DNA from: Candidatus Tayloriibacteriota bacterium
GTDB lineage: Bacteria > Patescibacteriota > Minisyncoccia > Phycocordibacterales > PALSA-1337
Direction: 5' to 3'
Length of the DNA stretch: 64,000 nucleotides
Assembly (NCBI GenBank): GCA_037129895.1
Contig: JBAXUB010000002.1
Coordinates: forward strand, 463 to 64,462
Shown: piece after piece, positions 1 to 64,000 of the stretch
Position numbering within the stretch: the stretch's first letter is position 1
Layout: each line of letters opens with the position of its first letter
Notes under the pieces: model-generated
What the model saw: only the letters and a program-made list of their open reading frames with translations
Databases searched by the model: none
What the model was told of the DNA's origin: nothing
Made by a program: the position numbers and the translations under genes

Positions 1-1222
1 GGACCTCATCTTTCTCTCGGGTGTATTGCTCAAACTTCTTTTGGTAAAAATCCTCAGTGATTTTGCCGTCTATTTTGTCGTCATAGATTGCCTCGAGTCG
101 TTTCTGGACTATCTGATACCTGCTATTGAGGTTACTTCTGACGCTAGTGCTGAAAGAGATCTCATCCGTGTGGCTATCACTCAATGCTTTCTTGATCCAA
201 CCGATAAGTCTCTCGTTCTTGAGGCTGATTTTCTCAAAATATGGCAGAAGCTGTTCCTCAACTTTCTCCTGACGGACAAATTTCTTCTGGGTACAGTCTC
301 GATATTTATTGCAATGCCCATACCAATGACCTTTCTGGATTTCCCATGTTACCGAGCCACCACATTCGGTACATGTGATCAGAGCCTTGAAAAGTGGTAA
401 GTGCTTGCGATAGCGTGGAATAGTATTACCCCTGAGTTTCACTTGGACCGCATTGAACAGGTCTTCAATGATGAGAGGCTCATGCGCGCCCGAGTGAATC
501 ATATTGTTATATCTAATTTTGCCAATATAAAAAGGATCGGTGAGGAGTTGTGCTACTCGAGACTTATAGACCTTGCCTCCAGTGCTACTTCGCATACCCG
601 CCTCGTGAAGTACATCTACAATAGTTTTAGTTGAATAATTACCAGTGGCATAGAGCTCAAACATCTTTCGGACCATAGGTGCTGTATTCTCATCGATGAT
701 ATGAGTCTTGCGACCTTTCTCTCCGATAGTCTTGTAGCCCACTGGTGGCTTGGTTGGTAGCCAACCTTGACGTAACTTTTCTCCCAATCCTTTTTTCACT
801 TCTTCAGAAAGGTTATCAATATAGTTTTTAGCAAATAGAATACGGATACCCCAGTTAAGTTTTTCTTGAGATTTGGAATTCTTATGGAGGATAAGAGAAT
901 CCTTAACAAGATGCACCTGCCGGTCCAGATCTTCTTCGAGCCATTCATCGATAGAGACTGCATCCTTGAAGTTTCGGGTAAGTCGGTCCACCTTTTCGCA
1001 GATAATAATCTTAATGCCTTGCTTGGTGACATACTCGATCATCTGACCGAAAACCTCACGCTGTTTCTTGCCACTAGCCGACTCGGAAATGGCAAAGACC
1101 TTACTGACCTCAAAGCCCTTCTTTCCAGTGTAATCCTTGAGGAACTTCTCTTGAGCTGGGAGTGAATATCCCGTTTCTTCTTGGTCTTTTGACGATACTC
1201 GTGCGTATATTACTGCTTTCAT
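1..1222 (-). CDS. Large serine recombinase, 3'-truncated by the window start. N-terminus MKAVIYARVSSKDQEETGYSLPAQEK is read from 1222 downward. The frame is open to position 2 and still reads ...ITEDFYQKKFEQYTREKDEV there.
   Basis: Manual minus-strand translation. The resolvase catalytic N-terminus (YARVSS) is present. The ORF track omits it because it has no stop inside the window. Overlapping track ORFs 796..1032 and 866..1165 are off-frame artefacts. Confidence 0.85.
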   Translation of the reverse strand, partial: MKAVIYARVSSKDQEETGYSLPAQEKFLKDYTGKKGFEVSKVFAISESASGKKQREVFGQMIEYVTKQGIKIIICEKVDRLTRNFKDAVSIDEWLEEDLDRQVHLVKDSLILHKNSKSQEKLNWGIRILFAKNYIDNLSEEVKKGLGEKLRQGWLPTKPPVGYKTIGEKGRKTHIIDENTAPMVRKMFELYATGNYSTKTIVDVLHEAGMRSSTGGKVYKSRVAQLLTDPFYIGKIRYNNMIHSGAHEPLIIEDLFNAVQVKLRGNTIPRYRKHLPLFKALITCTECGGSVTWEIQKGHWYGHCNKYRDCTQKKFVRQEKVEEQLLPYFEKISLKNERLIGWIKKALSDSHTDEISFSTSVRSNLNSRYQIVQKRLEAIYDDKIDGKITEDFYQKKFEQYTREKDEV

Positions 1223-1278
1223 TGATATATCCATAGTATATGGGTAAAATGCTTATTTATCTAGTAAAAATTCATTCG

Positions 1279-1490
1279 TATCTATTCGTCTCTATTTTAG
1301 AATGAGAGCTTAACAGAGCCACCCTACAGAACTAACTTTTTCAGAAAAATCATTGGTAGTTGATGGCAGTCTATTCTAGCAAAACCCTTGTGGCTCTCCA
1401 CTTTTTTGAGTGTGTATCTTTGTGTATCTATTCCTAGACGAACCATATTTCTTCTCGGGATTTTGAGTGGTCATCTATGGCCATCTATTC
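1279..1490. repeat. Iteron-like field: four same-orientation copies of (c/g/t)ATCTATTC at about 1279, 1369, 1425 and 1483. Two copies are locally doubled (TGTGTATCT x2, CATCTAT x2).
   Basis: Seen directly in sequence. Lies between the recombinase start and the next minus-strand gene, followed by a T-rich tract. Confidence 0.5.
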
Positions 1491-1603
1491 TGGCATTCCC
1501 CTTATTCCTAGGCCTTTTTCTGCATTGCCCTTTTTATATTTTTTTGCCTGCGTTTCGGTTCTCGTTTCGCTTCTTTTTTTTCTTTGAGTTTCTTTAGAGT
1601 TCT

Positions 1604-2128
1604 TTAGCCTACTAGATGTTCTGCGGGCGGAACAGGAGTTGAAGAAATACTGAACTTTTGAGCCAATTCCTGACACATCTGACGCACTTCCTTGATAGGT
1701 AATCCTTCTGCCCGTCGAATATACTCTTCTGTGGGCTGAACACCCTTTTCTATCAGCCGAAACATCTGTTCTGCCACTGGAACACGAAGTTGGAATATCC
1801 TCATGTTATCCACATGGGTGAAATCATTCTCATCTGCCCTCAAAAACTTCTTTTCGATTAGTCCTATACGAGCCTCTTGTAACATGGTTATCGAACAGCC
1901 GGGAATATCGCTAAAATATCCGAGTCGTATAGCGCTAAGAGAAATTGAAGTACTACCGAAGTGCTTATTCTTCAGATCCCATGGAACTATCTGTCGGTAG
2001 AACATGTAGAGGCGATATTCGAGGTTTGATAATTTCATCAGTCGGTTATACTCCCAACGATAGAATTTTATGCACCCCTTCCTAGCCATTTCTGGTATCT
2101 GTCTTTTCATTGTTATTTTTATCTTCAA
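1604..2128 (-). CDS. Hypothetical protein (174 aa) of the mobile element.
   Basis: ORF track. Same strand as the island genes. No motif recognised. Confidence 0.4.
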   Translation of the reverse strand: MKIKITMKRQIPEMARKGCIKFYRWEYNRLMKLSNLEYRLYMFYRQIVPWDLKNKHFGSTSISLSAIRLGYFSDIPGCSITMLQEARIGLIEKKFLRADENDFTHVDNMRIFQLRVPVAEQMFRLIEKGVQPTEEYIRRAEGLPIKEVRQMCQELAQKFSISSTPVPPAEHLVG

Positions 2129-2264
2129 AGTCGAGCTTCATCAGGTGATCGAACATACCGACAAGTCTCTGACCAACGGCGAAAACCTCCTCCGGTGTCA
2201 AATTCTGGTCGAATTCGGTGTGAAGGATGTCAGAGAGGTCATTTAGGCTTTCTGTGGTCAACAT
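2082..2264 (-). CDS. Small acidic hypothetical protein (60 aa).
   Basis: ORF track. Overlaps the downstream gene start by 47 nt. Confidence 0.25.
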   Translation of the reverse strand: MLTTESLNDLSDILHTEFDQNLTPEEVFAVGQRLVGMFDHLMKLDFEDKNNNEKTDTRNG

Positions 2265-2277
2265 AGCTCAACGTCGC

Positions 2278-2541
2278 TTAAACTGGCTCGTACAGGCGCG
2301 TCTTTAGTGCCTTGATCTGGTCAAAGTAGGCTCTCGGTTCGACTTTGAGTTCCTGTTTCTGGTATTTCCCGAGAACAGTGTCGAGTTTGGTCGTACGTTC
2401 GAAAAGAAAGTATGCACGGCGTGGATCAGCCTTATCGACACTTTCTATCGGGAAGAACAATGAAAGAACCGCCGCACATGCAAGGTCGGAAGTCTGGTAG
2501 GTCGTATTATTATCAATTCTCATATTCATTGTTATTGCCAA
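2278..2541 (-). CDS. Small hypothetical protein (87 aa). Resembles the short proteins that commonly accompany recombinases in mobile elements.
   Basis: ORF track. Recollection of family resemblance only. Confidence 0.35.
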   Translation of the reverse strand: MAITMNMRIDNNTTYQTSDLACAAVLSLFFPIESVDKADPRRAYFLFERTTKLDTVLGKYQKQELKVEPRAYFDQIKALKTRLYEPV

Positions 2542-2620
2542 TAAAAATAGGCTTGTGAGATAAGCCTATCGAAGTGGGGTTGAGTGATATTTAAATCTTG
2601 CGAGTTGTGCGAGTCATATT

Positions 2621-3373
2621 TTATTCCTCTCGCCAGACACGATTCGTTTTATATCTGAAGGGACCGGCAACACCGAAAGCATTTTTTATCTTTTGATTGA
2701 CGAGACGTGTAGCATCATAGACACTTCTTTTTGAATCCTTCGCCCAGTCAGCCATGTCTATAATTTCCTGTTCTTGTATCTGCACTCCCGTTTTTACTGA
2801 AAATAGTTTTTTACAAAGAAAATATTGATTAGTGTTTCTAGGAATTTCCAACTCCTTACCTTGGCTATAGACAACTCCCTTCTCATCGCTGAACGTGAGC
2901 TTACTATTCACTCGCATCTCTTTTGTAACTTCGAGTTGAAGTATCTCGTAAACCTTATTGCGTACACCGATGAACCCTTCCCAATCAATCATTGTAAATC
3001 CAACAAATTGTTTCTTTAGTTTTCCTGGGTCACGAAGAGCGACTTCTGCCAAAATTGGTAGTGAAGAATAGTGAGGACCATAAGTATAATTAATCCACTT
3101 GCCAGGTCCACGAGTAATCTTTAAAGGAATATATAAATCTTCAATGATACTGCGACGAAGGAGTGATGTTAAAAATCGGAGTACCTCCTCATCCGAGACG
3201 ATGAGAGCCATATCATCTTGAGTAAGCCAAACTCGATCAGTTTCAAGAGCCAGCGATTCGTACGCTGAAAAAATATAGTCCGCAACCTTTTTAACTTTTT
3301 CATTCGGATTGAAGCCTTCCTTGGGAAATATCTCTAGGAGAGCTTTCCAATCCTTCTCATTATTCATATTCAT
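2621..3373 (-). CDS. Hypothetical protein (250 aa).
   Basis: Long ORF co-oriented with the island genes. No motif recognised. Confidence 0.5.
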   Translation of the reverse strand: MNMNNEKDWKALLEIFPKEGFNPNEKVKKVADYIFSAYESLALETDRVWLTQDDMALIVSDEEVLRFLTSLLRRSIIEDLYIPLKITRGPGKWINYTYGPHYSSLPILAEVALRDPGKLKKQFVGFTMIDWEGFIGVRNKVYEILQLEVTKEMRVNSKLTFSDEKGVVYSQGKELEIPRNTNQYFLCKKLFSVKTGVQIQEQEIIDMADWAKDSKRSVYDATRLVNQKIKNAFGVAGPFRYKTNRVWREE

Positions 3374-3526
3374 TGTAATTATGGTCTTATCCTATTCCAG
3401 CTAGGCGATATAGGCAAGGTTGTTCGTCTTTAATGCGCGTAGCCGTAAGAAGTCCCGAGTATGTAGGAAAAAGCGTACACAGGACTGTCTAGGTGTGAAT
3501 TATAGCTTTCACTAGATAGCTCCAGG

Positions 3527-5224
3527 CTATAATTTTTTTGGTTCTATTTTTTGATTGCTCTTAACATCATTCAAAAATATCTTTGAGCTGTGGACATTTC
3601 CACTGTAATAATACGACAATGAATTTTCCTCGAAATTATAGACCATGTTCTTTTTCAAAAATTGATCCAAAATCTCTCGTCCTTGTTTCTCGAGTAAATC
3701 TTTTTTTCCTTCTGGTAATGACTCTGCATCATAAAATTCCTGTTTAAAACCTTGATACAATTTTGGAAATGCTTCGGCTAATTTTGAAAAAACAGGAATA
3801 TGCAAATCCTCTGCTTGTGCTTCATTCTGTTTTTCAGAAAACGCATAGAAACCAAACATATAAAAATAGACTAAAATCATTGCTGGAAAATAGCCTTTGT
3901 AATTTGGCATATGTCCATTTTTTCCATCACCAAGAATTTTTTCTTTTAGCTTTTCTACAAAAGCATTATAAGCAACATTATTCTCAACTGGGTTTTCCTG
4001 CATCTCGAGAAAGTGATCATACAGCTGATGTACTTTCAACCTAAATATCTCCTCATTCTCAATCTTGTATTTACTGATAGAATTATGAAAAAGATTATAC
4101 AAAAACTTACCTGTATTTTTTCTCACATGTTCGCTTTTATCTCTAGTTTTTACACCCCAAGTGTAATACCACGAAAAGCTCTCTACCTTATCTATAATCG
4201 CTTCAAGTTGCTTTTGTTCGTAGCATGATTCTATAAAATCACCGATTTCTTTAAAGAAGATTTCAATCAGCTTATCGTTGAGTTCGTAGTTTTTTTGGTA
4301 GTGATCTTTCAAGCTCACATGATTATTCTTTTCGTATACCAACTTAAAGTATCTGGTAACAAGAGCGATGTAATTCAACTGACCTACACTGTCTAGTCGA
4401 CTAAATCTATATTCTCCAAACATAACTCGCAATAATGAACCATCTTTTTCTTTTATCATTACGTCATCAAGGCAAAAAAGGGCATTCGGATAGATTTTTT
4501 GTCCGATAAACATATTCAAAAATGACTCGCTATTCTCTAGTGATTTCGTTATGAGTCGCTTTAGAAAAAACTCTATGTGATCTAAGACATGTTTGCCCTC
4601 TTTTCTTTTTTCTACATAAAAATCTACCGTGCGACCAAAAACAAAATAGGATTCTGAGAAATGCTTTAAGAGAATGTCACTTGCAAAATCGTTCCGAAAA
4701 ATATTTTGTACATCTTTATTTTCCAAAGATAGACTAAGTAGGTTGTCGAATAAATCTATACAACCCCGAATTGTTTGAGGGTTATCCAAATGTGAATTAG
4801 ACAATGTCCCAGCTAGAATGTTTTGTAGAATAGGAATCTGTTTTTTATTAAGTCGCTTCAGTGGAATAAAGATTAAATACAAATACATCAATACTGAGAT
4901 AAACATTAAAACAGCACCGGTAAATTCAAAAATAAATGGGCATCCAAGAAAAAGACCGTCGAGTTCGCCGAAAAACGCCAAAATAATACTAGTGATAGCA
5001 ATCCACAAAGCAACCCTTCTCATTCTGTAATTTAAACGAAATCTTAACTCGCTTTTGTTTGATATAAACTCAATAAAAGCCACCACAATTGACATTGCGG
5101 TGATTGCTACACCTAAATTGTATGAGGAATGGGTTTTCCAAATTGGACTGCCTAAAATAACATTGATTGTAGTATCAAACCAACTCACTAGTCCTCCCAA
5201 AAATTGATAAAAGATTTCATGCAT
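3527..5224 (-). CDS. Membrane protein (565 aa): four N-terminal TM helices plus a roughly 440-aa cytoplasmic domain of unknown function. Last gene of the defence operon.
   Basis: Hydrophobic N-terminus in the translation. Start lies 3 nt after the stop of the DUF262/HNH gene. Confidence 0.6.
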   Translation of the reverse strand: MHEIFYQFLGGLVSWFDTTINVILGSPIWKTHSSYNLGVAITAMSIVVAFIEFISNKSELRFRLNYRMRRVALWIAITSIILAFFGELDGLFLGCPFIFEFTGAVLMFISVLMYLYLIFIPLKRLNKKQIPILQNILAGTLSNSHLDNPQTIRGCIDLFDNLLSLSLENKDVQNIFRNDFASDILLKHFSESYFVFGRTVDFYVEKRKEGKHVLDHIEFFLKRLITKSLENSESFLNMFIGQKIYPNALFCLDDVMIKEKDGSLLRVMFGEYRFSRLDSVGQLNYIALVTRYFKLVYEKNNHVSLKDHYQKNYELNDKLIEIFFKEIGDFIESCYEQKQLEAIIDKVESFSWYYTWGVKTRDKSEHVRKNTGKFLYNLFHNSISKYKIENEEIFRLKVHQLYDHFLEMQENPVENNVAYNAFVEKLKEKILGDGKNGHMPNYKGYFPAMILVYFYMFGFYAFSEKQNEAQAEDLHIPVFSKLAEAFPKLYQGFKQEFYDAESLPEGKKDLLEKQGREILDQFLKKNMVYNFEENSLSYYYSGNVHSSKIFLNDVKSNQKIEPKKL

Positions 5225-5227
5225 AAT

Positions 5228-6391
5228 TTATCGATTTCCTTTTGCTCGATTGTGTGTTTTACATAACATCTCACAATTTTTTACATCAGTAGCACCACCC
5301 TTACTCCATGCGGCAACATGGTCGGCATCCATATCTGTAAGATTCCAAATCTTATCTTTATTCGCGTCGTGACCAATCGCGCAATGCGAACAATTTGAGA
5401 CGCCTTTCTTTTTTGCTGTAGCAGTTTGAGCTTCATAAACTGAACGCTTTGTTGAGTCCTCAAATACTCGAACTTCGAGTAGTCTTGTTTCAACTTCTCC
5501 TCCTAAAACATACTCGAAAATACCCTTGCGACTTTTTACAAAGCCATCGGCGTAAAGTTTCTGGACCGTAGCGGACACTTTAGTGGGGTTATAGTTTTTC
5601 TTATGATAGGTTTGATAGAGTCTATTCCACTCAAGACCTCTCATTTCACTCTCAACATCAATGAAGACGGTTGAGGCCCAGTCAATAACAGTATTGAAAT
5701 GTTTTTTTAGTTCGTTAATATTTTTATCATTACGGTGTTTACTCATATAGCTATCAATTGATCCTTCAGAAACCCAATCAAGTGCCCGTTCAAGATATGC
5801 CTGTCGATTAAGTTCACCATCAATATACGTACTCCATTTTTGGACATTTGCATTCTGACTATTACTAAATTCTTCACGTGCGAGCGTGACAAATGGTCCA
5901 GAATAGACGGCGTTAAGAATTTCTTGTGGTTTTAATGGCACTCCAGCAATGTTGATTGTTTTAAACCAATCCTTGATCTCAGGTTCATCGCCTTCACATA
6001 GATAAACTAGCAGCTTTGTGTTCATTATCTGTTCACGTTGGCTCTCAGCCATACCACTATAGTATTGCTCATGTCCATTTTTATCTTTAACGGCAAATTT
6101 ACCAGTTACAAAACGACCAATACTCGTGATACGTTGCTGACCGTCCAGTACTTCAAACTTTTCCTTGCCGACTTGGTTGAAATAAATTAAACCGATAGGA
6201 TAACCTTTCGAAATTGATTCAATCACAGCAACGTCACGCTTGCCATCAGCATAAATATAATTACGCTGATACTCTGGCTGAATAGTTAATTTACCAGATA
6301 GACCAAACAACCCTTTTCCTTCAAGTTCATTATAGACGAAACCGTCGCAAACTTCTTTGATAGTAATATTATTTTTTAAAGTTGTTTTCAT
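5228..6391 (-). CDS. DUF262 (ParB-like, GmrS-type) N-domain fused to a C-terminal HNH endonuclease. Putative GmrSD/SspE-like defence nuclease.
   Basis: DUF262 motifs [10 protein letters not shown] and [11 protein letters not shown]-terminal HNH: [14 protein letters not shown]...[12 protein letters not shown]...[15 protein letters not shown]. Confidence 0.8.
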
Positions 6392-6393
6392 AA

Positions 6394-7542
6394 CTATTTT
6401 TTCTTATGTCTAATAATAATTCTCTTATAAATCGGACTTTTATTTACTGCCGGCCCGTTCCACATCATCTTCTTTCCTTCTGTAAGTATTTCAATTTTTT
6501 TAGCTCCCAGTTCCGCACCATGCTCACCATTATTAAAGCTTCCAATAATCTCAAATTGCCCAGGTGAATATTTATCAAGAAAACTAATGGGAACACCCAT
6601 AAGACCTTTATAATCACTTGGGATATTTTTAACTAAGGATACTTCTATAGCATCGTAATTATCATATTTATCAAATGGTTTCTTTGTTACAAATTTTATG
6701 ACATCCGATTCAGGCATAAGTGGGAACGGCTGATGAAGTCGCCCATGGTCAAGATTTGTAAACCAACGCACACCCTGGACTCGTGTTATATATACTTTTT
6801 TACCCTTTTCATCAGTTTTTATTTCACGTACCTGATCCAAATTCGCCACAGCTTCTGGAATCTCATAAAACATTGCACCGCCATTAACCCTTGCGTTATT
6901 TCCCAACCAGACCTTATTCTTTTTGATCATTGAAAAAACTTCTCTGTAAGTTATTGCATTAAGATTGCCTATAATTAAAAATTGCTTTTTATTTTCAAAA
7001 ATTTGTGTTACATATTCACGAAATAAGCTAAATGGAGGATTAGTAACTACAATGTCAGATTGCTTGAGTAGTTCGACACATTCATCACTTCTAAAATCAC
7101 CGTCACCTTCAAGTGGAGTCCATTCGTTATTTTTATTTGATCTAAGCTGCTTTGCAATATCTTCTAGCGTAAAAGAACCGTCACCATCCACATCACCAAC
7201 ATCATTGATAATTAATTTATTAGCGACAATTTTTGGTCGCCCCTTGACTGGTTTAAGGGTAACATCATCACCGAATAGTGTTATTTGGGTGTTTGCGACT
7301 GGGGAAGGCTTGTAACTAGTTGAGATAAGTCTTTTTAGTCCTAAACGATTAAAATTTAAGACAAAATAGCGAAAGAAATTACTTTCGAATGGGTCATCAC
7401 AATTACTATAAACAACCTTACCTTTGAAAGTGTTTGGATTATATTCGAGATAAGACTCGACTTCTTTTTGAATATCAGAAAATTGAGTGTAAAACTCATC
7501 ATTTTTTGCATTCCTTGCCTTTGTAAGATTTTTATTTGCCAT
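6394..7542 (-). CDS. N6-adenine DNA methyltransferase of the M.EcoRI family, carrying an inserted EF-hand-like loop.
   Basis: KNDEFYTQF near the N-terminus. [13 protein letters not shown]...[40 protein letters not shown] aligns closely, from memory, with M.Eco[35 protein letters not shown]. The insertion [16 protein letters not shown] matches the canonical DxDxDG EF-hand loop. Confidence 0.8.
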
Positions 7543-7545
7543 ATA

Positions 7546-8322
7546 TTAAAATTCAATCGAAGTTATGTACTCCCTGAACATCTTCACCTTCTTGCTATCC
7601 TCACCGTTTATAAGGAAAGGTTCAATATCCTTCGCAAGTTCGTCAAAATCAAAGTCAACTATCTTTTCGAGTAACACCTTCTTTAATTCAACTCCATTCT
7701 TGATACCAAGCTTCATCTCGAGATATTCATAGTTCGGCTTTGTCTGGGGGATAAGAAATACGATATCAAAGAAGTCTCGACCCTTTGCTCGAGAACGATT
7801 GACGGCAGCATAAAACTTTTGCGAGAGCAGTATGTCGATAGGTGTAGTAAATATCTGCGTGAAGACATCAAACTTGTTGAGTATCTTGGTATCCTTCTTG
7901 TAGTCAAAAGCATGAGGAACTGTGTCGATCTGAATCATTATCTTTTCCTCTTGGAGATCAGACATATCATTATCAAACAACACCTTCGGCATTCTGATGT
8001 ATGAACGATATGCCCCCTTGAATACATTCTTTATCTCGACCTCGTAGCCTTGGAGTTCAAGACCCTTCTTTACTTCGTTAGCGAGATCAGCAAACTGTTC
8101 TTCCGTAAGCTTGAAATTATCAAAATCAAGATCCTCGGAGAATCTACTGTTGTTGTAAACAATTCGCAGTGTAGTGCCACCAAGGAATATGAGGTCCTGT
8201 GCATACTTTGAATTAAAGATGATTTCAAGAATCTTATACTGTAAATACTCTCTCAAGATATTCCGCTTGAAAGGCTTCTGATTATCCGGATAGTATTGTT
8301 CTATATTCTTGAGGCTAAGCAT
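7546..8322 (-). CDS. AbiEii/AbiGii-family nucleotidyltransferase toxin (type IV TA, abortive infection).
   Basis: FLGGTTLRIVYNNSRFSEDLDFD motif. Positioned downstream of the AbiEi gene. Confidence 0.75.
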   Translation of the reverse strand: MLSLKNIEQYYPDNQKPFKRNILREYLQYKILEIIFNSKYAQDLIFLGGTTLRIVYNNSRFSEDLDFDNFKLTEEQFADLANEVKKGLELQGYEVEIKNVFKGAYRSYIRMPKVLFDNDMSDLQEEKIMIQIDTVPHAFDYKKDTKILNKFDVFTQIFTTPIDILLSQKFYAAVNRSRAKGRDFFDIVFLIPQTKPNYEYLEMKLGIKNGVELKKVLLEKIVDFDFDELAKDIEPFLINGEDSKKVKMFREYITSIEF

Positions 8323-8965
8323 GGTTTATGTATGTTAAAAACTTCTTGGCTCGCTTTTCGAGAGCCTTGCTGTTAAATGCCAAAAGATACTTATTAAACT
8401 TTTCCATATTTATCTTTTCCTTAGCTTCAGGAATATTGAATCGTACTCCCTCAAATGATTCGCTATCGTTGATCTTTGAATTAAAGTGTAAGTAGTCAAG
8501 GATAGCCTTTTCTATTTCAGCCACTTGATAGTGATGACCATCATGTTCTCGGAGTTCATATCCGAACATAAGTTCAGGCTGTACATGTCTGTAGATAAAA
8601 TCGCCAACAGGGGTCTTCATGTTCTTGGTACGTTGAGAAGTGACTGACGTTACTCCGTAGACTGCTTCAGGAATTAATCCGTAAATAGATAGCGCCATTT
8701 CAAGTGAGATGTATGATGGTTCGTATACTCTATTTGCGATAGTGAATAGCGTAGGTTCATTGATCTGTAAATCAGAAAAGATGTAAAAACCCTTGCAGAT
8801 CTTCTTTACATAATCCTTCTTTTGCCACTCGCTCAATCTTTGCTTATGGAACGACAAATCCACCTTCTCGATATCCTTTATTGAGAAGATTGGGTAGTTC
8901 TTTAGTTGTGTCTTTAAGTCTAAATACTGCATTTTAATCAATATTATTCCGCTTTTTAGGAACAA
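8315..8965 (-). CDS. AbiEi-family antitoxin / transcriptional regulator.
   Basis: PSYISLEMALSIYGLIPEAVYGVTSVTS...AILDYLHF pattern. Overlaps the AbiEii gene by 8 nt. Confidence 0.7.
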   Translation of the reverse strand: MFLKSGIILIKMQYLDLKTQLKNYPIFSIKDIEKVDLSFHKQRLSEWQKKDYVKKICKGFYIFSDLQINEPTLFTIANRVYEPSYISLEMALSIYGLIPEAVYGVTSVTSQRTKNMKTPVGDFIYRHVQPELMFGYELREHDGHHYQVAEIEKAILDYLHFNSKINDSESFEGVRFNIPEAKEKINMEKFNKYLLAFNSKALEKRAKKFLTYINHA

Positions 8966-9040
8966 TAATTCATATTATAGCATAAGTCCATTTAGACAAC
9001 AACTAGCATAAACCTGCAAATATAGGGTAATATTCAATGT

Positions 9041-9637
9041 ATGAGTAATACTGGCACATTCAAAGCTTTAGGAGATTTACCTGAAGATATTGTCGAAAAT
9101 TTCAAAAACAAAGAATACGATATCTGCAAAGAAAAGTGTACTGATTTTTTAGTCTCCAATCCTAGCAACGGCATCGCCTTTATTTATCTGGGGAAAATAG
9201 CTGAATCGGAAAAAGATTATGAGACTGCAATTCAGCACTATAAAAAAGTTATAGAAATTGAACCTCGCTTCCCATTTATTTGGGGTTATATTGGTGAAAA
9301 CTATACTGAACTAGAAAAATACAAAGAGGCCTACGAAGCTTTCACTGAAGAAATTGCTCATATGCCCTGCAAAGCTGCACCTTGGTGTATGGCATCACTC
9401 AGCGCTCAGAAAATGGGAGATCACGAACTAGCTGTGGGAATATTAAAGATGGCACAAGGAAAAGTTGAAAAAGAGGGACAAAGCATAGTTGCTTTTGCAC
9501 TTGGAACATTACAGGAAGTAGTTGGCAATAACGACGAAGCTTTAGTGAATTATGTACAAGGTCAAATGAGTGCTTTGGATGAAGAAAATAAACTTATATC
9601 TGCAAAACGTATTTATAAGATGCTAAAGAAGGAGTAA
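9041..9637 (+). CDS. TPR repeat protein.
   Basis: Repeated AxxYxxA/G...P 34-residue pattern in the translation. Confidence 0.6.
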   Translation: MSNTGTFKALGDLPEDIVENFKNKEYDICKEKCTDFLVSNPSNGIAFIYLGKIAESEKDYETAIQHYKKVIEIEPRFPFIWGYIGENYTELEKYKEAYEAFTEEIAHMPCKAAPWCMASLSAQKMGDHELAVGILKMAQGKVEKEGQSIVAFALGTLQEVVGNNDEALVNYVQGQMSALDEENKLISAKRIYKMLKKE

Positions 9638-9648
9638 GATATGATTAT

Positions 9649-9939
9649 ATGAGTCTAAGTACTACAAAAATTGATCCAATAAACATGACATTGATAGTAG
9701 ACCCAACTCATTCATCTGGTTGGAAAACTATCTTATTCAATTGTAATTGCCACACTTTCGAAGCAGTTACTCAACAAATAATACTAGCTATTCAATGCAC
9801 TAAAGAGAGGGCTGACAATTTAGCATTTTTTGCTGACCGTACTGGAAGTGTAATAGTATGCGAAGGTTCAAATGAAAAATGTGAAAAAGTAGCTAAGGTG
9901 TTGGGAAGTATTGGGTTGGTTGTTACGGTAACTCAATAA
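9649..9939 (+). CDS. clpS: ClpS-like Clp protease adaptor.
   Basis: Compare TILFNCNCHTFEAVTQQIILAIQCTKERADNLAFFADRTGSVIVCEGSNEKCEKVAKVL with the ClpS core VILLNDDYTPMEFV...G.AV.G....E.AE.K. Confidence 0.5.
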   Translation: MSLSTTKIDPINMTLIVDPTHSSGWKTILFNCNCHTFEAVTQQIILAIQCTKERADNLAFFADRTGSVIVCEGSNEKCEKVAKVLGSIGLVVTVTQ

Positions 9940-10105
9940 AATAGGAATTGGGTAAGATTGGGTACAATTGAGTATAGTTAGCTTTATCCAATTAAACCAC
10001 CCATTCCGGCTGATCCAGCAACTGCCTCATCTGATTGAGCGAAGTCTCAGGAAAATCAAACAAATCCTGCCATTTTACGGTTCGGAACTCGTTGAGATTC
10101 GGGAG

Positions 10106-10148
10106 CAATTGAAAAAGCTAACGCACGATAGTGCGTCTTTTTCAATTG
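10106..10148. terminator. Bidirectional rho-independent terminator CAATTGAAAAAG-[ACGCACgataGTGCGT]-CTTTTTCAATTG.
   Basis: Perfect hairpin flanked by a reverse-complementary A-tract and U-tract, between convergent genes. Track ORF 9968..10183 runs through it and is probably not real. Confidence 0.55.
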
Positions 10149-10326
10149 CTGAGGGAGAACAAGCGAAGCTTGCGTCAGGATGAGAACAGCGAGCGATGTT
10201 TCGAGCAGCGGCGAGAAACCGTGAGCCGGTGGCCAGGACGAACGAGCGGGTAGCGAGTGAGGACGAGGCCGAATCCTGCTCCCGGAGCCCTTGATCTGTA
10301 CCTTTAAAAAGTAGGCGTGACTGATA

Positions 10327-11025
10327 CTAGCAATCCTTTGGTCTCCTCCAAAATTTATACTTCTTATTTTGTATATCTACCAATCTCTCCAATTTATCCC
10401 AATTCTGCCCACTATTCCCTTCATCAAACATCTGATTTAAAGAATCTCCAGTAATTCCGGCAAACATTGCAGAAATCTCATATCTCACACCTTGATTATC
10501 ATTAGGGTTAAGACCTAATAGCAGTCTAAACAATTCCTCAGCTTTTGTATAATCACTATTATCCCAATACAGATCTGCCATATACTGAATAGCTCTTAGT
10601 GGCGCCCTGTGCTCCATAAGTCCCCATTCTAATCTTTTTGGCCATACAGGGAACATCTTCTTGGTTTTATCAAATCCATTTATAATACATTCCTCTCTTT
10701 TCTTTAAATCTTTCTTTCTTGAGTATACTGACACCAAGCCAACATAAGTTTGTACATAATCTGGATCAATATCTTTTGCTTTGAGCAACATCATTTCGGC
10801 AGATTTATAGTCATCTATATTCAACACTTCCATTGCGTCGTAATACAGGTCATCTATATTTTGAACCCTCATGGACATAACGCTATTTTTGAGATTTTGT
10901 TCATCAAAAGCTTTCATCAAACCATCATACGAATTTGTTGTACCATTTTTCATACCACTACAGATCATACAATCATCACAGCCTCCTAATTCCTTTTTCT
11001 TATTCTTTGATCTTGAGTTTTTCAT
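10327..11025 (-). CDS. Hypothetical protein with TPR-like helical repeats and an N-terminal Cys cluster.
   Basis: ORF track. Weak TPR-like periodicity. Confidence 0.45.
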   Translation of the reverse strand: MKNSRSKNKKKELGGCDDCMICSGMKNGTTNSYDGLMKAFDEQNLKNSVMSMRVQNIDDLYYDAMEVLNIDDYKSAEMMLLKAKDIDPDYVQTYVGLVSVYSRKKDLKKREECIINGFDKTKKMFPVWPKRLEWGLMEHRAPLRAIQYMADLYWDNSDYTKAEELFRLLLGLNPNDNQGVRYEISAMFAGITGDSLNQMFDEGNSGQNWDKLERLVDIQNKKYKFWRRPKDC

Positions 11026-11029
11026 ATGA

Positions 11030-11218
11030 TTATTTTTTCATTTCTTCATAGTTATCCTTGCCACCAATCACTCTCACATAATCCTCACACCCATCAACAT
11101 CAATAGCCCCGCATTTGCATGAGGTCATTTTCTTGTGAGTATTCCAATAGATTTCATCACCGCACTTCTTGCACTTGATGTAGGTTTCTATTTTATTTCG
11201 GTTTGCAACAGGATTCAT
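11030..11218 (-). CDS. Small zinc-ribbon protein (62 aa).
   Basis: CKKCGDE...CKCGA...C motifs (CxxC...CxC). Confidence 0.45.
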   Translation of the reverse strand: MNPVANRNKIETYIKCKKCGDEIYWNTHKKMTSCKCGAIDVDGCEDYVRVIGGKDNYEEMKK

Positions 11219-11223
11219 AGCGG

Positions 11224-12510
11224 TTAATTTTCTTTATTTATCTCGAGTAGCCATTCATGTAGGGGTTTAAAGGAAATTGTCAGCCCATCTTTTTCTACCT
11301 CACGCTTTTCATCCCAGGTAAGCATAGTAAGGTTCTTTACATTCAATTCACCGCTTGCTTCCACCAGTGCTTTTATTTCTCTCTGTTCAACATCTGAATT
11401 TATTGATTCAAAGCACACCTGCACAAGCTCTGTTACTACATGTCCTTTGATAAGCAAAAAATCAATTTCTCGATCATTACGAGTCTTGTAGTAGAACAAT
11501 TCACGATTCGGTTTGTTGCCTCTTTTAACAAGTTCTATAAAAACAAGGTTTTCCATGAGCTTTCCTTTATCTGGTGAGTGTTGGACAGCTTTTGCAAGGA
11601 CAAAACCATTATCAACCACAAATATTTTGCGAGGCGATTTTATTCTAGTAACAGACTTTGGAGAATACTGATGCAACGAGAAAACAAGGTATGCCTCTTC
11701 AAGGTAATCTATATATTTTTCAACAGTCGTTGTACTCTTCAGATTTAATACGTCCATTATTTTTCGGACCGTGTACAAATTTGAGAAATTATTTATGAGA
11801 TGTGAACCAAGATTTCCTACTTGAGTAGAAAATTTCACTTTATGTCTCTTCACCACATCTTTAAATAGGAGTGCATCAAACAATACACCTAGATAATCAC
11901 GGGGGTCGGCATTGTTTACGGCAACTTCTGGAAAACCACCATTCACCATGTAGTTCTCCATAAGGTTGAGTAACTCTCCGTGATTCTTTGGAAGCATTCT
12001 GTATTCAGAATTAGTATCAAATTTCTTTGCTTTCAAAAATTCATTGAAATCAAATGGCAATATTTCTATTGGCATATGTCTACCCGTTAAGTGTGTTGCG
12101 AGTTCTTTTGAAAGTAGGTGGGCATTAGATCCTGTAAGGACGAGGTTATATCCTTCACGATGTAAACGGTTCACGAAAAGTTCCCAGTTCGGCAGGTTTT
12201 GTATTTCATCAAAAAGAATAGTTTTGACTTGACCATACTCCGCATGTAACTCCTTCATCAATTCATTGGTATTTATTCCACCATTACTTGCTATGACTTC
12301 ATCATCAAAGTTGAAGTACATAAATGGTCGATCTCTAAGGAGTACCAAAGAAAAGACAGATTTTCCCGCTCGACGAGGACCAAGTATCACTTTTATTAAA
12401 TCAGAATTAAGCCATTTCCGTGCAAATGGTTCTTTACTTCTTTGTATGTAAGCAAGCGATAAAAGCTGTTCTTTTTGCTCTTTTTGATTGGATACTATGG
12501 TTTTTAGCAT
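11224..12510 (-). CDS. AAA+ ATPase of the DUF4143/AAA_14 (COG1373) family.
   Basis: Walker A GPRRAGKS, Walker B ILFDEIQ, and a long C-terminal DUF4143-like domain. Confidence 0.7.
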   Translation of the reverse strand: MLKTIVSNQKEQKEQLLSLAYIQRSKEPFARKWLNSDLIKVILGPRRAGKSVFSLVLLRDRPFMYFNFDDEVIASNGGINTNELMKELHAEYGQVKTILFDEIQNLPNWELFVNRLHREGYNLVLTGSNAHLLSKELATHLTGRHMPIEILPFDFNEFLKAKKFDTNSEYRMLPKNHGELLNLMENYMVNGGFPEVAVNNADPRDYLGVLFDALLFKDVVKRHKVKFSTQVGNLGSHLINNFSNLYTVRKIMDVLNLKSTTTVEKYIDYLEEAYLVFSLHQYSPKSVTRIKSPRKIFVVDNGFVLAKAVQHSPDKGKLMENLVFIELVKRGNKPNRELFYYKTRNDREIDFLLIKGHVVTELVQVCFESINSDVEQREIKALVEASGELNVKNLTMLTWDEKREVEKDGLTISFKPLHEWLLEINKEN

Positions 12511-12526
12511 ATTATTTTGGTTCTAG

Positions 12527-12576
12527 TGGTCAAAATATGTCTTTTTTGACCAGTACAAGTATTATACTGGTCAAAA
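12527..12576. promoter_or_regulatory. Operator-like repeats: TGGTCAAAA, then TTTTGACCA (inverted), then TGGTCAAAA, in a divergent intergenic region.
   Basis: Seen directly in sequence. Arrangement is GGTCAAAA-N8-TTTTGACC plus a third copy 16 bp further on. Confidence 0.3.
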
Positions 12577-12691
12577 AGGATAAAAACAAGGAGTTATGCA
12601 CAGACGGCTCTTTCTTGCAGATAATTGTTTACAAGGAGCAAATTTTAAGAAAATATGGCTATAAACAATATTCTGTGAAGATTTTCCTTGT

Positions 12692-13012
12692 ATGCAAAAT
12701 ACATACATGGAAATCGAATCTCAGAAACAAATAGACATCAAGAAAAAAGAGGTTGAGCAGGAAATTATAGAACTTTTAGCTGAAACCGAAAGCCATTTTA
12801 CTTTAGACCATGTCAAAGATGTTATTTACAATGAGGATGGTCAGGATGCTTTGACTGATGCTGTGGCTATGTTTGATAACGGACAAGGTGGTATCGAACT
12901 TCAAAATGTCCTCGATGTTCTCAATGATGCTTGGAATTATTTTCCCCACAAAATCATAGGGGGACTTTCACCTGCTGAGAAATTGCTTGAGTATAACAAC
13001 AGGAAGAAATAA
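12692..13012 (+). CDS. Hypothetical acidic protein (106 aa; the start may instead be 12707).
   Basis: ORF track. Confidence 0.4.
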   Translation: MQNTYMEIESQKQIDIKKKEVEQEIIELLAETESHFTLDHVKDVIYNEDGQDALTDAVAMFDNGQGGIELQNVLDVLNDAWNYFPHKIIGGLSPAEKLLEYNNRKK

Positions 13013-13020
13013 GACGCTCA

Positions 13021-13155
13021 CTATCTAACAAACTCCGCCACCTCCCTCTCACTCGGTTGTGTAATCTTGAACAATCCATCCCTATAATTCGGGATATAAA
13101 TGTGCTCTTTATTGGTCTTCCAAAAGGTTATTACCTCGCGCACAACGTCGGGCAT
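13021..13155 (-). CDS. Small ORF (44 aa, MPDVVREVITFWKTNKEHIYIPNYRDGLFKITQPSEREVAEFVR), almost fully covered by copy 1 of the 96-bp repeat. The track's longer 13021..13347 N-terminal extension looks like non-coding sequence.
   Basis: Manual translation. ATG at 13153-13155. Confidence 0.3.
   Translation of the reverse strand: MPDVVREVITFWKTNKEHIYIPNYRDGLFKITQPSEREVAEFVR
13058..13153. repeat. Copy 1 of a 96-bp direct repeat (1 mismatch against copy 2 at 13891..13986).
   Basis: Copies aligned by eye. Identical except g/a in cttGaac versus cttAaac. Confidence 0.85.
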
Positions 13156-13234
13156 TTGACAACTGTGGTAAGTCGTGTAAATATTATCTCGGATAGAATT
13201 TTTCTTTGTTTTCCACAAACAACAATTATATTCA

Positions 13235-13804
13235 ATGACCAGAGACTTGGTCAGAACAAAGAAAACACAGCAAGCACGTTTATATATGATAAAATTAAAA
13301 GTCATCAAACTTGGGACCGTTTGTAAAGACAATGCTACTGATCTCAATGGAACTGTTACTCATTGGATTTGTAATATGGGCAAACGCATTGATTATCTCT
13401 TCCAGCCCCCTGGAACAAATCCAGACGATGGACAACCCTTAAAGAAAATCATCCTTGAGGAGGAACGATTGAAACTTTCGGACGACCAGTTCGAGGAAGT
13501 CGAAATTCCGTTCGAAATTCTCGGCACAGAGGTCATAAACAACGCAAGTGGATTCAATGGAATGGCCGTCGAATTCGTTCGCCACGTCAATGGTTGCTTC
13601 CATGTTGTCATCCAACCTAAAGGCGTACTAAGGAAAACCAACTCTCCGATTCACAAGGCTGAATTTGACCTCCGGGAATGTAGCGGAAAAATGATTGCCA
13701 AAATGAACGAGGAAGAATTGAAAAAGAGCAAGGAAAAAAATCCGTCTCCAACCAATGACTCGTTTGAAAAATGGCGCCCCATTGCCAATTCAACTGCTCG
13801 ATAA
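13235..13804 (+). CDS. Hypothetical protein (189 aa or shorter; internal starts at 13286 or 13376 are possible), lying between the two repeat copies.
   Basis: ORF track. Terminator follows. Whether the 5' end overlaps the minus-strand small ORF depends on the true start. Confidence 0.45.
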   Translation: MTRDLVRTKKTQQARLYMIKLKVIKLGTVCKDNATDLNGTVTHWICNMGKRIDYLFQPPGTNPDDGQPLKKIILEEERLKLSDDQFEEVEIPFEILGTEVINNASGFNGMAVEFVRHVNGCFHVVIQPKGVLRKTNSPIHKAEFDLRECSGKMIAKMNEEELKKSKEKNPSPTNDSFEKWRPIANSTAR

Positions 13805-13812
13805 TAACCACG

Positions 13813-13856
13813 CCTGTCTCAAAGGAAAACCGGTTTCCTAGAGACGGGTTTTTTTT
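13813..13856 (+). terminator. Rho-independent terminator: CCTGTCTC...GAGACGGG hairpin (inner GGAAAACC/GGTTTCC) followed by T8.
   Basis: Seen directly in sequence. Confidence 0.7.
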
Positions 13857-13890
13857 GCCTAAATATTTTTGTTATACTTTTTCAATCGAC

Positions 13891-13986
13891 TGTGTAATCT
13901 TAAACAATCCATCCCTATAATTCGGGATATAAATGTGCTCTTTATTGGTCTTCCAAAAGGTTATTACCTCGCGCACAACGTCGGGC
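13891..13986. repeat. Copy 2 of the 96-bp direct repeat. In frame it encodes ...RPDVVREVITFWKTNKEHIYIPNYRDGLFKITQSIEKV* with an in-frame stop upstream and no start codon, so it is a gene fragment.
   Basis: Manual translation of the minus strand. Confidence 0.8.
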
Positions 13987-14086
13987 CGATTATTTAGGAT
14001 TTGTTAGGACTATTTTTTGTGAACTAGATAGGGTTCAGAGCTTTTGATATAATTCTGTAGTTAATAATTTATTAATTAAAAAAATA

Positions 14087-14380
14087 ATGAATAAACATAT
14101 TTTGAAAGATAACCCGCAAGGCCACTGGTTCAAAGCAAAGCTATACGGCTGGGGTTGGACACCAGTAAAATGGCAGGGATGGCTTGTTATAGTTGCATAT
14201 ATCGCACTCATTGTGACTCTCATTCTCACAAGAGAAGCGGATATTCCAGGTAATCCTGATTCAGGAAGCAATTTCCTAACATTGGCTTTACCAATCATTT
14301 TACTGACCATTCTACTCATCATTATCTGTTACAAGAAAGGAGAAAAGCCACGCTGGCAGTGGGGACCACCTAAGAAGTAA
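14087..14380 (+). CDS. Small 2-TM membrane protein (97 aa).
   Basis: Two hydrophobic helices and a basic C-terminus. Confidence 0.4.
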   Translation: MNKHILKDNPQGHWFKAKLYGWGWTPVKWQGWLVIVAYIALIVTLILTREADIPGNPDSGSNFLTLALPIILLTILLIIICYKKGEKPRWQWGPPKK

Positions 14381-14453
14381 TTCCTACATATTATTTAGCC
14401 ATAAATCAAGCGCTATTTTTGATACCCATTATGATGCTTTAAACTCATTATAT

Positions 14454-15272
14454 TTGTGTTATACTTTTTTAATGCAAAAGATTATGAGCAAAATTCATCT
14501 TCATTCCCGCTGGAAACTTGCGATTAAGACTATTCCTTTTATATTGGTTATTATATTTTTGAAGTTTATTTCTCACTATTTGGGTTATGAGTTTTTAACT
14601 CTGAACTCTTTATTTACAGCCATTATATCTGCCAATGTCTTTCTGATCGGATTTTTGATTTCTGGTGTATTGGTAGATTATAAAGAAAGTGAGAAGCTGC
14701 CTGGAGATTTGGCGTCTAGTTTAGAGACCATGGCAGATGAGGCTCTTATAATCCATAAGAATAAGAAAAGCATTGAGGCTAAAAATCTCTTAATGAAATT
14801 ATCTACGTTCAATAAAACGTTGATAGATTGGTTCTATAAGAAAGAAAAGACTGATGTTCTTATGGTGAAATTGCGTTCTTTCAATGACGATTTCCTTCTT
14901 CTTGAAAATCAAACTCAAGCAAATTTCATTGTTCGTCTTAAACAAGAACAAAACTCTGTGAGAAAGATGATAACTAGGATTCATACTATTAGGGAAACAT
15001 CATTCTTGGGGACAGGTTATGCTATTGCCGAAATAATTACTTTTGTTCTTGTTACCGGTTTGGTATTTATTAAGATGGACCCATTTTATGAGAGCATATT
15101 TTTTGTTTCCTTTGTTAGTTTCATTCTAATTTATATGATCTATTTCATTAAAGATTTAGACAATCCATTTGGGTATTATGAGGGGGAAAATAATTTAGTT
15201 GAGGAGGTTTCTCTAAAACCTCTTCTCGATAGCAAAAAGAGGATGGATGAGTGTCTAAATAGTATTCAATAA
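14454..15272 (+). CDS. Membrane protein, possibly of the bestrophin/UPF0187 anion-channel family.
   Basis: Four hydrophobic segments. IKDLDNPFGYYEGENNL resembles the bestrophin-family (E/D)NPFG motif as I recall it. Confidence 0.4.
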   Translation: MCYTFLMQKIMSKIHLHSRWKLAIKTIPFILVIIFLKFISHYLGYEFLTLNSLFTAIISANVFLIGFLISGVLVDYKESEKLPGDLASSLETMADEALIIHKNKKSIEAKNLLMKLSTFNKTLIDWFYKKEKTDVLMVKLRSFNDDFLLLENQTQANFIVRLKQEQNSVRKMITRIHTIRETSFLGTGYAIAEIITFVLVTGLVFIKMDPFYESIFFVSFVSFILIYMIYFIKDLDNPFGYYEGENNLVEEVSLKPLLDSKKRMDECLNSIQ

Positions 15273-15508
15273 CTTGTTGGATGTTTCATAATAGTTTGAT
15301 ATAATTATCCCATGGCCCCAGGTGATAAAAGAGCATTATTAATACTTCTCGTGGTTATCGTTTTGGCTGCACTATACTGGAAAATGTTTTTGTAGTAGCC
15401 GAACGAGTTTCACGTGTTATACATACCATTCCCATGCAAGCAATGAAAATTGTGAGTTTTTGGCATACTTACGTACTATTTATCCTCAATGTCTGCTACA
15501 ATGTAGAT

Positions 15509-15955
15509 ATGAAAAAATCACTACCAATCATATTTGCACTCGTATTATTATTGTGCGGTATCTTGTACCTAACATATGGACCAAAGAAGGATGTTGCAGA
15601 GTCTCCTCAATTTCCCCAAATAGCGAACATGTCATCATCAACAGGACTAGCCAATCCAGCTTCTGTCAATTGCACTAAACAAGGCGGCACTTTAACTATT
15701 CAAAAGAATGGAAACGGCGATGAATACGGGTTATGTAGTTTTGATGACAATCGAGCTTGTGAAGAATGGGCACTACTTCGAGGTGAATGTCCAGTCGGTG
15801 GTAGAAAAACAACTGGATATGACACGATCGACCAAAACTATTGTGCATGGCTCGGTGGCGAGACTTATGCTGTTGCGGACTCTATCTGTACGCTAAAAAA
15901 TGGTACAAAATGCAAAACAATAGATCTGTATAACGGCAAATGTTCTACTAATTAG
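15509..15955 (+). CDS. Secreted DUF333-domain protein (putative hemolysin-like), with signal peptide MKKSLPIIFALVLLLCGILYL.
   Basis: ANPASVNCTKQGG...GLCSFDDNRACEEWALLRGEC matches the DUF333 pattern. Start moved to the internal Met of track ORF 15434. Confidence 0.55.
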   Translation: MKKSLPIIFALVLLLCGILYLTYGPKKDVAESPQFPQIANMSSSTGLANPASVNCTKQGGTLTIQKNGNGDEYGLCSFDDNRACEEWALLRGECPVGGRKTTGYDTIDQNYCAWLGGETYAVADSICTLKNGTKCKTIDLYNGKCSTN

Positions 15956-16033
15956 ACACTAGTGTCACTGGTTGTCAGCTCTTGACAAATTTTGGTATTG
16001 AGGTAGATTTGCGTTAGAGTGTCACTAGACACT
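15956..16033 (+). promoter_or_regulatory. Promoter region for 16071..16742: TTGACA at 15982-15987 and a weak -10 TAGATT. It is embedded in palindromes ACACTAGTGT (15956-15965), TTGTCAgctcTTGACAA, and a second AGTGTCACTAGACACT (16017-16032).
   Basis: Seen directly in sequence. The motif AGTGTCACT occurs on both sides of the promoter. Confidence 0.4.
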
Positions 16034-16070
16034 TGTTCAGTTAACCAATAAACGAAAAGGAAGAGCACAT

Positions 16071-16742
16071 ATGAAAACGCAATACGTACTACTCATCACC
16101 ATGGCAACTGGCCTCCTGACCTCTAAAGTCACGGCCCAAACACAAGAAGATGATCCCAAGGCATCTTTCGGCATCACTGCCGGCATCATGGCTATCCAAC
16201 CCAGTAGCAAGAGCTACGCACACGACACCCATCCGGGTGATTCGTTCCTGCCTAACTCAGGGCAACCTGGCTCGGCGGGCGAAACATCAATCGACAGTTT
16301 CCAGCCATTTGGCTCTGTCGGGTTGCGCTACGCTCACCCCATCTCGGCCATTTCTCCGAAGCTTCTGTGGAAGATCGAGGCCGGCGGACTATTCGGTAAC
16401 GCAGAGACTCGCCAAAAGAACGCCAACGATCCTCGTGCAGATGGCAGTTCGGCATATGTCTATTCACGTGCCCAGTTCGGTTTCTACGGTAATGTTGGAC
16501 TGCAATATTACATCTGGAACGACAGTCTATATATCGGTGGAGACATCGGCATAACCGGTCTATTCATCGATAACGGCTGGGAGCGATTCGGTAGCAAACA
16601 AAGTGAAAGTACGAAAACCGAAGCGTATTTCACTGCTGGCCCGACGATCGGATACGTCTTCGACAAGACTATACTAGTCGAAGCAAGTGCCCAATTTGGC
16701 GGCTGCACCGGCATCGGAGTGAAACTTGGGATTCTATTCTGA
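16071..16742 (+). CDS. Secreted beta-barrel (porin/OmpA-like) protein. GC-rich relative to its surroundings.
   Basis: Signal peptide ...TSKVTAQT. Alternating hydrophobic/aromatic strands. C-terminal ...GVKLGILF ends in Phe. Local GC is clearly higher by eye, and antisense ORFs appear in the track. Confidence 0.5.
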   Translation: MKTQYVLLITMATGLLTSKVTAQTQEDDPKASFGITAGIMAIQPSSKSYAHDTHPGDSFLPNSGQPGSAGETSIDSFQPFGSVGLRYAHPISAISPKLLWKIEAGGLFGNAETRQKNANDPRADGSSAYVYSRAQFGFYGNVGLQYYIWNDSLYIGGDIGITGLFIDNGWERFGSKQSESTKTEAYFTAGPTIGYVFDKTILVEASAQFGGCTGIGVKLGILF

Positions 16743-16773
16743 GTCCCCTGCAAAGTGCGACCATTCTTCATCG

Positions 16774-16810
16774 ATTGCGCCTTCTGAATAAGTTGGCGCA
16801 ATTTTTTTAT
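16774..16810 (+). terminator. Rho-independent terminator: ATTGCGCC...GGCGCAAT followed by T7.
   Basis: Seen directly in sequence. Confidence 0.7.
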
Positions 16811-16879
16811 ATATTTATCCTGCTATTAACAAGTACATCCATTCCTATAACAACACCAATTTGATATAATAGGTCCGTA

Positions 16880-17911
16880 ATGAACTTTTCTATCAACTAT
16901 TTCTTGATTTTTGAATCACTGGCTTTTATATCATTTGCACTAGTCATAGCGCGTGAGATATATCACCGCAATTATTTGCGACTATTCGAAATAGTGAGCT
17001 GTGCTGTTTTCGGTATGATATTGGAGATAGGAAACACATATCTTGCTCACACATACTCATATAGCACTAGCTTCCTATTCAATCTAGCACATGTCCCAGT
17101 CGCTATAGGACTTAGCTGGGCAGTCATCATATATTGTGTGATGTTACTCAGCGATCAATACAATATTCCTTGGCATCTACGACCTTTCATGGATGCATTG
17201 GGAGCAGTACTTCTGGATATGACAATGGATATAGTCGCCATTAGGTTAGGATTCTGGACATGGACTATTCCGCTCAATACTGAATGGTATGGCGTACCAT
17301 TCGAAAATCTAGTCGGCTGGATACTCGTGGTACTTTCTTTCTCATTCATCATTCGTTTCATTCGCACATTGAATCCAAGGAGACTACTTACGATATTCAT
17401 CATGGTGATGTCACCATTTCTATCGTATATCGGACTTTTACTCGGATTGACCATATTCAGTGTTATCGCAATACTTCCATATCAGATCAATAATTGGACA
17501 TTACTATTGCAATTCCATTATGCACCTGACTTTTCTACATTAGCTGATCCACAAGTACAATTTTGGAAATTGATAATATTCACAGTTATCATGACTGAAC
17601 TCATCCATATAGTATTGTGGTCACTCATCAAATATCGCAGAAAATACCTGAAACATTTTGACATACTATCGTTTTTGAGTATTACCGGCATGCATTCGAT
17701 CATCTGTATTACTGTATTTACAACTGGTCTATATAGAGAACTACCGATACTCATATTCATATCTCTTTCTGGTCTGCTCATACACCTCTTGATGCATTTT
17801 CTACCTTATATGATGAACCCAAAGAAAATATATCTATTCAGAGCGGTTGCCAAAACTATTGAAAATAAAGAGATGAAATTGGAAAGAGTTATAGAAGCCG
17901 AATTGAAATAG
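16880..17911 (+). CDS. Polytopic membrane protein (343 aa), possibly DUF422-like.
   Basis: At least 8 hydrophobic helices. LLDMTMDIVAIRLGFWTWT motif. Confidence 0.45.
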   Translation: MNFSINYFLIFESLAFISFALVIAREIYHRNYLRLFEIVSCAVFGMILEIGNTYLAHTYSYSTSFLFNLAHVPVAIGLSWAVIIYCVMLLSDQYNIPWHLRPFMDALGAVLLDMTMDIVAIRLGFWTWTIPLNTEWYGVPFENLVGWILVVLSFSFIIRFIRTLNPRRLLTIFIMVMSPFLSYIGLLLGLTIFSVIAILPYQINNWTLLLQFHYAPDFSTLADPQVQFWKLIIFTVIMTELIHIVLWSLIKYRRKYLKHFDILSFLSITGMHSIICITVFTTGLYRELPILIFISLSGLLIHLLMHFLPYMMNPKKIYLFRAVAKTIENKEMKLERVIEAELK

Positions 17912-17924
17912 TATACGAAAATAG

Positions 17925-17953
17925 TTGACATTTCGATGTTCTGCTAGTATAAT
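17925..17953 (+). promoter_or_regulatory. Consensus sigma70 promoter TTGACA-N17-TATAAT for 17981..18817.
   Basis: TTGACA at 17925-17930 and TATAAT at 17948-17953. The ATG of the gene sits in the hairpin AGCAACgaATGTTGCT. Confidence 0.6.
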
Positions 17954-17980
17954 GAGCGGCAGATTAATAAACAGCAACGA

Positions 17981-18817
17981 ATGTTGCTACAGAAAGGATT
18001 GAAAGTGAAGCATAACATCATAGTTGATTCTGTCGTAAGTTTAAGTGTCATCGCAGCCGTCATGATATTCGTATATTTTGTGGACGCTAGCTATATACAA
18101 AAGGCGTCGGTTTCAAAAACCAATACGGCGCAGACGGACAGAGATTCCCTCGAGGCCTGGAACAACAGCCCTGAGGGTTATCTCGTGAACAACGCCGCGA
18201 CAAACCAGGTCAGTCCGAAGTTTCGACCGGTACTCATCTATCGTTACCGAGGCGACAATCGCCCGGCATTTACAGCGAACGGTACGTGGTTCGTTGGAAA
18301 AAACGGCCCGCTCGTTGCTACCGTGGATCATCTGCTGCAAAAGAAGTTTGCAAATGATCTATTCGTCATCCGATTCCTATCACCTGATGAACACACAGCC
18401 ACGAATGGCTTGTACGAGGTTGCCTACTTCAACTGGCAGGCCAAACTGCCAAAAGATGACGACGTCGTCTTTCTTCGTCCGAAAAACACAGAAGCCAAAC
18501 CTCTTCCGTGTGAATCGGCACTCAAAGAAGAATCAGTTCAAAACATCAAGATGTTTTTCTTCAATGAGCTCACGATCGGGGAAAAGAAGATCATGAAACT
18601 GCGATCATTGGTGACTGGAGATGAATATCTCATCGCTGGTGGAACCAAGGGTCCTCAGAGGATCGCTCTGTATTTCAATTCGCAAGCTGGCTACAGTGGT
18701 ATGGGTTTCATAGATCAGTATGACCAGTTGTACGTACTGAGCTGCGGACATCCTGACAAGAAAAACCCCATTTCCCTATTGTCTGGGCCGTATCTGAACC
18801 CTGACAAACATCTGTAG
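17981..18817 (+). CDS. Membrane-anchored hypothetical protein (278 aa). Its central part is GC-rich.
   Basis: N-terminal TM helix. No secure motif. A bidirectional terminator follows at 18852-18881. Confidence 0.5.
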   Translation: MLLQKGLKVKHNIIVDSVVSLSVIAAVMIFVYFVDASYIQKASVSKTNTAQTDRDSLEAWNNSPEGYLVNNAATNQVSPKFRPVLIYRYRGDNRPAFTANGTWFVGKNGPLVATVDHLLQKKFANDLFVIRFLSPDEHTATNGLYEVAYFNWQAKLPKDDDVVFLRPKNTEAKPLPCESALKEESVQNIKMFFFNELTIGEKKIMKLRSLVTGDEYLIAGGTKGPQRIALYFNSQAGYSGMGFIDQYDQLYVLSCGHPDKKNPISLLSGPYLNPDKHL

Positions 18818-18851
18818 TCAATGATGTGAATCAGAAATAGTTCAAAACACA

Positions 18852-18881
18852 CCGAGCAGTCAATTGATTGCTCGGCTTTTA
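18852..18881. terminator. Terminator hairpin CCGAGCA...TGCTCGG + CTTTT, between convergent genes.
   Basis: Seen directly in sequence. U-tracts on both strands are modest. Confidence 0.45.
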
Positions 18882-18925
18882 TATATCTGTATCGATGTAA
18901 CCTATTCGTATATTCGCATCGATAC

Positions 18926-21900
18926 CTATATACCTATGAAATTAAGTAGCGATGACCACACCCTCAAGAAGAATCCCTTCTTCTCTGCAGGCTTTACTGG
19001 CTTAACAACATCGATGGCTAGAGGAAATGCAGCGTTAGATGAAACAAGATAATATCTTCCCGGTTCACTAGGAGCAAGGATAGAAAGTGTAACCGCCAGC
19101 TTACCTTTTGTGCTGGTAAAATCGATAGGATTATTTTGATAATACGCTACAGTCTTTACATCCTTAAGCGGCACTAGGTTAATAGTCATCTTCTGACCTA
19201 CGTCGACTGTAATTCTCTGCACTAGAGTATCGACTGACTCATTAGCAATAGATACAGGAATCGTAGATGTACCGACGACTACCTGATATAGTCCCGGCAC
19301 TGTCGATGTGGCAGGGATCACTATCGGGACTGTACGTAATCTGACAACATCCCCAGCAGTTATGAGCCCTACACCAGCCATGAACTTCTTGAGTTCTGGA
19401 GATGAATTGAGTACCCTAGAAATATTTTCTGGTGCTGGATCGAATAGGAAAGCTCGTATCTCATTCTTGAATGAAAATGATCCATTACCTTCACCAAACT
19501 TCGGAAGACTTCCCAATGCCAATTTAGAAGGAATGATGAACGGCACAGACACCTTTCTCAGTAAGCCTGGTGCAAATAATCTGAGCAGGCTTTCCGAATC
19601 AAGAGTCGAGCCACCGGAATAGGGCCTATTCGGATTTGCAGGAACACTCGGCGCAACAGAATTCGATCTAATAACTGGCACATATCTACCCACAACAGCA
19701 ACACTACCACTTCTACCACTTGAATATACCGGTAACTCTGGACAACCCGTATTGTTACCAGTACCTGGATTGGCGATCGGTTCACTATATGAAGAATCAG
19801 TAAGAGAGATCGATCCAGCATCACCACCCTTTCCACAGGATGTAGAGTTACCACCATTAGATTGAACGATCGAACTTAGAGGACTACTGTATGAATTTAC
19901 TATCAGCAACGTACCTCCATTACCACCATTAGTTGAACCATCTGCACCATTTGATACGATCGCTGCAGTTGTTGATGTTGATATTGCGATATTACCTCCA
20001 TTACCACCGATAGAGCCACCAAGAGAAGCGCTAGCAGAAGATGTCCCTGTAATTACCAAATTTTCAAGTCCAAAGTTATATCCATTACTTCCTCCGTATG
20101 CACCATTTCCGGAGATTGATCCAGTCAAAGTATTATCTGTACCATCCACAATCACCCCATTCATTCCTATATACAGATCATTAGTTACACTCTCAGTAAG
20201 AGTCGTAGAGGCAAACAAAACTACTGCTTCATTGGCCGATGGTATCCTACCACTCGGTATATCTAAGCTAGTATCCGTAAACCAATTTTGCACATTGCTC
20301 CACAAACCATCTCCTGAAATATTACTAAAAGATATTGAATTCGGATATGAATAATATACGATCGAACCGAGGGTTGTACCACCTAGAGGTGCTGCAGATA
20401 GACCATATACATAAGAATTGCCGTTAACTGTACCTTGGTTTTTTGATGAATCATTGAAATAAGCATTAGCAGAAGTGACTCCAATATTTACCGAATGATC
20501 ATTGAATGACGTATCCCCTTTTATGTATCCAGTACTACTTGCAAAATCATTGAATACCCACCTTAGGATAGTACTACCTGAGTTATCTTTAGTCAGACCA
20601 GAAACATGGCCTGTTCCTCGGAATATTTCAGATCCAGAAAAACTTATTTCTCCAGATACAGCCACGAGATTATTATATGTAAGATCACCGTTTACTGTTC
20701 CTGAATTACTCGATAGATAATTTATGGAAACATTACCATTAACTGTTCCAGAATTTAGTGATTGATCATTCAATATCACAGTTCCATTCACGGTTCCAGA
20801 ATTTGTTGATGTTCCATTGAACGCTATATCTCCGACAATTATTCCGCTATTATCAATACGTCCGGCCACAGTTACTGGTGTTATTGAACTTGTTATAATG
20901 ATACCACCAGATTTGTTCGTAAGATTATTCGAAAATGTACCACCCGTTACCGTAGCGCCTGATTCTATGGTTGTACTACCAAGTGTAGTTTTTGTGTCGC
21001 TAGTTAGAGATCCGGTAACATGGATCGACCCACTCAATGTGGATGAACTAACTACAATATTATTCAAACTAGACACTAGACCAGTAGCTGTAACATTCTG
21101 TAATGAGAGGTTATTGGTACTACTACCTGTTATATTCCCACTAATTGAATAATAATGTCCTGCACCATCATCACCACGCAATGTAGTTGAAGTCGACACA
21201 GAACAATTACCAACTATATTCGCAGTTAGGTAATAATACGGCCTAGCAGCTTCATCTAGAGGTGTAGAGCAGTCTGTACTTATTGGCTGACTATTGTCAT
21301 ATGTAAACGAGACAGACTTTTCTGAAATATTATCTGTAGGATCAGAATGATTGCTTATACTCTTCAGGAATATCGTATGCGAACCGGCAACAGGCTTTGG
21401 TATATCACTGCCATTATTCGAACAGACTACCGCCTGATAATTGCCGCTATCCATCTTGTACTGACACGTATCATTCGTGCCCCATGAAATACTTGGAGAC
21501 CACCTCGTTATAGTTCCAGCCGCAGGAGAAGTGATCGATAGTACAGGTACGCCAGATCCACCACTGCCGATGATCGCATTCCACGCACTGAATATTCCAT
21601 TATTCAATGCTTGAAACGCATTCGTTGCTAGAGAATATGTAGCACCAGCCAAATTGACGATTGCCCCATTCACTGATTGGACGATCCAATGGACTCCATT
21701 ATGAGTAAAATCTGAAACAACTGTGAATACACCAGCCGTATATTGACGAGTAACATAACCTGTCACAGTACCATCATTCGTCGTGTCAGGACCAGAAAAC
21801 GTAGCATTACCGACGATCGTACCTAAACTAGAGTTCGTAGAAGAAGCACTAAATAATGCTGCTCCTGTCGATGTGCTGGTCACAGTCAAATATATCGAAT

Positions 21901-24900
21901 TTGAAGACGTAGCTAAGAATGTAGCTGAATCTACTACAGCTGAACTCGTAGTCGTAGAAATATTTCCACTCGTAATAGTTACACTATCTCCACCAGATGG
22001 AACGAACGTAGAATGAACTGTTGCCAATGAATCTGTCCACCAATTATTGACATCATTCCATTTACCAGTAACTCCATGTCCCGGAGCACTATCATTGAAG
22101 TACAGTCCAGTATAGTTATGATACGTAATCTGACCACTAACTACGCCACCGATTGGCCTAGCAACTGGTGAATATACATCTGCATCCCCTGTAATCGTGC
22201 CTAGATTTCTAGAATAATTATTGAGTATAACGTTACCGACTATAGTCGCACCGACATTGTTCGTACTAGAAGCATTGAATACAGCATCACCTTTGGTACT
22301 TCCAGAATTGGTACTTGATGCATTGAAAACCCAGTTGGTAATTTGGGAATTATTCGAATCATAAATATTTCCAGTAACAAAGCCCGTGCCTAGGAAACTG
22401 TCAGTTCCAGCAAATGATACTATACCAGCAGATCCAGTTAACATATTGAACTGTGCAGTACCAGTAACTGTACCCGAGTTTGTAGAAAAAGCGTTGAATA
22501 TCGCATTACCATTGACTGTACCGGTATTCGAGGATGTCGCATTAAAGGTAAATGTGCCGCCAGCAGTATTTATAATAGAATTATTGATCATACTCCCCAT
22601 TGCTGGATTATTGGCATTGATCGTACCATTATTCAAAACCTTTCCAGTCAAAGTCACAGATCCTGCAGAAATACTGCCGCCAGCATTGATCGTTGTACTT
22701 GCAAGTGAACCTGTACCATCTCCACTTATTACTCCTGTGACACTAACTGAACCAGTGACACTCGTCGAACTACTGATGATGAGGGCGCCTGGACCAGCTC
22801 CTGTCGTAGAAACCGCTCCTGTCACGATTATATTTGAAAGTGTTACACCATTATTATTGGAAGTAATATTTCCAGTGAGAGTATTTCCATTACCAGATAA
22901 TATAACGCCAGCGATAACAACATTGCAATTTCCAGAAATACTTGATCCTAACGCGTAGTTTCCTGCAAAAGCAAGAGACCCGCAAGAACTGATGGTCCCT
23001 GGTATTAGAGGAAATGCACCACCCACAAAGGAACCGAGATCAGTTCCGTTTGTAATAAAGTGTGCTAGTGCAGATAATGTGGTATTTGTCGTAGTTAGAC
23101 TGCCGGAATATGCTAGCCCGAGCGTAGACGTCGCGGAATATATATTGTTAGTCAAATTCAAATTTGTACCTAACATGTTTATGGTACCTCCTGTACCTGC
23201 ACTCGTCACATTGACTGTCGTCGATGTAGAAATCGTAATTATTCCACCACTACCAACTGATCCACTTGAGGCTCCAGCGGATCCAACGCCAGCACTTCCA
23301 GGTATGAGAGCCAGAAGACCCGTCGATGTTGCATTCGTAATAGAGATCGAACCAGTATCTCCACCATTACCAGCTGTACCAGATCCAGATTTGTTTCCAC
23401 CGGATCCTCCTTGCGAGGTTGTTGATCCTACAGTTGAACTCGCAGTTATCATAATATACCCTCCTCTACCTCCAGTGAAAGCTGTATCACCGTTACCACC
23501 ACTTGATAGTATCGACTGAATACTCGAACTAGAAATAACCAAATTACCTCCGTTTCCACCCACACTGCCAGAACCAACTGATCCATTGGCACTTACGCCA
23601 TTTGCAAAATTCGCGATAGTAATATTCCGGATAGTTGTCGTGCCATAGGCTGAAGCTCCAGCTGTAGTACTAGCAGCTGTAACAGCATAATTACTATTAC
23701 TTGAAGTTGCAGAAATAGTGTAATGGTTGTTACTTCCATCTATAGTTACGTTGTTCGCTTGAACATTGAAACATGTACCCGATATACCAGAAATGCTGGC
23801 TGACAAAGTATATACACCAACAAATGGCATTTTTCCACAACTAGAAATTGATCCAGGTATCAACGGAAACGCTCCGCCAGAATATGCGCCATAATTTGTA
23901 CCATTGGCAACTAGTGAAGCGAGAACTGACGTTGTTGCATTCGATACACCGAGAGAACCTGTATATGAAAGTATGAGAGATGAACTCGCTGTATATGTGC
24001 TATTGGAAAGATTCAAATTAATCCCGGAAATATTGATAGTACCACCAGCACCTATAGCAGAAATGCTCGCTGTTGTAGATGTAGCAACCGTAACTACTCC
24101 ACCAGCACCCAGTGAAGTACCAGTACCACCAGATGCAGAAATACTGAGCGGATCACTCGAGATACTAGTATATGATATTACTATTATACCATTAGCACCA
24201 TTACCTGTAATGATACTATTACTACTCAAACTTCCACCACCACCAGCACCATAAAGTCCGCCATTTGCACCCCATCCTCCAGTATTTCCGCAAGCATTAC
24301 CCCCACCTCCTCCTCCGCCACCAGAACCATGTGTCGAATCCCATTCAATTCCAGTACTTCCTATACCAGGCATGTACGGTGTCATACCATTACAAGCACC
24401 ATAACTCCCACCACCACCACCACCATTCGTTCCAGCACCACCTGTATATGGGCTTGAGCTTACACCCGCGGTACCACCACCAGCACCAAGATAGTTATCT
24501 CCACCAGATGTTCCGTTTGAATTACTAACACTTGCAGCATTGGCGCCTCCGCCATTACCCCCACCTCCTCCACCACCACGATTGCCAAACGTCGAACTAC
24601 CTCCATTACCTCCTTTTCCACGTGGTCCAGCCGCACCACCTCCACCACCAGCTGCCCATGACCCAGGTGTACCACCTCCATTACCACCAGAATATTTGAC
24701 TGTTCCTACACCAGCACTTGATTGACCACCCAAACTACCAGTTGAAATACCACCGCTTCCACCTTTTGCACCCACCCTTACTGCGGATCCTGAAATCGAT
24801 GCACAATTACTTGATGAATTACAGAAATACGAATCGGTTCCTGCGGCAGGAACAACATCTCCATTAAGACTTCCAAGACTGCCTTGTCCAACTCTATAGC

Positions 24901-27136
24901 TAACCGATGAACCAGCAGTTAAAACTAAATTTGATACTTTTGAATATCCACCACCTCCACCACCTCCAGCATTAGACGCGACCCCATACGTACCTCCACC
25001 ACCTCCGCCGATAACCTCGACAGTATTAGACGCACTATTCCAATCTGTTGGTACACTCCAAGAAGCTCCAGAGGTCAAATATATTCTCTTTGCAGTACTG
25101 ACAGAAGCAGAACCTCCTATAATCGTTGAGCTACCTACAATAATTACATTTCCAGCAGCCCCACCGACGCCTCCGTCACTATTACCACCATTTGCTGATA
25201 CCATAGCGATCGTGGTCGAAGAAACTATAACTGTACCACCAGCACCTCCTGCACCAGAGGACCCGGCTGAACCGTTCGCATTCACACCATTTGTAAAATT
25301 GGTAAACGTGAGATTCTGTATAGTTGTCGTACCATAAGCTGGAGCTCCAACTGTAGTACTTGCAGCAATCACGGCATAATTTGTATTACCGACGTTCGCA
25401 TTAACCGAATAATGATTCACACTCCCATCTATGGTGACATTATTGGCCTGAACATTGAAACAATTTCCATCAATATTTGAAATACTCTGAGTCAAAGTAT
25501 ATGTCCCCGCATACGAGATCGTACCACAAACATTTATAAGTCCTGGAAACAGTGGAAGTGTACCCCCAGAAAATGCACCATAATTTGTACCATTCACTAC
25601 GAGTGATGATAAGACTGATGTTGTAGCATTGGTCGTGGTTAATAGACCCGTATATGAGAGACTGAGTGTTGAACTCGCCGTGAATGATTTACCAGTAAAG
25701 TCAAGACTCGCTCCAGCAATATTGATAGTGCCACCTGTTCCAATAGCGGAGATACTGTCAGTGGTCGATGTTGCAACTGTTACTGTACCTCCAGACCCCA
25801 TCGATGTGCCAGTACCACCATTCGTAGTTATGCTACCTACTACAGAATTACCAGTGATTGAGATCGTCCCTGCGGCTGAACCGGACCCTGATACTGTACC
25901 CGTATATTGTGTATTGTAAATATTCAATACTTCAGCCGCAGAAAGAGGTCTAGACCAGATAGCAACTTCATCTAATGACCCATTGAAATATTCATAACCA
26001 CCTTTTCTACCTATCCATCCCATAGATGCCCCTCCATAATCTATTCCGGAATTACCACAGCCAGACGTACCAGCATTTACACCATCTATGTATATATTTA
26101 TGAGTGAGCCACTATAGACTCCAACAAGATTATGCCAGTTTCCATCAAGTATATTTATACTTCCATTTAACAAATAACATGATCCCCAACCACCATCATT
26201 AACTATGAACGCGGGACGCGTTCCTGAGAAAAATAGATTATAACCATCAGTACTATTGCTGTATGACACCATTTGCGGGTAACTAGAATTCTGTGAACCA
26301 CCTTTAACCCACACAGAAATACTAAGTGCTGAACTCGGTTTCAGTGCTGAAGCATTGGCGCCATAGGAAACACCCGAGCTATTCACAGAGATCGCCTTAT
26401 CTAATGCACCAGCCACCCCATAAGTAACAACCCCCTCTGATGTACCTGTAAATCCTTGACCCGAGCTATCGGTGAATGTTCCCGAGCTTTCATTCAAGTG
26501 ATACAGAAGGACATTACCAGTCATATCTATCCATCCATTAGAAACAGCACTATTTGGAAATGGTGACTTTACAGAGAGAGGCGATCCCCCATCTGACTTT
26601 ATACTACCACTTATGGTACTCGCATTTATTGAAATTATTCCACCAACTCCACCACTTGAACCCGAACCACCATTGGATATCACGTTGCCCGACATCGTTG
26701 ATGTTGATATCGTTATACTGCCCCCAGACCCACCTGATATACTCGAACTGTTATTGCCACTTGCATTCACTCCGTTGCTGAAATTCACAAATGAAATATT
26801 CAATATAGTCGTCGTTCCATACGCATTACCACCATCAGCACTATTCGTAGCGATGACTGCATATCCAGTATTACCTGATGTCGTCGTAGCTGAAAATCCT
26901 GCACCATTTATAGTCACACCGTTGGATGTAACTATAAAGCACGGTCCTGTAGTAGTAGCTATGCCAATATTCTGCGTTAGTGTATACGTTCCAGCCGAGG
27001 CCAATGTTCCACACGTAGTAATGTTACCCGGAGAAAGTGTGGCAGCATGAACACTCTGAGTCGACATAAAAACAAAAAAGAATGCAGAGGCCGCAATCGT
27101 GAAAATTCGTAGATATTTCGTGGTATTTCTTTGCAT
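18926..27136 (-). CDS. Giant secreted surface protein (2736 aa). Contains a signal peptide, at least four parallel beta-helix-type repeat modules (G(T/V)YTL(T/S)...CF(I/N)V(T/Q)(S/A)N(G/N)VTI(N/D)G), two SxN(S/T)GTVxG repeat blocks, a LamG/ConA-like domain and a roughly 150-aa poly-Gly tract.
   Basis: Single 8.2-kb ORF. N-terminal ...FVFMSTQSVHA|ATL. LamG-like stretch WHNLVGVYSGSLINIYIDGVNAG...GSLDEVAIWSRPLSAAEV. The internal DNA repeats are diverged, about 70% identical by eye. Confidence 0.85.
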   Translation of the reverse strand: MQRNTTKYLRIFTIAASAFFFVFMSTQSVHAATLSPGNITTCGTLASAGTYTLTQNIGIATTTGPCFIVTSNGVTINGAGFSATTTSGNTGYAVIATNSADGGNAYGTTTILNISFVNFSNGVNASGNNSSSISGGSGGSITISTSTMSGNVISNGGSGSSGGVGGIISINASTISGSIKSDGGSPLSVKSPFPNSAVSNGWIDMTGNVLLYHLNESSGTFTDSSGQGFTGTSEGVVTYGVAGALDKAISVNSSGVSYGANASALKPSSALSISVWVKGGSQNSSYPQMVSYSNSTDGYNLFFSGTRPAFIVNDGGWGSCYLLNGSINILDGNWHNLVGVYSGSLINIYIDGVNAGTSGCGNSGIDYGGASMGWIGRKGGYEYFNGSLDEVAIWSRPLSAAEVLNIYNTQYTGTVSGSGSAAGTISITGNSVVGSITTNGGTGTSMGSGGTVTVATSTTDSISAIGTGGTINIAGASLDFTGKSFTASSTLSLSYTGLLTTTNATTSVLSSLVVNGTNYGAFSGGTLPLFPGLINVCGTISYAGTYTLTQSISNIDGNCFNVQANNVTIDGSVNHYSVNANVGNTNYAVIAASTTVGAPAYGTTTIQNLTFTNFTNGVNANGSAGSSGAGGAGGTVIVSSTTIAMVSANGGNSDGGVGGAAGNVIIVGSSTIIGGSASVSTAKRIYLTSGASWSVPTDWNSASNTVEVIGGGGGGTYGVASNAGGGGGGGYSKVSNLVLTAGSSVSYRVGQGSLGSLNGDVVPAAGTDSYFCNSSSNCASISGSAVRVGAKGGSGGISTGSLGGQSSAGVGTVKYSGGNGGGTPGSWAAGGGGGAAGPRGKGGNGGSSTFGNRGGGGGGGNGGGANAASVSNSNGTSGGDNYLGAGGGTAGVSSSPYTGGAGTNGGGGGGSYGACNGMTPYMPGIGSTGIEWDSTHGSGGGGGGGGNACGNTGGWGANGGLYGAGGGGSLSSNSIITGNGANGIIVISYTSISSDPLSISASGGTGTSLGAGGVVTVATSTTASISAIGAGGTINISGINLNLSNSTYTASSSLILSYTGSLGVSNATTSVLASLVANGTNYGAYSGGAFPLIPGSISSCGKMPFVGVYTLSASISGISGTCFNVQANNVTIDGSNNHYTISATSSNSNYAVTAASTTAGASAYGTTTIRNITIANFANGVSANGSVGSGSVGGNGGNLVISSSSIQSILSSGGNGDTAFTGGRGGYIMITASSTVGSTTSQGGSGGNKSGSGTAGNGGDTGSISITNATSTGLLALIPGSAGVGSAGASSGSVGSGGIITISTSTTVNVTSAGTGGTINMLGTNLNLTNNIYSATSTLGLAYSGSLTTTNTTLSALAHFITNGTDLGSFVGGAFPLIPGTISSCGSLAFAGNYALGSSISGNCNVVIAGVILSGNGNTLTGNITSNNNGVTLSNIIVTGAVSTTGAGPGALIISSSTSVTGSVSVTGVISGDGTGSLASTTINAGGSISAGSVTLTGKVLNNGTINANNPAMGSMINNSIINTAGGTFTFNATSSNTGTVNGNAIFNAFSTNSGTVTGTAQFNMLTGSAGIVSFAGTDSFLGTGFVTGNIYDSNNSQITNWVFNASSTNSGSTKGDAVFNASSTNNVGATIVGNVILNNYSRNLGTITGDADVYSPVARPIGGVVSGQITYHNYTGLYFNDSAPGHGVTGKWNDVNNWWTDSLATVHSTFVPSGGDSVTITSGNISTTTSSAVVDSATFLATSSNSIYLTVTSTSTGAALFSASSTNSSLGTIVGNATFSGPDTTNDGTVTGYVTRQYTAGVFTVVSDFTHNGVHWIVQSVNGAIVNLAGATYSLATNAFQALNNGIFSAWNAIIGSGGSGVPVLSITSPAAGTITRWSPSISWGTNDTCQYKMDSGNYQAVVCSNNGSDIPKPVAGSHTIFLKSISNHSDPTDNISEKSVSFTYDNSQPISTDCSTPLDEAARPYYYLTANIVGNCSVSTSTTLRGDDGAGHYYSISGNITGSSTNNLSLQNVTATGLVSSLNNIVVSSSTLSGSIHVTGSLTSDTKTTLGSTTIESGATVTGGTFSNNLTNKSGGIIITSSITPVTVAGRIDNSGIIVGDIAFNGTSTNSGTVNGTVILNDQSLNSGTVNGNVSINYLSSNSGTVNGDLTYNNLVAVSGEISFSGSEIFRGTGHVSGLTKDNSGSTILRWVFNDFASSTGYIKGDTSFNDHSVNIGVTSANAYFNDSSKNQGTVNGNSYVYGLSAAPLGGTTLGSIVYYSYPNSISFSNISGDGLWSNVQNWFTDTSLDIPSGRIPSANEAVVLFASTTLTESVTNDLYIGMNGVIVDGTDNTLTGSISGNGAYGGSNGYNFGLENLVITGTSSASASLGGSIGGNGGNIAISTSTTAAIVSNGADGSTNGGNGGTLLIVNSYSSPLSSIVQSNGGNSTSCGKGGDAGSISLTDSSYSEPIANPGTGNNTGCPELPVYSSGRSGSVAVVGRYVPVIRSNSVAPSVPANPNRPYSGGSTLDSESLLRLFAPGLLRKVSVPFIIPSKLALGSLPKFGEGNGSFSFKNEIRAFLFDPAPENISRVLNSSPELKKFMAGVGLITAGDVVRLRTVPIVIPATSTVPGLYQVVVGTSTIPVSIANESVDTLVQRITVDVGQKMTINLVPLKDVKTVAYYQNNPIDFTSTKGKLAVTLSILAPSEPGRYYLVSSNAAFPLAIDVVKPVKPAEKKGFFLRVWSSLLNFIGI

Positions 27137-27144
27137 AATGATTA

Positions 27145-27783
27145 CTAATTTGGCGGCTTTATGTCAGTCTCCATCGATTCAGTAGGATCAGGCTCTACAG
27201 ACTCTGCGGCTTTGGTATTGGAATCAGTCTCAATTAAGGCTGGATCAGTCGAAGTTGATATGTACTCAGGAATTGAAACTGGATCAGTTGAGGTCGAATC
27301 CGTCGTCGTGGAGATTTCATCAGTAGTCGTACTAGAAGTCGGTATAGAAATCTCATTTGCCGAAGCGGTAGTTGTTGCTGTAGTTGTAGCCGGTGAACTA
27401 GCCACTTCTATTTCAGCGGTTTTTATATACGAAAATGAAATAACGTTGTATGCAGCAAGCCTATTACCGTTTATGATCCCCCGAGCAATTATTTTGTCCC
27501 CTACTTTTATATCAGTAATGGATATGGACACGGGGCTATCATCATTCGTCTCAACCTTCTCAATCTTACTTGTATCAACCTGGAACACATCAACGCCCTC
27601 GTATTTCGATCCATCAGTATTATCTAGACTGAACCAATCATCTCCCATCGAAACTACCGTGCCATAGATACCAGTAAAACTCTGAGCAGGATCTAGATCA
27701 ATGTTCGGAGTCGATATCTGCGCACGGGAAATTCCATAAGCTACAGATATTGTAACGACGATGATCATAACTACCCTGAACAT
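27145..27783 (-). CDS. Secreted or anchored small protein with an OB-fold-like (DUF5666-like) domain and a Thr/Ser-rich C-terminal tail. Lies 8 nt upstream of the giant gene.
   Basis: Start chosen at the internal Met MFRVVMIIVVTISVAYG (signal-like). The track ORF extends to 27933. Confidence 0.45.
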   Translation of the reverse strand: MFRVVMIIVVTISVAYGISRAQISTPNIDLDPAQSFTGIYGTVVSMGDDWFSLDNTDGSKYEGVDVFQVDTSKIEKVETNDDSPVSISITDIKVGDKIIARGIINGNRLAAYNVISFSYIKTAEIEVASSPATTTATTTASANEISIPTSSTTTDEISTTTDSTSTDPVSIPEYISTSTDPALIETDSNTKAAESVEPDPTESMETDIKPPN

Positions 27784-28082
27784 CTTGGAAGACAAAAAAT
27801 GACCATCTTGTAAGATTTCGTCGGACTTTTCATTAACAATTTTGAATCTATTTCTCAAATTATTAAGTTGCACCATTTCAATATGAATACACTGAGCCCA
27901 CTTCTTCAAAAAACTTCCGAATTGCGGCTTCATTACTGGCTAATTGTAACACAAAATTATACAAATATTGCTCATATACTGTGGATAAACACAGTTTTTC
28001 TGACAATATTCATTAACTATACTCTGTCACGCCATATAGATCACCGACGGTAAAATAATGGAGGTATGAGTTCAGTAAAAAC

Positions 28083-30008
28083 CTACTTCCTACCAGCCCT
28101 AAAAGCGTTCAAAATCGGGAAAAAGTCAGTCAAGAAATTATATGTAGCAGCACCAGCTGGACCCAGGTGACCGAACCCTGGAATACCGATGACGACTAGT
28201 AGTAAGCCAACTGAATTTGTCACTGCCCAGATCCAGAAATTCCCCCTCATCACACTTCGCACCTTTCTAGAGATCCGGATGATCTCTGGCACGCGGTTCA
28301 AGTTATCTTTCATTATTGTAATATCAGCCGCCTCGATAGCAGCATCAGACCCGATACCGCCCATCGCTATAGAAACATCGGCCAAGGCTAGTGGTGCTGC
28401 ATCATTAACACCATCGCCAATGTACCCTACGACGCCCTTCTGCTTAGTAGCTTTCGGACCATGCTCCTTTTCAAAATTTCTTATAAATTCGACTTTACTC
28501 TCTGGTGTCATATTGGCATGGAAATGACGAATATTCAGGCTATGTGCTATGGCCGATGCGGCACGTTCATTGTCGCCAGTTAGCATATGCCACTCATTGA
28601 TTCCCAATTGCCTAGTTTCTCTGATTATTTCTGATATATTCGGACGCAATTCATCAATATATGACAATAAACCGACAACTTCCTCGTTTACACTGAGTAA
28701 TACTATTCCGCGGCCAACATTCTTTTCCGCTTCGATATCATTTTTCAAATCAACATTGATCTGATGACTCTGTCTCTCAGTGTATGAGACACGACCCATG
28801 AACATCATTTCTCCATTATGGACGAATGTAACTCCCTCACCAGGAATCTCCCCGAATTCATCAGGCACATGAGGCTTGATATTGTGCTCCTTTGCATACG
28901 CAATGATAGCCTTCGACACAGCATGTTTGGACTCAGAAGCACCAGAAGCAAAACGCTTGCATACGTCGTCGAATGACAATTTTCCATAATTCTTTATAGT
29001 AGCGACTTTCGGTCTACCTTTGGTCAATGTTCCAGTCTTGTCAGTCAAGATGTAATTCATTCTAGATAATTGTTCGAGTGCTCCAGAACCCTTGATGAGA
29101 ACTCCCCTACGTGCAGCATAGGCAATAGCAGCCGTGTATGTAAGTGGCACAGCGACTGCGATATCATCTGCACAAACCACCAACAATAGGGCCAATATGA
29201 TCTTTGGATCAATACCGAACCAATATAGTGCAACAGACGAGACAAATACTACTAATATATACCTCTCAGAAAATCGATCTGCGGCCATTTCTGCCTCATT
29301 CTTCTCACGACTCGACTCCTCGACCAATTTGATAATTTTCGCCAATGTTGTATCAGCACCGATCTTTTCCGTTTTTACTATGATAGACCCAGACTCATTG
29401 ATAGTAGATGTGAATACCTTGTCACCTTCCCTTTTTGGCACCAATTCACTCTCACCGGTCAATGACGATTCGTTAATATCCGCCTGGCCCGAAATGATAA
29501 CGCCGTCAACTGGTACATTTTCGCCAGATTCAACGATGACGATATCTCCGCTTCTTATCTCACTTATGTGAACATCCTTGATATTATCACCAACCTTCGT
29601 CCTCACCCATTCAACGTGATATTTCATCAAACCTTTGATCGTACGTTCCATTCGCGCATCTGTGATATGTTCGAATACCCGGGCGAATGTGAGCATAAGT
29701 GTGATGAACGCTGCCGATGTCCATTCATGCAATACGAGTGAAAATACGAGAGCAATAGTAGCGAGTAAGTCGATCGTGATATGTCTCTTCACAATAGCCC
29801 TGACTGCACTGATCCCAACCGGGATGAGGCCTACCATCGTTAATCCCGCCAGAATAATCCCGACTACGTATATGAGGTGCGAAGATGTAAATATATATTT
29901 CAGAGCAAATTCGGAAATGAGGAAGAACACGATACTAGCTATGAGTATTAGGTCGAATATGAGCAAGAAGCTCTTCTTTGAATCAGGGAGAAACACTGGC
30001 AATTTCAT
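28083..30008 (-). CDS. Cation-transporting P-type ATPase (P1B-like core, no N-terminal metal-binding domain, atypical CADD TM motif).
   Basis: DKTGTLT, TGDN and GDGVNDAPALA motifs. Confidence 0.8.
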   Translation of the reverse strand: MKLPVFLPDSKKSFLLIFDLILIASIVFFLISEFALKYIFTSSHLIYVVGIILAGLTMVGLIPVGISAVRAIVKRHITIDLLATIALVFSLVLHEWTSAAFITLMLTFARVFEHITDARMERTIKGLMKYHVEWVRTKVGDNIKDVHISEIRSGDIVIVESGENVPVDGVIISGQADINESSLTGESELVPKREGDKVFTSTINESGSIIVKTEKIGADTTLAKIIKLVEESSREKNEAEMAADRFSERYILVVFVSSVALYWFGIDPKIILALLLVVCADDIAVAVPLTYTAAIAYAARRGVLIKGSGALEQLSRMNYILTDKTGTLTKGRPKVATIKNYGKLSFDDVCKRFASGASESKHAVSKAIIAYAKEHNIKPHVPDEFGEIPGEGVTFVHNGEMMFMGRVSYTERQSHQINVDLKNDIEAEKNVGRGIVLLSVNEEVVGLLSYIDELRPNISEIIRETRQLGINEWHMLTGDNERAASAIAHSLNIRHFHANMTPESKVEFIRNFEKEHGPKATKQKGVVGYIGDGVNDAAPLALADVSIAMGGIGSDAAIEAADITIMKDNLNRVPEIIRISRKVRSVMRGNFWIWAVTNSVGLLLVVIGIPGFGHLGPAGAATYNFLTDFFPILNAFRAGRK

Positions 30009-30096
30009 GAAGTAATCATAACAGATATACGGATTATTGCATTCATCATCTACATGAGGATCTATCCATATCAGCGTTAAGATTTTGATTGATTTG

Positions 30097-30107
30097 TTTG
30101 CTATAAT
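30097..30107 (+). promoter_or_regulatory. Extended -10 promoter TGcTATAAT ending 6 nt before the ATG at 30114, implying a near-leaderless mRNA.
   Basis: Seen directly in sequence. Confidence 0.4.
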
Positions 30108-30113
30108 TATTAC

Positions 30114-31037
30114 ATGGGTCGTCTATTCTTCTATACATTGGTGATACTCACGCTCGGTGGCATCATCTGGTTCAATCAAGATAGTCTGATACAAGTACTG
30201 GGTCTCAACCCCGCACCATGTTCTAGACCGATATTGTATTCCATTGGAGATTTCGATAGCAATTTCAATATGAGTGAAGCCAAATTCATAGCTGATATAG
30301 CAAATTCCTCCAACGTCTGGAATGATGCTCTAGGTAAAACCCTTCTCAAGTATGACCCAAAAGGATCACTAAAGATCAATCTTATATACGATTATAGACA
30401 GCAGGCAACGACCAAACAAGCAGAGATCAGTTCAGTTATTTCTTCAAAGAAGGCGTCATATGATGCAATGAAGCAAAAGTATGAATCTCTATCTGCTCAA
30501 TATAGTATAGACAAATCAGCTCTACAGAAAAGTATTGACAGCTACAATCAATCGATGGCAGCCTACAATCAGAGTATGCAGAATTCGAGTGTGTACCGAA
30601 GTTCATCTGGTATGGAGGTCGATCAGTTGCGATCAACTAGATCTGAACTTGAATCCAGAGCACTTATAATCGAACAGAATCGAGCAAAATTCAACGCATT
30701 GGTCGAGACCTTGAACAACGCTGCAACGCAATTGAATAATCTGGCAAAAAGTCTGAATATTGATGTCACGACTTATAACAATGTGGGCCGATTGTCTGGA
30801 GAAGTATTCAATGAAGGAGAATACATCGAGGACGTCAGTGGCAAACGCATCAATATCTATGAATTTAAGAACGAGAGCAAATTGATACGCGTTTTGGAAC
30901 ACGAACTGGGACATGCTATAGGAATACTGCATGTCGATGACCCAGAAGCTATCATGTACTATATGAATGAGGGCTCAAGTAATACTCTTACTGAAAATGA
31001 CATATCTGAGCTCAAGAATGTCTGTGGTATAAGATAG
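30114..31037 (+). CDS. Membrane-anchored metzincin-type zinc metalloprotease with a coiled-coil/Q-rich linker.
   Basis: HELGHAIGILH (HExxHxxGxxH) followed by a Met-turn-like AIMYY. Confidence 0.6.
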   Translation: MGRLFFYTLVILTLGGIIWFNQDSLIQVLGLNPAPCSRPILYSIGDFDSNFNMSEAKFIADIANSSNVWNDALGKTLLKYDPKGSLKINLIYDYRQQATTKQAEISSVISSKKASYDAMKQKYESLSAQYSIDKSALQKSIDSYNQSMAAYNQSMQNSSVYRSSSGMEVDQLRSTRSELESRALIIEQNRAKFNALVETLNNAATQLNNLAKSLNIDVTTYNNVGRLSGEVFNEGEYIEDVSGKRINIYEFKNESKLIRVLEHELGHAIGILHVDDPEAIMYYMNEGSSNTLTENDISELKNVCGIR

Positions 31038-31136
31038 CCCCTTATCAAAGAGGCCATAGTATGGTATAGTGTTACACAGGAATGTTCTTCGCCAATTTCT
31101 CACAGTTATGTGCCGAAATGAAATAATGGAAGATAT

Positions 31137-31367
31137 TTGAAAATACGTAAGTTTATGTACAAAACAAGTGAACACACCTGGCGTCAAAAGAGATACGCCA
31201 GGATCAGAGTCAGAATGTTTGGCTACGAAACTATTGACGGAAATACCGGCAATGGTATCGGCGAATATATGTCTATTGATAATTCGAGGATTACGACTGG
31301 CTTCATCAATGATGCTCTATCACTACCCTCGGCAAGCAGTTATATCAGTACGCTTCATAATAACTAA
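31137..31367 (+). CDS. Possible small basic protein (76 aa), weakly supported.
   Basis: ORF track only. A terminator at 31476-31512 ends this transcribed region. Confidence 0.2.
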   Translation: MKIRKFMYKTSEHTWRQKRYARIRVRMFGYETIDGNTGNGIGEYMSIDNSRITTGFINDALSLPSASSYISTLHNN

Positions 31368-31475
31368 CACGCTCACAGTTGTGAGAGAATGAATAAATGG
31401 CCTGAGTTATCACTCAGGGTTGAGAACACATAACTGCAATATCAAAAAACAGTAATGAACTCAAAAGTTACCAGA

Positions 31476-31512
31476 AACCGCTAGATTCGAAAGATATAGC
31501 GGTTTTCTCTTA
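31476..31512 (+). terminator. Terminator: AACCGCTA...TAGCGGTT followed by TTCTCTT.
   Basis: Seen directly in sequence. Confidence 0.55.
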
Positions 31513-31525
31513 TCCACTTTTTGTA

Positions 31526-31560
31526 TTGACACAAAATATTGAATGTCAGATAATTATCTG
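31526..31560 (+). promoter_or_regulatory. Consensus promoter TTGACA-N17-GATAAT, with the 14-bp perfect palindrome CAGATAATTATCTG (31547-31560) overlapping the -10.
   Basis: Seen directly in sequence. Confidence 0.6.
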
Positions 31561-31603
31561 GACGGTTCTTTACTAACACCACTAACGAGAGAAAGGTATT
31601 GAA

Positions 31604-31852
31604 GTGCGTAACACAATCATACAGTTCGACATGGGCCTTTTCATGCAGAGACAGTATGTCGAAGCATTGACTTGCCCTGTGAATCGGCATTGCACCCGAG
31701 AGGAGCGCAATTGCGACGACTGGGAACTATTCAAGAATCCCGGTTGGCTTCTCAAACACTTTATCGAAAACGGTGGCGCAGTAGAATTCGCTAAACGTCG
31801 AGCTGAGTTCTGCCGCGAAATCGAGGTTTTCGAAATCGAGTTTGAAATCTAG
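31604..31852 (+). CDS. Small Cys-containing protein (82 aa, GTG start, SD-like AGAAAGG). GC-rich. A terminator follows at 31874-31914.
   Basis: ORF plus promoter and terminator context. Four Cys residues: CPVNRHC...C. Confidence 0.4.
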   Translation: MRNTIIQFDMGLFMQRQYVEALTCPVNRHCTREERNCDDWELFKNPGWLLKHFIENGGAVEFAKRRAEFCREIEVFEIEFEI

Positions 31853-31976
31853 GTGATGCTACGCATCAAACACGGCCCCCACACACAGATAATCGGTCAA
31901 AATGGGGGCCTTTTCGTGCTACAATAGGATCATTAGTAAAACTTTTATTAATAAATCTCATTAAAATATTATATAT

Positions 31977-32372
31977 ATGAAAGGATACATAACAAATATT
32001 GAGAAGGCTTCTTTAGAAAATGAAAACTTTAGAAAAGTCCTATACACTGACAAAAATAGTCAACTCGTACTCATGTCTCTACTGTCTGGCGAAGATATTG
32101 GTGAAGAGGTTCATGATGTCGACCAATTCCTGCGTGTAGAAAAAGGTAGCGGCAAAGCGATATTGAATGACGTTCCTCAAATGATTGAAGATGGTAGTGT
32201 CATCGTTGTGCCAGCTGGAACAAAACACAATATCATTAACGACGCGACCGGTTCGATGAAGTTATATACTTTGTACATGCCACCACATCACAGGGATGGT
32301 GTTATTCATGCTACAAAAGCTGAGGGCGAAGCTGACAAGACTGACGAGTTCGATGGAAAGACTACAGAATAG
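31977..32372 (+). CDS. Cupin-domain protein.
   Basis: GEEVHDVDQFLRVEKGSG...VVPAGTKHNI cupin motifs. Confidence 0.55.
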   Translation: MKGYITNIEKASLENENFRKVLYTDKNSQLVLMSLLSGEDIGEEVHDVDQFLRVEKGSGKAILNDVPQMIEDGSVIVVPAGTKHNIINDATGSMKLYTLYMPPHHRDGVIHATKAEGEADKTDEFDGKTTE

Positions 32373-32421
32373 CTGAGATTGACTCTTGAACTATCACTGA
32401 ACGATCAGACTTTTCATATAA

Positions 32422-33756
32422 TCAAACCTGTCCCAAAAACGGTATACCAATTCTTTTGCGTTTTGTCTCACCTTTCAAGAGTTTTGACCTTCTCTCTGAC
32501 TCCTCACCACGAGAACCACGATGCGCCCCGTCATTCATGGCTCTGAAGCTAGACCCGAGAAAAACACTATGTTTCCCATATCTTTGGTCGATATGATCAA
32601 CTGCTTCGTGTATCTTTTGTACATGATCTAGTATCTCTGAATGTCCGAACATGTCTATTGTAGAGATATTCTCATGCGAAAGTTCCATCAACGTCACTCC
32701 TGTCGCACGGTATTGGATACCAGTACGATATATAGTATTCCAAACTTCTCTTATGGTTTCGATGATCTTCTCTGGTATACAGACAGTCTGTGATAACTTG
32801 AGCTCTAGTGCATGATATCGAAAATCCTGAGTCTTTAGAAAGAATGTAAAACGCTTTGTATATAGATGATGGCGGCGAAGTTTGATGCATGCATTTTCTA
32901 CATTTTTAGAAAGCTGAGAGAATATGAAACTCTTGTCCATTGACGGTGGTGTGAACGTCTTTGTCTTACTGATAGATGCATAATCATGTTTCTCGCCGAG
33001 AACCAGAGGATATACGAACTTGCCATTCAATTCTGCATGAATCTCCTGAAATGGTTTTGATAGATGGAGTTTAACCCATTCAGAAGTTTTCGTAGCAAAG
33101 TCGAGGCTCGTGACTATGCCCTGCTTATGGAGATAACTCTCCGTGTTTGGACCGATACCCCAGATCTTACCTACAGGCCATTTCGATAGATATAGGTGGA
33201 GATTATATCCAGGAATGATAGTGAGCCCTGATGGCTTCTTCCACTTCGAACCGATCTTCGCTGTAACTTTATTGACAGAAAGACCTATAGAAAATGTCAT
33301 GCCGAGTTCAGTATCCAAGTCGTGTTTTATCTTCATTGCCATCTCCTCATAGGACATATTGTTAGGTCTCCGCATACCAGTTAGATCAGCGAAGCATTCA
33401 TCGATACTGTATTCCTCTATATCATTGGTATACCTGCGGACAATCTCATACATCCGTTGTGAATATAGACTGTAAGTTTCATAATCTGATGGTAATATGA
33501 TGACATCTGGACAGAGCTTCCGAATATCTGAAAGTCGCATGGCTCGAGTGACACCACGCGCCTTTGCTTCATATGACATCGATGAAGCTATACCACGCTC
33601 TCTACCCGTAACTACTGGTTTACCTCGTAATGCTGGATTCTTTGCCACTTCGCATGATGCGAAAAATGAATCACCATCTACATGGAGTATCGCGCGCGGA
33701 AAAGAGTGGTGAGTGAGGATTTGCAAGGGAGAATTAGGAATTAGGAATAGGAGCAA
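32422..33756 (-). CDS. dinB: Y-family DNA polymerase (DinB/UmuC-like). Catalytic residues are present.
   Basis: ILHVDGDSFFASCE and YSIDECFADLTG motifs. Confidence 0.85.
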   Translation of the reverse strand: MLLFLIPNSPLQILTHHSFPRAILHVDGDSFFASCEVAKNPALRGKPVVTGRERGIASSMSYEAKARGVTRAMRLSDIRKLCPDVIILPSDYETYSLYSQRMYEIVRRYTNDIEEYSIDECFADLTGMRRPNNMSYEEMAMKIKHDLDTELGMTFSIGLSVNKVTAKIGSKWKKPSGLTIIPGYNLHLYLSKWPVGKIWGIGPNTESYLHKQGIVTSLDFATKTSEWVKLHLSKPFQEIHAELNGKFVYPLVLGEKHDYASISKTKTFTPPSMDKSFIFSQLSKNVENACIKLRRHHLYTKRFTFFLKTQDFRYHALELKLSQTVCIPEKIIETIREVWNTIYRTGIQYRATGVTLMELSHENISTIDMFGHSEILDHVQKIHEAVDHIDQRYGKHSVFLGSSFRAMNDGAHRGSRGEESERRSKLLKGETKRKRIGIPFLGQV

Positions 33757-33883
33757 GAAAGAGGACGACTCATAGAGAAAGTATCAATGCGAATAAAACA
33801 CGCACACCTAAGATGTCATTAAAATTAGCATTTCCCCGCAACCAGCCGATTTGATTTACGACTATTATGATCAAACCTGGCAC

Positions 33884-34450
33884 TTATAAATACTTCCTGA
33901 TAACACCCTTCACGACTGCTGCTATCCTCAGATCATTCTCTGGATATATCGGACCAAAATTCTTGTTAGCCGGTTCTAACCAGACCTTACCATCAGTCTT
34001 TCTGTAGTATTTCATCGTCCAACCACCATCGACTTCGGCAATGACAATATTTCCAATCTTTGGCTCCTTGCCTCTCTCGACTATGACCAGATCACCCTCT
34101 TGTATACCCGCATCTATCATCGAGTCACCCTTTACCTCCAGCATGTATGTGGCTTCTTTACGTTCGATCATATAATCATCTATACTCATAGTATCTACCA
34201 ACTCCTCTTCTGCCGCAGTTGGAAAACCAGCTTCTACCAAACCTAGAACTGGAATCTCACCAAATAGTTTCTTCGGTACGAGCCTACCACTAGAATCCTT
34301 GTCTAACATGCCTTCGACTACTAGTTTATTGACTAGTTTGTAGACTGCGTTTTTCGACTTGAAACCTAGTAGCTTCATGATCTCTGCATAGCTAGGCATG
34401 CGTTTGGTGTCTCTGTAAAACTTTATTATTTTGTCTTTGTAATTATTCAT
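33884..34450 (-). CDS. lexA: LexA repressor.
   Basis: N-terminal wHTH. C-terminal S24 peptidase: VKGDSMIDAGI, Ala-Gly cleavage-site region VEAGFPT, and a Lys in RKTDGKVWLEP. Confidence 0.85.
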   Translation of the reverse strand: MNNYKDKIIKFYRDTKRMPSYAEIMKLLGFKSKNAVYKLVNKLVVEGMLDKDSSGRLVPKKLFGEIPVLGLVEAGFPTAAEEELVDTMSIDDYMIERKEATYMLEVKGDSMIDAGIQEGDLVIVERGKEPKIGNIVIAEVDGGWTMKYYRKTDGKVWLEPANKNFGPIYPENDLRIAAVVKGVIRKYL

Positions 34451-34469
34451 ATTATGCGAATCGGGGACT

Positions 34470-34715
34470 TTAAAACATAAACGTACTAACTAAACTGCTG
34501 AAGAAACTGACTTTACTAGGAGCGAGTCGAGCAAGTTGTGACCTCAAAGTCTTGTGTCGTAATGCCTGTCGGGCATAAGGAATACCTTTGATGATACATA
34601 GATCGATCTCGCGGTTGAGTCTACCTATCTCACTACGAATTGTTCTGATGGTTTGATACTTGCTCATGGATAAATTTATTAATTGATAATATTTTTCTCG
34701 CAACTCCTGCAACAT
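34470..34715 (-). CDS. Hypothetical 81-aa basic protein with a hydrophobic C-terminal tail. First ORF of the SOS transcript.
   Basis: ORF track. Lies about 40 nt downstream of the SOS-box promoter. Confidence 0.35.
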   Translation of the reverse strand: MLQELREKYYQLINLSMSKYQTIRTIRSEIGRLNREIDLCIIKGIPYARQALRHKTLRSQLARLAPSKVSFFSSLVSTFMF

Positions 34716-34753
34716 TAGCTCAATGCGTTTTCCTGCTTCTTTGTTGTATATAC

Positions 34754-34783
34754 ATTATAGGTGAACGGGTGTTCACCTGTCAA
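34754..34783 (-). promoter_or_regulatory. Minus-strand consensus promoter TTGACA-N18-TATAAT. The spacer consists of the 20-bp perfect palindrome AGGTGAAC-GGGT-GTTCACCT (34759-34778), a GAAC-N4-GTTC LexA/Cheo box.
   Basis: Reverse complement reads TTGACAggtgaacacccgttcaccTATAAT. Confidence 0.75.
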
Positions 34784-34971
34784 AGAATACCTGTGGATAA
34801 CTAAATATGTAACGCATCGTGGGCTATTTTCCCGTAGTGCGCCGAGAATGGGTAGCCAGCGATTAGCGCTCGCAGGCGACGGAGGGAAATTACCTCACTA
34901 TATGCTATCTATTAATAACCAAAATATAATTTACTATAGTGACACGACCCTTTCCAAAACATTCATTTTTG

Positions 34972-35073
34972 AAATCATGCCATAGCATGATTTTAGAAAA
35001 TTTGTCATTTTTAATATCATATTATAGCGGTAAAATTGAATCCAAATCTACAAATCATGCCACGGCATGATTT
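34972..35073. repeat. Two copies of a 22-bp hairpin-forming palindrome AAATCATGCC(AT/AC)GGCATGATTT at 34972-34993 and 35052-35073. Copy 1 is followed by TTTTAGAAAATTT.
   Basis: Seen directly in sequence. Located in a 430-bp gene-free interval. Confidence 0.6.
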
Positions 35074-35146
35074 AAAAATGGGCGGGTCTTAGGTCAGATA
35101 ACTCCTCACAACTACAGAAAAATGCGGAGCCAAAATATCAAAGAAG

Positions 35147-35821
35147 TCAAAACAAATCCGTAAACACCTCTGCATCCTTCACCCTCTTCAGCACCTGCGC
35201 TGGCTGTATATCATCAGTCAGATCCGCCTTCAGATTTTCTAGCGCTGCCCTTTTGGATTCACCATATACAAATGCATACGCGACATCGAGTTTCTCGATA
35301 GTCGCCAACGTAACAGTAAGTCTCTTGAAATTCCCAGCATCATATGAAACAACTGTACCCGGACTCGATACACCAACTGTTCTAGGTAGAACTCCAGCAA
35401 TATGTCCATCAGTTCCTATACCAAACTGTCCGATATGTACATCATTGGCACTCCATACATCTCTCATACTCATACCATATAGTTTTGTTGTCTCATCAAA
35501 TGATTTCCCGACCAAAACAGGTGACAAAGTGACCGCTTCAAAATCAAAACCCTTATCTTTGAGTCCGCGCCAATTGGCATCTGGATGATTGATAGACCCA
35601 TAACGCTCATCAGTAAGAGAAACTGTAACATTCCTCAATGTATATCGCTTCATCTCTTTATCTAGTTCACTTTTCATAATATTCAATACTTCTACTGATA
35701 TCGAAATATTCGATCCACCGCATACGAGCCACAAAACTTTCTTACCATCATTAATATATGACAGAATCTTATCTGCCAAACGCTTCGCACCTTCACCGCT
35801 ATTTATTTGATTGAATTTCAT
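35147..35821 (-). CDS. pgl: 6-phosphogluconolactonase (NagB/Pgl family).
   Basis: GIGTDGHIAGVLP (compare GMGEDGHTASLFP). LTDERYG. Confidence 0.65.
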   Translation of the reverse strand: MKFNQINSGEGAKRLADKILSYINDGKKVLWLVCGGSNISISVEVLNIMKSELDKEMKRYTLRNVTVSLTDERYGSINHPDANWRGLKDKGFDFEAVTLSPVLVGKSFDETTKLYGMSMRDVWSANDVHIGQFGIGTDGHIAGVLPRTVGVSSPGTVVSYDAGNFKRLTVTLATIEKLDVAYAFVYGESKRAALENLKADLTDDIQPAQVLKRVKDAEVFTDLF

Positions 35822-35823
35822 AG

Positions 35824-36762
35824 TTATTTCTTATGTACCGCATGCCCCCCAAACTGTTTTCTCATTAGTGCCACTATCTTATTGGAATATTTCTTCTGAT
35901 TTTTTGGATCTACAGATTCATTCCTCACTTTCAAAGCGTCTTCAATAACTCTTACGTCAACGCCCAACTCCTTACCAGTCTTCACGGTCCATTCGCCTTC
36001 ACCATTGGAATCAATCTTCCCTGAAGTATTGGCAATATCCTCAGTTTCGAATATATTCCTACATAAGTCTATGAGCCATGACCTTACCACAGATCCGTTC
36101 TGATAGACACGGGTAACATCGGCGAGATTCAGTTTGAACTTACTTGCATGCATGACCGCATAACCTTCAGCGATCGCTTCCATCATGCCGTACTCTATAC
36201 CATTATGTACCATCTTTACGAAATGCCCAGCTCCAGAACTGCCACAATATGCATAATTATCGCCCGCCGACAGAGCTCGTATATATGGCTCTATAGTCGA
36301 CCACTTGTCCTTCGGTCCACCAACCATCAATGCAAAGCCATTCTTTTCACCCCAAACTCCGCCACTAGTTCCACAGTCAAAATAGTGAATACCTTTCCTC
36401 TTCATCTTGGCGGCACGTCCAATAGTCAGTTTATAGAAAGAATTACCACCATCTATAACGATGTCCCCTTTCTTCAAATATTTTCCAAGTCCAGACTTAC
36501 CGAATAGAAACTCATCAACTATCGCATGTGGCAACATTATCCAAAATATTCTCTGCTTGTCATTCGCTGACCAACCGATAACTTCACTCAAATCACTAGA
36601 CGCCTGCAATTTAGTCTTCTTTGTTATTTCTTCAACAGGTCCTTCTGATCTATTCCAAGCTCTCACATCGAAACTCTCGGCATGCAATCTTCGAATGATC
36701 TGGCCCCCCATGCGACCCAATCCAAAGATTGTGATCGGTGTATTTGATTTCTTCATATTCAA
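35824..36762 (-). CDS. gnd: 6-phosphogluconate dehydrogenase, short (YqeC/GntZ-like) form.
   Basis: ITIFGLGRMGGQIIRRL Rossmann motif. 6PGD-like body. Confidence 0.75.
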   Translation of the reverse strand: MNMKKSNTPITIFGLGRMGGQIIRRLHAESFDVRAWNRSEGPVEEITKKTKLQASSDLSEVIGWSANDKQRIFWIMLPHAIVDEFLFGKSGLGKYLKKGDIVIDGGNSFYKLTIGRAAKMKRKGIHYFDCGTSGGVWGEKNGFALMVGGPKDKWSTIEPYIRALSAGDNYAYCGSSGAGHFVKMVHNGIEYGMMEAIAEGYAVMHASKFKLNLADVTRVYQNGSVVRSWLIDLCRNIFETEDIANTSGKIDSNGEGEWTVKTGKELGVDVRVIEDALKVRNESVDPKNQKKYSNKIVALMRKQFGGHAVHKK

Positions 36763-37952
36763 TTTGAGTTAGTATTCAGATTATTATTTATTAAATTTTG
36801 CGCGAAATCCATACTCTTCACACTGAAAAGACCCTTTATTCCCCACCACCCTGTGAACAAGACAATATTATTCAAAACAAACAATTCATTGAGTTGAATA
36901 TCCTGTCCGACATAGTATCTCTTTATACTAGAAATATCCATATTTTTGAATATATCATAATTACCATCCTGTGCTGCATTGTATAGATCATTGTCATAGA
37001 TATACAATCCAAAAGATTTACCAGGTAAAGCAAATTCTTTAGCGGTCATATCATCAGTCTTTACACGAATAGCTATTGGTTTTTTCTCACAGCCTAGATA
37101 GACGTAACCGCCATTTTCATTAACCCTTTGAAACGGCATATCATCCGTCATCGAACAACCTGGAAAATTTAATATACCGAGTGATGATAGATCACTGGCA
37201 TTAACTTTTTCGAATAGATCGGCTTCACCGCCACCGAAATACAATTCCGTCGATGAACTATATATACCAATATTGGCAGAGTGACCATTTGATATATGCC
37301 CGGCTTCACTCACGACAAAAGGAGTGCCATATATACCAACTTTGAATATCTTCGCTGGATTCGTATATGTAATACCATAGATGTATTCACCATCAGTCGT
37401 TATTGCCGGCTTTTGTCCAATATTGATAGATGTTGTACTGATCACAGTCGAAATGAAATACGTAGTTGGATCAATCCTGTATATATCCAACGATCCTCGG
37501 TCAGAAAGTGTGAAGTATATAGCACGATGTTTCTCATCATATACCATAGAGCCTATATCACCTTTTCTCGGTATAGAAATAATTCGGAATTCTTTGAGAT
37601 TGTTCGGATTGGTAAATACAAAAAGCTGATTGGTCGCAAAACTATTCCCACTACTTGCAGCCATACCGATGAATATCTTACCATCCACAATGACCGAGCC
37701 ATGGGCATACGCGAAAACTTCAGGTGATCTTTCAGAGATCTGTACTGAAGTACTAGGGACTTTTGGTGCGGCTGCTCTATATGGGACGGACTTCTTCTCT
37801 GGCATATGTGGACCATATGGAGTCGTCGAATTGATGAGCTGAACAGGTTTATGATCTGTATAAGCGACCAAAAAGATAATGATAGCTGTAATAAACAGAA
37901 AAGGTACGACTATTTCTAGGGCCTTCTTCAAAGTACCTATATTATAACGCAA
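36759..37952 (-). CDS. Membrane-anchored beta-propeller-like hypothetical protein.
   Basis: N-terminal TM helix. Repeated YxGxxxxxIY-like blades. Confidence 0.45.
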   Translation of the reverse strand: MRYNIGTLKKALEIVVPFLFITAIIIFLVAYTDHKPVQLINSTTPYGPHMPEKKSVPYRAAAPKVPSTSVQISERSPEVFAYAHGSVIVDGKIFIGMAASSGNSFATNQLFVFTNPNNLKEFRIISIPRKGDIGSMVYDEKHRAIYFTLSDRGSLDIYRIDPTTYFISTVISTTSINIGQKPAITTDGEYIYGITYTNPAKIFKVGIYGTPFVVSEAGHISNGHSANIGIYSSSTELYFGGGEADLFEKVNASDLSSLGILNFPGCSMTDDMPFQRVNENGGYVYLGCEKKPIAIRVKTDDMTAKEFALPGKSFGLYIYDNDLYNAAQDGNYDIFKNMDISSIKRYYVGQDIQLNELFVLNNIVLFTGWWGIKGLFSVKSMDFAQNLINNNLNTNSN

Positions 37953-37953
37953 T

Positions 37954-39231
37954 TTATAGAAAAGTCAGAGCTTTTCCTTTCTTATCGCCTCTACCAGTTC
38001 TACCGATTCGGTGAACGTAGTCATCATAAGTAGCTGGGATATCGAAGTTGATAACGTGAGTAACGTCAGGGATATCTAGTCCACGTGCAGCAACGTCTGT
38101 TGCGACTAGGACCTGGACTGTACCTTCTTTGAATGAACGCAGTGCTTGCTGACGCTTGCCGTGATTCTTGTTACCGTGTATTGACTCAACCTTCAGACCT
38201 TTCTGTAACAACATTTGAGACAGCTTCTCAACACCGTGTTTGGTACGTCCGAATATGAGAACTCTACTGAAATCCTTTTGACTGAGCAAATCATGTAATA
38301 CATCAAATTTGTTCTTACCGAGCGCAACTTTCACTACGTCTTGATCAACGTTTTTCGATGTATCACCAGTTTTGACTGAAATCCTAACAGGCTCTTTCAA
38401 GAACTCTTTGATAAGTCTCTCGACTTCACTTGTGATAGTAGCTGAGAAAAATAGTGTATGTCTGTCCTTTGGCATGAGTGACATAACGAAACGCATATCT
38501 GCTACGAATCCCATGTCGAGCATTCTGTCAGCTTCATCTAGAACTATAGTCTTGAAATTGACGGGCTTCAGGATCTTGCGATCGATGAGATCCTTCAAAC
38601 GTCCAGGAGTACCGATAACGAAGTTATTGTGATATTTGAGAGCTCCAATCTGTTTACCGATGGACATACCACCGACGCAACAGACTGAAAACATCTTCAT
38701 GCCTTTTGCGAAAGCCTTGAATTCTGTGTCTATCTGTATAGCGAGCTCACGAGTTGGTACGATGATGAGCACCTGCTCCTTTGTAGGATTCTGTAATACT
38801 TTATTGATGAGAGGAATGAGGAATGCTGCCGTCTTGCCTGTACCCGTATTGGCTATACCTACTAGATCCTGACCTTTCAATATATGGGGAATAGACTTGT
38901 CTTGAATAGGTGTTGGCGTCGCATATCCTTTCGCAATAACACTAGCTTTCAATCTCGCATCTATAGCGAAATCATCGAACTTATGTTCAGGAACAAAATG
39001 TTCGACTTCCTCCGTTATAACCGCCTTATTAACGAATTTTGAAGGATGAATGAATTGTCCAACCATCGGTCCACGTGAGAAATTCCTCGGAGCACCTCCG
39101 CGACCTCCTCCGCCTCTACTACCGCCTCCACCCCCAGGACGAAAACCACCTGATCTTGCACCAGGGCTGAATGTTAGCGGAGCGCTACCTGACGGCCTAG
39201 ATGGTCGTCTATTGAATCTATTTGTATGCAT
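37954..39231 (-). CDS. DEAD-box ATP-dependent RNA helicase with an N-terminal Gly/Arg-rich tail.
   Basis: Q-motif, GTGKT, DEAD, SAT and HRIGRTGR motifs. Confidence 0.9.
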   Translation of the reverse strand: MHTNRFNRRPSRPSGSAPLTFSPGARSGGFRPGGGGGSRGGGGRGGAPRNFSRGPMVGQFIHPSKFVNKAVITEEVEHFVPEHKFDDFAIDARLKASVIAKGYATPTPIQDKSIPHILKGQDLVGIANTGTGKTAAFLIPLINKVLQNPTKEQVLIIVPTRELAIQIDTEFKAFAKGMKMFSVCCVGGMSIGKQIGALKYHNNFVIGTPGRLKDLIDRKILKPVNFKTIVLDEADRMLDMGFVADMRFVMSLMPKDRHTLFFSATITSEVERLIKEFLKEPVRISVKTGDTSKNVDQDVVKVALGKNKFDVLHDLLSQKDFSRVLIFGRTKHGVEKLSQMLLQKGLKVESIHGNKNHGKRQQALRSFKEGTVQVLVATDVAARGLDIPDVTHVINFDIPATYDDYVHRIGRTGRGDKKGKALTFL

Positions 39232-39368
39232 TATTTTTTCTAAAGGCGCTAGATTCGATGTGTTATATATAAGAGAAACTACCGTATTTAGTTGGTACTA
39301 TCATATACTAAATGCCTCGTTTTGTCAACCACACGCATCAACTCAACGTACATAACGACGCATTACTA

Positions 39369-39397
39369 TTGACAACTTCTCACTTAAATTCTATTAT
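39369..39397 (+). promoter_or_regulatory. Promoter TTGACA-N17-TATTAT for 39484..39927.
   Basis: Seen directly in sequence. SD AAAGGA lies 7 nt before the ATG. Confidence 0.5.
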
Positions 39398-39483
39398 AAT
39401 CTTTAGCTAGAACATTCAAATCATCGTTGAGTATTTGGCTATTTGGACGGTAAATTTGACAACCAATAAACAAAAAGGATCAT

Positions 39484-39927
39484 ATGCAGAAACAAAGCAC
39501 GGACACCTCATTCGAAGAGGCCATCCGCAAAATCTTTGTCGGCGAACGTGAGTGCCGACATATGCCGCAGGAACCCGTCGAAATGGGAGAGATCGAGTTG
39601 GGTGTGCTACAGAGCACAGTAGCCAAAGCACTCTATTCCCTGTCACAAGAGATGAGTAGCGGAGCGAGAAACTATATCGAAGGCCTACCCGACAAAGTTA
39701 CACCCGAGGAGAAGGCTGAACTGATACTTCAGATCGAAGCCAAGCTGCACAAGATCAAGAACCGAACATCGTGCGTCAGTAGTCTGTTCTGGGAATTGGT
39801 CTACAGTGAATTCCCCAAGTCCCGGTCGAAAAACGTCTCGATCGGCATCCGCGAGGGCTGGAAAGTTGTGATGTTCAAAAATTCCAACCCTATGGAAGAT
39901 TTCCTGAGAAACATGATGCAGGACTAA
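39484..39927 (+). CDS. Hypothetical protein (147 aa), GC-rich.
   Basis: ORF track. GC visibly above its flanks. Confidence 0.5.
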   Translation: MQKQSTDTSFEEAIRKIFVGERECRHMPQEPVEMGEIELGVLQSTVAKALYSLSQEMSSGARNYIEGLPDKVTPEEKAELILQIEAKLHKIKNRTSCVSSLFWELVYSEFPKSRSKNVSIGIREGWKVVMFKNSNPMEDFLRNMMQD

Positions 39928-40094
39928 TACTTGACCTCGAGTCAAGTCCACACAGGCGTCGCTATATTATATGCGGCGCTTTTTTATATCGATATCGCAC
40001 AAACCAGACCTGTGTTATAGTGAAAAAAGCAAGATTTCGATCTTTAACAAATACAGGAGTTCTCGCCTTTACGAGAACAGAATTGGAGAACTTT

Positions 40095-41519
40095 ATGACG
40101 AACATCATGAACTTACGAAAGATACGTATTGTCATGGGCGGAATGGGGTTTTATATCTCTACACTCATGGCAAACCTGGTTTCGAGATTGGGTGGACTTG
40201 GCACCGTTTCTGGTGTCGCACCTGAACTCATACTACCGATATTACTCGGCAAAGGCGATGTAGATGGAAGCTGTCGCAGAGCTCTGTCACATTTTCCATT
40301 TCCTCATATCGCACAGATGGTACTCGATGCATACTACATCGGAGCTGGAAACCCACTAGGCAAGAAACCTAGAGGAACTCCCTTCTTCGCAGTAGAGCCT
40401 AGTGAGATGGCAGCGGCTCTCAGTATATGCGGAAACTTCGTTTTCGTCTGGTTGGCAAAAGAAGGACATACGAATCCAGTAGCCATCAACTACCTGGAGA
40501 AGATATCCCTACCGATGCCGACGGCCATAACTGGAGCAATGCTCGCAGGAGTCGATGTCATCGTAGTTGGTGCGGGAATACCGAACCAGATACCTGATGT
40601 CATAGACGCAGTCAATGAGTGGCGCGAAGTTACCTATAGAGTTCCAGTAACCGGAAATATGGGTAGCTACACGGTCAAGTTTGACCCAACAAAGTTCCTT
40701 GGCGAGAGGCCAGAGAATTTGGCAAAACCACTATTCATGCCAATAGTTTCTTCCAATCTGCTCGCATGGGCATTGAAGAAAAAACTTGGAAACAGGATCG
40801 ATGGTTTCATCGTCGAAGAATCAACCGCTGGTGGGCACAACGCACCACCGAGAAGACATGGAGTAGATGCAACTGGTGAACCGATATACGACGATGCTGA
40901 TCAAGTTGATCATGCAAAGTTAGCTAGCCTCGGTATGCCTTTCTGGATCGGCGGTTCGAAAGCCTCTCCAGAAGGTTTGGAACTGGCACTGAATAAAGGC
41001 GCCTGTGGTATCCAAGTCGGTACCGCACTAGCCTTGTGTGAAGAGTCTGGCTTGAGAGCCAATATTCGCAAAGAAGTCAGGAGACTGGCCTTCCGAGGTG
41101 AACTCTCAGTCAGGGCTAGTTTACAAGCTTCACCTACAGGTTTTCCATTCCAAGTCGCTGATTTGGAAGGATCACTATCAAGGTCTGAAGTCTTGTCATC
41201 CGTAGAACGAAATTGTATATACGGCGTTCTACGTGAACTTTACGAGAAACCTGACGGTTCAGTGGGCTACAGGTGTTCAGCTGGTCCGATCGACAAATTC
41301 ATCGAAAGTGGTGGGGATGTCTGTGCCACTAACTCCAGTTGCTTGTGTGCTGGGCTCATGCAGGTTTCATGCCTCGGTGATGGTAGTTATCCACCTATCG
41401 TGACCTTGGGTAAAGATGCGATACGTATCGCTCAAACACTCATGAAGAATGAGGACGACGTGATCCACGTGCAAGATGTATTCAACTATATTCTGGCGCA
41501 ATCGGTAAAGTCCGAGTAG
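40095..41519 (+). CDS. Nitronate monooxygenase / 2-nitropropane dioxygenase-family (NMO) FMN oxidoreductase with a C-terminal extension. GC-rich.
   Basis: IRIVMGGMGFYISTLMANLVSRLGGLGTVSG and IVEESTAGGHNAP motifs. Start moved to the internal Met with SD GGAGAA. A terminator follows at 41566-41593. Confidence 0.55.
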   Translation: MTNIMNLRKIRIVMGGMGFYISTLMANLVSRLGGLGTVSGVAPELILPILLGKGDVDGSCRRALSHFPFPHIAQMVLDAYYIGAGNPLGKKPRGTPFFAVEPSEMAAALSICGNFVFVWLAKEGHTNPVAINYLEKISLPMPTAITGAMLAGVDVIVVGAGIPNQIPDVIDAVNEWREVTYRVPVTGNMGSYTVKFDPTKFLGERPENLAKPLFMPIVSSNLLAWALKKKLGNRIDGFIVEESTAGGHNAPPRRHGVDATGEPIYDDADQVDHAKLASLGMPFWIGGSKASPEGLELALNKGACGIQVGTALALCEESGLRANIRKEVRRLAFRGELSVRASLQASPTGFPFQVADLEGSLSRSEVLSSVERNCIYGVLRELYEKPDGSVGYRCSAGPIDKFIESGGDVCATNSSCLCAGLMQVSCLGDGSYPPIVTLGKDAIRIAQTLMKNEDDVIHVQDVFNYILAQSVKSE

Positions 41520-41565
41520 AAATACAAAGACGCCGAATGACTATGAATATCGCTGTTCACACACA

Positions 41566-41593
41566 CCGCCGAGAAATATTTCGGCGGTTTTTT
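41566..41593 (+). terminator. Terminator: CCGCCGA...TCGGCGG followed by T6.
   Basis: Seen directly in sequence. Confidence 0.7.
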
Positions 41594-41614
41594 ATACAAA
41601 TATTTGTTGAATCA

Positions 41615-42050
41615 TTAATTACAAAAAAGGCCCACACAAGTGCAGGCCCGATCGACTACAAAACAAGATGAACTGGGGCTCGGACCCAACTCAGGAATCA
41701 GGATAGAAATGTACGAAATCATGATGAGTCCGGTCAGGTCCCGGTAACCAAACAGCCAAGCAATGATTGCCCAAACTATCACGCCCGCGTGAATTGCCAT
41801 CAGGAAAACAAACTGGTTTATCCCAGATCGCGGATAACTCACGTTCTGACTGCCGAACGATCAGTGCGAAATCTTCTGGAGCAACACCCTGAGGGCATTT
41901 GATATAACAAACATTCCATTTGTTACGATGAACGACACTGACGTGACCAAAAACTGGTATTCGCGGATATGCCGAAATGAGATTATCGAACAGCATTTCC
42001 TCCAAGACCAAAGGATCATTGGTTGGTCGGACTACAGGCTCAGTATTCAT
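41615..42050 (-). CDS. Hypothetical gene with two overlapping reading frames: 41691..42050 (119 aa, soluble N-terminal domain) and 41615..41842 (75 aa, GTG start, 2 TM). Either a frameshifted or pseudogenised gene, or only one frame is real.
   Basis: ORF track plus manual frame check. The frames overlap by 150 nt. GC-rich. Confidence 0.3.
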
Positions 42051-42174
42051 TTTATTAGTATTTTTTTACTGAAACAAATTGCGCATTCACCATGTATACT
42101 ATGGACGCGCGCAAAATCTATAGTCAATACTACTCCGAACTAGGTTCGAGTCAATCGATTGACGCATCAATATT

Positions 42175-42780
42175 CTACTTTTTCTTCGTGTTCTTCTTCC
42201 TAGCCAACAGCCATTTTGGTGGTTTTGTGAAAGTTATGGATTCCCAATGGCATATTTCTTCATCGGTAAAATCATAGAGCAATTGATAGACTGGCTCAAC
42301 ACTGCCGTGCATGACTTCATCCCAATTCAGATCCAATTCCTTGGCAACAGCTCTCACAACCTTTTCTGATGGGCCCTCCAATTCGACGACAGTTGGTACC
42401 CACGGCCATGTATCTATCGTTATCTCAACTTTCTTGTAGAACCACTTTTCCCTTTTTGTTTCTTGATATGATTTCGGTACAAGTCCTACATGTTCCATCA
42501 ATTTACATGTATCTTCGAAATGAGTGACATTCACTGTGAGCTCACTAGTCCCATGAAGTGACCTATCCTTCAATTGTTTGTAACTCAATGTGATTTTGTC
42601 ACCCTCATCACGGACCCTAACCCATGCACCTTTGCTACCCAATGCCCCACCAGGAAGATCGAATGTCTTCCTTTTCATTGATAATTCAGGATGGCCTAAC
42701 TTGGCACCTAACTTTTTCAATTTGGCACGAAACTTTTTTGCATCGATATTAGGGAATTTTGCTTCTATTTCTGTTTGCAT
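42175..42780 (-). CDS. CYTH-domain protein (triphosphate tunnel metalloenzyme / class IV adenylate cyclase-like).
   Basis: N-terminal EIEAKF signature. Confidence 0.7.
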   Translation of the reverse strand: MQTEIEAKFPNIDAKKFRAKLKKLGAKLGHPELSMKRKTFDLPGGALGSKGAWVRVRDEGDKITLSYKQLKDRSLHGTSELTVNVTHFEDTCKLMEHVGLVPKSYQETKREKWFYKKVEITIDTWPWVPTVVELEGPSEKVVRAVAKELDLNWDEVMHGSVEPVYQLLYDFTDEEICHWESITFTKPPKWLLARKKNTKKK

Positions 42781-42816
42781 GGGGATATTATATTAGGTTA
42801 ATAATTTGTAGAAATC

Positions 42817-43065
42817 TTACCCCTTTTCGTTGATTAAATCCAACTTCTTGTCACGTTTCCAACTCTTGATCTCAATCTCTCTTTTCAGAGCCTCACTCTT
42901 GGTATCAAATTTTTCGTTATATACCAAAGTTACCGGTCTCCTAATCTTTGTATAATGAGCGCCAGATTTTGAGTTATTGTGACGATATATGCGGCCTTCT
43001 AGATCATTGGTACTACCAACATAGAGTGTATCGTCAACACATTTTAGAATGTATATGTAATACAT
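42817..43065 (-). CDS. GIY-YIG nuclease-family small protein (UPF0213).
   Basis: YYIYILKC...LYVGSTNDLEGRIYRHN. Confidence 0.8.
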   Translation of the reverse strand: MYYIYILKCVDDTLYVGSTNDLEGRIYRHNNSKSGAHYTKIRRPVTLVYNEKFDTKSEALKREIEIKSWKRDKKLDLINEKG

Positions 43066-43133
43066 CTATAGAGTCTAGCATGCGGGAAAATGCGTTCCCA
43101 CCATCTTCAATAATTTTTTAAATGAGACTACTC

Positions 43134-44447
43134 TTAATAGCGCAAGAAGTCTTCACTCATCTTTGTTATGACGTTATCCTCAAAATTGTAAAGTCTGACA
43201 TATGTCTGCGAAGTCGTAGCAGCATCTTGTGGTGTTATAACGACAAAATTCATAGTCGTCAATTTTGGATTCTTGTCAATCCATGTCCCAGAGTTTGCAT
43301 AAATTGATTTTTGCCCTTGGGAATTGAGAGATGGAATGATTTTTGCATCATGAGTATGTCCGAAAATAACGATCCTTTTGTCAGACTTAGGATTCATGAA
43401 ATACTGTGCTTTTGCCTGATTATCAGTCTCTTCTGCGACAGAAGCCCTCTCAATAGCTTGAGCTACGGGAATATTTACAGGCACTTTGTTCAGAATCTGT
43501 CTCTTGTTCCATGTATCCTGAATTCCTCTATATAATTTTAGATCTAGTTTTCCACCAGATATTTGCTGGTAAGGCACCAGATCATTGACTGAATATTTCC
43601 CTGTGAACCCGTCAACGTCCGTTACTATGACCTTCTCACCGAGATTTTCCTTTATCGGCAGATAATTCATCGCCCATTCCCAGAGTTTCCAATAACCGAA
43701 CAACAAACTTTGGCTATTATCGCCAGAAACATTTGGTGTAACTATTCGCATAGCTTCGCCCGGTTGCGTGGCTTTTTCTATCATATGCAGAGCGGCTATT
43801 CTCGTAAAGAAATATCCCGGGGGCATTATCGTCCCAGGCGCAATATCCTGGTTGGAGATCGGGTCCGGCGCACAGAAGAAATTGTAACGATGACCGTGCT
43901 CAATAGCTATCTTTGGAAATTCGGCCGGTGAGTAAGTACCCAGGCCTTGCTCCTTATCTCGCGCCTGATGTATTCCTGGGAGGATGAGATCTACATTATC
44001 CGCAGTTATCGTGAGATCATGGTTTCCAGGAACATAAGTGAGTTGAATCTTTCCAGACTTGATAATGTCATTAAAACCATCGATAACACCCTTGTTGGTT
44101 GTCGCGATACGTTGTACAAAATCACGCTGGTCCTTTCCAGCGTAAGTATTTACCGGAGCTGGTACATACCACTCATCCAGCAAATCTCCAGCGATAACGA
44201 GCTCCTTCACGTTTGACGAATCTTTTATCTGTTTAAGTAATTTTTCTAGAGAGGGAGTATTTTTGTTAAATTCGGCATAAGCGAGATCGGCACCAAGATG
44301 GAGATCACTCAAAACTACTACCATATTCCTCTCCTTTCCAGCATTATTGAAAGGGTTTGTCGAACTACCCACATCTGATCTGTTGTATATTGCAAATGCA
44401 ATAAAAAACGCCGCAATTATGATGACGATTGTATAAAATATTTTCAT
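43134..44447 (-). CDS. Membrane-anchored calcineurin-like metallophosphoesterase.
   Basis: VVLSDLHLG, GDLLDEW and VPGNHD motifs, preceded by a TM helix. Confidence 0.75.
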   Translation of the reverse strand: MKIFYTIVIIIAAFFIAFAIYNRSDVGSSTNPFNNAGKERNMVVVLSDLHLGADLAYAEFNKNTPSLEKLLKQIKDSSNVKELVIAGDLLDEWYVPAPVNTYAGKDQRDFVQRIATTNKGVIDGFNDIIKSGKIQLTYVPGNHDLTITADNVDLILPGIHQARDKEQGLGTYSPAEFPKIAIEHGHRYNFFCAPDPISNQDIAPGTIMPPGYFFTRIAALHMIEKATQPGEAMRIVTPNVSGDNSQSLLFGYWKLWEWAMNYLPIKENLGEKVIVTDVDGFTGKYSVNDLVPYQQISGGKLDLKLYRGIQDTWNKRQILNKVPVNIPVAQAIERASVAEETDNQAKAQYFMNPKSDKRIVIFGHTHDAKIIPSLNSQGQKSIYANSGTWIDKNPKLTTMNFVVITPQDAATTSQTYVRLYNFEDNVITKMSEDFLRY

Positions 44448-44575
44448 GATATTAAGCTATTGCATTTATTAAAAACTGATAAATATTGATACTACAATAT
44501 CATTATTTGCAAGTGCTTACAATGACTTGGTTCAACATATGATACACATCAGTCATACAATACTAAATTTATTTG

Positions 44576-44646
44576 CTGGGGGACAGGGACTCGAACCCCG
44601 ATACTGGGCTTCAAAGGCCCATGTCCTACCATTAGACGATCCCCCA
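44576..44646 (-). tRNA. tRNA-Gln (anticodon UUG).
   Basis: Manual fold: acceptor UGGGGGA/UCCCCCA, anticodon loop CUUUGAA, T-loop UUCGAGU. Confidence 0.85.
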
Positions 44647-44764
44647 ATATTCAACTATTCCCTTTATCCAGCCCGTAATCTTACGATTTAGGTCTGAACT
44701 TGCTCTTATATTAACCCGCAAAAGGCCAATATACAAGCTTCTGTTATATATCAATTTATGACTG

Positions 44765-45784
44765 CTACCCTCCGCAGACCTCCACAACAGCCAATTCCAG
44801 CGGTAATTGCTCGATTTGAGCTCTGCCAGTACCTTCTGCTGCATCTAGCATCTTTATGAGCATAGCGGGTGTCAGTAACTTCTTCGCGGCTTGAGTCTCT
44901 ATGAATTCCCAATCATCAGGTGATACACGATCCTTTATACTCTCCTTGGATGATGCGGAATGTTGCAATAATAGTATGAATCGCATCTTTTCTAATATGA
45001 GCGTCACGAACATGGTCATGGAGACACCAGCTCTTTCAGCATCACTGACACATTTCAATGCCTCATTGGAATTCTTGGCTGTAAGAGCCGCTATAAAAAC
45101 ATTCACAAGTCCCGCCCTCGGTGCTCCTGTTATATTCTCCACCTCTTCCCTGCTAATCTTTTTGTCCGGAGACGAAGAAATTACTTTCTCTAACATTCCT
45201 AGTGCATCTCTGAATGACCCATCACCGAGTAGGGCGATGAGATCAGCGGCACCCGAATCGAGTTCATAACCCTCTTTCTTGGCGATTCCGGCCACTTGTT
45301 TTCGTACTATATCTCTCGCTGGCTTTCTGAATGTAAATGTCTGACATCTAGATATTATCGTATCTGGCACTTTGTCTAGTTCGGTAGTAGCCAATATGAA
45401 TATGACATGCTTTGGCGGCTCCTCCAGAGTCTTCAGTAACGCATTCCATGCGTCTTTTGATAGCATGTGCACCTCATCGATGATATATACCTTATATATA
45501 GAAGAAAACGGAGAAACAGATACATGCTCTCGAAGTTCACGTATATCATCAATACCTCGATTGGAAGCAGCATCGATCTCGTAGACATCTTCATCTTTGG
45601 TACCGAGACATTTTGCTAGAATTCTCGCAACACTAGTCTTACCTGTTCCCCTAGACCCAGAGAAAAGATACGCATGCGAAACATGTTTGTTCTCTATGGA
45701 ATCTTTGAGGGCACTCACTATATGGTCTTGTCCGACAACTTCTGACCATTTACCCGGTCGATATGTTCGATATAAAACTGGCAT
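44765..45784 (-). CDS. dnaX: DNA polymerase III gamma/tau subunit (short form).
   Basis: GSRGTGKTSVARILAKCL and DEVHML motifs. Confidence 0.9.
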   Translation of the reverse strand: MPVLYRTYRPGKWSEVVGQDHIVSALKDSIENKHVSHAYLFSGSRGTGKTSVARILAKCLGTKDEDVYEIDAASNRGIDDIRELREHVSVSPFSSIYKVYIIDEVHMLSKDAWNALLKTLEEPPKHVIFILATTELDKVPDTIISRCQTFTFRKPARDIVRKQVAGIAKKEGYELDSGAADLIALLGDGSFRDALGMLEKVISSSPDKKISREEVENITGAPRAGLVNVFIAALTAKNSNEALKCVSDAERAGVSMTMFVTLILEKMRFILLLQHSASSKESIKDRVSPDDWEFIETQAAKKLLTPAMLIKMLDAAEGTGRAQIEQLPLELAVVEVCGG

Positions 45785-45830
45785 AGTGTAAGTATAAGGT
45801 ATTAAGTATAAAGAATAAAGTAATAATATA

Positions 45831-45866
45831 GAAAAAGACCCTTGGGGATGTAACCCAAGAGTCTTA
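45831..45866 (-). terminator. Terminator for 45885..46664: hairpin followed by a U-tract on the minus strand.
   Basis: Reverse complement AAGACTCTTGG...CCAAGGGTCTTTTTCT. Confidence 0.55.
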
Positions 45867-45884
45867 TAATCAAATGCTTACTGA

Positions 45885-46664
45885 TTAGATAACCCAACGC
45901 TCGGCAACCGCGATCTGGGCAAACTTCAGAAGCTCAGAAGGAGTCAGGCTATGTTTACGGAGCACTCGTTGTGCCTTTTTAACGGCAGGAGCAATTGGAT
46001 TCCAGTTAAAGAATTTCCCATCCTTTGAACTAAAACCTTTTTTGACGAGATCCTGTCGTAGAGCAATGAAGAATCGCTTGCGACTCTCGAAGAAACGCCG
46101 AGGAGAGATATTGGGTGCTTCTTCTGCAATGTTGAGTGGGTCGAATTGGATCAGATCACGAACTGTTTTCGTTTCCGCTCCCTCATCAGTCCACCCCAGA
46201 CAACGAGTAAACCCTCGACATTCGCGTTTATCCAACGTAGGAAAGATTTCCTTTGCTGGCAGGTTGAGAATCGCTGGTTTCGAGAGATGAACCAGAAGCT
46301 CATCGTGCGGCACGAGTGCAGGCCAGTCGTCAGGGGTCAGACCTAATTTGAGAAGCATTTTCTTGAACTCCTCAATCGGTTCCTTTCCCAATCCGTTGAC
46401 ACCATAATTCGTATGGGTTCGCGCGTGAACAAAACGATATGGATAGTTCCGAATCAGACAACCGACGGTTTGTATATGCTTATCCGTCTGTGCATGAAAG
46501 GCTCTACTCGTTTCATCGCCAGGTATTTCAATCATTTCTTTCCGAATTGGCACCATATCCTGCAGCCATTCTCGTTCCTTTCTCGCAGCCCAATTAGTGA
46601 GCGACCTAATGCCGAAGCTCGAAAGCTTTCGGCACAAAAGGTAATATTTTTCATGATTCTTCAT
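45885..46664 (-). CDS. Hypothetical protein (259 aa), GC-rich, with its own consensus promoter and terminator.
   Basis: ORF track. Promoter TTGACA-N18-TATAAT on the minus strand at 46739-46768. Confidence 0.5.
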   Translation of the reverse strand: MKNHEKYYLLCRKLSSFGIRSLTNWAARKEREWLQDMVPIRKEMIEIPGDETSRAFHAQTDKHIQTVGCLIRNYPYRFVHARTHTNYGVNGLGKEPIEEFKKMLLKLGLTPDDWPALVPHDELLVHLSKPAILNLPAKEIFPTLDKRECRGFTRCLGWTDEGAETKTVRDLIQFDPLNIAEEAPNISPRRFFESRKRFFIALRQDLVKKGFSSKDGKFFNWNPIAPAVKKAQRVLRKHSLTPSELLKFAQIAVAERWVI

Positions 46665-46738
46665 TGCAATCCTTCACTGGTGTATTGTTTTGGCACACCT
46701 ATTTAAAGCCTTAAAATTTAATGTTCTTACTAACTAGT

Positions 46739-46768
46739 ATTATACACTACTAGTAACCTAGCTGTCAA
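46739..46768 (-). promoter_or_regulatory. Minus-strand consensus promoter TTGACA-N18-TATAAT.
   Basis: Reverse complement TTGACAgctaggttactagtagtgTATAAT. Confidence 0.6.
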
Positions 46769-46825
46769 TAGCTATATAATCTCACAATTCAAACAAAAAT
46801 AGGCCCTATAATTAGGAATACCGAT

Positions 46826-46870
46826 AGAAAAAGAAAAAGGCGCGTCCCCAAGGATAGGAAGGGACGCGCC
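46826..46870 (-). terminator. Strong terminator for dus: 10-bp GC stem GGCGCGTCCC/GGGACGCGCC followed by TTTTTCTTTTTC on the minus strand.
   Basis: Seen directly in sequence. It lies 150 nt beyond the dus stop. Confidence 0.7.
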
Positions 46871-47018
46871 TGCAGCACCGCTCCGTTCCCAGGCAAGTGT
46901 ACGTACCGGGGAGGACCGAAGTCCGGATGAACTGGAGGAGGTATAACCAACTCATCGAGGAGGAGCTGCAAAATCAAAATTGGAAGAACTGATGCCTGTG
47001 CGATATATTACATTATTA

Positions 47019-48065
47019 TTACTTATTAGCAAGTAGGTACTCCTTTATGACCACACCCACTTCCCTAGCATTGGTCGTTTCCATCAACTTGCCACGCAAT
47101 ACTTTTGCACCATCCCAGCCAGAAGCATATGCTTTGAAGTGCTTTTTCATGACATTGAAACTCTTCAAATGTTTCTTGCCACAATATGTCTTGTCGAACA
47201 ATTTTGTATGTTCAAGTAGGATCTTGAGCTTTTCTTCCGGTGTCCTATCGATCGCCCGTGCTTTCACGATCTTTTTCGAACTTTTCTTTCCTTTTTCGAA
47301 AAACCACGGCTTACCGAATATTCCTCTACCTATCATCACTCCATCACAACCATATTTGGACGCGTACTCGCGAGCCTGATCGAGAGATTGCACATCACCA
47401 TTACCAATAATCAATGTACTAGGACTTATCCGATCACGCATTTTGACGATTTCAGGCATGAGATCCCAGTGCGCAGGTACTTCTGACATTTCCTTCTTTG
47501 TACGCAGATGGACCGTGAGTGCTGGAAGATCCTGCTTCAATAACGATTCGATCCACGATAGATCGATAGTATTGAAACCAATCCTGGTTTTGACAGAAAC
47601 TGCTACATGACTCATCGATACCCCTTCTCTAGCCGCTTCCAATACAGCCAATGCAGTCTTCTGATTTTTCATGAGGGCTGAGCCACCACCTTGTTTGACA
47701 ACGGCTCTATCTGGACAGCCCATATTGATATCCAAACCATCGAAACTGAGCTTGGCAACCAACTTTGCGGCAGCTTTCATCTCATCTGGATGACCTGTGA
47801 ATAGTTGAGCGACTATAGGTCTTTCCTTCTCTGAATATACCAGATCTACGAGAAGTCTTTTTTGACCAGCAGAATTCAGTCCATCCGCGGAAACGAATTC
47901 CGTCCACATTACATCGGGCTTGCCATATTTTGGGAATAGTTTACGAAAAACCGAATCCGTGACATTGGCCATCGGAGCAATCACAAAAAATGGTCTTGGC
48001 AATTTGGACCAAAATGTCTGTTTCTCAATCTGTTGATCTTTAGGCATGTCGCGACGTTTCGTCAT
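47019..48065 (-). CDS. dus: tRNA-dihydrouridine synthase with a C-terminal extension.
   Basis: FVIAPMANVTD, NMGCP and TVKTRIG motifs. Confidence 0.85.
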   Translation of the reverse strand: MTKRRDMPKDQQIEKQTFWSKLPRPFFVIAPMANVTDSVFRKLFPKYGKPDVMWTEFVSADGLNSAGQKRLLVDLVYSEKERPIVAQLFTGHPDEMKAAAKLVAKLSFDGLDINMGCPDRAVVKQGGGSALMKNQKTALAVLEAAREGVSMSHVAVSVKTRIGFNTIDLSWIESLLKQDLPALTVHLRTKKEMSEVPAHWDLMPEIVKMRDRISPSTLIIGNGDVQSLDQAREYASKYGCDGVMIGRGIFGKPWFFEKGKKSSKKIVKARAIDRTPEEKLKILLEHTKLFDKTYCGKKHLKSFNVMKKHFKAYASGWDGAKVLRGKLMETTNAREVGVVIKEYLLANK

Positions 48066-48148
48066 AACGCGACTTTACCATGTATTTGACATTCATTCAA
48101 ATTTCTAACATATATTACAATCCATTTTGTAACATACTCATATACCTA

Positions 48149-49150
48149 CTACTTGACCTTGGAGAGCAGTTTGACCACATCTGCGTCTCTCGCAGCACTA
48201 CCCAACACGATGACGGCATACTTATCCGTATCATGATCCATAGAGAACAGTGCTGCCCCAGTTCGATCGGCCTCAGGTGTATAACCATTCTTGCCTCCGG
48301 CATAATTCGACCAATTCAAGAAATGTGTCGGGTTGACCCAAGTATGAGAACGAACCGTCTTGGTCTTCATCTTTGTTATATCCATAATTCCAGGATCATT
48401 TTTTTCGATCCACTTCATTATGATGACTAGATCATTGGCAGTAGAGACGTTACGTGGAGACAAACCTGATGGATCCTCGAATGATGTTCGATATGCTCCG
48501 ATAGATTGGACGAAGTCATTCATCGCTTGTATGAATTTGGCTCTGCCATAAAACTGTGCGAACGCCTCAGCGGCATCATTACTTGAGACCATAAGTAGTG
48601 GGTAATACAGATCACTAGCTACGAATGTCTCACCCACTTTGAATTGAGCAGTATTACCATACGTCGCCATGATTCGCTGATTCATCGTGATCCGTGCTGA
48701 AGGACTAACCTTCTGTCTAGCCACTATAGCCGTAACCAATTTTGATAACGAAGCGATCGGCATGACTGTATTTGAATTATGTTCTAGTGAGACTATACCC
48801 GAATTGATACTCTTTACGATATACGCTCCGGCTGTCACATTGACCGGTGAAGCATCTGGTAATGACAGAGTAGCTGCACTTATCAGATCCTCTTCTTCAC
48901 TAGCTGTATATCGGATCATCCTCTTCAGACCAGATATAGTGGTACTAGCTGTGATCCCTGGGCTCAACGATATTGGTAATGATATAGAAAAATTTGCATA
49001 TTTGGAAAATGTTGCGGCCAAATTCGGTACTTTTACTGAACTCGCTGCTTGCGTTACTACTGGCCATGCCATACTGACTCCATGAGCAAAACCTACACCG
49101 ATCCCCAGTGTCGCCAGTCCACCAAAAACTATATAGAAGAATGACTTCAT
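48149..49150 (-). CDS. D-alanyl-D-alanine carboxypeptidase (S11/PBP5-like).
   Basis: ASLSK (SxxK), SSND (SxN), and a KTG-like GGKNGYT. Confidence 0.7.
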   Translation of the reverse strand: MKSFFYIVFGGLATLGIGVGFAHGVSMAWPVVTQAASSVKVPNLAATFSKYANFSISLPISLSPGITASTTISGLKRMIRYTASEEEDLISAATLSLPDASPVNVTAGAYIVKSINSGIVSLEHNSNTVMPIASLSKLVTAIVARQKVSPSARITMNQRIMATYGNTAQFKVGETFVASDLYYPLLMVSSNDAAEAFAQFYGRAKFIQAMNDFVQSIGAYRTSFEDPSGLSPRNVSTANDLVIIMKWIEKNDPGIMDITKMKTKTVRSHTWVNPTHFLNWSNYAGGKNGYTPEADRTGAALFSMDHDTDKYAVIVLGSAARDADVVKLLSKVK

Positions 49151-50049
49151 TTATAGAATATATTAGCACCATACCTCACATCAATATAATCAAAGGTCGT
49201 AGTTGCAGACTTGTTCTTGAGTTTGTTCGTCATATTTTTCCAAAAAGAAACCAGATTGGCCAATTCATCATCTAGTGGCCTATCATCATTGAAATATATC
49301 ACCGTAACATTATTGAATTCACTCGAACTGGCTTGATTCTCAGCATACAATTCATATTCACCAGCTCCCTTGACCAAGATGGCATCTGCTATGATGCCAC
49401 TTTTGACAACATCATTATAGAATTTCTGTAAACCAAAAAACTCTTCAGTAGAACTCGCGTACTTACCGATAATACTCTCCGTTGAACTACCATTGTCGAA
49501 TAGTGATGGAATATAATATCTATGATATACATTTCCAGTTAATAATGGAGCCTTCTTGAATATATACCCATGAGCATCGATATAATAACAATCAGCCTCG
49601 ATGAGAGAAATGTCTTTGATCTCAGAAAAATCTGGATAGCCTGAGCAGACGATCGCTACTGGCGTCTTGCTTTTGACCGTAATATCTAGGACGTTGCCAC
49701 CTGCTTTTACTACGCTGACCGTCTCCACTTCAGGTGAAATCTTCTGTAAATTATATAATATTTCATCTTTTGGATAAAAGAACTTGCTAGATTTTGGCAA
49801 TATTCCCATATATTTACCTTCTAGAGACATGAGTGCCGAAGCTTGCATCGAGGAAATGATACCGTCAGAAATACCAGTTACCTTCACATCATCCAAACTG
49901 AAAACACCGAGTGAAGCAATCCTGACGAATGAAAACACCCACGTAAATAGGGATACGACCACCAATGAAGAAGCTATGATGATACGAATCCTCCTACGTT
50001 TCGAAAAATTTTGCGACTGCAAGTTTTGGTGACGTGTTTTTGCATGCAT
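49147..50049 (-). CDS. FtsQ/DivIB-like cell-division protein (TM helix plus POTRA).
   Basis: N-terminal basic region, TM helix, then a POTRA-like stretch FSLDDVKVTG...VKAGGNVLDITVKSKTPVAIV. Overlaps the upstream gene by 4 nt. Confidence 0.5.
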   Translation of the reverse strand: MHAKTRHQNLQSQNFSKRRRIRIIIASSLVVVSLFTWVFSFVRIASLGVFSLDDVKVTGISDGIISSMQASALMSLEGKYMGILPKSSKFFYPKDEILYNLQKISPEVETVSVVKAGGNVLDITVKSKTPVAIVCSGYPDFSEIKDISLIEADCYYIDAHGYIFKKAPLLTGNVYHRYYIPSLFDNGSSTESIIGKYASSTEEFFGLQKFYNDVVKSGIIADAILVKGAGEYELYAENQASSSEFNNVTVIYFNDDRPLDDELANLVSFWKNMTNKLKNKSATTTFDYIDVRYGANIFYK

Positions 50050-50108
50050 AACATTTTTTCATAACTATATGACCGCTGACAAATGAGGCCTCGATGAATT
50101 TTCTGCAA

Positions 50109-51374
50109 CTACGCACCTATAATATCCTTGCCGAGATACTTGACCAATACTTCTGGGACTTTGATCGTACCATCTGCCTGTTGGAAATTCTCTACGAGCG
50201 ATACGAGTATTCTCGGTGTTGGAATAGCAGTAGAATTCAATGAATGAGCATAGCGCAATGTTCCCTCTTGGTCACGATAGCGGATATTCAATCTACGCGT
50301 CTGAAAATCATGGAAATATGAAGCTGAACTGATCTCTCTATATTTCGACTCCTTTGGAACCCAGAGCTCGATATCATATTTCTTTACTTGTCCCAAACCT
50401 AGATCTGCTCCACAATTGATCACGGTTCTGTAAGGAATCCTCAGAGATTCGATGAACTCCTCAGTATTTCTATTGACCTCATCATGATATTTGACTGACG
50501 TCTCATGATTGGCTTCGCACATGACCACTTGTTCGAGTTTGTAGAATTCATTGACTCGGATGAGTCCACGCACATCCTTGCCGTGCGCACCAGCTTCACG
50601 ACGATAGCAAGGAGAAAAACCTAGATATCTCTTTGGTAGATCGGCTGCAGCCAAAGTCTCGTCAGCATGTAGGCCCATGAGTGGAACTTCGGCAGTACCA
50701 GCGAGATAGTCGCCATCTTGAGTCTTGTACATATCTTCTTCTCCTTGTGGTAAATACCCTGTACCGAATAGATTGATCTTCCTAACCAATATTGGTGGAA
50801 TAACCGGAGTAAAATTCTTCTTAGAAAAGAAATCCAGTGCATAAGACCAGATAGCAAAACATAATTTTACACCATCTCCTGTGAGGAAATATCCTCTGAA
50901 ACCGTGCACTTTCTGACCACGTTCTAGATCGAGCATGCCTAGCTTGGTCATGATCTCTACATGATCCTTTGGTTCGAATGCAAATGATGTCTTGTCTCCC
51001 CACGTCTTTATCTCTCTGTTATCAGCATCACTGTTGCCATCTGGAACCGACATATCAGGAATGTTTGGTACTTGGAGCATGAGTGACTGCCAATCCTTCA
51101 TAATAGGTTTCAAAGCTTCCTCATCCTTTTCTAGAGCAGTCTTTACGACTTTCATATCGGCTATCAATTTTGCACGCTCTTCTGGAGTCGTTGCACTAGC
51201 GATCTTGTCACTCGCGGCATTCTGTTCCGCACGAAGCTTTTCTGAATTTGTCAGGAATTTCCTCCTCTCATCGTCTGCGGTGATCAGTTTCTCTACATCA
51301 AAATCAATATGCTTCTTCTTTGCTGCTAATTGGATCAAGTCCTTATTTTCTCTTATGAATTTTATATCTAACAT
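50109..51374 (-). CDS. serS: Seryl-tRNA synthetase.
   Basis: Class II motifs and a conserved N-terminal coiled coil MLDIKFIREN. Confidence 0.9.
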   Translation of the reverse strand: MLDIKFIRENKDLIQLAAKKKHIDFDVEKLITADDERRKFLTNSEKLRAEQNAASDKIASATTPEERAKLIADMKVVKTALEKDEEALKPIMKDWQSLMLQVPNIPDMSVPDGNSDADNREIKTWGDKTSFAFEPKDHVEIMTKLGMLDLERGQKVHGFRGYFLTGDGVKLCFAIWSYALDFFSKKNFTPVIPPILVRKINLFGTGYLPQGEEDMYKTQDGDYLAGTAEVPLMGLHADETLAAADLPKRYLGFSPCYRREAGAHGKDVRGLIRVNEFYKLEQVVMCEANHETSVKYHDEVNRNTEEFIESLRIPYRTVINCGADLGLGQVKKYDIELWVPKESKYREISSASYFHDFQTRRLNIRYRDQEGTLRYAHSLNSTAIPTPRILVSLVENFQQADGTIKVPEVLVKYLGKDIIGA

Positions 51375-51535
51375 AGTGTTTTTATTGTAGCACCGTTTTC
51401 CTCATATTTGAAGTATGGGTATTCTGGCTATAAACCTCATCAACCTATCAACTCATTTACTTCTTTATCACAATTTTATCGAATCTTGATACAAAATTGA
51501 GCAGGATTTTATCTGCTATTTGATAGCATGAGATC

Positions 51536-52435
51536 ATGCAATACACAAAACTATTACCAGACAACTATCCTTACCTCTTGAAACAGCTGGATAAGCAGCC
51601 ACCATATCTATATATAGCCGGAGCACCGATACCTTACCCAGACAAAAACTACAAATTTCTCTGTGTTGTAGGTGCCAGGAAATATAGCGATTATGGAAAA
51701 CGAGTATGCTATGAACTTATCCGTGGTTTGAAGAACTATCCAATAGTTATAGTCTCAGGTCTCGCGCTGGGTATTGACTCACTCGCACATACAGCAGCAC
51801 TAGAGAACGGTTTACAGACGATCGCTATTCCTGGATCAGGATTGGACGACAATGTTATATATCCTCGATCGCACTATCTATTGGCAAAACACATCATTGA
51901 ATCTGGTAACACGTTACTTTCTCCATTCGAACCAGACCAAAATAGTACCAAATGGACATTCCCTGTTAGGAACCAATTGATGGCTGGAATATCTCATGCG
52001 ACGCTGGTAATAGAAGGTCGGCAGAAGTCAGGGACATTACTGACAGCCCAAAATGCTATAGATATGAACCGGGATGTATATATAGTACCTGGATCGATCT
52101 TCTCTGACCTATCGTATGGCCCCCACACACTATATTCACAGGGTGCCAAACCGGTAATGAATGCAAAAGACATACTAGAGTATCTCGATCTAGATATACA
52201 CGAGGAACACACTGATCGAACAGTCGCCATATTCGAACGTGCGATGAAGAGTTTACCTGACGATCAAAAGATCATATTGCGTGAGTTACAGTTCAAACCG
52301 ATGTCATCCACTGATCTTATCGACAAACTCGGTATATCGGCAACATACTTCAATGTATTGGCTACCAAACTGGAACTTTATGGGATCATCTCAGAATCAC
52401 ACGGCATATACAAAATCGACGCTGGTACCAATTAG
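51536..52435 (+). CDS. dprA: DNA processing protein DprA (Smf).
   Basis: VSGLALGIDSLAHTAAL Rossmann motif. Conserved dprA-topA synteny. Confidence 0.85.
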   Translation: MQYTKLLPDNYPYLLKQLDKQPPYLYIAGAPIPYPDKNYKFLCVVGARKYSDYGKRVCYELIRGLKNYPIVIVSGLALGIDSLAHTAALENGLQTIAIPGSGLDDNVIYPRSHYLLAKHIIESGNTLLSPFEPDQNSTKWTFPVRNQLMAGISHATLVIEGRQKSGTLLTAQNAIDMNRDVYIVPGSIFSDLSYGPHTLYSQGAKPVMNAKDILEYLDLDIHEEHTDRTVAIFERAMKSLPDDQKIILRELQFKPMSSTDLIDKLGISATYFNVLATKLELYGIISESHGIYKIDAGTN

Positions 52436-52510
52436 AAATGATAAATATTGGCAACATAAATGCGGGCCAAATTTTGAATTTTGTCAAACTCATGTAATAC
52501 TTATGCAATA

Positions 52511-54883
52511 ATGAAATTGGTCATCGTTGAATCCCCATCAAAATCAAAGACAATCACCAAATATCTTGGCGAAGGTTTTACCGTGCGTGCATCAGTCGGA
52601 CATATCAGAGATCTACCAAAATCCAGCAAGAAAGCTGTAGATATTGAGGGTGGCTTCATACCACATTATGAGGTCGTAGCAAAGAAAGAACCCGTGATCG
52701 CCGAGATCGCTTCCTTGGCGGAGAATGCTGACGAAATTATATTGGCAACTGACCCGGACCGAGAGGGTGAAGCGATCGCTTGGCACATTTCTGAAGTATT
52801 GCGCGAGCGACTTGGGAAATCAGTATCCAAAAAGATGGAACGTATAACATTCCACGAGATTACCAAGGAAGCTGTCCAGGATGCACTACAACATCCACGC
52901 GAGATCGATCAGCATCTACGTGAAGCTCAGGAAGCGCGCCGAGTCCTGGACCGTGTCTTTGGATATGCCCTGTCAGGACTCATATGGAAAAAGGTTAGAT
53001 ACGGCCTTTCGGCTGGACGTGTTCAGTCGCCAGCTTTGCGCATTATAATGGAACGCGAAAGAGAGATTCGTGCATTTATTCCTGAGAAATATTGGGCTAT
53101 AGAAGGTCTTTGGAACACATCGAAAGGTGCAGAACTCCGACTAAAATGTTCAAAGGAGCCTCGAGATGAAAAAGAAGTAAAGAAAATCCTGGAAATAGCT
53201 AGAAGTGAGCCTTGGAAAATAGTCGACATCGAGGAATCTGAGCAAAAAAGGTCTCCGAGGGCACCATTTATTACATCTACATTACAACAAGCAGCAAGCT
53301 CCAGGCTTGGTTTCTCACCTTCAAGAACAATGGGTATTGCACAAAAGCTCTACGAGTCTGGCTTCATCACATACATGCGCACAGATTCGACGAACCTAGG
53401 CCAGCAAGCACTTGATCAGATAGGAGCAGTTGTCACAAAGCAATATGGAAAAGAATATTTGGAATTTAGGAAATACTCAACAAAGAGTAAGAATGCACAA
53501 GAGGCCCATGAAGCTATCCGTCCTTCACATTTCGATAAATTAAATGCTGGACATAATGATGAACAAAAGAAACTTTACAAGCTGATCTGGCAAAGAGCTG
53601 TTTCTTCGCAGATGGCAGATGCGAGAGTTGCTAGGACAAAGATCATAGCAAATGTGACGGGTGGTAATGGAGACTCTACAACTTCCACGATTCCCGACTT
53701 TGAAGCAAATGGTTCAAGGGTGATATACGATGGTTGGCTCATAGCTGATCCAGAGTCAAAAGGTGAAGAAGTCAATCTGCCAAAATGTGAGAAGGGTGAA
53801 AAATTAATATTGGTAAGCATTGATTCTCTAGAAAAGCAGACTGAGCCACCTCCAAGATACACGGAAGCAGGTCTCATCAAAGAGCTTGAAAAGAGAGGCA
53901 TCGGCAGACCGTCTACATATGCAAGTATTTGTAAGACCATAGAAGATCGTGGCTACGTAGAAAAGCTCAACAAATCACTTAAACCAACGGATACCGGCGA
54001 TGTGGTGTCTTCATTTGTCGAAGAGAACTTCCCAACCTATATCAGTGACTCATTCACAGCAGAGATGGAAAATGAGCTGGACGAAATAGCGAACGGTGAA
54101 AGAACTTATCTCAAAACTTTATCTGATTTCTACAAGCCGTTTAGTAAAGAATTGAAAGAGAAGGAAAAAACGGCGAAGATCACCAATCTCGGTGTTGCCG
54201 ATGCAAAGTTCAAATGTCCGAAATGTGCTAGCTCTATGGATATCAAGCTTGGTCGTAATGGCAAGTTCCTATCTTGCTCAAAATATCCAGACTGTGATGG
54301 CGCGCTGACTCTAGAAGGTGTCGAATTTAAGAAAGATGAGCCGATAGGTGTAGATCCAGTTTCTGGACTTCCCATATTTGTGTTGAATGGAAGATTCGGA
54401 CCATATGTTCAATTGGGTGTGAAATTGCCGAAAGTGAAGAAGGCGAAGAAGCCCATCCTTCACTCCTCGCAGGCTCGGAGCTACGGAGTGCAAGAAGGAG
54501 CAAGGAGCAAGAAGGAAGGAGAAATACAACAAATCTCTTCTACGGAACCCGTCGAGGACATTAAGGTTATACCAGTCAAACCCCGCATGGCTTCTATTCC
54601 AAAGACGATGGATCCATCCAAAGTAACTGTGAAGGACGCTATGAAATATTTGAGCTTACCTAGAACTCTCGGTATTGATCCAAAGACAAGTAAAGACGTT
54701 GTCGCATCTGCTGGCAGATTTGGCCCATATATAGTATCTGATGGCAATTTCAGATCGATCAAAGTGCCAGATGACGTTTACGAGATCACACTAGAACGCG
54801 CACTCGAAATGCTCGCTATTCCAAAAGCGGTTAGAAAAGGTAGATTTGCGAAGAAAGCGACTGATTCAAAGACACAAGCCTAA
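52511..54883 (+). CDS. topA: DNA topoisomerase I with a C-terminal Zn-ribbon and a basic tail.
   Basis: MKLVIVESPSKSKTI Toprim start. GHIRDLP. CPKC...CSKYPDC. Confidence 0.9.
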   Translation: MKLVIVESPSKSKTITKYLGEGFTVRASVGHIRDLPKSSKKAVDIEGGFIPHYEVVAKKEPVIAEIASLAENADEIILATDPDREGEAIAWHISEVLRERLGKSVSKKMERITFHEITKEAVQDALQHPREIDQHLREAQEARRVLDRVFGYALSGLIWKKVRYGLSAGRVQSPALRIIMEREREIRAFIPEKYWAIEGLWNTSKGAELRLKCSKEPRDEKEVKKILEIARSEPWKIVDIEESEQKRSPRAPFITSTLQQAASSRLGFSPSRTMGIAQKLYESGFITYMRTDSTNLGQQALDQIGAVVTKQYGKEYLEFRKYSTKSKNAQEAHEAIRPSHFDKLNAGHNDEQKKLYKLIWQRAVSSQMADARVARTKIIANVTGGNGDSTTSTIPDFEANGSRVIYDGWLIADPESKGEEVNLPKCEKGEKLILVSIDSLEKQTEPPPRYTEAGLIKELEKRGIGRPSTYASICKTIEDRGYVEKLNKSLKPTDTGDVVSSFVEENFPTYISDSFTAEMENELDEIANGERTYLKTLSDFYKPFSKELKEKEKTAKITNLGVADAKFKCPKCASSMDIKLGRNGKFLSCSKYPDCDGALTLEGVEFKKDEPIGVDPVSGLPIFVLNGRFGPYVQLGVKLPKVKKAKKPILHSSQARSYGVQEGARSKKEGEIQQISSTEPVEDIKVIPVKPRMASIPKTMDPSKVTVKDAMKYLSLPRTLGIDPKTSKDVVASAGRFGPYIVSDGNFRSIKVPDDVYEITLERALEMLAIPKAVRKGRFAKKATDSKTQA

Positions 54884-54890
54884 ACAATTA

Positions 54891-56588
54891 CTAGATCCAA
54901 CCCAACGCCTTGAGTTTCAATATCACTGACTGATAATGTCCTGCAACTGCTGGAAAATTGGACTTATAACCATTGTCCAAACATATCTGAATAGCACTGG
55001 TAGGATTTTGTGCACCAAATTGCATAGCATTGAATAGTGCCAAGAATTCTGGATTCTTTATATCACTGTTCTGCCAGTATGTTTCAACCCAGTTATGAAC
55101 ATACCCTGCAAAGACCCCATTCCACCAATATACACGACCATCATCTTGACCACCTGATACGGTGTATGTAAATACATCTTCTACTTCACCAAGTGATGGT
55201 GATGTTGCAATATAGAATCTAGATTGAGTAACTAATTTATTAGCTGTACCACCTGTTGATGCTATCGTATCATCCATCTTCTTTGCTTCAGTCATGGATA
55301 TATAACTCTTACAGAAATTCGATCCAACATGATTGGTACCACGGAGAACTGGATCAGGATATCGGATGTTGATGAGACCAAACAAATTATTTAGTGTTAT
55401 CCAAGGATTGTTATATGACGCATTCTTACTCGCTTCACCGAATACACAACTCTGTGTCTGCGTCAGGCTGACAAAATTCGGACTTTTATCACCCAATCTG
55501 TCCGCCGTTGGACTGGCATCTCGAATAAATCGTGAACCACCAAATTGATCATACGCGATGACTCCAGGACAATATGGATCAGTTATCTTATCTCCTAACT
55601 TCGCAGTGCCACTAGGCTCAAAAGATATTGAGGGATTCAATGCTATTGGCGCACTAGTCAAAAAATTGTCTTTACATCCATGAGGCGCCACACTAGAATT
55701 GTAAAACTGATTTGGTCCACACATAGATTTTACCTTCATTCCAACTCCATCAACATATATCGACGTCCATACAGAAATAGTTGCACCTGATTGTGTTTTA
55801 GATAGAGTAGCAGGATAAGTAGTTGAGGATATGCTCAAATTACTCAATGTATTATCTATTGACGTCCCGATAGTTGTATTCGCTGCCGTTGCTGAATTAT
55901 CTGTAGCAGTTACCCCCGTACCAACTCTAGAACTCTGAGTTGCGTTGGTAGTTGTACTCGTCCTATTCGTCGTTCCACCACTTCCTGCACCACTTAGATA
56001 TGTTCTATAGAATGATCCCTCGACATATGTCGGAGTAGCTGCTGAACCAGGAGCTGCTGACTTTTGTGTACATACATATCCTAGAGGACAAGCAACTGGA
56101 GTCTGAGTAGCAGCGATACAGCTATAGCCTGCTGGACAGACAACAGAACCAGCATTAGCACCACTTGATCCAGAACTTGCACCAGAAGTCGTTCCACAAC
56201 TTTCTCTCTGTATAGCAGCTCTAGTTAGTGGTCCTACGAAACCTGTAGAGTCTAGACTATGTGCTGTTTGATAGCTCTTTACAGCATTCAATGTGACATT
56301 ACCAAAGTATCCAGTGGCTTCTACTGTCATATAGCCTGTGACATTCAGGTAATTTTGTAATGTTGTGACATCAGAGTTGGTGGTACTGAAGCGTAAGTCA
56401 GATGTAAGGTTGGTACAGGAAGATTGAGATGATCCTGTAGTATCATAGTCTCCTTGCAGAGCGTATGTGGTGGGAGATTGTATGATGAGGACAGCTAAAG
56501 TGATGATGGCGACTGATAGAGCGATAATTTTTTTCATAGATTTTAAATTATTAATTATTTTTATTACTGAATCGATAAAATTATACAA
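54891..56588 (-). CDS. Secreted protein with an N-terminal peptidoglycan-binding (PG_binding_1-like) domain, a Cys-rich linker and a large C-terminal domain.
   Basis: Signal peptide. TLQNYLNVTGYM...GYFGNVTLNAVKSYQ...GFVGPLT. Confidence 0.5.
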   Translation of the reverse strand: MYNFIDSVIKIINNLKSMKKIIALSVAIITLAVLIIQSPTTYALQGDYDTTGSSQSSCTNLTSDLRFSTTNSDVTTLQNYLNVTGYMTVEATGYFGNVTLNAVKSYQTAHSLDSTGFVGPLTRAAIQRESCGTTSGASSGSSGANAGSVVCPAGYSCIAATQTPVACPLGYVCTQKSAAPGSAATPTYVEGSFYRTYLSGAGSGGTTNRTSTTTNATQSSRVGTGVTATDNSATAANTTIGTSIDNTLSNLSISSTTYPATLSKTQSGATISVWTSIYVDGVGMKVKSMCGPNQFYNSSVAPHGCKDNFLTSAPIALNPSISFEPSGTAKLGDKITDPYCPGVIAYDQFGGSRFIRDASPTADRLGDKSPNFVSLTQTQSCVFGEASKNASYNNPWITLNNLFGLINIRYPDPVLRGTNHVGSNFCKSYISMTEAKKMDDTIASTGGTANKLVTQSRFYIATSPSLGEVEDVFTYTVSGGQDDGRVYWWNGVFAGYVHNWVETYWQNSDIKNPEFLALFNAMQFGAQNPTSAIQICLDNGYKSNFPAVAGHYQSVILKLKALGWI

Positions 56589-56604
56589 TACAAAAATTTC
56601 TACT

Positions 56605-57645
56605 CTACAACGAAAAATCCTTCAGTGAATATAGATCCTGATTGTCTTCTTTCTCAACATCAGCGGGTGCCCGATCATCCACCAGATCTGAAACTGCTGA
56701 CTGACTCTCTGCAATGACCGCAGTTTCTCCGACATTTATATTATTCCCTTCTTGATCCTTACTTCCTCCTCCATTACCGACTAAGCCCACTTCCTTCACA
56801 GCAACTCCTCTCTCCGTATTCGCCAGTTTTTCGAGCAATACACGTAGATCATCTGGACTAAAGAAGTCGATCACGACAGTCCCACCTTCCTTTACCCTTT
56901 CAATCCTCACGCGCGTCCCGAGTGTTTCTGTAAAAGTTTTCTCCATCTCGATCATGGCAGGATCCAGATATTTCCCCTTATTACGTATCTTTTCAGTTGC
57001 TACACGTCGTGACAATGATTCCGCTTCACGAACTGTTAGCTTCTTGGTCATTATCTCCTTGAATAGTACCAACTGTTCTTCGGGTCTATCAGTAAGCATG
57101 AGTAATGGCCTCGTATGACCTTCGGAGATCTTGCCATCCTGAAGCGCCGTGATCATCTCGTCCGGCAAACTTAAAATGCGTAATGAATTAGAGACATACT
57201 CACGGCTCTTGCCGACTTTTTCAGCAACCTGAGATTGCTTGAGTTTGAATTCCTTTACGAGTCTATCGAATGATCTGGCGCGATCTACAGCATTCAAGTC
57301 TTCTCTTTGTAGATTTTCAATAATAGCCATCTCAAGTTTGACCTGTGCGTCCTCCTCACCATTTCTGATAAGTGCTGGGACTTGCTGCAACCCTGCCAAC
57401 TTGGAGGCGCGCAAACGTCGCTCACCGGAGATGAGCTCATATTCTACTGTCATACCAGCACCTTCGTGATATACCTCTTTTCTAGTTACAACCAACGGCT
57501 GCAGCACTCCATACATCCTTATGGACTCAGACAAATCTTTTAGTTTTACCTGATCAAACTCCTGCCTTGGCTGATATGGGTTTGGATGTATCTTTTCCAC
57601 CTCTATCCAGAAGATGGCGTTATTCACATACGAATTCTGATGCAT
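56605..57645 (-). CDS. parB: ParB/Spo0J partition protein with an acidic C-terminal extension. No adjacent parA.
   Basis: LISGERRLRASKLAGL motif and HTH. Confidence 0.85.
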   Translation of the reverse strand: MHQNSYVNNAIFWIEVEKIHPNPYQPRQEFDQVKLKDLSESIRMYGVLQPLVVTRKEVYHEGAGMTVEYELISGERRLRASKLAGLQQVPALIRNGEEDAQVKLEMAIIENLQREDLNAVDRARSFDRLVKEFKLKQSQVAEKVGKSREYVSNSLRILSLPDEMITALQDGKISEGHTRPLLMLTDRPEEQLVLFKEIMTKKLTVREAESLSRRVATEKIRNKGKYLDPAMIEMEKTFTETLGTRVRIERVKEGGTVVIDFFSPDDLRVLLEKLANTERGVAVKEVGLVGNGGGSKDQEGNNINVGETAVIAESQSAVSDLVDDRAPADVEKEDNQDLYSLKDFSL

Positions 57646-57912
57646 AGTGCTATAATTATAGCAGATTCTAGTAGTCTATGGAAACAAATGAAGTACCAAT
57701 GTTCCATGTGAACGGTTCGACGAATACGCTCCAGAAGAAAAACAAGAGATCAAATGGAATCAGATCTACGATACGGAAGCCAACACTCCACACTAGCCAA
57801 TCCGTCTTCGGAAATCCGCATTTTGCGTCTGAGACGATCTCGATCTGGAAAGGCTCAAAAAACAGTGAACACCATAATCCGTCTCATGAATAGATGAAAA
57901 CGGCTCAATATC

Positions 57913-57941
57913 GCCGGCAGCTCCAATACTGCCGGCTTTTG
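57913..57941 (+). terminator. Terminator: GCCGGCAG...CTGCCGGC followed by TTTT.
   Basis: Seen directly in sequence. Confidence 0.6.
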
Positions 57942-58332
57942 TATTGCATTTATTTTGAGGATTGTATATGATAATCGGGAACAGAATTGATCTTTGAACG
58001 TTAACCACAAGTAGTCCGCGGACCGACACGACTACAACCGGTTGACTAGAAGCAGGGTTAAATACTATTCAGTATGCCAAACACGGTTACTGATCCATAT
58101 GATAATTCATACCATATGCCCCTGCCAGACTCATAGCTAAGGTGGATCAACCAATAAATGTCAGACCAGACAGATGCTGAACGAGTCTCTGACTACCGAA
58201 GCTTTTGTCACATCTCTTTACGCTGCACTTTCGCAGCGCGCAGAAGAGCCGATCCGGCCCTCGCATCTCCATGCATTCGGATCATAGTCTGCTATAGCAG
58301 TATGTGAGGTAGAAGATCTCTTTTGTTCTCAA

Positions 58333-58366
58333 CCCGGCCGCCTCAGTGGTAGCCGGGCTTTTTTTA
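58333..58366 (+). terminator. Terminator: CCCGGC...GCCGGG followed by CTTTTTTT, closing a roughly 400-nt ORF-free interval.
   Basis: Seen directly in sequence. Confidence 0.6.
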
Positions 58367-58424
58367 TTCAATGATATATTCCATAGTTGATTTTAGTTAA
58401 ATTTCAAGTAGACTATAGGTATAC

Positions 58425-58508
58425 GCCGAAGTGGTGAAATTGGCATACACGTAGCACTCAAAATGCTATGAGCGCAAGCTCGTGTGGGTTCAAGTCCCAC
58501 CTTCGGCA
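58425..58508 (+). tRNA. tRNA-Leu (anticodon CAA), type II with a long variable arm.
   Basis: Manual fold: acceptor GCCGAAG/CUUCGGC, anticodon loop CUCAAAA, variable stem GAGC/GCUC, T-loop UUCAAGU. Confidence 0.85.
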
Positions 58509-58509
58509 C

Positions 58510-59133
58510 ATGATAATTAGTAGATACAAAACCAGTGGGGTGAAATTTTTTGATTGGACCAATCTGATGGCTTATGCAGTTGGTCTAATTACAACAGATG
58601 GCTGTCTATACTCTGACCGGAGACATATTTCATTGACATCAAAAGACTTGGAACAAATTATTAACATTAGATCAGCCCTCCGTATTTATCCGAAAATCGG
58701 TATTAATAAAAATATTTATGGTGCAACATATAGGGTTCAATTCAGTAATGTACTCCTATATGATTGGCTTATATCGATTGGTTTGACTGCAAACAAATCA
58801 TTATCTATAGGGCCACTATCTATACCCAATAAGTACTTTGGGGATTTTCTCAGAGGCCATCTCGATGGTGATGGTTCAATAACAACATACGAGGAGACTT
58901 ACACACAAAAAAATGGAGGCATAAATGTTTATAACAGGCTTTCTGTAAGATTCATTTCAGCTAGTCAAACGCATATACAGTGGTTACAATCAAAAGTAAT
59001 TGAAATATTCCATGTAGCTGGCCGACTACACAAGACTAAATCGAACAAAATTGGAAATTCAATGTATATATTGAAATTTGGCAAAATCGACTCTCTTGAG
59101 CTATTATCCAAGATATACTACTCAAATGAATAA
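58510..59133 (+). CDS. LAGLIDADG homing endonuclease (two motifs: GLITTDGC and GHLDGDGS). Starts 1 nt after the tRNA-Leu 3' end.
   Basis: Both dodecapeptide motifs are present. The N-terminal extension in the track (from 58468) overlaps the tRNA and is rejected. Confidence 0.75.
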   Translation: MIISRYKTSGVKFFDWTNLMAYAVGLITTDGCLYSDRRHISLTSKDLEQIINIRSALRIYPKIGINKNIYGATYRVQFSNVLLYDWLISIGLTANKSLSIGPLSIPNKYFGDFLRGHLDGDGSITTYEETYTQKNGGINVYNRLSVRFISASQTHIQWLQSKVIEIFHVAGRLHKTKSNKIGNSMYILKFGKIDSLELLSKIYYSNE

Positions 59134-60100
59134 AATCCCCCTCCTCGTAATCCTCGGGCCTACAGCCACGGGCAAAAGTGATCTTGCTGTCAATATCGCA
59201 TTCCATGTCAAAGAACTGAGCCATGGTTTCTACACCGGAGCTGAAATTATTTCTGCTGACTCACGACAAGTTTACAAAGGACTAGATATTGGAACAGGAA
59301 AAATCACGAAATTAGAAATGAAAGGTGTAAAGCATCATCTACTCGATGTGTGTAGTCCTAGAAAAATTTTTGATGTCATACAATTCAAGAAGTTTACAGA
59401 AAATGCGATCAGCAAAATTTCCGAGAACGGCAAACTACCGATCATATGTGGCGGTACTGGATTCTACATAGATGCCGTTGTAAATAATATCAACTTTACG
59501 AATGTACAAGCTGATCAGAAATTGCGCGAAAAGCTCTCAGAGCTACGACCGACGAGATTGCTTTCTATGTTACAAAAACTCGATCCAGTCCGTGCTGCGA
59601 AATTGAATACATCGGATAGCAAGAACCCTGTTAGACTCATTCGAGCTATAGAGATTGCCAAAGGCTTATCAAAATATAACAGAAAGGTGGCAGCATTAGC
59701 GGCAGTACCAACAACCACAGCACAGGCAAAGGAATATGAACCAATATACATTGGATTACAACTCGACCGAGAGACGCTCACAAAGCGCATAGCCAATAGA
59801 TTGATGAAAAGGATCGATAACGGAATGATCGAGGAAGCGATCAATCTCCACAAACCAATGAAAGCCGGAGGTGTGAATCTGTCTTGGAAGAGAATGGAAG
59901 CACTCGGACTTGAATACAGATATTTGGCCCGTCTATTACAAAACAAAATTTCAAAAGAAGAAATGATAACAAAACTCAATACAGAGATAAACCGATATGC
60001 AAAGAGACAAATGACATGGTTCAAGAGAAATGAAGCAATACACTGGTTCAAACCTGGACAGGATGATGAAATTCTAAAATTTTTAAGGACCCGAATATAG
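59126..60100 (+). CDS. miaA: tRNA dimethylallyltransferase.
   Basis: LLVILGPTATGKSDLAV P-loop. Start taken at MNKIPLL, overlapping the homing endonuclease gene by 8 nt. Confidence 0.85.
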   Translation: MNKIPLLVILGPTATGKSDLAVNIAFHVKELSHGFYTGAEIISADSRQVYKGLDIGTGKITKLEMKGVKHHLLDVCSPRKIFDVIQFKKFTENAISKISENGKLPIICGGTGFYIDAVVNNINFTNVQADQKLREKLSELRPTRLLSMLQKLDPVRAAKLNTSDSKNPVRLIRAIEIAKGLSKYNRKVAALAAVPTTTAQAKEYEPIYIGLQLDRETLTKRIANRLMKRIDNGMIEEAINLHKPMKAGGVNLSWKRMEALGLEYRYLARLLQNKISKEEMITKLNTEINRYAKRQMTWFKRNEAIHWFKPGQDDEILKFLRTRI

Positions 60101-60201
60101 AGCCCCATATATATTGACATAAATGCCATTTAGATGTATAGTGTCTCCAGATCCGATCAAAAAGGATACAAAATAGTGATCGGGAAATGGGAGTTTGACA
60201 T

Positions 60202-60942
60202 ATGACAACAAAGATGACAAAAAAGATTGTAACGATGTCTGGATCGTGGAGCGTTTCCGCGACGACAACAGCAAAGAAAGACCAGTGGGAGCTGGCTCGG
60301 TTCTACCTCAGTGACTTCGATTTTATGACCTGCAACATGCGAGGTCATAACGGAATCACGAGGCCAGATGGCTTGTCCCTCAAGGACTACGAGGAAGATC
60401 TCGTGGACTTTCTCAAGGTTACCGGACCTTCACACCTCATGGCCCATTCTATGGGTGGTGTGGTGGCTCAGGCTGTAACGAATCGCGTACCGGGACTCGT
60501 AAAGAGTCTCGTACTCATTGCCAGCGCTCCACCAGGAGTTAAGACCATTGCTGGCACGAAGATCAACTACAGATTCCTGCGACCATCCTACATCCGCGCA
60601 TTTTGTAGCGGAGAGGCATACAGCCTGAAACCAGCTGACCAGGTATTCCTGCGTGGGAATAGCTGTACCGATATCGCGCTTGGTCCGGAATCAGGGCTCG
60701 CTTCTCGGGAAATTCTTTTCCGTAAGTACCCTGTTCGACCGATCAACACCTGCCCCGTATTGGTGATCGCGTCCGGCCGAGACCAATTACTCTCGATGCA
60801 GAGCCAGCGCGACATGTGCTGCTATCATGGCGGCGACTTCGTCAATATTCGAGACGCACAACACATGGTCCACTGCGACCAAGAGAACTGTTCAGAGCTG
60901 TTTAGCGAGATCAATCGCTGGCTCCGCAGTTTCAAAAGTTAA
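60202..60942 (+). CDS. Alpha/beta hydrolase, GC-rich.
   Basis: AHSMGG nucleophile elbow. A terminator follows at 60978-61012. Confidence 0.6.
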   Translation: MTTKMTKKIVTMSGSWSVSATTTAKKDQWELARFYLSDFDFMTCNMRGHNGITRPDGLSLKDYEEDLVDFLKVTGPSHLMAHSMGGVVAQAVTNRVPGLVKSLVLIASAPPGVKTIAGTKINYRFLRPSYIRAFCSGEAYSLKPADQVFLRGNSCTDIALGPESGLASREILFRKYPVRPINTCPVLVIASGRDQLLSMQSQRDMCCYHGGDFVNIRDAQHMVHCDQENCSELFSEINRWLRSFKS

Positions 60943-60977
60943 GAACAATCATTTGTTAACTTGACCTTAGTTTACAC

Positions 60978-61012
60978 GACCGACGAACATCATATGTACG
61001 TCGGTCTTTTTA
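60978..61012 (+). terminator. Terminator: GACCGACG...CGTCGGTC followed by TTTTT.
   Basis: Seen directly in sequence. Confidence 0.7.
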
Positions 61013-61043
61013 TTAAATAGGTCTGAACAGAAGATCAATCACT

Positions 61044-61685
61044 CTATGAATAGAACTGCCCCATATCTTTCTTGAACCATTTTGTAGCGATCGCATATAT
61101 TGAGTATGTGATGAAGAATGCCGCAGCAACATCGATAGTATAATGATAATGCCCGAGAAGGACGATCACTCCAAAGAATACTGCAGCTAATAAGAATAGA
61201 TAATAATATGTCTTGTGAATCTTTCCAAAGATCAAAGCCATGAGGTACGGAAGTCCAGTATGCCCAGAGAAAAACATATCACTTCCGAATGTCAGGCTCT
61301 TTATCCACCCATATGAATAATCGAACGGAATCACATATGGATATGGTCCGAGATGTGTCAAAGTAGTAAAAATAGACCTCACGACCACGAACAACGTTAT
61401 GGCCTTCAGTGCAAACGGTATCCGCTTTGGTTCTTTCAACAATAGAAATGCGATCAAAGCCCATACGAATAGTGGGCCATAAACGAATACGCCATCAACA
61501 TTATATATAGGAATATTACTCAGAACTATATCTGTAACTAGATTGCTCGCATGTTCAGTAGCATAATTGGATGTGTAATAATTGAACACGAATGCCCCGA
61601 CCAGAGCCAAGATCGATACGATGAATGAAATGACGAACTGCTTGTTTGTAAAAGTAACTCTATATTTATGTGTAAAATTTTTCAT
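61044..61685 (-). CDS. PAP2-family membrane phosphatase.
   Basis: KEPKRIPF, FFSGHTG and HYHYTIDV motifs. Confidence 0.7.
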   Translation of the reverse strand: MKNFTHKYRVTFTNKQFVISFIVSILALVGAFVFNYYTSNYATEHASNLVTDIVLSNIPIYNVDGVFVYGPLFVWALIAFLLLKEPKRIPFALKAITLFVVVRSIFTTLTHLGPYPYVIPFDYSYGWIKSLTFGSDMFFSGHTGLPYLMALIFGKIHKTYYYLFLLAAVFFGVIVLLGHYHYTIDVAAAFFITYSIYAIATKWFKKDMGQFYS

Positions 61686-61801
61686 TATTGTTATTGCACT
61701 ATTTCAACCAGTTTCTTTTCTGCAGGTAACATGTAAGCTGTAGCACTCATTCCACAATAATACTACAAAACAAACCCCCGTGCTATCATGTCTTTATCAA
61801 C

Positions 61802-62536
61802 ATGATTTCTATCATCATTCCTACATACAAAGAAGAGAAATACATTCACGAAGCCATCTCTCAGTTCAACAGACTCACAATACCTCATGAGATTATCGTT
61901 ACTGATGATTGTAGTCCCGACAAAACATTAGAGATAGCTAGAAGTACCAATGTAATAGTAATAGAGGCAAAACAGAAACATCCAACTATTGCAGCGAATA
62001 GAAATGCTGGAGCTAAATCAGCAAAAGGTGAATTCCTAGTTTTTTTGGACGCTGACAGTAGAATACTGGATGCTAATAGTTTTTTCGAACGAGCTCTTCA
62101 CAGATTTAGCCAAGACCAAAACCAGAAACAGGCCCAGAAACTAGTTGCTATCACTGGATCATTCTGGGTGAGTCCAGACAAAGCTAGTCTCGCGGACATA
62201 CTCGTGTATTCCATCTTTAACATAGTCCACCGTCTGAAAAATAATGTATTACACACTGGCGAAGCACCAGGTAAATTCCAGATGATACGAAATGAATCAT
62301 TTCTCACAGTGAACGGATTTCGCGAGGATCTAGTATCACGTGAAGACGCGGATATATTCCAACGTTTGAACAAGATAGGTCGCACGTTTGCTGATCGGGA
62401 GCTCGTAGTCTATCATTCAGGGCGCAGGTCGAGAGCGATCGGCTGGCCAAAATTATTATGGATATGGATGAGGGATTCTTTCTCCGTTGCGACGAAAAAT
62501 GTTTCTGCATCGAGAGAATGGAAAGCCATCAGGTAA
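61802..62536 (+). CDS. Family 2 glycosyltransferase.
   Basis: ISIIIPTYKEEKYI, TDDCSPD and a DAD motif. Confidence 0.8.
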   Translation: MISIIIPTYKEEKYIHEAISQFNRLTIPHEIIVTDDCSPDKTLEIARSTNVIVIEAKQKHPTIAANRNAGAKSAKGEFLVFLDADSRILDANSFFERALHRFSQDQNQKQAQKLVAITGSFWVSPDKASLADILVYSIFNIVHRLKNNVLHTGEAPGKFQMIRNESFLTVNGFREDLVSREDADIFQRLNKIGRTFADRELVVYHSGRRSRAIGWPKLLWIWMRDSFSVATKNVSASREWKAIR

Positions 62537-62613
62537 CATAAAACGCAGATAATTCGATAAATATTTTATTTATTTTATCAAAAATACGCCAGCATCTATT
62601 AAATTACATAAAT

Positions 62614-63321
62614 ATGAAAATCTCAGTTGTTATTCCAGCCCATAATGAAGAACTAACCATAGCAAACACTATCCGCGCTGTGCTCGCGCAAGATTATCCA
62701 GATTTTGAAGTTATAGTAGTTAATAACGCTAGTTCAGACAGAACCGCCGAGATTGTGTCCGGATTCCCAGTTAGACTGGTAAATGAATCTCGTAAAGGAT
62801 TATTATGGGCACGCGAAAAAGGACGTAAGGAAGCAAGTGGCCAGATCATCGCCAATATTGACGCCGACTGTGTACCAGAGAAAGACTGGCTGACTCGCGG
62901 TGCTAAACACTTTATCCGAGATGAAAACGACCATTTCGTTGAAATAGTCGCTGTTACAGGACCGTATGACTATCATGATGCGAAGCCATTCTTCCGAAAT
63001 ACCTCACTCTTTATACAGAAATATATTTACAGACCGTTTCAATTCATTCTACAATCACCACTCATAAAGAACGGAGCGATCCTGATCGGTGGCAATAACT
63101 TCATTCGAGCAGACATATTGGAGAAAGCTGACGGATATAACACAGATCTAACATTCTATGGTGAAGACACTGATACAGCGAAACGTGTTTCGAGGTATGG
63201 CCGAGTCGTCTTCAGTCCGACATTGATCATGAAGACTTCCGCTAGAAGATTCAAGAATGAGGGAGTCATATCTATCGAATCAAAATACATATATCACTTT
63301 TTTAAGAATGTTTTCAAATAG
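62614..63321 (+). CDS. Family 2 glycosyltransferase.
   Basis: ISVVIPAHNEE, VVNNASSD and DADC motifs. Confidence 0.8.
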   Translation: MKISVVIPAHNEELTIANTIRAVLAQDYPDFEVIVVNNASSDRTAEIVSGFPVRLVNESRKGLLWAREKGRKEASGQIIANIDADCVPEKDWLTRGAKHFIRDENDHFVEIVAVTGPYDYHDAKPFFRNTSLFIQKYIYRPFQFILQSPLIKNGAILIGGNNFIRADILEKADGYNTDLTFYGEDTDTAKRVSRYGRVVFSPTLIMKTSARRFKNEGVISIESKYIYHFFKNVFK

Positions 63322-63327
63322 TGACCA

Positions 63328-63927
63328 TTATGCAATATCCTTCCCTATCTGACTACCGATATATTTTCGGTATTCATTGAGCGCGAGTAGTATAATAACG
63401 AATATTACAACTACGGATACTTTTCCGAATATTGAGTCAAATTTCATATACATATCACCTAGGAAATATCCGCTAGCTAGCAATATTCCTGTCCAGAAGA
63501 ATTGACCGACGAGATTGATGAGAAGATATTTTACAAAAGGGATCCTGACCATACCAGCTACCATGAGTGTGACGAGTGCCAGACCGAAGCCATTGGTCAC
63601 TTTGGAGACTATCAGGATCTTGCCATGATATTTATGAAATATCTTGGTGGCTTTCTCGATCCTTTCAGGTGTCAGATTGAAATATTTACCAAATCTGTAT
63701 ACGAACCTAGAAGCTCCATGCCTGCCGATCTCATACCAGACGATATCACCTATGAGGTCTCCCGCCATGAGTGCAGCATATACAGGTAAGAATGGAAATG
63801 CTCCGATCTTGATCAATGCTCCGAAAAATATGGACAGAATAGGACCTTCTGCACATGCCAATACAATGATTGCGAAATATATGAGTACGCTATGATCCGT
63901 CGAAAAATGTAAGAGCCAAGTATCCAT
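63328..63927 (-). CDS. DedA/VTT-family membrane protein.
   Basis: GxxxGxxxGRxG-like YEIGRHGASRF and the typical 4-5 TM layout. Confidence 0.7.
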   Translation of the reverse strand: MDTWLLHFSTDHSVLIYFAIIVLACAEGPILSIFFGALIKIGAFPFLPVYAALMAGDLIGDIVWYEIGRHGASRFVYRFGKYFNLTPERIEKATKIFHKYHGKILIVSKVTNGFGLALVTLMVAGMVRIPFVKYLLINLVGQFFWTGILLASGYFLGDMYMKFDSIFGKVSVVVIFVIILLALNEYRKYIGSQIGKDIA

Positions 63928-63928
63928 G

Positions 63929-63999
63929 CGGGCGATCGAGGAATCGAACCTCGGACAGCGGTTTTGGAGACCGCAGTTATACCACTTAACTAATCGCCC
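63929..63999 (-). tRNA. tRNA-Trp (anticodon CCA). Its 3' end is 1 nt from the DedA start codon.
   Basis: Manual fold: acceptor GGGCGAU/AUCGCCC, anticodon loop CUCCAAA, T-loop UUCGAUU. Confidence 0.8.
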
Positions 64000-64000
64000 A

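Follow-up and report, generated by a model that had tools for sequence, protein, structure and literature searches.

Do five genes packed along one strand form a single defence system, or have separate systems come to lie side by side? The question arises from a window of 64,000 nucleotides of a Candidatus Taylorbacteria (Patescibacteria) MAG chromosome, in which a preliminary description had read five tightly packed open reading frames as one system. The frames, of 216, 258, 382, 387 and 565 aa, all lie on the minus strand, and their coordinates and spacings are as described: the AbiEi and AbiEii genes overlap by 8 nt, and the intervals from AbiEii to methylase, methylase to nuclease and nuclease to membrane gene are +3, +2 and +3 nt. 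The domain calls (AbiEi, AbiEii, M.EcoRI-family methylase, DUF262 with HNH) are likewise borne out by Pfam and PADLOC matches. The features are:

8315..8965, minus strand: AbiEi antitoxin / transcriptional regulator (PADLOC PDLC02241, E 2e-61, residues 12-211)
7546..8322, minus strand: AbiEii nucleotidyltransferase toxin (PF08843, E 5e-18; PADLOC PDLC02313, E 7e-94, full length)
6394..7542, minus strand: M.EcoRI-family N6-adenine DNA methyltransferase, the cognate modification gene (PF13651, E 5e-124, profile positions 1-345 of 345)
5228..6391, minus strand: Type II-class restriction endonuclease with an N-terminal DUF262 domain (ParB/GmrS-like NTPase fold) and a C-terminal zinc-finger HNH domain (PADLOC REase_II PDLC03418)
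6131..6145, minus strand: DGQQR motif of the DUF262 domain, nuclease residues 83-87, invariant in the alignment of both nuclease clades
5246..5392, minus strand: HNH catalytic core CxxC...DH...N...CxxxC...N, nuclease residues 334-382 (invariant residues and profile matches)
3527..5224, minus strand: orphan membrane protein, here called MEM, 565 aa, R-M-linked and without a family match
4859..5128, minus strand: conserved membrane-spanning core of MEM, made up of three TM helices in residues 33-122 (Kyte-Doolittle and conservation)
3527..4858, minus strand: MEM residues 123-565, an all-alpha cytoplasmic domain resembling an ARM/HEAT solenoid, plus a small and conserved beta element at the C-terminal end

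An SD-like sequence, AAAGGAAAT, lies within the final codons of the nuclease gene, 5' of the MEM ATG, and co-transcription of the five genes is plausible. In the streamlined genomes of the CPR, tight gene spacing is the norm, and therefore the spacing seen here lends weak support to functional coupling. We consider it probable that the region is a compact defence island of three separable modules, an AbiE pair, a Type II-class restriction-modification (R-M) unit and an R-M-linked membrane effector or sensor, MEM, which may be a new defence accessory.

The first module is, by its family assignments, a type IV toxin-antitoxin / abortive-infection pair. The true start of AbiEi may be some 11 codons downstream of the annotated TTG, and the NCBIfam TAA_AbiEi match to this protein scores under the cut-off. 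AbiEii belongs to a 90% cluster of 112 members from Patescibacteria MAGs. At other loci carrying the trio of methylase, nuclease and MEM, no AbiE pair was found beside the trio, save for a 24%-identical AbiEii in L018. Two further loci (L051/L052) have an AbiE pair upstream of the methylase-nuclease pair, in the same place as in the window; it is a different AbiE, which tblastn with the window's AbiE proteins did not detect. The AbiE pair is thus an independent TA/Abi module that is just a neighbour of the R-M pair here.

The methylase and the nuclease had been presented as a pairing that matched no nameable system. We find instead that the nuclease matches PDLC03418 with an E value of 7e-82 (residues 6-386 on profile positions 5-371 of 372) and the methylase matches PADLOC MTase_II (PDLC03297) with 1e-102. 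In Pfam, the nuclease matches GmrSD_N/DUF262 (PF03235, E 3e-22) and HNH (PF01844, E 6e-6). It has more than 8000 homologues, of which the best 120 listed are all 386-423 aa long and 75-91% identical to it. The catalytic residues of both domains are invariant, those conserved across the clades in the HNH region being C334, C337, D357, H358, N372, C373, C377 and N381, and matches of the nuclease profile to the structures of McrA (6ghc) and Gme HNH (4h9d) are confined to this core. DGQQR is described as the NTPase signature of GmrS (PMC4619093). A homologue of the methylase lies directly upstream of the nuclease homologue in 71 of 75 informative viral-contig loci and again in L042-L052, and Pseudohongiella and a 3.4-Mb genome carry the pair without MEM. 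No MEM gene was present at the viral-contig nuclease loci (0/80) or in five distinct contexts reached via the nuclease (L042-L052). The two proteins co-diverge, clades A and B being about 40% identical in the nuclease and 50-57% in the methylase. Judged from these matches and neighbourhoods, the pair is a predicted two-gene Type II R-M unit of a catalogued and very common kind, autonomous, widespread, horizontally mobile and self-sufficient, in which the methylase would protect host DNA and the nuclease would cut DNA that lacks the methylation. The novelty claimed for it accordingly falls, and so does the idea of a five-gene system, given that the R-M pair is self-standing and AbiE has no conserved linkage.

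What, then, is the membrane protein? MEM matches nothing in Pfam, PADLOC, NCBIfam or PHROGs; it is absent from PADLOC 2.0, and we found no literature linking such a protein to R-M. Its family is tiny, with 87 homologue clusters in one search and, in a set of 1.84 billion proteins, 58 representatives of clusters, and is patchily distributed across Patescibacteria and Gammaproteobacteria MAGs. With dN/dS of 0.02-0.07, at saturated dS, MEM is a real gene under strong purifying selection. The AlphaFold (AF2) model (pLDDT 82, pTM 0.79) has four TM helices (2-24, 35-57, 66-88 and 96-119), as the preliminary description had proposed; however, strong hydrophobicity combined with conservation is limited to three segments (Kyte-Doolittle peaks at 37-55, 71-93 and 104-122), and the first model helix is of low confidence and missing from many homologues. 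The core is the best-conserved region of MEM and retains conserved polar and acidic residues (S33, N36, S79 and E87), with conservation highest in TM-A (0.79 vs 0.53-0.67 elsewhere). Because the loops 56-68 and 120-140 are rich in K/R, the C-terminal domain is placed in the cytoplasm. Fold comparison yielded no match for the family and recognised no enzymatic or pore-forming fold.

Of 31 informative loci, 21 have the MEM gene immediately behind an intact R-M operon, on its 3' side, with at least five kinds of operon represented. A DUF262-HNH gene directly precedes it in 17 distinct loci, the methylase also being visible in 11 of them. The other arrangements are Type III Mod-Res-MEM (L005), Type III Res-286 aa-MEM (L027), C5-MTase-R.HinP1I-HNH-MEM (L021) and N6_N4 MTase-REase_II(PDLC03572)-MEM (L026). 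Everywhere but in L054 (78 nt), MEM starts -4 to +30 nt from the end of the upstream gene. MEM is 76-87% identical whichever nuclease clade accompanies it; the clade-A nuclease of L054, which shares 72% identity with that of the window, precedes a MEM paralogue of only 23% identity; and between L014 and L015 the nuclease is 96%, MEM 85% and the methylase 76% identical, with differing dS values. From these identities, MEM and its R-M partners appear to have been swapped in both directions. Eight of the 31 loci (L001, L003, L004, L013, L024, L030, L031 and L032) have MEM without an adjacent R-M system, L030 having only a Vsr gene upstream. MEM is intact beside a decayed HNH remnant in L008 and L010, and so has no strict requirement for the nuclease. 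The early suspicion that the membrane protein is tied to R-M, and is the interesting part of the locus, is thus upheld, together with its co-conservation with R-M genes, while the wider reading in which it was embedded, one five-gene system around an unnameable pair, is not.

The neighbourhoods of MEM are otherwise varied. A PycTM-like gene lies downstream of it in L005. As a solitary gene it is found with an IS element and a Type I R-M system as neighbours (L004), within a prophage-like stretch rich in MTases (L001) and with integrases on either side (L055); it neighbours NTPase and Rossmann-type genes in L013 and follows a glycosyltransferase ORF in L008. A distant homologue, P0221, lies at the end of a glycosyltransferase/epimerase polysaccharide cluster, and for this reason the family may originally have served the cell envelope and not immunity.

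Could MEM be an obligate third R-M subunit, for instance a membrane tether that places the nuclease where DNA enters the cell, by phage injection or competence pili, so that the three genes make up one new R-M-like machine, as the preliminary description had suggested? Its co-orientation and close spacing behind the nuclease gene in most loci, the SD-like motif inside the end of that gene, an alpha-solenoid fold typical of protein-protein scaffolds, the distant paralogue of L054 again behind a DUF262-HNH gene, and the HNH-only genes or remnants beside MEM in L021, L008 and L010 all suit such a subunit. Yet nearly all methylase-nuclease pairs do without MEM (0/80 viral-contig loci and none of the five contexts in L042-L052 have it), and MEM is kept alone or next to decayed nuclease genes. 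Moreover, as the nucleases that MEM is found with include unrelated ones (Type III Res, R.HinP1I and another REase_II family), a specific MEM-nuclease interface is unlikely, and we regard the obligate subunit as an unlikely solution. A different doubt concerns the nuclease itself, which the preliminary description had called GmrSD/SspE-like. If it were modification-dependent (Type IV, GmrSD-like), the adjacent methylase would be unrelated or have another role. The DUF262 domain with DGQQR is common to GmrSD, BrxU and SspE, the nuclease profile matches BrxU (7p9k) weakly (E 0.15), and the N-terminal part matches the PADLOC models NsnA, HEC-05 and HEC-06. The domains were called correctly, but the enzyme is no strict member of the GmrSD/SspE group: its nuclease domain is PF01844 HNH, not DUF1524, and no PADLOC model named GmrSD, BrxU or SspE matched. 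Given also the full-length match to a Type II profile, the co-oriented methylase adjacent in 95% of informative loci, the co-divergence of the two, and that cutting its own neighbour's product would presumably be suicidal, a Type IV enzyme is very improbable.

Two further readings detach MEM from restriction. As an autonomous single-gene defence or superinfection-exclusion protein, MEM would merely share a slot in defence islands with R-M. In other genomes the slot 3' of the homologous DUF262-HNH gene holds SIR2-HerA or PDC-S46, which marks it as a defence slot; solitary copies (L004, L001, L055) and the low GC of the whole region (0.32-0.38 vs 0.41-0.46 in the flanks) also fit. However, MEM nearly always closes an R-M operon and is not just close to one, in five kinds of R-M and also for paralogues only 23% identical, a pattern of position that mere co-localisation in islands does not predict, and we give this reading a small but real chance. 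MEM could also be a non-defence membrane protein of envelope or housekeeping type, carried as cargo on small mobile R-M-bearing islands, in line with P0221, the glycosyltransferase ORF of L008, the neighbours in L013 and the missing effector fold. Its place directly behind intact R-M operons in most loci, and a tiny, patchy family typical of accessory, horizontally moving genes and not of envelope housekeeping, make this quite unlikely.

In the three-module account that we prefer, MEM would be an inner-membrane protein carried at the 3' end of many kinds of R-M operon and, given its orientation and operonic spacing, probably expressed from the R-M promoter. Its cytoplasmic solenoid may serve as a binding or sensing module, responding to a phage factor or to a cue that restriction is in progress or failing, and would control the three-helix core, in which polar and acidic residues are invariant. 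The core could then act as effector, for example through ion leak or membrane depolarisation. If so, MEM would back up restriction with a second, abortive-infection-like line of defence.

How does the locus compare with known systems? The AbiE pair has both genes, the 8-nt overlap and full-length profile matches of that type IV TA / abortive-infection system, and differs in nothing unusual; here it neighbours an R-M pair without conserved linkage. The R-M unit resembles Type II systems with HNH (beta-beta-alpha-Me) nucleases in its separate, adjacent and co-oriented M and R genes, in the full-length matches of both proteins and in the constancy of the pair. It differs in the N-terminal DUF262/ParB-like NTPase domain with intact DGQQR, unusual for Type II, which hints that the nuclease may be NTP-dependent. 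With the modification-sensing GmrSD, BrxU and SspE (DUF262 with DUF1524) it shares the N-terminal DGQQR domain, a C-terminal His-Me finger nuclease and the setting in defence islands, whereas its HNH has a Cys4 zinc finger, and its constant pairing with its own methylase makes unmodified DNA the most likely substrate.

For MEM, the idea of an effector latent behind restriction has precedents in PrrC, whose gene lies within the Type Ic EcoprrI locus, and RloC, both soluble ABC-ATPase anticodon nucleases. An interaction of EcoPrrI with Stp has been mentioned (PMC12707154). Like these, MEM is a non-R-M gene inside or ending an R-M operon and a candidate second-line effector coupled to restriction; unlike them, it sits in the membrane, lacks any ATPase or nuclease motif and resembles them in neither sequence nor fold. 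SIR2-HerA and the PADLOC candidate PDC-S46 take MEM's position in other genomes, but their proteins are unrelated to it (hhalign of PDC-S46 against the MEM profile, probability 0.2%). SjdB of the San Juan system is a transmembrane abortive-infection effector (PMC12366544). With SjdB, PycTM, the CBASS 2TM/4TM proteins and KwaA of Kiwa, MEM shares a short N-terminal TM bundle and the defence-island context, although it matches none of their PADLOC models, has no cyclase or partner gene, and carries, in contrast to those effectors, a cytoplasmic solenoid domain of 440 aa.

The main finding of the cluster is its last gene, which encodes a 565-aa membrane protein (MEM). The new element here is an accessory gene on a restriction-modification (R-M) operon, not a five-gene system. 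We find that MEM is a conserved, cytoplasm-facing membrane protein whose gene shows a preference for the 3' end of R-M operons of diverse kinds. The genes of the cluster and those downstream of it are as follows.

8315-8965, minus strand: AbiEi (PADLOC AbiEi, E 2e-61)
7546-8322, minus strand: AbiEii (PF08843; PADLOC AbiEii, E 7e-94)
6394-7542, minus strand: M, M.EcoRI-family methylase (PF13651 EcoRI_methylase over the whole profile, E 5e-124; MTase_II, E 1e-102)
5228-6391, minus strand: R, nuclease with GmrSD_N/DUF262 and HNH domains (PF03235, E 3e-22; PF01844; PADLOC REase_II PDLC03418)
3527-5224, minus strand: MEM, 565 aa (no family in four profile libraries)
2621-3373, minus strand: orphan of 250 aa, downstream of MEM (no family match)
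2278-2541, minus strand: DUF5659 protein of 87 aa, downstream of MEM

From AbiEi to MEM the junctions are an 8-nt overlap followed by gaps of 3, 2 and 3 nt. The five ORFs and their spacings lie exactly where the preliminary description had placed them, and profile searches (Pfam, PADLOC) upheld the domains it had assigned to the four named genes. The five proteins are exact-sequence matches to MEI6304504-08 (Candidatus Taylorbacteria MAG, Patescibacteria). GC content is 0.32-0.38 over the cluster and 0.41-0.46 in the flanks, and the genes elsewhere in the window, among them SerRS, TopA, Dus and DinB-like genes, are those of an ordinary chromosome. In a scan of the window for promoters and terminators, promoter-like sites were rarer than in shuffles, and the cluster contained no informative terminator. 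The 153 nt between MEM and the 250-aa orphan hold no predicted terminator; the orphan was dropped as a candidate partner because it lies next to MEM in no other locus. Another gene of defence type lies 2.3 kb upstream of the cluster (11224-12510, minus strand); it encodes a 428-aa AAA_14 plus DUF4143 ATPase with a full-length match (E 1e-97) to PDC-S01, a PADLOC candidate for phage defence. Positions 18926-27136 (minus strand) form one ORF of 2736 aa, an example of the giant proteins typical of CPR genomes.

Is the pairing of methylase and nuclease new? The preliminary description could not name it, a puzzle that dissolves because both proteins match catalogued Type II profiles and recur as a self-standing two-gene unit. 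R aligns end to end with PDLC03418 (E 7e-82; residues 6-386 on profile positions 5-371 of 372), M matches MTase_II, and the M gene adjoins the R gene, 2 nt upstream. A scan of viral contigs yielded 184 R relatives, and 80 loci were fetched. A same-strand M.EcoRI-family methylase gene adjoins R upstream in 71 of the 75 loci with enough upstream sequence, and neither MEM nor a window-like AbiE was found in any of the 80. The same adjacency is seen at the homologous loci L042-L052, and EcoRI_methylase followed by DUF262-HNH with no MEM occurs in Pseudohongiella, a 3.4-Mb genome, groundwater CPR contigs and a marine MAG. Thus, judged by sequence, the M-R pair is a Type II R-M of a known kind and a self-standing unit.

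R homologues make up more than 8000 clusters, the best 120 of which are 386-423 aa long (nearly all 387 aa), 75-91% identical, and distributed over Patescibacteria and Gammaproteobacteria, Pseudohongiella among them. R forms two clades, A and B, about 40% identical to each other, and their methylases are 50-57% identical; R and M therefore diverge in step, as expected of cognate pairs. At the same loci R is 82-88% identical and the methylase 65-86%, so that R is the better conserved partner, the reverse of the usual R-M pattern. Together with the conservation of R across Patescibacteria and Gammaproteobacteria, this is probably a sign of massive recent horizontal spread. At about ten IMG/VR loci (L093-L099, L103, L104) the methylase alignment stops 1.25-1.45 kb upstream of the R gene, which suggests that an extra gene may be inserted between M and R. 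GAATTC occurs 25 times in the 64-kb window against 26.6 expected, and no palindrome, AATT-core or any other, is significantly depleted there. The literature searched contained no biochemical description of a DUF262-HNH/M.EcoRI-family pair, nor any description of the M-R pair or MEM. The pair is extremely abundant and, among the best 120 R homologues, unusually conserved across phyla; a Type II-class enzyme with a ParB-like NTPase domain merits characterisation.

R had also been likened to GmrSD and SspE. On the one hand, the DGQQR motif of DUF262, the N-terminal feature of GmrSD/BrxU/SspE, is invariant in both R clades, as are the Cys4/DH/N/N residues of the HNH finger. On the other hand, the likeness does not hold in the strict sense, since DUF1524 (PF07510) is not matched in R, whose C-terminus is a PF01844 HNH with CxxC/CxxxC zinc ligands, and R matches no PADLOC model named GmrSD, BrxU or SspE. 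Those enzymes act on modified DNA without a cognate methylase, whereas R, in nearly all loci compared, is paired with an M.EcoRI-family methylase and co-diverges with it. A phmmer search of R and M against PDB sequences returned nothing, the R profile matched there only McrA and Gme HNH, plus a marginal BrxU, and the AlphaFold model of R from single sequence has a pLDDT of 32, too low to be of use. The M-R pair is a member of the catalogued Type II family, the DUF262 domain in R being unusual.

The AbiE genes, AbiEi followed by AbiEii with overlapping ends, have the bicistronic arrangement of the AbiE type IV toxin-antitoxin, of which they are an ordinary member. No window-like AbiE stands beside M, R and MEM at any other locus with this trio, and at L018 the sole AbiE gene is an AbiEii 24% identical to that of the window. 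An AbiEi-AbiEii pair again precedes M-R at L051 and L052, undetected by tblastn with the window AbiE proteins, and at L048-L050 this position upstream of the methylase is occupied by a small HTH gene (65 aa, C-protein-like). AbiE is a neighbour of the M-R pair, not a component. L051 (2547-9163) and L052, from marine MAG GCA_002376945.1, read AbiEi-AbiEii-M.EcoRI-like-DUF262-HNH-SIR2-HerA with gaps of at most 10 nt; the R-M core is common with the window and the flanking defence modules are different. The proposal that the five genes are one conserved system fails on the absence of AbiE from other trio loci and on that of MEM, which is missing from the viral-contig loci and also from every other locus reached via R. 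We therefore regard it as quite likely that the cluster consists of three separable modules, and the five-gene 'operon' should not be presented as a new system.

The MEM family is tiny. Its homologues fall into 87 clusters at 90% identity, and a search of 1.84 billion 50%-clusters yields 58 representatives; nearly all members are 530-670 aa long. MEM has no match in Pfam, PADLOC, NCBIfam or PHROGs, and a Pfam scan of 30 distant relatives gave no meaningful family; by profile search, MEM belongs to no known family. Its AlphaFold model is confident (pLDDT 82, pTM 0.79). The N-terminus is a helical membrane bundle with strongly hydrophobic conserved segments at residues 37-55, 71-93 and 104-122, the first helix being weak and missing from many homologues. 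Judging by the K/R-rich loops, the C-terminal 440 residues lie in the cytoplasm; in the predicted structure the C-terminal domain is an all-alpha solenoid with a small conserved beta element at its end. The first conserved TM helix is the best-conserved segment of the protein (0.79 vs 0.53-0.67), and the membrane core carries the invariant residues S33, N36, S79 and E87. This helix and these polar and acidic residues argue for a functional membrane core, more than a simple anchor. A dN/dS of 0.02-0.07, with saturated dS, indicates that MEM is a strongly constrained, functional gene. Recent transfer was rejected as the source of the flat ~80% identity of MEM because dS is saturated (1.3-6.5), pointing to strong purifying selection and mosaic cassette histories.

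The contexts of MEM were counted at 31 distinct informative loci. At 21 of these it immediately follows an R-M operon on the same strand, five R-M kinds being represented.

Genomic contexts of MEM at the 31 informative loci
17/31: DUF262-HNH directly upstream of MEM, the methylase visible wherever the contig reaches far enough
2/31: decayed HNH remnant upstream of MEM (L008, L010)
2/31: Type III R-M upstream of MEM (L005, Mod-Res-MEM; L027, Res-286 aa-MEM)
1/31: C5-MTase-R.HinP1I-small HNH-MEM (L021)
1/31: N6_N4 MTase-REase_II (PDLC03572)-MEM (L026)
8/31: MEM without adjacent R-M

At nearly every locus MEM starts -4 to +30 nt from the end of the upstream gene, and in the window an SD-like AAAGGAAAT lies inside the last codons of the R gene. 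The HNH remnants of L008 (7-648) and L010 (7794-7991) share 62-71% identity with the C-terminus of the window R and have an intact MEM directly downstream; at L008 the remnant and a glycosyltransferase ORF form an in-frame fusion. Both loci resemble R-M cassettes that have decayed or recombined. At L021 (5888-8000) MEM is preceded by the genes for a C5 methylase, an R.HinP1I-family nuclease and, last, an HNH protein of 114 aa that stands alone and shares 33% identity with the C-terminus of the window R. Given this separate HNH protein, the link of MEM may be to the HNH module and not to the enzyme as a whole. At L005 (6438-6890) Type III Mod-Res and MEM are followed by a two-TM protein of 150 aa that resembles PycTM (PADLOC E 3e-7), with no cyclase gene nearby.

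MEM is 76-87% identical whichever R clade precedes it. At L054 the R is of clade A and 72% identical to that of the window, and the MEM paralogue behind it has only 23% identity. Between L014 and L015, R is 96% identical (dS 0.66), MEM 85% (dS 1.47) and the methylase 76%, an unequal divergence that marks the cassettes as mosaics. The partners of MEM and R have been exchanged in both directions. Elsewhere the slot 3' of R holds SIR2-HerA or PDC-S46, a PADLOC candidate; at L048 (6173-8341), as at L049 and L050, a 722-aa protein directly after the R gene matches PDC-S46 end to end (E 3e-262). At L053 a distant MEM member, P0221 (~23% identity), closes a glycosyltransferase/epimerase (polysaccharide-synthesis) cluster, which hints that the MEM family may not be exclusively R-M-linked; the gene after P0221 is a weak AbiEi_4 match.

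Four roles of MEM were given rough weights, the remainder falling to roles beyond these four. Tentatively, and with the largest weight of the four, MEM may represent a membrane effector or sensor of a new class, coupled to R-M. As a portable add-on at the end of Type II and Type III operons it would share the expression of the R-M genes. Its cytoplasmic solenoid would recognise a cue from the phage or from restriction (failure, inhibition or activity of the latter), and the response at the membrane would come from the conserved polar TM core, as ion leak/depolarisation with an Abi-like outcome or, alternatively, as interference with DNA entry. R-M and MEM would then constitute a two-layer immune module. 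That MEM is an autonomous defence gene co-localised in an island is rather doubtful. An obligate R-M subunit or tether is unlikely, given that MEM is missing from the great majority of M-R pairs, that other genes can hold the slot behind R, that MEM persists beside decayed nuclease genes and that one distant homologue ends a polysaccharide-synthesis cluster. Non-defence cargo we consider improbable.

If MEM modifies or backs up restriction, it would represent a new accessory layer of R-M immunity, found mainly in Patescibacteria, as well as a new fold family among membrane proteins, one with a testable phenotype. Interest would be higher if MEM couples restriction to a membrane response. To our knowledge, the defence repertoire of Patescibacteria is barely known.

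LdgA and DdgA are Patescibacteria-restricted defence genes and SjdB is a 4-TM protein (PMC12366544). Neither the window MEM nor its homologues P0079 and P0085 matched PycTM, CBASS TM, Kiwa or Zorya in PADLOC at E <= 0.01, and no cyclase, KwaB or ZorB-like genes were found beside the window MEM (Pfam, PADLOC). MEM has no sequence, fold or partners in common with PrrC, RloC, PycTM, CBASS TM or KwaA. Yet conceptually, by analogy, MEM would stand closest to the R-M-linked latent effectors PrrC and RloC, and likewise to the TM Abi effectors PycTM, CBASS TM, KwaA and SjdB.

Follow-up and report, generated by a model that had tools for sequence, protein, structure and literature searches.

A conserved small basic protein encoded ahead of lexA in a predicted autoregulated SOS operon of Candidatus Taylorbacteria, and its possible role as a LexA accessory

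DnaA acts as a transcription factor at promoter-proximal DnaA boxes, as at dnaA, nrdAB and sda in E. coli and B. subtilis, and the SOS network in Patescibacteria was reportedly treated by Sanchez-Osuna, Barbe and Erill (Environ Microbiol, 2017). Small proteins encoded beside SOS repressor genes are also described. In Acinetobacter, DdrR is a genus-restricted protein of 78-81 aa whose gene always lies beside that of the LexA-like UmuDAb; it shares the UmuDAb operator and enhances DNA binding by UmuDAb (PMC7273328, PMC11332147), and it has been reported as confined to Acinetobacter (PMC7273328). The Gram-positive SOS division inhibitors YneA, SosA, ChiZ and DivS have one transmembrane segment and an extracellular active part, some of them with LysM, and are encoded divergently from lexA (PMC6851548).

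The locus studied here lies on the minus strand of a 64,000-nucleotide stretch of DNA, referred to below as the window. Behind a consensus promoter come a gene for a conserved 65-aa basic helical-hairpin protein (34470..34667), lexA (33884..34450) and a gene for a Y-family, DinB-like DNA polymerase (32422..33756), so the gene order given in the earlier note, with a small ORF first and lexA and dinB after it, is borne out. Our interpretation, which is a tentative one, is that this locus represents the master SOS operon, under autoregulation, of a bacterium of the Paceibacteria class (Candidatus Taylorbacteria) and that the small protein is a LexA accessory. The lexA gene begins 19 nt past the small gene and encodes 188 aa; on TIGR00498 its product reaches 129 bits, the cutoff being 111. 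The cleavage site A74-G75 and the catalytic residues S110 and K147 are invariant in 46 orthologues, and the protein thus has both the Ala-Gly cleavage site and the Ser/Lys dyad of a LexA orthologue. The polymerase carries IMS and IMS_C domains; its ORF opens with a TTG located 25 residues ahead of the conserved domain, which leaves the true start codon uncertain. The 127-nt gap between lexA and the polymerase gene (33757-33883) has no promoter-like or terminator-like site, and the two genes are probably cotranscribed. Among 70 related loci, only 17 have a polymerase gene after lexA.

At the promoter, minus-strand positions 34783-34754 read TTGACA, an 18-nt spacer and TATAAT, and the longer stretch 34800-34754 reads TTATCCACAg-gtattct-TTGACA-GGTGAACACCCGTTCACC-TATAAT. 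A scan of 32-36 kb found 11 promoter-like sites, among which only this promoter, with its -35 hexamer at 34778..34783 and its -10 hexamer at 34754..34759, scored 12/12, the others reaching at most 9/12. Relatives have TTGACA or TTGCA(G/A) at -35, and in all 68 loci analysed the -10 is either TATAAT (32 loci) or TATACT (36 loci). The spacer contains the perfect palindrome AGGTGAAC-ACCC-GTTCACCT and is filled by the predicted LexA operator A-GGTGAAC-ACCC-GTTCACC-T (34759..34778, minus strand), a 20-bp palindrome, AGGTGAACACCCGTTCACCT, that has one base in common with each promoter hexamer. This palindrome occurs once in the window, with no other match at three or fewer mismatches, and none of 100 shuffles gave a match. 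A weight matrix built from 98 distinct related operators gave 29.8 for the lexA-promoter site and 5.9 for the next best site in the 64 kb. The consensus promoter with a Gram-positive-type LexA operator as its spacer, as the earlier note had described it down to the 18-nt spacer and the perfect 20-bp palindrome, is therefore real. The bare motif GAAC-N4-GTTC is found three times in the window, where 0.99 occurrences are expected. Further such boxes, which the earlier note had suggested looking for across the genome, are represented within the window by two more copies (8564 and 38977); both are intragenic and lack the GGT/ACC flanks.

In related promoters GAAC-N4-GTTC is exact in 66 of 70 cases, has one mismatch in three and is masked in one. 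Over the 98 related operators there is essentially no variation in the arms GGTGAAC/GTTCACC, while the central N4 is free to vary, a footprint such as a dimeric repressor would leave. The site is thus a palindromic operator that overlaps the core promoter and is kept across orthologous promoters, as is characteristic of LexA-regulated promoters. None of the 68 loci analysed has a second operator between the small gene and lexA, so that autoregulation of lexA must run through the upstream promoter. We propose that the single operator, of presumed high affinity, lies in the spacer of a sigma-70-type promoter such that a bound LexA dimer would block RNA polymerase. DNA damage would then lead to RecA-stimulated self-cleavage of LexA and to release of the promoter. 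According to established SOS biology, derepression would raise the small protein, LexA and the polymerase together, from a transcript predicted to encode, in this order, the 65-aa basic helical-hairpin protein, LexA and the translesion polymerase.

From the position of the -10 hexamer, transcription is predicted to start near 34747, which gives a 5' leader of about 80 nt (34668..34747, minus strand). In 18 of 68 loci (L010, L025, L026, L036, L042 and 13 others) the small gene has its ATG exactly 6 nt past the -10, implying a leaderless mRNA and giving independent support for the predicted start site. Similarly, lexA directly after the promoter appears leaderless in five loci among the matches listed (L168, L179, L192, L078 and L143), with its ATG 6-9 nt past the -10. 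Folding of the leader was no better than that of shuffled sequences (z +1.29), the leader had no match in Rfam, and no known RNA or structure was found in the leader or in the upstream region. The leaders of L005, L007, L008, L014 and L032 have a start-stop ORF of one or two codons at the predicted transcription start, reading ATG CAR TAA, ATG TAG or ATG TAC TAG, which may be what is left of an ancestral leaderless start. Farther upstream, between the gene for 6-phosphogluconolactonase and the lexA promoter, two copies of a 27-nt palindrome, AAATCATGCC..GGCATGATTT (34966-34999 and 35052-35078), make up an inverted repeat some 120 nt long. Rfam returned only sub-threshold matches to plant microRNAs for these palindromes, which may be terminators or a small repeat element. 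Long inverted repeats of unrelated sequence occupy the same position in L001, L004 and L005.

Just upstream of the -35 lies TTATCCACA (34792..34800, minus strand), a 9-mer identical to the DnaA-box consensus and centred at about -49 from the predicted start; this element is missing from the earlier note. In the 68 unbiased species-level loci it is exact in 57 and has one mismatch in 11. Its orientation is constant across all 68, and in 63 of them it ends 13-16 nt before GTGAAC. Thus the element matches the DnaA-box 9-mer at a conserved position and in a conserved orientation. It is no general feature of these sequences, since the related loci (399 kb) hold 65 exact copies, of which 57 are at the lexA-operon promoter. 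Among the matches listed it is also found at lexA promoters without the small gene, which indicates that it belongs to the lexA promoter. Judging from the sequence, DnaA probably binds TTATCCACA, and binding at about -49 would let it feed replication status into the lexA promoter; a regulator other than DnaA could also bind there. The lexA promoter has only one such 9-mer, and a search of 1.17 Mb of related DNA brought up neither a dnaA gene nor a DnaA-box cluster. A cluster of four boxes in L025 was considered as an origin and rejected, as it is coding sequence. Among the papers searched, none combines a DnaA box with the lexA promoter, and none combines TTATCCACA with Patescibacteria. A second intergenic copy in the window, TTATCCACAG (27980-27988, minus strand), is upstream of a 262-aa ORF that is followed by the gene for a 2736-aa repetitive surface-type protein (18926-27136); the spacing between it and the nearest TATAAT is not the one found at the lexA promoter.

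The first ORF had been described as encoding an 81-aa basic protein with a hydrophobic C-terminal tail. Such an ORF is present (34470-34715), and the product is indeed basic (pI 11.3) with a hydrophobic C-terminus; it is the length that had to be revised. All homologues start at MSK, corresponding to residue 17 of the 81-aa ORF (MSKYQ at 34667), and the 16-residue N-terminal extension is not conserved among them, so that the real product has 65 aa (34470-34667). An identical protein at NCBI (100%, from a Candidatus Taylorbacteria metagenome-assembled genome; P0001, WCP09_00725) is annotated with this same length. Homologues were retrieved in growing numbers by a word-indexed search (10), an exhaustive search (73 cluster representatives) and a profile search (226 proteins). 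Those listed are mostly of 63-76 aa, the longest having 101 aa; all are named "hypothetical protein" and come from Patescibacteria, and no fusion to a known domain or Pfam domain was found among them. The small proteins form an unannotated family of 59-77 aa.

The family is under clear coding constraint. An ATG start is at the aligned position in all 71 retrieved copies of the small gene, and the frame is intact at 59-70 codons in the 68 species-level loci. Mean pairwise differences at codon positions 1, 2 and 3 are 0.37, 0.24 and 0.61, which is a coding signature. In 52 diverse members the columns M1, E13, N18, I21, D22, G28, Y31 and H38 are invariant and four more are nearly so. The earlier note had allowed that the ORF might not be conserved in relatives and might be only a long 5' UTR; with the ORF intact in 68/68 species-level loci and a coding substitution pattern, this does not hold.

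Linkage of the small gene to lexA was followed in two sets of loci, several loci being from assemblies of the Hainich aquifer. Retrieval based on the protein, with one genome per species, gave 70 loci. All belong to Patescibacteria, and most carry the labels Taylor-, Nomura-, Vogelbacteria or Paceibacterota. Wherever a species-level locus has downstream room (67 of 67), lexA comes after the small gene on the same strand, so homologues of the small ORF do occur upstream of lexA elsewhere, as was to be checked according to the earlier note. The gap between the two genes has a median of 22 nt, with several overlaps, which suggests coupled translation. The second set came from a metagenome search with the DNA motif TTATCCACA-N6-26-GTGAAC-N4-GTTCAC, which is blind to gene content and returned at least 120 loci. 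Among the 120 matches listed, 89 have the small gene and lexA, 8 have lexA alone and 5 have a small gene cut by the contig end; the remaining 18 show neither gene, mostly for lack of room, although 7 of these 18 do have room. Two loci among the matches listed, L078 and L143, have the order promoter, lexA, small gene, both genes being in one operon, and so what stays constant is that the two genes share an operon, whichever of them comes first. No copy of the small gene away from lexA was found among the loci examined. On the other hand, the eight listed loci with lexA and no adjacent small gene indicate that LexA can work without the small protein in cis. A fusion of the small protein to LexA was considered for such loci and rejected, because their LexA has only 2-4 extra N-terminal residues and no hairpin.

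Among the matches listed there are also five loci (L107, L156, L147, L091 and L162) in which the promoter with the 9-mer and the LexA operator precedes other genes. These encode a 615-aa restriction-enzyme-like protein (L107), a DNA methyltransferase with a partner gene (L156), a 573-aa P-loop helicase-like protein (L147), a 212-aa protein (L091) and a leaderless ORF of 36 aa (L162). They may be further members of the SOS regulon or mobile elements that borrow the promoter.

AlphaFold, run with the family alignment, predicts a helical hairpin with helices at residues 3-27 and 32-48 and pLDDT above 90, followed by a low-confidence tail. The family has a median pI of 10.7 and a net charge of about +9, as against about -5 for the C-terminal domain of LexA. 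Over 52 members the maximum 19-residue Kyte-Doolittle mean is 1.07 (median 0.40), the threshold for transmembrane segments being about 1.6, and the protein is predicted to be cytoplasmic, with no transmembrane segment. The C-terminal tail is hydrophobic and variable. Its reading as a strict peptide motif was discarded, the last residue being F in only 65 of 136 sequences, as was its reading as a membrane-targeting amphipathic helix, the hydrophobic moment being 0.33 against 0.25 +/- 0.12 for shuffled tails. Scans of Pfam, NCBIfam, PHROGs and PADLOC gave no match for the small protein. Sequence and fold searches of the PDB and of viral models returned only generic hairpins, and no similarity in sequence or fold to DinI, RecX, SulA or gp7 of phage GIL01 was found in the PDB. 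Residues 16-48 (about 34524-34622 in the window) carry the pattern ID-x4-KG-x6-A-x-RHK. It is similar to the C-terminal helix-turn-helix of ribosomal protein bS20, identity reaching up to 47% across 30 residues in certain members of the family; this resemblance is not statistically supported.

By analogy with DdrR and UmuDAb, the small protein could be a LexA accessory, and we favour this form of the "another damage-response factor" of the earlier note, with a confidence that falls somewhat short of even. This reading is preferred because the invariant is predicted cotranscription with lexA in either gene order, and because a cationic protein predicted to be cytoplasmic would be paired with an anionic LexA C-terminal domain. 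Through the tight or overlapping gene spacing the small protein would be made in step with LexA, and it would act on LexA or on the LexA-DNA complex, for example as a co-repressor or as a modulator of cleavage; its hydrophobic tail may serve as a degradation tag. Covariation between the small protein and LexA was analysed by mean-field DCA at an effective depth of 76 sequences: gap columns dominated at first, and after they were filtered, permuted pairings scored as high. Moreover, adjacency to lexA fits any SOS effector equally.

A broader form of the LexA-accessory reading would be a three-input SOS switch of Paceibacteria, in which the proteins of 59-77 aa would be obligate partners of LexA, serving as co-repressors or modulating its cleavage, and DnaA would directly tune the promoter via the box at about -49. 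We regard this combination as doubtful; if true, such a module would tie the response to DNA damage to the state of replication in very small genomes.

In the main rival reading, the small protein might instead be a checkpoint effector, cytoplasmic or loosely membrane-associated, that delays division like SulA, YneA or SosA and is cleared via its hydrophobic C-terminus once LexA represses again. It is predicted to be LexA-controlled and adjoins lexA, the same synteny that revealed the Gram-positive division inhibitors (PMC6851548); it is small and lineage-restricted with a variable hydrophobic tail; and no viral homologues of it were found, which gives it the look of a host function. However, the best 19-residue hydropathy stays well below that of a transmembrane segment, and there is no LysM or SulA domain: the small protein had no Pfam match, and SulA was absent from its PDB sequence matches at E values up to 10 and from the 50 Foldseek matches listed. 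The tail is not significantly more amphipathic than its shuffled versions. In addition, the gene is predicted to be cotranscribed with lexA and not divergent from it, and the product would therefore appear each time LexA is produced, an awkward property in a division inhibitor. The proposal that the ORF encodes an analogue of SulA or YneA thus finds no positive support, and we consider a role in division unlikely.

Less probable still is that the small protein is a general nucleic-acid binder, possibly derived from or mimicking the C-terminal helix-turn-helix of bS20, which would act on DNA, RNA or ribosomes during damage and independently of LexA. Its strongly basic character would suit this role. 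In addition, the family profile finds its best PDB sequence match in bS20, with KG-x6-A-x-RHK in common; when 1.17 Mb of related DNA was searched with E. coli bS20, the small genes were the only matches, and only 1 of 20,000 composition-matched shuffles of bS20 scored as well. Nevertheless, on the scale of the database the match falls short of significance (E 0.5), hhalign gives it a probability of 16%, and none of the 52 members matches the Pfam model of bS20. Binding of nucleic acids in general would also leave the strict linkage to lexA unexplained. Finally, the ORF could be a translational device only, a leader ORF that loads ribosomes for lexA with an irrelevant peptide sequence or, in a stronger form, a chance ORF in a long 5' UTR, as the tight or overlapping spacing, its place at the start of a leaderless mRNA in 18 of 68 loci and the leaderless lexA of listed loci without the small gene might suggest, but this is very improbable and largely refuted by the conservation seen in the alignments, with eight invariant and four nearly invariant columns in 52 diverse members and most variation at the third codon position, as well as by the confidently predicted hairpin and by the two listed loci in which the small gene comes after lexA.

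The small protein belongs to an unannotated family predicted to be cotranscribed with lexA wherever it was found, across one class of the Candidate Phyla Radiation, in organisms with a small set of regulators and hardly any genetics. Binding of DnaA to the 9-mer, should it occur, would provide a direct link from replication initiation to the SOS set-point. The promoter, the operator, lexA and the polymerase gene form a standard autoregulated SOS unit with a Gram-positive-type box, and as LexA autoregulation is textbook knowledge the promoter itself is ordinary. Relative to the literature covered, what appears to be new is the small-protein family with its strict operon linkage, together with the fixed DnaA-box-like element.

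With LexA-autoregulated lexA(-dinB) operons that have Gram-positive-type GAAC-N4-GTTC (Cheo) boxes, among which the reported SOS network of Patescibacteria is counted, the locus has in common a cleavable LexA, a palindromic GAAC-N4-GTTC operator that overlaps the promoter it controls, and a downstream gene for a translesion polymerase. It differs from them in the longer conserved arms GGTGAAC/GTTCACC, in an operator that exactly fills the spacer of a consensus promoter, in that lexA is not the first cistron, and in the DnaA-box-like 9-mer fixed at about -49. The likeness to DnaA-regulated promoters lies in the exact TTATCCACA, whose position and orientation shortly before the -35 are fixed; a difference is that the lexA promoter offers a single candidate box. 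Like YneA, SosA, ChiZ and DivS, the small protein is small, fast-evolving, predicted to be LexA-regulated and encoded beside lexA; unlike them, it has neither a transmembrane segment nor LysM, and its gene is codirectional within the lexA operon. The likeness to DdrR, drawn from published descriptions of that protein, is that of a small, lineage-restricted protein with no known domains, whose gene is adjacent to that of a self-cleaving repressor and shares its operator, an arrangement found here in 67/67 genome loci and in 89 of the 120 metagenome matches listed. However, ddrR is divergently transcribed, whereas the small gene is predicted to share the lexA mRNA, and the repressor here is a true LexA. 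Thus, if the small protein modulates LexA, it would be the second small partner to tune an SOS repressor after DdrR with UmuDAb, this time with a true LexA.

Follow-up and report, generated by a model that had tools for sequence, protein, structure and literature searches.

The window, as I call the whole stretch of 64,000 nucleotides that was analysed, contains an open reading frame of the LAGLIDADG type set between a gene for tRNA-Leu(CAA) and miaA, with parB divergently oriented further upstream (Table 1). The first-pass annotation of this DNA had described the ORF as a free-standing homing endonuclease gene wedged between two intact genes, and as anatomy the description stands. The first ATG (58510) lies 0-1 nt past the 3' end of the tRNA. 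At the other end, the stop codon of the ORF (ending at 59133) overlaps miaA, which begins with the ATG at 59126, by 8 nt. The tRNA-Leu(CAA) gene, on which ARAGORN and Rfam agree, and miaA are both intact. The host is an ultrasmall bacterium.

Table 1. Positions within the window of the genes and sequence features at the tRNA-Leu locus.
Feature	Coordinates	Strand	Basis
parB, native upstream flank, divergent	56605-57645	-	Pfam ParB_N, HTH_ParB, ParB_C
promoter-like TTGATT-N16-TAGACT; 10 nt separate it from the tRNA	58387-58414	+	alignment columns
tRNA-Leu(CAA), no encoded CCA	58425-58508	+	ARAGORN (58425-58509); Rfam 58.5 bits
LAGLIDADG ORF, 207 aa, two-domain, C-terminally truncated relative to the family	58510-59133	+	ORF, Pfam, AF2, Foldseek
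LAGLIDADG motif 1 AYAVGLITTDG, catalytic Asp30	58570-58602	+	D30 invariant in alignment
LAGLIDADG motif 2 FLRGHLDGDG, catalytic Asp121	58846-58875	+	D121 invariant in alignment
point where 57 nt present in L001 are deleted and the end of the ORF is fused to the start of miaA	59119-59133	+	blastn break
miaA (tRNA dimethylallyltransferase), native downstream flank	59126-60100	+	Pfam IPPT 1.2e-63

The start of the ORF needs comment, as the gene caller placed it at the ATG at 58567 (P0001, 188 aa). The 19 amino acids lost by that choice align with homologues, and W16 among them is nearly invariant, so that 58510 is to be taken as the real start.

LAGLIDADG genes reside mostly within group I introns or inteins. 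The one in the window is accompanied by neither an intron ribozyme (as judged by Rfam) nor an intein context, again as the first pass had supposed. Between 57000 and 60500, Rfam finds no Intron_gpI and no family besides the tRNA at E<=1. Upstream, from 57640 to 58430, there is no Intron_gpI or other family even at E<=10. A structured RNA of 390 nt lies upstream of the tRNA; it is found at no other locus occupied by the ORF.

The protein and its family

By motif, Pfam score and fold, the ORF encodes a LAGLIDADG homing endonuclease of the monomeric, double-motif type. Pfam LAGLIDADG_3 matches it at 27.1 bits, against a cut-off of 22.5, and D30 and D121 are invariant in alignments of 23 and 29 sequences. 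The AF2 model, made with 23 homologues (pLDDT 89.2), has the doubled alpha-beta-beta-alpha-beta-beta-alpha fold, its elements in the expected order. Foldseek gives as the best match to this model in the PDB the enzyme I-Tsp061I (E 1.1e-10), with further matches to I-DmoI, intein endonuclease domains, I-SceI and I-OnuI-type enzymes. WhiA and the bI3 maturase are also among the matches. Searched by sequence, the PDB yields weak matches to I-CreI only (E 0.006), and the ORF matches no NCBIfam family. Enzymes of this type make site-specific double-strand breaks in long DNA targets, and members of the family would be expected to do so too, although the copy in the window has lost a conserved C-terminal helix (see below).

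There are more than 550 homologues, about 220 aa in length and mostly labelled Patescibacteria. A profile search (E<=1e-30) gives 326 clusters at 50% identity, and when GTDB is scanned with each species represented by a single genome, at least 554 relatives are confirmed. The chains of the family run from 207 to 226 aa and carry no extra domain. Labels of the metagenome-assembled genomes that hold relatives include Omnitrophota, Rokuibacteriota, Anaerolineales, Planctomycetia and 'Deltaproteobacteria'. No relatives of the family appear in the viral contigs of IMG/VR, and a phage vector was rejected on this ground.

tRNA-Leu as the constant partner

The constant partner of the ORF is the tRNA, not miaA. 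Counting over the best 80 of the at least 554 species-level relatives, tRNA-Leu(CAA) lies directly upstream on the same strand in 67. Ten others show a mirror arrangement, where the ORF ends -36 to +27 nt from the start of a tRNA-Leu gene (GAG, CAG or CAA). What remains are two loci at the end of a contig and one with the tRNA 970 nt away. The gap from tRNA to ATG has a median of 7 nt and does not exceed 13 nt in 50 of 64 loci, so short a distance that there is no room for a Shine-Dalgarno site.

MiaA must be given up as a functional partner, since its gene lies 3' of the ORF in only about 15 of the 80 loci, all of them in the window's subclade. There the two genes are tightly joined: the stop codon of the ORF overlaps the start of miaA (as ATGA or TAATG) in L001, L003, L010 and L013.

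Empty sites among close relatives

The first-pass annotation would have given up the insertion had all relatives carried the ORF at this position, with no empty sites. That is not what is found. A scan of metagenomes anchored on the neighbouring ParB gave 71 loci, with ParB identities of 51-93%. tRNA-Leu(CAA) lies beside parB in about 58 of the 71, and the endonuclease is present in one, L096, which is the same as L002. Clean empty sites number about ten; at these, miaA follows the tRNA-Leu and starts 1-25 nt after it (e.g. ggcacACATG, ggcacAATG). In 22 loci more than 120 nt separate the tRNA from miaA; a remnant of the endonuclease occupies this space in L103 only, and unrelated genes occupy it in the others.

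On a ParB tree of occupied and empty loci, which were drawn from differently selected samples, the occupied ones (the window with L001, L002, L003, L010 and L013) are scattered among the empty ones at ParB identities of 80-94%. Homing elements are marked by sites that hold the element in one genome and lack it in a near relative, and by degenerate copies (described below); both are seen here.

A tRNA allele linked to the ORF

Then there is the evidence of the tRNA itself. Within the window's clade the empty loci share one nearly invariant allele of tRNA-Leu(CAA), whereas the occupied loci carry quite different alleles. When pairs of loci with ParB identity of at least 80% are compared, the median identity of their tRNAs is 93% if both are empty (n=91) and 63% if one is occupied and the other empty (n=18). 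The window is a case in point. Its tRNA is 64% identical (54/85 columns) to that of an ORF-less sister, L084, with which it shares about 85% identity in ParB. It is closest to the tRNAs of other occupied loci: 100% identical to that of L001, 95% to L003 and 91% to L032. I take the tRNA in the window to be an allele of foreign type that travels with the endonuclease gene, and may have been co-converted with it.

The limits of the apparently exchanged segment can be read from alignments. When L002 is set against the empty loci L095, L104 and L105, homology is lost only over the tRNA and the ORF and is back at miaA. Replacement of miaA along with the rest can be ruled out, as the miaA DNA of L002 is 74-78% identical to that of its empty neighbours, comparable to parB. 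On the left side, positions 58385-58415 of the window are 87% identical to L084, and the TTGA and TAGACT columns are invariant in occupied and empty relatives. Because it is conserved at both kinds of locus, the promoter-like element TTGATT-N16-TAGACT can be taken as native and as the left boundary of the exchange, which would then start with the tRNA. The sequence of the element suggests that it serves as a promoter. A generic scan for sigma-70 promoters and terminators was uninformative, giving no more matches than in shuffled sequences; it was the alignment that brought out the conserved pair.

The picture in the window's clade does not extend into a general rule. Over the family as a whole, similarity between endonucleases does not track similarity between their tRNAs (Spearman 0.11). 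A universal split of tRNA T-arms into two classes, one for occupied and one for empty loci, was considered and fails outside the clade.

Displaced pieces of tRNA

At some loci elsewhere in the family, the tRNA that was there before can still be seen. In 7 of 62 loci with the tRNA upstream, a second, partial tRNA-Leu lies at the ORF stop codon or overlaps it. These 3' pieces start at tRNA positions 25-54 and extend to the 3' end, and in each of the seven loci the piece is unlike the intact tRNA upstream. They are found by nhmmer with E values from 6e-14 to 5e-4, and their local-alignment scores of 44-82 exceed the maximum of 37 reached in 118 controls. In the nhmmer controls, every match of comparable significance (E<=4e-3) coincides with a tRNA gene that is complete and annotated, which is not so for two weak ones (E 0.4-0.9).

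The mirror loci present the complementary picture. A 5' piece of tRNA precedes the ORF in 6 of the 10 (shuffle p<=0.01), covering positions from about 11 to 40, so that it ends just past the anticodon loop and 10-30 nt before the ATG. From such displaced fragments it follows that the ORF sits inside an old tRNA-Leu gene, an intact copy having been supplied on one side.

To have an intact gene and, across the ORF from it, a divergent partial copy is therefore a trait of the family. It is not one of the window, where no remnant of tRNA lies beside the ORF (score 24, at the level of background). The entire miaA-linked subclade to which the window belongs is without tRNA fragments; there the stop codon of the ORF overlaps the start of miaA.

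Degenerate copies

The copy in the window has lost its end. Relative to L001 it has suffered a clean deletion of 57 nt, with blastn breakpoints at 59124/59123 in the window and 6558/6618 in L001, and with it went the last 19 amino acids. In L001 this tail reads ILCLKRKRNIYEQFLKYTK. Within it L192 and K195 are invariant and R194 is nearly so, and in the model of a full-length homologue, P0002, the tail forms a confident C-terminal helix (pLDDT about 96). Only 3 of 79 ORFs of the family are missing it. With so conserved a tail gone, the gene in the window may be at an early stage of decay; the copy is otherwise intact, and to go by its sequence it may be inactive.

Decay has gone further elsewhere. 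L103 retains directly after the tRNA a stub of 40 aa that contains motif 1. The N-terminus is missing in L018, L020 and L071, and there is no start codon in L056, L070 and L079.

A proposed mobile gene that brings its own tRNA

Members of the family reside at tRNA-Leu genes in Patescibacteria, in Omnitrophota and in some further lineages. I propose, as the probable explanation, that they are cassettes of a free-standing homing endonuclease, which insert into these genes and bring with them a replacement tRNA, in the manner of the mORFs of fungal mitochondria. The enzyme would make a double-strand break in a tRNA-Leu gene that lacks the endonuclease, probably in the region of the anticodon stem and variable arm. 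Repair from an occupied allele would then copy in the endonuclease gene together with part or all of a replacement tRNA. Since the replacement arrives with the endonuclease gene, the host would retain a tRNA-Leu that works and that the enzyme presumably cannot cut. What was displaced of the old tRNA would stay beside the ORF and decay. In the lineage of the window, the tRNA-Leu(CAA) formerly resident between parB and miaA would have given way to the cassette without leaving a remnant, with the C-terminal helix lost later through the 57-nt deletion.

How might the ORF be expressed? It lacks a leader and a Shine-Dalgarno site of its own and begins in most cases 0-13 nt after the tRNA, which makes it probable that it is transcribed from the tRNA promoter. 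Translation would probably use an mRNA that receives its 5' end from the 3' processing of the tRNA. At empty sites, miaA is apparently expressed likewise, through tRNA 3' processing.

The insertion envisaged by the first-pass annotation is thus supported, with three refinements. The conserved partner is tRNA-Leu, miaA being downstream in a single subclade. The tRNA is more than a neighbour: its allele appears to be exchanged along with the ORF, and displaced tRNA fragments mark other loci. And the copy in the window is without the conserved C-terminal helix of the family.

A bolder form of the idea, plausible but still tentative, is that the family is a natural 'cleave-and-rescue' element. A nuclease that destroys the resident tRNA-Leu would carry with it a resistant replacement for the tRNA or for part of it. 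Taken up as DNA and recombined into the chromosome, such elements would spread among Patescibacteria, Omnitrophota and other lineages, drive a rapid turnover of tRNA-Leu alleles, and be expressed from leaderless mRNA produced by tRNA 3' processing.

Other views of the locus

An alternative view is that the protein has been domesticated: that it is inherited vertically, plays some host role at tRNA-Leu or MiaA (as a regulator that binds DNA or RNA, or a chaperone, as with WhiA and intron maturases), is often lost, and no longer moves. The first pass had left the choice between homing and domestication unmade. Several observations speak for domestication. Between the window and L001, dN/dS of the ORF is 0.11 at a dS of about 1.25, close to the values of miaA (0.09) and a neighbouring hydrolase (0.10). 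Distances between endonucleases correlate moderately with those between ParB proteins (Spearman 0.46), and the endonuclease tree has taxonomic structure, broadly following taxonomy. These three results argue for long vertical persistence under purifying selection. The overlap of the stop codon with the start of miaA in four relatives and the presence of WhiA and the bI3 maturase among the structural matches likewise speak for domestication.

It is difficult to reconcile domestication with the rest. A host gene would have to be absent from all but one of the 71 loci anchored on ParB (the tRNA-Leu lies beside parB in about 58), and yet keep both catalytic aspartates invariant across the family. 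Its linkage to miaA is confined to one subclade. A WhiA-like protein would have lost its catalytic acidic residues, gained a helix-turn-helix domain and be present by descent throughout a clade; here the residues are kept, no helix-turn-helix or other domain has been added, and presence is patchy. Foreign tRNA alleles, displaced fragments and stubs are the signatures of insertion, not those of an old host gene. Homing is therefore favoured and domestication disfavoured, despite the low dN/dS; I regard the latter as unlikely.

Some of these observations count nonetheless against the cassette that I favour. Long vertical retention is not obviously expected of a purely selfish element that has become fixed. 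It fits recurrent homing among related lineages, and it leaves room for a role that benefits the host or for domestication. Furthermore, the target of the enzyme is read only from the boundaries of remnants, which range over tRNA positions 25-54. No remnant at all is seen in the window or its subclade, and the similarities of endonucleases and tRNAs are uncoupled over the family as a whole. The failure of the two-class split of tRNAs outside the window's clade and the different selection of occupied and empty loci count against it as well.

Islands that integrate into tRNA genes classically have a complete tRNA at one end and an incomplete copy at the opposite end. Might the locus be an islet of the integrase type, with its attachment site in tRNA-Leu, the partial tRNAs being attL and attR and the LAGLIDADG gene mere cargo with no role in mobility? 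The layout matches, and the junction of tRNA and miaA does hold other cargo in relatives. Still, the insert is about 0.7 kb and consists of the LAGLIDADG ORF alone, with no integrase nearby. The partial copy differs from the intact tRNA and so forms no direct repeat, and viral contigs contain no relatives of the family. I consider an islet of this kind very improbable.

Finally, that the ORF lies within an overlooked intron or intein, the usual home of such genes, or arose by chance is barely credible: a structured RNA does lie upstream, but it is missing at all other occupied loci, Rfam finds no intron at the thresholds given above, the tRNA is complete and uninterrupted with the ORF outside it, and more than 550 homologues and a model with pLDDT of 89 exclude a chance ORF.

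Known systems of similar design

In cyanobacteria and plastids, tRNA-Leu(UAA) carries a group I intron. There too a selfish element interrupts a tRNA-Leu near its anticodon loop. The intron is a ribozyme that splices itself and usually lacks an ORF; in the family described here no ribozyme is detected and the isoacceptors are CAA, GAG and CAG.

I-Tsp061I and I-DmoI are archaeal enzymes encoded in rRNA introns, and CPR bacteria have LAGLIDADG endonucleases in insertion sequences and group I introns of their rRNA genes (PMC11270868, which does not mention tRNA). The CPR enzymes share their host phylum with the tRNA-Leu family, and all of these rRNA enzymes share with it a compact, monomeric two-domain fold and a highly conserved RNA gene as target. 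They differ in lying inside the rRNA gene, as part of an intervening sequence excised from the RNA, whereas the tRNA-Leu family has no intron and preserves function by supplying a replacement tRNA.

Closer in the mode of action proposed here are the free-standing homing endonucleases of phage T4, SegB and the other seg and mob products, whose spread has been termed 'intronless homing' (PMC2330249, PMC2988022). SegB, like the tRNA-Leu family, is encoded by a free-standing gene among tRNA genes. By cleaving a genome without the endonuclease, a seg enzyme promotes the inheritance of its own gene and of the flanking tRNA DNA, the flanks being co-converted. In contrast to the tRNA-Leu family, which is LAGLIDADG, found on cellular chromosomes and not in viral contigs, SegB is a GIY-YIG enzyme of a phage and acts upon co-infection. 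The partial duplication of the target gene is a further difference, belonging to the tRNA-Leu family.

Such duplication is also seen in mORFs, found in fungal mitochondria in atp6 of Allomyces macrogynus and in atp6, atp9, cox2 and nad3 of Glomus sp. (PMC3630166, where Paquin et al. 1994 is cited on mORFs). A mORF combines an ORF for an endonuclease with a gene end of foreign origin and with the native end, which has been displaced (PMC3630166). The parallels with the tRNA-Leu family are these: a free-standing endonuclease ORF within a gene (LAGLIDADG or GIY-YIG in mORFs), a foreign end that restores the function of the gene while the native end is left as a remnant behind the ORF, and an imported end more divergent than the relatives of the host would predict. 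The tRNA-Leu family differs in residing on bacterial chromosomes rather than mitochondrial DNA, in making a hybrid of a tRNA rather than of a protein gene, in using both orientations (with replacement of the 3' or the 5' part), and, for the copy in the window, in having no remnant. By analogy, then, the tRNA-Leu cassette would work like the intronless homing of the T4 seg genes and have an anatomy nearest that of mitochondrial mORFs. The literature searched contains no tRNA-Leu-linked endonuclease family and no element of this design in bacterial chromosomes.

Implications

Phages and organelles are well-known hosts of free-standing homing endonucleases. Here there are at least 554 species-level occurrences on the chromosomes of cellular bacteria, tied to one tRNA species. 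The family has practical consequences for annotation, in that gene callers misplace the starts of these ORFs or extend the ORFs through the tRNA, and the displaced tRNA fragments could pass for pseudogenes of unknown origin.

On the bolder reading, these would be the first elements of the mORF type outside organelles and the first with a hybrid gene that encodes RNA. If the model is true, they would constitute a bacterial counterpart both to mitochondrial mORFs and to synthetic cleave-and-rescue drives, and their enzymes would be natural nucleases directed against a conserved RNA gene. The anomalous replacement of tRNA-Leu alleles between close relatives would be explained, and there would be a hint of a tRNA-punctuated, leaderless mode of gene expression in Patescibacteria.

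Insertions behind the tRNA

The endonuclease is not the only kind of gene found between tRNA-Leu and miaA. Four related loci carry cargo there that is unrelated to it (L110, L098, L089 and L105; see table), and the 3' flank of the tRNA appears to be a general hot spot for insertion. A fifth locus, L103, holds a leftover of a LAGLIDADG gene, a stub of 40 amino acids; the tRNA directly in front of it is of the same type as those of occupied loci.

Features of the window and of related loci
Locus	Position	Strand	Feature	Context
Window	57913-57936	+	Intrinsic-terminator-like hairpin GCCGGCAGCTCCAATACTGCCGGC, then TTTT	Second such hairpin in the parB-tRNA spacer
Window	57977-58366	+	Candidate structured RNA, ~390 nt	Within the 779-nt parB-tRNA spacer, 57646-58424
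L103	~3724-3852	reverse	LAGLIDADG gene remnant MNIINTNTAYIIGVAIGDGNLSNSNGRAVRLRVTCDNKYE	Between tRNA-Leu and miaA
L039	4593-4627		Mirror-arrangement ORF end	Runs into downstream tRNA-Leu(GAG)
L066	4625-4660		Mirror-arrangement ORF end	Runs into downstream tRNA-Leu(GAG)
L063	4616-4630		Mirror-arrangement ORF end	Runs into downstream tRNA-Leu(GAG)
L110			Gp49-like/HTH_3 pair, toxin-antitoxin-like	tRNA-Leu to miaA
L098			GNAT acetyltransferase	tRNA-Leu to miaA
L089			3-dehydroquinate synthase	tRNA-Leu to miaA
L105			EPSP-synthase-like ORF	tRNA-Leu to miaA

Boundaries of the family ORFs

In three loci of the mirror arrangement the ORF takes its stop codon from the tRNA gene that it enters: a D-loop TAA or the TGA that the anticodon loop provides (cTTGAGg). 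In four others, Omnitrophota for the most part (L067, L082, L045 and L028), the family ORF and the tRNA are separated by 25-121 nt that include a terminator-like hairpin. The copy in L067 has in addition a Shine-Dalgarno site, GGGAGG, and so appears to have gained expression signals of its own.

Gene callers also misplace the starts of these ORFs. The called ORFs of two family proteins, P0032 and P0083, were stretched 5' across the tRNA gene, producing spurious N-terminal extensions of 40-60 amino acids, and many matches in the family profile search align only from about residue 60, with the same tRNA-spanning extension upstream. The window copy suffers the opposite error: its call (P0001, 188 aa) begins at the second ATG.

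The spacer upstream of the tRNA

The spacer between parB and the tRNA contains a candidate structured RNA that matches no Rfam family. It has a long closing helix and, behind this, a terminator-like hairpin, CCCGGCCGCCTCAGTGGTAGCCGGGC, with a T-run. The minimum free energy of the whole, -131.9 kcal/mol, corresponds to z = -4.9 relative to 100 shuffled sequences. The occupied locus L001 shares long near-identical blocks with it. The RNA is missing from every other locus compared, and in the window's empty sister, L084, the spacer at this position is only ~140 nt. L001 also keeps the second hairpin, which suggests a further short transcript between parB and the structured RNA.

Expression of miaA at empty junctions

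At six junctions that lack the endonuclease (L084, L091, L095, L100, L102 and L113), the end of tRNA-Leu(CAA) and the start of miaA are 1-25 nt apart. The anticodon loop of this tRNA has the A36-A37-A38 motif that characterises MiaA substrates. Another expected substrate is tRNA-Trp(CCA), whose gene is frequently close to miaA. A gap of 1-25 nt is too short for a ribosome-binding site, suggesting that expression in these bacteria is leaderless and punctuated by the tRNA.
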